From: Sandaracinaceae bacterium
Lineage (GTDB): Bacteria; Myxococcota_A; Polyangia; Polyangiales; Sandaracinaceae
DNA length: 11,093 nt
NCBI GenBank assembly: GCA_044220955.1
Contig: JBGAQA010000153.1
Coordinates: 1 to 11,093, forward strand
Direction of reading: 5' to 3'
A program made the position numbers and the translations under genes. How positions within the stretch are numbered: the first letter of the stretch is position 1; every line of letters starts with the position of its first letter. Under the pieces are notes generated by a model. It was given only the letters and a program-made list of their open reading frames with translations. It made no database searches and had not been told where the DNA came from. This document shows, one piece after another, positions 1-11,093 of this stretch.

Positions 1-92
1 GCGAGAGCGAGGGCGAGGGCGAGGGCGAGGGCGAGGGCGAGGGCGAGGGCGAGGGCGAGGGCGAGGGCGAGGGCGAGTCCGAGCCCGAATCC
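1..92 (+). repeat. Tandem GAGnnC hexamer array (GAGAGC, 11x GAGGGC, GAGTCC, GAGCCC, GAATCC), truncated by the window edge
   Basis: Read directly: GAGAGC at 3-8, perfect GAGGGC x11 at 9-74, degenerate units at 75-92. Confidence 0.95.
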
Positions 93-96
93 GCGC

Positions 97-102
97 TACC
101 TT
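97..102 (+). promoter_or_regulatory. Putative -10 element (TACCTT) for def, possibly leaderless
   Basis: TAnnnT hexamer in very GC-rich DNA, 8 nt before ATG 111. No Shine-Dalgarno sequence in between. Confidence 0.35.
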
Positions 103-110
103 CCCGATCG

Positions 111-686
111 ATGACCATCCGCAAGATCGCCCTCGTCGGCCAGCCGGTCCTGCGCACGCGCGCGCGTGAGATCTCCGAAGCGGAGCTCCGCACGCCCGAG
201 ACGCAGCGCTTCATCGACGACCTCGTCGAGACGATGCGCGACGCGAACGGCGCTGGCCTCGCCGCCATCCAGATCTACGAGCCGATCCGGATCGTGGCGA
301 TGGAGGTGAAGGACAACCCTCGGTACCCGTACAAGCCGAAGATCCCCCTGACGATCCTCGTGAACCCGGTGCTCGACGTGCTCGGCGACGAGTCGTTCAT
401 GAACTACGAGGGCTGCCTGAGCGTGCCGAACCTCCGCGGCAAGGTGCGCCGCCACGCGCGCCTGCACGTGCGTGCGATGGACCGCCACGGCGCGCCGATC
501 GACACGACGATCGCTGGCATCACCGCAGGCACCTACCAGCACGAGGTCGACCACCTCGACGGCAAGATCTTCCTCGACCGGGTCGAGGATCCGACGACGC
601 TCACGACCTGGGAGAACTTCGAGCGACACCACCAGGCGGCGTTCGCCGAGGACGTGAAGCGCGTCGTGGCGCAGTACGGGAGCTGA
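111..686 (+). CDS. def: Peptide deformylase
   Basis: 191 aa with all three PDF motifs (GAGLAAIQ, EGCLS, QHEVDHLDG) and N-terminal GQPVLR. Confidence 0.97.
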   Translation: MTIRKIALVGQPVLRTRAREISEAELRTPETQRFIDDLVETMRDANGAGLAAIQIYEPIRIVAMEVKDNPRYPYKPKIPLTILVNPVLDVLGDESFMNYEGCLSVPNLRGKVRRHARLHVRAMDRHGAPIDTTIAGITAGTYQHEVDHLDGKIFLDRVEDPTTLTTWENFERHHQAAFAEDVKRVVAQYGS

Positions 687-710
687 GACCTCGCTCTCGC
701 CCTCGCTCCC
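687..710 (-). repeat. Short inverted hexamer array (GACCTC GCTCTC GCCCTC GCTCCC, i.e. GAGnnC on the minus strand)
   Basis: Starts immediately after the def TGA (684-686) and fills most of the 27-bp gap before the convergent stop at 714-716. Confidence 0.8.
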
Positions 711-713
711 GGC

Positions 714-2891
714 TCAGGCCCCACCCGGGATTGCCGCAGCGGCCGCTGGCGGGATCGTCGGCACAGGCAGCCCGGTGACGCTCGCGGCGCCGCCCGGCAC
801 GAGGCCGAGGTTCGACGCGATCCCCGCGAACAGGCCGGGCCAGGCGACGGGCATCGGGATCACGAACGTTCCGCCGTCCTGGTCGAGCAGCGTGTGCACG
901 TCGGCGCTCGCCGTCGCGTCGCCATTCAGGCAATTGGGCCGAACGATCGCCTGCGCGCCCACGCCGTCGCTCATCACCACGCTGCACTGGCCGGCGCACG
1001 TGCGCGCCGCGTCGAGCACGATGAAGTTCTGGTCGCCGGCGGTGATCGTTCCGTCGCCGTCGTCCCCGAAGTCGACCGAGTGCGCGCCGCCGTCGGTCGA
1101 CACCACGCGGACGTCGTCGGCGCGGCCGTCGGCGCGGATCAGCGTGCCCGAGAGCATCGAGCCGGCGACGAAGCCGTCTGCATCGACGAACGCGAGCGCG
1201 ACGCCGTGGGCGCCGCGGATCTCGGTGTGGATCACGCTCAGCTCCGCGCCGGTGTGCGCCTCGGCGCCGGCGGCCCCCGTGTCGTGGATCACGCCGTCCT
1301 GCAGCCGCACGCGCACGCCCGCGCCCTCGGCCACCACGCCGACGAGCGCGCCGTCGATCGCGACGCTCCGCAGCGTGATCGCCGTGGCGTCGCTCGTGAC
1401 GTAGATCCCCGACTGCGTCGCGCCCACGAAGGTGCCGCCGTCGATCGTGAGCGCTGCGTGGTCCTCGGCCTGGACCGCGAAGCGCCCGCCGGTGATGGTG
1501 AGCCCGGTCGCGTGCAGCGTCGCACCGCCCTCTTCGGCCACGCCGACCGAGTCCGCCGCCGGCGTGATCGCGATCCCGTCGAGCGTCGCCGTCGCCGTGT
1601 CACGGCTGGCGACGCCGGCCGTGGTGGTCCCACTCGTCGTGAAGCCCGCACCGGCCAGCGTGAGGGCGGAGGCGCCTGAAGCGAGCGCGCCGATCGCTCC
1701 GCCCGTGAGGCCGATCGTGGCGCCCATCGACACGATGCTGCTGTCCTGGACCGCGAGGTGGATGCTGCCGGCGCCTGCCGTGGAGGTGAGCGCGACGCCA
1801 CCGCTCGCGAAGGTGACCGCGCCGGCGGTTCCCATCGTGGGGTGGGGCGCGCTGACGACCCCGTACGGGACGTTGGTCGCGCTCGCCGCCGGGATGGTCA
1901 TCGTGTTGCCTGCTTCGACGGAGAGAGCCCCGCCGAAGAGCCCGAGCGAGACGATGTCGTGGCCCGTGAAGGTGCTGCCGCGCACCACCGCGTGCTCGAC
2001 TCCCTGGAATTCGATCCCGAACGACTCGTCGCCGCTGCCCTCGATCAGCGCGTCCTCGATCGTGACGCTGCCGCCCGACAGCAGGCTTCCCGTGTAGCGC
2101 GGCGCCCCGGTGAGCACGACGGGGACGAGCGAGTGGAAGCGCGAGCCGCGGATCTGCACGTCGCGGGCCGTGTCGGTCGTGTCCTCGATGCCGATCGCGA
2201 ACGAGAGCGCGTGCAGCTCGCCGCCCTGCATGTTCACCACGCGCGGGCGGCCGCGGATGCCGATGCCCGCGCCGCTTCCGTCGACGTCGAGGTCGGTCAG
2301 CAGCAGCGTGGTGCCCGAGCCCGAGAGAACGCCCACGCCGAGGGAAGGACCGCTTCCGTCCGCGCGCCGGGTCCCGCTCGCGAAGTCCGAGCTCTGCACC
2401 TCGAGCGTCGCTCCTCCGTCCACGAGCGTGGCGACGAGCACCGACTCGATCCGGACCGAGCGCAGCGTGGTGTGCCCCGCGCGCGCCACCACGCCGTAGA
2501 CGCAGCCTCGGACGACCAGCGACTCGAGCGTCACCGCGGCCGTCCCTGCGGTCACGACCACACCGCTCGCGTCGATCGTCGGGTAGCGATCGACGCCGCT
2601 GTCGACGCCGGTCGCGACGAGGCAGCTGCCCGCGGGGCCCGAGAGGGTGCTCGCGAGGCCGCCCGACGCGTCGGTCGCGCCGCGGAGCGTGACCGTGCGC
2701 GAGATGGGCGCCCGGGGGGGCGCGATCTCGCCGACGGGGAGGCAGATGGTCGCGCCCTCGGGGACCCGCGCGATCACGTCGTCGATCGACTCCCGGCCCG
2801 AGAGGGCGACGCAGTCGCCGCTGCCCGACGGGCCGCAGGCGAGCGCGCCGCAGAGCGCCAGCGCCGCGTGGAGGGCCCCTCTCAGCTGCAT
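714..2891 (-). CDS. Putative lipoprotein with right-handed parallel beta-helix (pectin-lyase-like) repeats, about 725 aa
   Basis: C-terminal part of ORF 714..3980. ATG at 2891 gives MQLRGALHAALALCGALAC (lipobox-like ALAC, Cys19). SIDDVIARVPEGATICL resembles a beta-helix N-cap. It is followed by many G/A/V/T/I-rich beta-strand repeats (e.g. VTIEDALIEGS, LTIDGGTFVGATQSGIYV). The start overlaps the upstream stop by 10 nt. Confidence 0.75.
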   Translation of the reverse strand: MQLRGALHAALALCGALACGPSGSGDCVALSGRESIDDVIARVPEGATICLPVGEIAPPRAPISRTVTLRGATDASGGLASTLSGPAGSCLVATGVDSGVDRYPTIDASGVVVTAGTAAVTLESLVVRGCVYGVVARAGHTTLRSVRIESVLVATLVDGGATLEVQSSDFASGTRRADGSGPSLGVGVLSGSGTTLLLTDLDVDGSGAGIGIRGRPRVVNMQGGELHALSFAIGIEDTTDTARDVQIRGSRFHSLVPVVLTGAPRYTGSLLSGGSVTIEDALIEGSGDESFGIEFQGVEHAVVRGSTFTGHDIVSLGLFGGALSVEAGNTMTIPAASATNVPYGVVSAPHPTMGTAGAVTFASGGVALTSTAGAGSIHLAVQDSSIVSMGATIGLTGGAIGALASGASALTLAGAGFTTSGTTTAGVASRDTATATLDGIAITPAADSVGVAEEGGATLHATGLTITGGRFAVQAEDHAALTIDGGTFVGATQSGIYVTSDATAITLRSVAIDGALVGVVAEGAGVRVRLQDGVIHDTGAAGAEAHTGAELSVIHTEIRGAHGVALAFVDADGFVAGSMLSGTLIRADGRADDVRVVSTDGGAHSVDFGDDGDGTITAGDQNFIVLDAARTCAGQCSVVMSDGVGAQAIVRPNCLNGDATASADVHTLLDQDGGTFVIPMPVAWPGLFAGIASNLGLVPGGAASVTGLPVPTIPPAAAAAIPGGA

Positions 2892-4039
2892 GTGCCGTCC
2901 GTCCTGCACGTCGTCGGGGCGGGGCACACGCTCGCGTCGAGGCGGCAGTCGAGCTGGCAGTAGCCGCCGCCCAGGTTGCACACCTGGCCGCTCGGGCACG
3001 GCGTCGAGGCGTCGCACCCGGCGAAGCAAGCGCCCGTGTGCACCACGGTCTGGAGCCAGCGTGACGTCGCGCCGGGGATCATCCCCGTCACGCAGTGCTG
3101 GTTCGGGCCGCACGGGTCCGGCATCCCCTCGAACGCCGACGTGTTGCAGAAGCGCATCGCGCAGGTGCCTCCGTTGCACAGGCCGTAGCCGAAGGGGCTC
3201 GGGCAGTCGTCGTTGCGCGTGCAGCGGTCGCCGACGTGCGCAGCGGGGTTGCCGCTCACGTAGGCATGATCGTTGAACCACGCGCAGTGGCCCGTCGTGC
3301 TCAGGCCGCCGGGGTCGGCGTCGAAGGGAACACAGATCTGTCCGTTCAAGCAGGCGCCACCGGCGCGCGGTCCCGTGGCGTCGATGCCCGGCGTGCAGCT
3401 CCGCGCGCACGCGAAGGTGAGCACGTCCGCGCGATCGTCGAGCGACTCCCCGACGCACGCCTCGCCGCTCGCGCACGCATAGCTTCCGCCGCGGTCGCAG
3501 TCGTCCTCTTGGCAGCGGCCTGCGAAACAGCTGCCACGCGGCGGCCGGCAGTCGGCGTCCGTGGTGCAGTCGTCGTCGACGTGCGCGCCGGGGTTGCTCC
3601 CCGTGATGCAGTCGCCGGTCGTCGCGTCGCAGTACCCGCTGTCGCAGATCGCGTCGTCGCATCGGAACGCGGTGCACAGGCCGTCGTAGCGGCACCCGTA
3701 GTAGGCCGACGTGTCCGTCCCGCAGGCGGTCTGCACGTCCACGGTCCGGTCGCAGGCACGGAGGCAGCTGAAGATCCACCCCGTCGCGGTGGCGTCGCTG
3801 GGGCCGCAGCGCGATCCGCCGGGGCAGTCGTCGTCGACGGTGCAGCGCCGCGTACACACGTGGTCGAGGTCGACGATCGACACGATCGAGCTGCACGTCA
3901 GGCCGAGGGCGCAGGACTGGTCCCCCGTGCAGCGCGCGCCGACGCCCCCCGGGCTCGCGCCGGGCTCTGCGCTCCGGCATCCGGCGATGCCGGTCGCGAG
4001 CGCGAGCAGCGCCAAGGATCGTCCGATGGTGGATCGCAA
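2882..4039 (-). CDS. Cysteine-rich (disulfide-rich) lipoprotein, about 385 aa
   Basis: C-terminal part of ORF 2882..6478. TTG at 4039 is preceded by an SD-like GGGAGGGG (alternative start GTG 4057). Signal MRSTIGRSLALLALATGIAGC has lipobox IAGC. I count 45 Cys, with repeated CTxDxDC motifs. Confidence 0.8.
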   Translation of the reverse strand: MRSTIGRSLALLALATGIAGCRSAEPGASPGGVGARCTGDQSCALGLTCSSIVSIVDLDHVCTRRCTVDDDCPGGSRCGPSDATATGWIFSCLRACDRTVDVQTACGTDTSAYYGCRYDGLCTAFRCDDAICDSGYCDATTGDCITGSNPGAHVDDDCTTDADCRPPRGSCFAGRCQEDDCDRGGSYACASGEACVGESLDDRADVLTFACARSCTPGIDATGPRAGGACLNGQICVPFDADPGGLSTTGHCAWFNDHAYVSGNPAAHVGDRCTRNDDCPSPFGYGLCNGGTCAMRFCNTSAFEGMPDPCGPNQHCVTGMIPGATSRWLQTVVHTGACFAGCDASTPCPSGQVCNLGGGYCQLDCRLDASVCPAPTTCRTDGTCS

Positions 4040-4060
4040 GGCGAGGACCCCTCCCACGCC

Positions 4061-4089
4061 ATCTTCCGAGGGGCGTTCGCCGCGGTCAA
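4061..4089 (-). promoter_or_regulatory. Putative sigma70-like promoter TTGACC-N17-GAAGAT for the lipoprotein operon
   Basis: Minus-strand TTGACC (4089-4084), exactly 17 nt spacer, GAAGAT (4066-4061). The predicted TSS falls at about the SD-like element. Confidence 0.4.
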
Positions 4090-4093
4090 CCTG

Positions 4094-4099
4094 TATGCT
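4094..4099 (+). promoter_or_regulatory. Putative -10 element (TATGCT) for the kinase gene, possibly leaderless
   Basis: TAnnnT hexamer 6 nt before in-frame GTG 4106. No SD. Confidence 0.4.
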
Positions 4100-4105
4100 G
4101 CGTGC

Positions 4106-6568
4106 GTGAACGAACGCGACGCGGGCAAGGGGCCGCCGAGCGCGCTCGAGCGGACGCTCCACCTCGGCGGCGCGGAGTCGCGTCCCGCGTCGGTTTCTGT
4201 CGGTGAGGTGAGCGCTGGCGCGCTCGATCACACGGTCGACGTGTCGCAGTCCGCCGGCTCGAGCGCGATGCCGGTGACGGCGGTGCACGGACCGGCGGCA
4301 GTGCCGGCGGCGGTGCCGGCGCTGCCCGCGAGCATCTCGCGCTACGTGATCGCCGAAGAGCTCGGGCGCGGGGCGCAGGGCGTCGTGGTCCGGGCGCGCG
4401 ACGGCATCCTCGAGCGCGACGTGGCGCTGAAGATCACGCACTCGGGCGAGAGCGGTAGTGACTCGATCTCGCGGTTCGTGCGCGAGGCCCGGACGATGGC
4501 GCGCATGACGCACCCCAACATCGTGCCGGTCTACGACGCGGGCGTCCTGCCCGACGGGCGGGCGTTCTACTCGATGCCGGTGCTGCCGAACCGGACGTTT
4601 CGCGACGTGCTCGACGAGCGGAACACCGGCACCGACGACGCCGAGCACGCCCTGGTGCGGCTCTTGCGTTCGTTCTCGAGCGTCTGCATGGGGATCGAGG
4701 CCGCCCACGCCGCCGGGGTCCTCCACCGCGATCTGAAGCCCGCGAACCTCGTCTACGGAACGCGCGGCGAGATCATGGTCGGCGACTTCGGGCTCGCGCG
4801 CGCGCTCGACGCGATCACGCGCAACACGGGCGTCACCGTCGGGACGCCGCTCTACATGTCTCCAGAGCAAGCGCGCGGCGCGGCCGACGTCGGGCCGGCG
4901 ACGGACGTCTACGCGCTCGGCGTCATCCTCTACGAGATCCTGACCGGCGGGCTGCCGCTGGTGCGCTCGACGTTCATCGAGCAGGTGCTGGCGCTCGTCG
5001 ACGTGGCCCCGGACCCGCCGACCCCGCGCTTTCCGGGGCTGATCGTGCCGCCGGACCTCGCGGCGCTGGCGATGCGCTGCCTGGCCAAGAGCCCGGCCGA
5101 GCGGCCTGGGAGCGCGCGCGTGCTCGTGGACGAGGTCGACGCGTGGCTCGAGGGGCGCCACGAGCGCGACCGTCGCAAGGCCGAGGTGGAGCGCCTCTTG
5201 GGCTGTGCGCGCCACGCGCTGGCCGAGAGCGCGAGGGGCCGCGCGACCATCGTTGCGGATCGACGCGACGTGCTCGATCGGCTCGCGGCGCTGCCGGAGC
5301 ACGCCAGCATCGAGCGCAAGGCGCCCGTGTGGCGCGAGCTCGACGCGGTCGAGGGGCGCTCGCGCGAGCTGCGGCGTGCGGAGGACGACGCGATGGTGCT
5401 GCTCGAGTCTGCCTTGCGCGTGGAGCCCTCGAGCGCGCCGGTGCGCAAGCTGCTCGCCCAGCTGCACCTCGCGCGGATGGCGCGCTGCGAGGACCAGCGG
5501 GACCGCGACGGAGCGCTCGAGGAGGCGCGGCGCGCGCGCGGCGCGGATCCCGAGACGAGCGCGCAGGTGCTCGATCGGACCGGCTGGTTGCGCCTCGTGC
5601 TCGCGGGGGCGAGCTACTTCGACCTCGACGTGTTCGAGGAGCGCGACCGGACGCTGGTCCCCGTGGCCGTGCGCGCGTCGATCCCGGGCGGCGAAGCGAT
5701 CGCGGTGGCGCCGGGGAGCTACCGCGTGCGGGCGCGCTCGCCGGGCGGCGTCGAGGTGGTGCTGCCTCTCTTCTTCCGTCGCGGCGACGAGCTCGCCCTC
5801 GCGCTCGACGTGGCGCCCGCCGATCGCGCGCCGCCGGGCTTCGTGTACGTGCCGGGCGGGCCGGCGCTGCTCGGGGGCGACGCGGAGTCGCCGTACTCGG
5901 ACCCGGAGCGCGAGGCGGCCGTTCCCGGCCTCTACGTGATGCGCGATCCGGTCTCGTGCGGCGACTACGCGGAGTTCCTCGAGGCCCTCGCGCTCCGCGA
6001 TCCGGCCGAGGCGCTGGCGCGCGCGCCGCGCGTCTCGAACGACGCGGCGCCGTACTGGAGGCTCGAGGACGGGCGCATCGTGCTGCCGCGTGCCGACGAG
6101 CAGGGCGACGAGTGGCGCGCGGACTTCCCCGTGCTCAGCATTTCGGCGCTCGACGCCGAGGCGTTCGCGGCGTGGAGAACGGTGATCGAGGGCCGCTCGC
6201 TGCGGCTGCCGACGGACGTGGAGTGGGAGCGGGCAGGGCGGGGCGCCGACGGTCGCACCTACCCGTGGGGGCACCACTTCGATCCGGCGTTCTGCAAGAT
6301 GCGGCTCTCCCGGCCCGGTGATCCTTCGCCCGAGCCGATCGGCAGCTTCCCTACGGACGTGTCGGTCTTCGGCGTGCGCGACCTCGCGGGCGGCGTCGCC
6401 GAGTGGACCGCCTCGCCCTACCGCAGCGACCCGGCGCAGCGCTCGGTGCGCGGCGGCTCGTGGGGCACGCGGGCGCACCGCTGCGCGCTGACGTTCCGCG
6501 GCATCGCGACGGCCGACACGCCGAGCTCCGACCTCGGCTTCCGTCTGGTGCTGAGCCTGAGCGACTGA
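4106..6568 (+). CDS. Hanks-type Ser/Thr protein kinase fused to a C-terminal formylglycine-generating-enzyme (FGE/SUMF1) family domain, about 820 aa
   Basis: Kinase motifs: ELGRGAQGVV, VALK, HPNIV, HRDLKPAN, DFGLAR, GTPLYMSPEQ, DVYALG. FGE-family motifs: FVYVPGG, RLPTDVEWE, YPWG, DLAGGVAEW, RGGSW, GFRL. Start uncertain (GTG 4106 or ATG 4268). The ORF-track extension to 3095 overlaps the antisense Cys-rich gene. Confidence 0.92.
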   Translation: MNERDAGKGPPSALERTLHLGGAESRPASVSVGEVSAGALDHTVDVSQSAGSSAMPVTAVHGPAAVPAAVPALPASISRYVIAEELGRGAQGVVVRARDGILERDVALKITHSGESGSDSISRFVREARTMARMTHPNIVPVYDAGVLPDGRAFYSMPVLPNRTFRDVLDERNTGTDDAEHALVRLLRSFSSVCMGIEAAHAAGVLHRDLKPANLVYGTRGEIMVGDFGLARALDAITRNTGVTVGTPLYMSPEQARGAADVGPATDVYALGVILYEILTGGLPLVRSTFIEQVLALVDVAPDPPTPRFPGLIVPPDLAALAMRCLAKSPAERPGSARVLVDEVDAWLEGRHERDRRKAEVERLLGCARHALAESARGRATIVADRRDVLDRLAALPEHASIERKAPVWRELDAVEGRSRELRRAEDDAMVLLESALRVEPSSAPVRKLLAQLHLARMARCEDQRDRDGALEEARRARGADPETSAQVLDRTGWLRLVLAGASYFDLDVFEERDRTLVPVAVRASIPGGEAIAVAPGSYRVRARSPGGVEVVLPLFFRRGDELALALDVAPADRAPPGFVYVPGGPALLGGDAESPYSDPEREAAVPGLYVMRDPVSCGDYAEFLEALALRDPAEALARAPRVSNDAAPYWRLEDGRIVLPRADEQGDEWRADFPVLSISALDAEAFAAWRTVIEGRSLRLPTDVEWERAGRGADGRTYPWGHHFDPAFCKMRLSRPGDPSPEPIGSFPTDVSVFGVRDLAGGVAEWTASPYRSDPAQRSVRGGSWGTRAHRCALTFRGIATADTPSSDLGFRLVLSLSD

Positions 6569-6572
6569 CCGG

Positions 6573-7811
6573 CTACTCGCGCGTGCTGGCGCGCGCCGGG
6601 CCGGCCGCCGGCTCGAGCAGTGCCGCCACGCGGTCGAGGATTCGGTCGGCCGTGTCGCGCTTGGCGAGCGTGCCGAGCTTGGTGACGCCCTTCTTGTCGA
6701 CGAAGGCGACGTCGCTCGCGTCGCCCTCGAAGGCGACCGACGCGTGGTTGGCCACGATCAGGTCCGCGCCCTTGGACGCGAGCTTCTTCTTCGCCGACTC
6801 GAGCAGCTTCTCCGTCTCGACGGCGAAGCCCACGAGCACGGGGCGGCGACTCCGCGCGGCCTTCCGATCGGCGCCGAGCGTCGCGAGGATGTCGGGGTTA
6901 CGCACCAGCTCCACGGTGCGCGCCTCGTCGCCCCTGGGCTGCTTCTTCTGCTTCGAGGAGGCGACCTCGCGCGGACGGAAGTCGGCCACCGCGGCGGCCA
7001 TGATGACCGCGTCGGCCCCGTCCTCGGGTCCGAGCCGGAGCTCGATCGCGTCCTGCATCTCGAGCGCCGTCTTCACGCGGATGAGCTCGACGCCGCTCGG
7101 CACCGGGAGGGACACCGGACCGCTGACCAGGATGACGCGCGCGCCCCGGTCGGCGGCGCGCGCGGCGATGGCGTAGCCCATCTTGCCGCTCGAGCGGTTG
7201 CCCACGAAGCGGACCGGATCGATCGGCTCGTGCGTCGGTCCCGCCGACACGAGGATCGTCGCGCCGGCGAGATCCTTGCGGCTGAGCGCGTGGATCGCGG
7301 CCTCTGCGATCCGCTCGGGCTCGGCCATGCGGCCGGCGCCCTCGTCGCCGCTCGCGAGGGCGCCGTGCACGGGTCCGACGAAGGCGACGTCGCGCTGGCG
7401 CAGCGTCTCGACGTTCTCTTGCGTCGCCGGGTGCTCCCACATGCGCGTGTGCATCGCCGGGGCGACGGTGACCTGGCCGCGCGCGCAGAGCAGCGTCGCG
7501 CTCACGATGTCGTCCGCGAGCCCGTGCGCCATCTTCGCGAGCACGTTCGCGGTCGCGGGCGCGACCAGCAGCAGGTCGGCCCACGCGGCGAGCTCGACGT
7601 GGGCCTCACCCCCCGATGCGTCGCTGAGATCGACGATCGGCGTGCTGCCGAGCAAGCCGGCGAAGGTGAGCGGTCCGACGAAGCGCTGCGCGCTCGCGGT
7701 CATGGCGACCCGCACCTCCGCGCCCCGGCGCACCAGCTCGCGAGCGATGATGGGGGCCTTGTAGGCGGCGATGCCGCCGGTGACGAGCAGGGCGATGCGC
7801 GGCGGGGTCAT
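6573..7811 (-). CDS. coaBC: Bifunctional phosphopantothenoylcysteine decarboxylase / phosphopantothenate-cysteine ligase
   Basis: 412 aa. CoaC motifs: VTGGIAAYK, HVELA, VAPATAN, PAMHTRMW, LASGDEGAGRM (this last one has S where the canonical LACGDxGxGR has the catalytic Cys). CoaB motifs: SAGPTHEPIDPVRFVGNRSSGKMG, AAAVADF, NPDIL, GFAVET, DLIVAN. Confidence 0.97.
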   Translation of the reverse strand: MTPPRIALLVTGGIAAYKAPIIARELVRRGAEVRVAMTASAQRFVGPLTFAGLLGSTPIVDLSDASGGEAHVELAAWADLLLVAPATANVLAKMAHGLADDIVSATLLCARGQVTVAPAMHTRMWEHPATQENVETLRQRDVAFVGPVHGALASGDEGAGRMAEPERIAEAAIHALSRKDLAGATILVSAGPTHEPIDPVRFVGNRSSGKMGYAIAARAADRGARVILVSGPVSLPVPSGVELIRVKTALEMQDAIELRLGPEDGADAVIMAAAVADFRPREVASSKQKKQPRGDEARTVELVRNPDILATLGADRKAARSRRPVLVGFAVETEKLLESAKKKLASKGADLIVANHASVAFEGDASDVAFVDKKGVTKLGTLAKRDTADRILDRVAALLEPAAGPARASTRE

Positions 7812-7818
7812 CGCGGCG

Positions 7819-7827
7819 GTGGTAGCA
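7819..7827 (-). promoter_or_regulatory. Putative extended -10 (TGC-TACCAC) for coaBC, possibly leaderless
   Basis: Minus strand reads TGCTACCAC-N7-ATG. The last base deviates from the consensus T. No SD. The context resembles that of def (GCTACC...CGATGACC in both). Confidence 0.25.
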
Positions 7828-7916
7828 CGAGGTCCAGGGGGGGTGAGGCAGGGGTGTGAGCGAGAGCGAGGCGGGGCGCGGCTCCCTCGGCCACGAGGGT
7901 GGGAAAGCGTTGGGTC

Positions 7917-8007
7917 GAGGTCGAGAACGAGGTCGAGAGCGAGGTCGAGAACGAGGTCGAGAACGAGGTCGAGAACGAGGTCGAGAACGAGGTCGAGAAC
8001 GAGGTCG
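7917..8007 (+). repeat. Tandem 12-mer array (GAGGTCGAGAAC)x7 plus a partial unit, equal to 15 GAGnnC hexamers
   Basis: Units start at 7917, 7929 (variant GAGAGC), 7941, 7953, 7965, 7977 and 7989, with a partial unit at 8001-8007. Intergenic. A small GAGCGAGAGCGAG patch also lies at 7858-7870. Confidence 0.95.
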
Positions 8008-8036
8008 CGATCCTCTCGACGCCCAGCGGTTCCGCG

Positions 8037-8648
8037 TCACGTCGGCCAGCCGCTCTCCTCCGGGCTCCACTCGTCGGCCTTCCACCACGGCCGCGGACCG
8101 AAGAACGCCGCGATCGTGACGTCGTCGGGCTGGAGCGTCCAGCGCTCGGCGCCTCGGTACCCACCGAACCCCGCCTCGCGGACCAGGCAGCCCGTTGCGC
8201 TCACGTGCTCCCCCGGGCGGATCGTCGCCGTGCAGCGCCGCACGAGATCGCGATCGGGGACAGCCCGCGCGATCTCCTCGGTCCGGATCGCCATCTTCGT
8301 GGTGTCGACCGCGACGCGGCCGGCCGGAGTGACGATGAAGAAGGGACGCGTCGCGATGCGTCGCCCCGTCTCGGTCCAGACCGTGTAGCGGTGGTGCTTG
8401 CGCCGAAGGCGCGAGCCGACTTGATCGATGGTGAGCGTCGCGATCGGATCCGCATCCACGGCGACCGCCACGCCGACGATGCGTGCAGGGCCCTCGGTCA
8501 GTCGATCCGTCGGCTCCTCGTCGACTCCCCGCGCGAGCGTTCGACGAAGCAACGTCTGGACGAGGATCGGGGGCGCGACGAGCACCAGCCAGATCAGCGC
8601 GATCACCCCCGCGAGGAGCGGGAGGAGGGAGACGATCTCGGGCCGCAT
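8037..8648 (-). CDS. Membrane-anchored hypothetical protein, GIDE-domain-like, 203 aa
   Basis: SD-like GAGGAAG upstream. N-terminal hydrophobic segment (LLPLLAGVIALIWLVLVAPPIL). The motifs PFFIVTPAGRVAVD and TIRPGEHVSATG resemble bacterial GIDE-like domains; this was recognised by eye and not searched. Confidence 0.6.
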   Translation of the reverse strand: MRPEIVSLLPLLAGVIALIWLVLVAPPILVQTLLRRTLARGVDEEPTDRLTEGPARIVGVAVAVDADPIATLTIDQVGSRLRRKHHRYTVWTETGRRIATRPFFIVTPAGRVAVDTTKMAIRTEEIARAVPDRDLVRRCTATIRPGEHVSATGCLVREAGFGGYRGAERWTLQPDDVTIAAFFGPRPWWKADEWSPEESGWPT

Positions 8649-8700
8649 CGAGCTTCCTCGCCGGGTCGAACGCGGCGGAGCACTGGTCTATTCGAGCGTC

Positions 8701-8724
8701 GCCCTCGCTCTCGCCCTCGCTCTC
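8701..8724 (-). repeat. Short inverted hexamer array (GCCCTC GCTCTC)x2, i.e. GAGnnC on the minus strand
   Basis: Read directly. It abuts, and overlaps by 2 nt, the coaBC 5' duplicate. Confidence 0.85.
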
Positions 8725-8815
8725 ATGGCGACCCGCACCTTCGCGCCCTGGCACACCAGCTCGCGCGCGATGACGGGGGACTCGTAGGCGGCGACGCCGC
8801 CTGCGCGGTCATCGC
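8723..8815 (-). pseudogene. coaBC: Decayed duplicate of the coaBC 5' end (first ~37 codons)
   Basis: 8723-8801 aligns ungapped to 7700-7778 with 8 mismatches in 79 nt (GGVAAYESPVIARELVCQGAKVRVAM vs GGIAAYKAPIIARELVRRGAEVRVAM). Two deletions of about 17 and 5 nt separate this block from a retained ATG at 8812, causing a frameshift. Confidence 0.9.
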
Positions 8816-8834
8816 CGCCGCTCCCCGAGCAGCG

Positions 8835-9356
8835 TCACCCCTGGCTGCCCTGGAGCACGATCGGGTAGACGATCACGGTCTCGGCGCCGCGCGAGGGGCA
8901 GTACGTCGCGCCGCGCAGCGCGTCGACGACGCTCCCGCTCGCGGCCGAGTCGACCGTGCTCGACACCACGGTCGCGGAGGTGACCTCGCCCGTCGCGCCG
9001 ACGACCAGGCGGACGACGACGCGGCCTGTCGCGGAGCACGTCGTGGAGAGCGGATGCAGTGCGAGCCGCACGCGGTCGCGGATCGCGGCCGTCGGGCTGT
9101 CCCCGTCGGGCGGGCAGTCGCGCGCCGCGGGCGGCGCCTCGCTCGTGCTCCCCGGCATGCACGCGAGCGCGTCGTCCTCGAAGTCGTACTCGCTCGCGCC
9201 TCCGCTGCTCGGCGCATCGCCCGCCGAGCTCGTCGCGTCGTCACCGCCCGAGCTGCTCGCGGACGAGGCGCCCGTCGATGACGACGAGGGGCCCCCGCAA
9301 GCGGCGAGCGCCAGCGCGCTCGAGACGACGACCAGAGCCCTCGAAGAACGCCGCAT
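8835..9356 (-). CDS. Lipoprotein with a Ser/Gly-rich linker and an AgmX/PglI (TonB C-terminal-like) domain, 173 aa
   Basis: Strong SD GGGAGGT and lipobox LAAC (Cys20). The C-terminus GRVVVRLVVGATGEVTSATVVSST...VIVYPIVL fits the TonB-C-like / myxobacterial AgmX-PglI tail pattern. Confidence 0.75.
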   Translation of the reverse strand: MRRSSRALVVVSSALALAACGGPSSSSTGASSASSSGGDDATSSAGDAPSSGGASEYDFEDDALACMPGSTSEAPPAARDCPPDGDSPTAAIRDRVRLALHPLSTTCSATGRVVVRLVVGATGEVTSATVVSSTVDSAASGSVVDALRGATYCPSRGAETVIVYPIVLQGSQG

Positions 9357-9498
9357 CCGTACCTCCCAGCCGGACGTCCGTCCGGTTGGGTGAGCGTACC
9401 GGTGGAGAAGGATCGGGCGCTCGGAGGCCCGTGCCCACGGTCACACGGTGGCGGCGCGGTTGACGACTCCGTCGCGGCCGACCACCGGCCCCGCTCGC

Positions 9499-10818
9499 CT
9501 ACCGCGCCATGGGGTTCCAGAACTCGATCGGCACCGTCACCTCGAGCCGCGTACGCCCGGCGAACAGGCCGCTCGGCACCGGGTCGAGCGGGAGGGCGCG
9601 GTCGAGCGCGGCGCGGGCCGCGGCGTCCAGATCCGAGAAGCCGCTGGTCCGGATCAGGCGCGGGCTGCCCTCGATCGATCCGTCGCGGCGCACGGTGAGG
9701 CGGAAGACGCTCGTGCCCTGATCCATCGCGAGCTGGCGGGCGCGCGGGAATTCGAGGACGTCGGTGACGCGCCGTCGGAGCGCGCCGAGCCAGCGCACGT
9801 AGCGCGCGTCGCTCGTGTCGAGGGCCGCGAAGGGGCCCGGTCCATCGCCCCGCGCCAGCGCGCGGCCGCCCTCGCGCACGCCGCCGCCGCTGCCCGTCGG
9901 TCCGGCTCCCGTGACGCCCCCCACCCCGTCTCCCGTGCGCGGCGCCGATCGCTCCGTGGCCTCGACGAGCGACTGGGAGGGCGAGGTCGCGAGCAGCTCC
10001 GAGCGGCGCTCGTCGCGCGGGCGGTCGCGCACCTGGGTCGTGGTCGCGGCGGGGCCGAGGTCCACCTGCGGTCGGCCGAACGCCACGGCCGCCGCCTCGC
10101 TCGCGCGCGTGCCGCTGCCGTCGAGGATGCCGACGCCGGGAGAGTCCGCCGTGGCGCCCGGTTCGGTCCGGGCCTCGACGCCGGCGCGCGGCTCGGTCTG
10201 GAGGTCGCCCGCCTGCGTGGGGCTCGCGCCGCCCGCGCTGCTGGCGTCGGGCGCGCGCTCGGCGCCCTCGGTCGCGTCGAGCGCCGCGAGCGTCCTGCGC
10301 TCGCGGTGCGGACCGCTGCCCGACGCGAGGAAGGGCTCGTCGTGCGGCGAGGGCGTCGCGCGACGGTCCTCCCACGATGCGCGATCGCGCGCGGTGTCGA
10401 TGCGCTGGGTCTGGCCGACGCCCGTCGCGTTGAGCGTGGCGTCGGTGAGCGTGAGCGGCGCGTCACTCGGCAGGAGCAAGAGCACCGCGCTCGCGCCCAC
10501 GCCGTCGCCGCCACGGCCCGGGTCGTCGGCATCGACGTTCTGCGGCGACTCCGCCCCGCCCGGCGACAGGCGTGCGGCGGGCGTGTCCGCCAGCGCCGCG
10601 CCGTCGTGCGCCGGGCCGTCCCCGGCCCTCAGGTCGATCTCGAACGTCGTCAGTCGCGGGGGCAGGGGCGGGGCGTCCCCGACGCGCGGCATGACCCACA
10701 CGGCGCCGACGTGCGCGACGAGCGAGAGGAGCGCGAAGCTCGCGAGCGCGCGCGTCGCATCGCGCGATCCGGGCTCTCGGCCGGGGCGGCGGGCATGGCG
10801 ACGGGCACGGGGTCCCAT
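9499..10818 (-). CDS. TonB-family energy-transducer-like protein, 439 aa
   Basis: Single N-terminal TM helix with an SxxxH motif (LLSLVAHVGAVW), a long low-complexity periplasmic linker, and a TonB C-terminal domain (FPRARQLAMDQGTSVFRLTVRRDGSI...TSGFSDLDAAARAAL). Confidence 0.85.
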   Translation of the reverse strand: MGPRARRHARRPGREPGSRDATRALASFALLSLVAHVGAVWVMPRVGDAPPLPPRLTTFEIDLRAGDGPAHDGAALADTPAARLSPGGAESPQNVDADDPGRGGDGVGASAVLLLLPSDAPLTLTDATLNATGVGQTQRIDTARDRASWEDRRATPSPHDEPFLASGSGPHRERRTLAALDATEGAERAPDASSAGGASPTQAGDLQTEPRAGVEARTEPGATADSPGVGILDGSGTRASEAAAVAFGRPQVDLGPAATTTQVRDRPRDERRSELLATSPSQSLVEATERSAPRTGDGVGGVTGAGPTGSGGGVREGGRALARGDGPGPFAALDTSDARYVRWLGALRRRVTDVLEFPRARQLAMDQGTSVFRLTVRRDGSIEGSPRLIRTSGFSDLDAAARAALDRALPLDPVPSGLFAGRTRLEVTVPIEFWNPMAR

Positions 10819-10824
10819 ACCTCT

Positions 10825-10830
10825 ACTGTA
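10825..10830 (-). promoter_or_regulatory. Putative -10 element (TACAGT) for the TonB-family gene, possibly leaderless
   Basis: Minus strand reads TACAGT-AGAGGT-ATG, a 6-nt spacer. The GAGG is too close to the ATG to serve as an SD. Confidence 0.45.
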
Positions 10831-10876
10831 CGCCGCGGGCCACCAGGGTTCCCGTGGATCGTGCCGGGCGGTTTTG

Positions 10877-10905
10877 TTGACCGCCGGGGCCCCGGTGTCG
10901 AACCT
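10877..10905 (+). promoter_or_regulatory. Putative promoter TTGACC-N17-GAACCT
   Basis: TTGACC at 10877-10882, 17-nt spacer, GAACCT at 10900-10905, then 6 nt to ATG 10912. Confidence 0.4.
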
Positions 10906-10911
10906 CCGGCC

Positions 10912-11093
10912 ATGCGGGCGGAGTCCCTCGATCGAGTGCGAAAGGTGGCGTCGGCGCTGGCGTTCGTGCTGGCGCTCGGCCTCGCTGCGCGCGCTGGCGC
11001 CGCGCTCGCGCGCGGATCGAGCGCGTCCGCTCCGACGGCGCTCCCGGTGCTCGTGGCCGGGGCCGCGCTCGACGCGGCCGAGACGCCCGCCGC
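10912..11093 (+). CDS. 5' part of a membrane or secreted protein, truncated by the window end
   Basis: ATG 10912 opens a frame to the window edge: MRAESLDRVRKVASALAFVLALGLAARAGAALARGSSASAPTALPVLVAG... (basic N-region followed by a hydrophobic helix). Confidence 0.6.
   Translation, partial: MRAESLDRVRKVASALAFVLALGLAARAGAALARGSSASAPTALPVLVAGAALDAAETPA

Follow-up and report, generated by a model that had tools for sequence, protein, structure and literature searches.

We identified a dead partial copy of the 5′ end of coaBC abutting a short array of GAGnnC hexamers in a Sandaracinaceae genome. With moderate confidence, we attribute it to a one-off tandem duplication through microhomology at the array, later trimmed by deletion, in a slot where genes turn over. 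The window analysed is the whole of contig C59 (11,093 nt) of a 7.5 Mb genome (G000; 72.5% G+C, 301 contigs). On its minus strand, a tonB-like gene is followed by a lipoprotein-like gene, an accessory membrane gene (the cargo) and intact coaBC (Table 1). Two GAGnnC arrays point toward each other, with the cargo ORF between them.

Table 1. Features of the coaBC locus, by position in the window
Feature	Position	Strand	Basis
Intact coaBC, 412 aa, Flavoprotein and DFP domains	6573..7811	-	Pfam scan; 73-87% identical to congeners
5′ block of intact coaBC, repeated at 8712-8805; final 11 nt bear an array-like GCGAGCGCG motif	7689..7782	-	
Promoter-like CGTGCTA box immediately 5′ of coaBC; shared with congeners, not found before the dead copy	7823..7829	-	Sequence conservation
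GAGnnC remnant, two units	7858..7870	+	
GAGnnC array (GAGGTC/GAGAAC), 12-mer x7.7; majority orientation of the region	7916..8007	+	
Accessory membrane gene (cargo), GIDE-like family, 203 aa	8037..8648	-	
Short GAGAGC/GAGGGC array, abuts the dead copy; same direction as the array that G003 has in its empty gap	8699..8724	-	
Dead coaBC 5′ copy: ATG, net 22-nt deletion, 7 non-synonymous changes	8723..8812	-	
Accessory lipoprotein-like gene, weak TonB_C / AgmX-PglI C-terminal domain, within the gain	8835..9356	-	
TonB C-terminal domain protein, encoded directly before coaBC in the ancestral gene order of the genus	9499..10818	-	

Gene gain between tonB and coaBC

The locus was compared with five congeners (G001-G005), of which G003 is the closest relative. 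In G002, G003, G004 and G005, and in one metagenome locus (L047), the tonB-like gene directly precedes coaBC, and G001 has another arrangement. Therefore, ~1.65 kb was gained in G000, including the lipoprotein gene. The search for an empty site proposed in the earlier note thus found one, and the gain is lineage-specific. The empty site was not the predicted lipoprotein gene directly followed by coaBC, and the gained DNA exceeds the segment of ~0.9-1.0 kb with one gene that had been described. In agreement, neither the cargo nor the lipoprotein gene has a close match in the congeners (best 31-36% and E 1e-5). No different cargo, which the earlier note had proposed looking for, was found at the coaBC slot in the five congeners or L047. 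The tonB-coaBC gap of G003 already holds a GAGAGC array, oriented like that at 8699-8724.

The copy's ATG (8812) lies 22 nt past the lipoprotein stop (8835), exactly as first reported, and a purine-rich run precedes it, as for an operonic start. This ATG had been taken for the ancestral operonic start of coaBC, a premise that fails because the lipoprotein gene belongs to the gain and the ancestral neighbour is the tonB-like gene. A CGTGCTA-type box is found just upstream of coaBC in all five congeners and before the intact gene here, so the proposal that a cassette brought a new promoter was not borne out. The box may act as the coaBC promoter; a generic sigma-70 scan found 0 promoters. coaBC itself was never interrupted.

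Decay of the cargo gene and support for the assembly

At E 0.001 or better, 136 relatives of the cargo were found, most of them 350-380 aa long. PF12483 (GIDE) in Pfam gave 0 matches for the cargo itself and matched 3 of 17 aligned relatives (best E 1.3e-4), while the cargo's Atlas neighbours (0.93-0.95), mostly from Myxococcota, carry GIDE on 12-25% of members. Together with a weak myxo_SS_tail match, these neighbours indicate that the genome is likely that of a myxobacterium. The family is patchy, being present in 14/32 family genomes at E 1e-15 (a tally that includes G000 and G042), and its sites differ between G003 and G004. No close relatives of the cargo were found in GTDB by peptide patterns, and it has no close second copy in its own genome.

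Contigs from four sequencing runs, each belonging to a separate study, were aligned to positions 8010-10900; one run may be the source sample. Single contigs span 8120-10464 with 0 differences in X1 and 8591-10900 with 8 differences in X2, and X9 covers 8010-10900 in short pieces only. Contigs of X1 and X2 bridge the tonB-like gene, the lipoprotein gene, the copy and the cargo, and X5 bridges the cargo and the copy. The join of the array at 7916-8007 to coaBC rests on the present assembly and on synteny.

The same contigs revealed variation within the cargo, which here is without 68 codons at 8120/8121 that are present in other strains. P0002 has 68 extra residues where the X2 and X5 contigs have 202 extra letters, and X2 and X5 are without 8245-8590. 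The window's join at 8120/8121 is absent from X1, X2 and X5, the three runs whose listed contigs include position 8120. X1, too, diverges from the window at this position, so the cargo's missing 204 nt may be peculiar to this strain or reflect a mistake in assembly. Overall, different strains have lost different parts of the cargo, an accessory membrane gene undergoing decay.

A dead coaBC copy joined to a hexamer array

The direct repeat of the coaBC 5′ end was recovered as originally described: 7689-7778 and 8712-8801 align over 90 nt at 88% identity with an offset of 1023, and a gapped alignment lengthens the repeat to 7782/8805. It is well above chance, with a local alignment score of 114 compared with control maxima of 37 and 30. 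Because a net 22-nt deletion follows its ATG, the copy changes reading frame and reads as a 29-codon ORF in the shifted frame. A functional 29-codon peptide was considered and rejected, as the synonymous excess in its frame reached only p 0.18; the best of six frames, an antisense shadow, gave p 0.02. One low-depth X5 contig carries an extra base at 8780.

At third-codon positions, the copy equals intact coaBC at 25/27 sites, whereas either of them matches the five congeners at 14-17/27 (the misaligned L047 row was dropped from this comparison). Judged from these sites, the copy derives from the coaBC lineage of its own genome. Outside the deletion the two differ at 8 sites, with 7 non-synonymous changes on the copy and 1 synonymous change. 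These substitutions, together with the frameshift, mark the dead copy as decaying. Codon position 1 bears 6/7 of the changes in the copy, a bias that plain decay does not predict.

The earlier note had further proposed that the intact 5′ end of coaBC was a replacement supplied by an element. The first block of the intact gene is identical to G003, G005 and G002 at 71, 67 and 65 of 82, respectively, and the remaining blocks range over 52-74, 61-73 and 59-73. The 5′ block is thus about as similar to these congeners as other parts of coaBC are, and nothing points to a replacement end of foreign origin; both the synonymous sites common to the copy and the retained ancestral box speak against one. 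A donor from the same species is possible.

Homology of the copy had been said to end exactly where the array begins. Indeed, the exact match to coaBC stops at 8723; array likeness nevertheless continues in intact coaBC, where 8/11 of the following bases still match the array, and the break therefore lies in microhomology. GCGAGnGCG, the motif at the junction, has a frequency of 0.68 per kb per strand, so that a chance match within one array period of the break would be expected about once in 250 (a rough estimate).

Tandem duplication as the probable origin of the copy

We propose that, in a tandem duplication, codons 38-41 of coaBC became joined to the hexamer array upstream of them through short sequence likeness, with a junction that would have formed by template switching or end joining. 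A later deletion would then have taken the promoter of the first copy and all but 90 nt of it, while the cargo and lipoprotein genes would have entered the tonB-coaBC slot separately. In this order of events, which we infer, the array served here as a breakpoint and not as an attachment site. Bacterial tandem duplications with microhomology junctions have been described, with template-switching and end-joining classes (10.64898/2026.05.22.727201). As that source outlines them, they resemble the coaBC locus in a direct repeat of adjacent DNA, short homology at the inner junction, the lack of a long flanking repeat and the lack of a recombinase. Here, the repeat is adjacent and of the same lineage (by the third positions above), and the junction homology covers 8 of 11 nt. 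The coaBC locus differs from the cases outlined there in that no more than 90 nt of the duplicate persists, the junction is with a hexamer array specific to the genus, and the remnant has unrelated genes to either side. On the other side of the ledger for the duplication path, no full tandem intermediate was seen and two or three events are needed.

Two alleles might instead have been stacked: one with tonB, lipoprotein gene and coaBC, the other with tonB, array, cargo, array and coaBC, recombined with each other or joined by a one-off Campbell integration. We regard this as unlikely, if worth weighing. The dead copy would then be the former working start of one allele, which suits an ATG placed directly behind the lipoprotein stop and a copy of the same lineage as intact coaBC. 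Both genes and the copy would also arrive in one step. The genus has slots with different cargo per species, as seen when the C254 slots of G000 are compared with G002, G004 and G005. Campbell-type integration of a conspecific circle could give the identical sequence. Stacking would have used one homologous anchor plus one illegitimate join at the array, or a chance 1023-bp circle. Against it, the lipoprotein allele must have lost the box that all five congeners keep. Neither single-gene allele appeared among the listed contigs of X1, X2 and X5, with 8 joints and 696 loose ends lying beyond those listed. Similarly, no excision joint for a circle was present among the joints listed, which come from contigs only and from the aligned stretch 8010-10900, outside intact coaBC.

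Hexamer arrays across the genome

A single duplication scar is by itself ordinary; the value of this one is that it tests the role of the arrays and presents one that served as the breakpoint of a rearrangement next to an essential gene. Genome-wide, we found 192 strong GAGnnC arrays, 52 of them at contig ends. The pattern is present in 4/5 congeners and 0/25 other relatives, with a backwards control pattern likewise frequent in G003, G004 and one other genus. Array pairs within 3 kb are mostly direct (22/26) and seldom inverted (4/26), and same-contig pairs agree in orientation in 98 cases and disagree in 31. Projected on 2.0 Mb of contig 1 of G005, 24/29 arrays point one way before the GC-skew switch near 750 kb and 41/45 point the other way after it, counts in which neighbouring arrays are not independent. 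The array at 8699-8724 is one of the few against this trend. Thus, the description of the arrays as inverted brackets holds at coaBC, where they do face each other around 8037-8648, and fits only a minority of pairs elsewhere. Terminal inverted repeats were considered as an identity for the arrays and ruled out by the mostly direct pairs. The arrays are genus-specific, strand-polarised simple repeats at variable intergenic slots.

The arrays were probably seeded by four-helix-bundle cassettes. Among 20 matches to four-helix-bundle (TIGR02436) genes, 17 have an array within 900 nt. In four congeners, the genes on either side of the C5 copy are present with no such gene between them; the copy is a clean insertion, with no gene-end duplicate at the site. 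At another site, G005 has a four-helix-bundle gene with an array and G000 an array alone. The earlier interpretation is supported to this extent: the same arrays flank an inserted element elsewhere in the genome, the element being these multi-copy four-helix-bundle insertions. Like them, the coaBC slot has GAGnnC arrays at both borders, lies between conserved genes and is without a recombinase. Unlike them, it is single copy and has no four-helix-bundle gene, leader or arm: TIGR02436 matched neither the cargo nor the lipoprotein gene, C59 has no four-helix-bundle match, and neither leader nor arm sequence was found in the spacers of the slot.

Arrays, gene gains and duplicates

If arrays drive gains, simple repeats would constitute a recombinase-free route of gene traffic. 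Specifically, the ~190 arrays would act as shared recombination handles, so that sequence lying between two arrays could be copied into, or inserted at, further arrays without a dedicated recombinase, and the coaBC copy would be a by-product. We consider such array-mediated traffic rather improbable. We are equally doubtful of the broader notion of a recombinase-free system in this genus, in which arrays distributed by four-helix-bundle cassettes would swap accessory genes between core genes and sometimes duplicate gene ends (coaBC, possibly the GIDE-like gene of G003).

One line of evidence for a role in traffic is the company of arrays and four-helix-bundle genes, with the clean insertion on C5; another is where the arrays lie. 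Across 664 ortholog pairs adjacent in G005, arrays occur in 6/42 intervals with extra G000 DNA compared with 3/622 other intervals, or at 5/41 gains compared with 3/622 without the coaBC locus (p 3.5e-5); a per-gap count, made by hand, gave 8/112. This test used crude gene calls and one comparison genome, its gains are not polarised and arrays at contig ends are missed. The enrichment at gained-gene slots is ~15- to 30-fold, and 36/42 gains relative to G005 have no array. In new neutral spacers, arrays could also simply grow in or survive.

The earlier note had expected arrays to be enriched beside variable genes and duplicated gene ends; the former was found, and the duplication of gene ends did not recur. 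We counted 628 local direct repeats; 5 have an array no more than 30 nt away, and coaBC is the sole case of a gene-end remnant around an array pair. Flank duplicates were found at 0/5 other array-bearing gains, 1/36 array-less gains and 0/17 scored loci of the cargo family (20 loci examined, 2 unscored owing to short flanks). No second 5′ fragment lies beside coaBC in any of 30 other family genomes, with coaBC found in 28/30 and G042 left out; second coaBC matches in four congeners are a flavoprotein paralog. Abutting repeats occur at 68/322 array flanks compared with 197/1500 controls, partly four-helix-bundle arms, and local abutting repeats are not commoner at array flanks (2/322) than in controls (19/1500). 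Recent dispersed duplicates other than four-helix-bundle genes lie beside an array in 5/131 cases (3.8%), against a baseline of 233/6330 genes (3.7%). Array enrichment for such duplicates is thus absent within G000, and this test within one genome speaks against array-driven gene traffic. The cargo's lack of a close second copy counts against it as well, as do cargo-family genes that occupy variable slots in G004 and other genera with no arrays flanking them.

Two individual loci point the other way. A second inverted array pair, on C254, encloses (at 10736-11103) a 92-95% copy of a C226 gene that has lost internal sequence. In G003, a cargo-family gene is array-bracketed at another slot, and the 14 nt after its first array match the 3′ end of the neighbouring gene at 12 positions. 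This match was picked after the fact, 3/5795 gene ends match equally well, and an unanchored alignment of that quality was reached by 37/1500 controls. Together with the enrichment at gains, these loci suggest that the arrays may have a role beyond that of accidental breakpoints.

Integrative elements and other repeat families

The interpretation originally offered for this locus was a non-autonomous integrative element that brings its own replacement for the promoter and 5′ end of coaBC, targets the gene through att-like repeats and is mobilised in trans. Integrative elements may leave partial duplicates of protein-gene targets as well as of tRNA genes. For tRNA genes, partial target duplication on integration is established, as outlined in PMC9897764. 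The likeness to the elements of that source is real: accessory DNA has the functional end of a gene on one side and a defunct partial copy of it on the other, and the site is empty in relatives. Two genes elsewhere in the genome, on C77 and C231, also weakly match PF01797 (Y1 transposase family). Unlike the elements outlined there, the coaBC locus is 1 kb, occurs once and has no integrase, its repeat is diverged and frameshifted, and the gain runs beyond the repeat-bounded unit. The absence of a recombinase that the earlier note had reported was upheld by a Pfam scan of the eight window proteins, which found 0 recombinases, own or adjacent. At 88% identity and with one member frameshifted, the repeats are therefore not a live att pair. 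Given also the lack of recurrence at coaBC in the 30 family genomes, at other arrays or at other cargo-family genes, and of an excision joint among those listed for the aligned stretch outside intact coaBC, we judge this element highly improbable.

That the locus is an artefact of a metagenome bin is scarcely credible: X1, X2 and X5 all lack the window's join at 8120/8121, but single contigs bridge cargo, array, copy, lipoprotein gene and tonB in two studies, and the copy has diverged from coaBC at 12% of sites and also carries a deletion, so the misassembly named in the earlier note as a threat to the locus did not materialise.

A literature search, which covered few subscription papers and no supplements, returned nothing on GAGnnC arrays, array-flanked four-helix-bundle (IVS/Avd-like) cassettes or coaBC as an integration site. 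Two known repeat families offer partial parallels. REPINs, associated with RAYT transposases, are abundant short extragenic repeats that form palindromic inverted doublets of fixed spacing, as summarised in PMC3116915. The GAGnnC arrays share with REPINs so described their abundance and extragenic location, occasional inverted pairs around other DNA and, judged from the two weak matches, Y1-family genes in the genome; unlike them, they are non-palindromic tandem hexamers of variable length and mostly co-oriented. A REPIN or MITE was accordingly rejected as the identity of the coaBC segment: 22/26 array pairs are direct, the interior is single-copy and the spacer at 7812-8040 folds no better than shuffled sequences (z 0.61). 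Rfam gave 0 matches within the window.

In Beggiatoaceae, TAACTGA sets are intergenic direct repeats oriented to start codons, of unexplained origin and with a suggested role in rearrangement, according to the account in PMC4679880. The GAGnnC arrays resemble the sets of that account in being lineage-specific, abundant intergenic tandem repeats, and differ in following the GC-skew strand and in being tied to four-helix-bundle cassettes.

Array-flanked genes in variable slots

In the genome under study (G000), a GAGnnC hexamer array was present within 900 nt of 17 of the 20 four-helix-bundle gene hits (TIGR02436) found genome-wide, and the copy on contig C5 is a clean insertion when set against four congeners. 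These cassettes are multi-copy and dispersed throughout the genome, arranged either singly or as convergent twins.

On contig C254 (10593-11182; L061:4590-5185), an inverted array pair brackets an internally deleted copy (92-95%) of a gene on contig C226 (67636-69063; L202). The C226 gene has its own end near an array, and its syntenic place lacks the gene in congeners. Two slots on C254 (10577-12678 and 14891-16383) carry genes that differ between G000 and G004 (contig C272; L207), and both are empty in G002 and G005; at the second, arrays are present in G000, G003 and G004. In G003 (contig C518; L204:4354-5660), two direct arrays flank a relative of the window's GIDE-like membrane gene, and this slot is empty in G000 (C199). 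The 14 nt past the first of these arrays may repeat the 3′ end of the neighbour.

The decayed coaBC copy and the remainder of the window

Six of the seven changes in the decayed coaBC copy (window 8723-8812) fall at codon position 1, and a 29-codon ORF that ends at the array can be read in this copy. In G001 coaBC adjoins def, which is located elsewhere in G002 and G005. No syntenic match to window 714-6568 was found in congeners, and the Cys-rich ORF of this region had no match in Pfam.

Features of the window and of G000

Feature	Position	Remark
Array bracket around def (peptide deformylase, 111-686)	window 1-85 (+ array), 687-710 (short - array)	
Beta-helix, Cys-rich and kinase-FGE genes	window 714-6568	
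Cysteine-rich repeat lipoprotein-like ORF	window 2882-4039	overlaps beta-helix gene
Example four-helix-bundle cassettes	L058:4700-5480 (C5); L059 (C247); L060 (C282)	
~140-nt dispersed repeat	C255 15817-16183; C233 38153-38357; C53 11227-11349; C28 5870-6003	
~200-nt dispersed repeat	C10 14610-14764; C111 22648-22834; C22 32426-32602	about 15 more

Array polarity and other dispersed repeats

When G000 arrays were projected on contig C1 of G005, 65 of 74 had their GAG strand on the G-rich strand, with orientation reversing where the GC skew switches, which suggests that array polarity is tied to replication direction.

G000 also contains a ~200-nt dispersed repeat family without a link to arrays, and a second dispersed repeat, of ~140 nt, that abuts arrays and is in tandem at C255.
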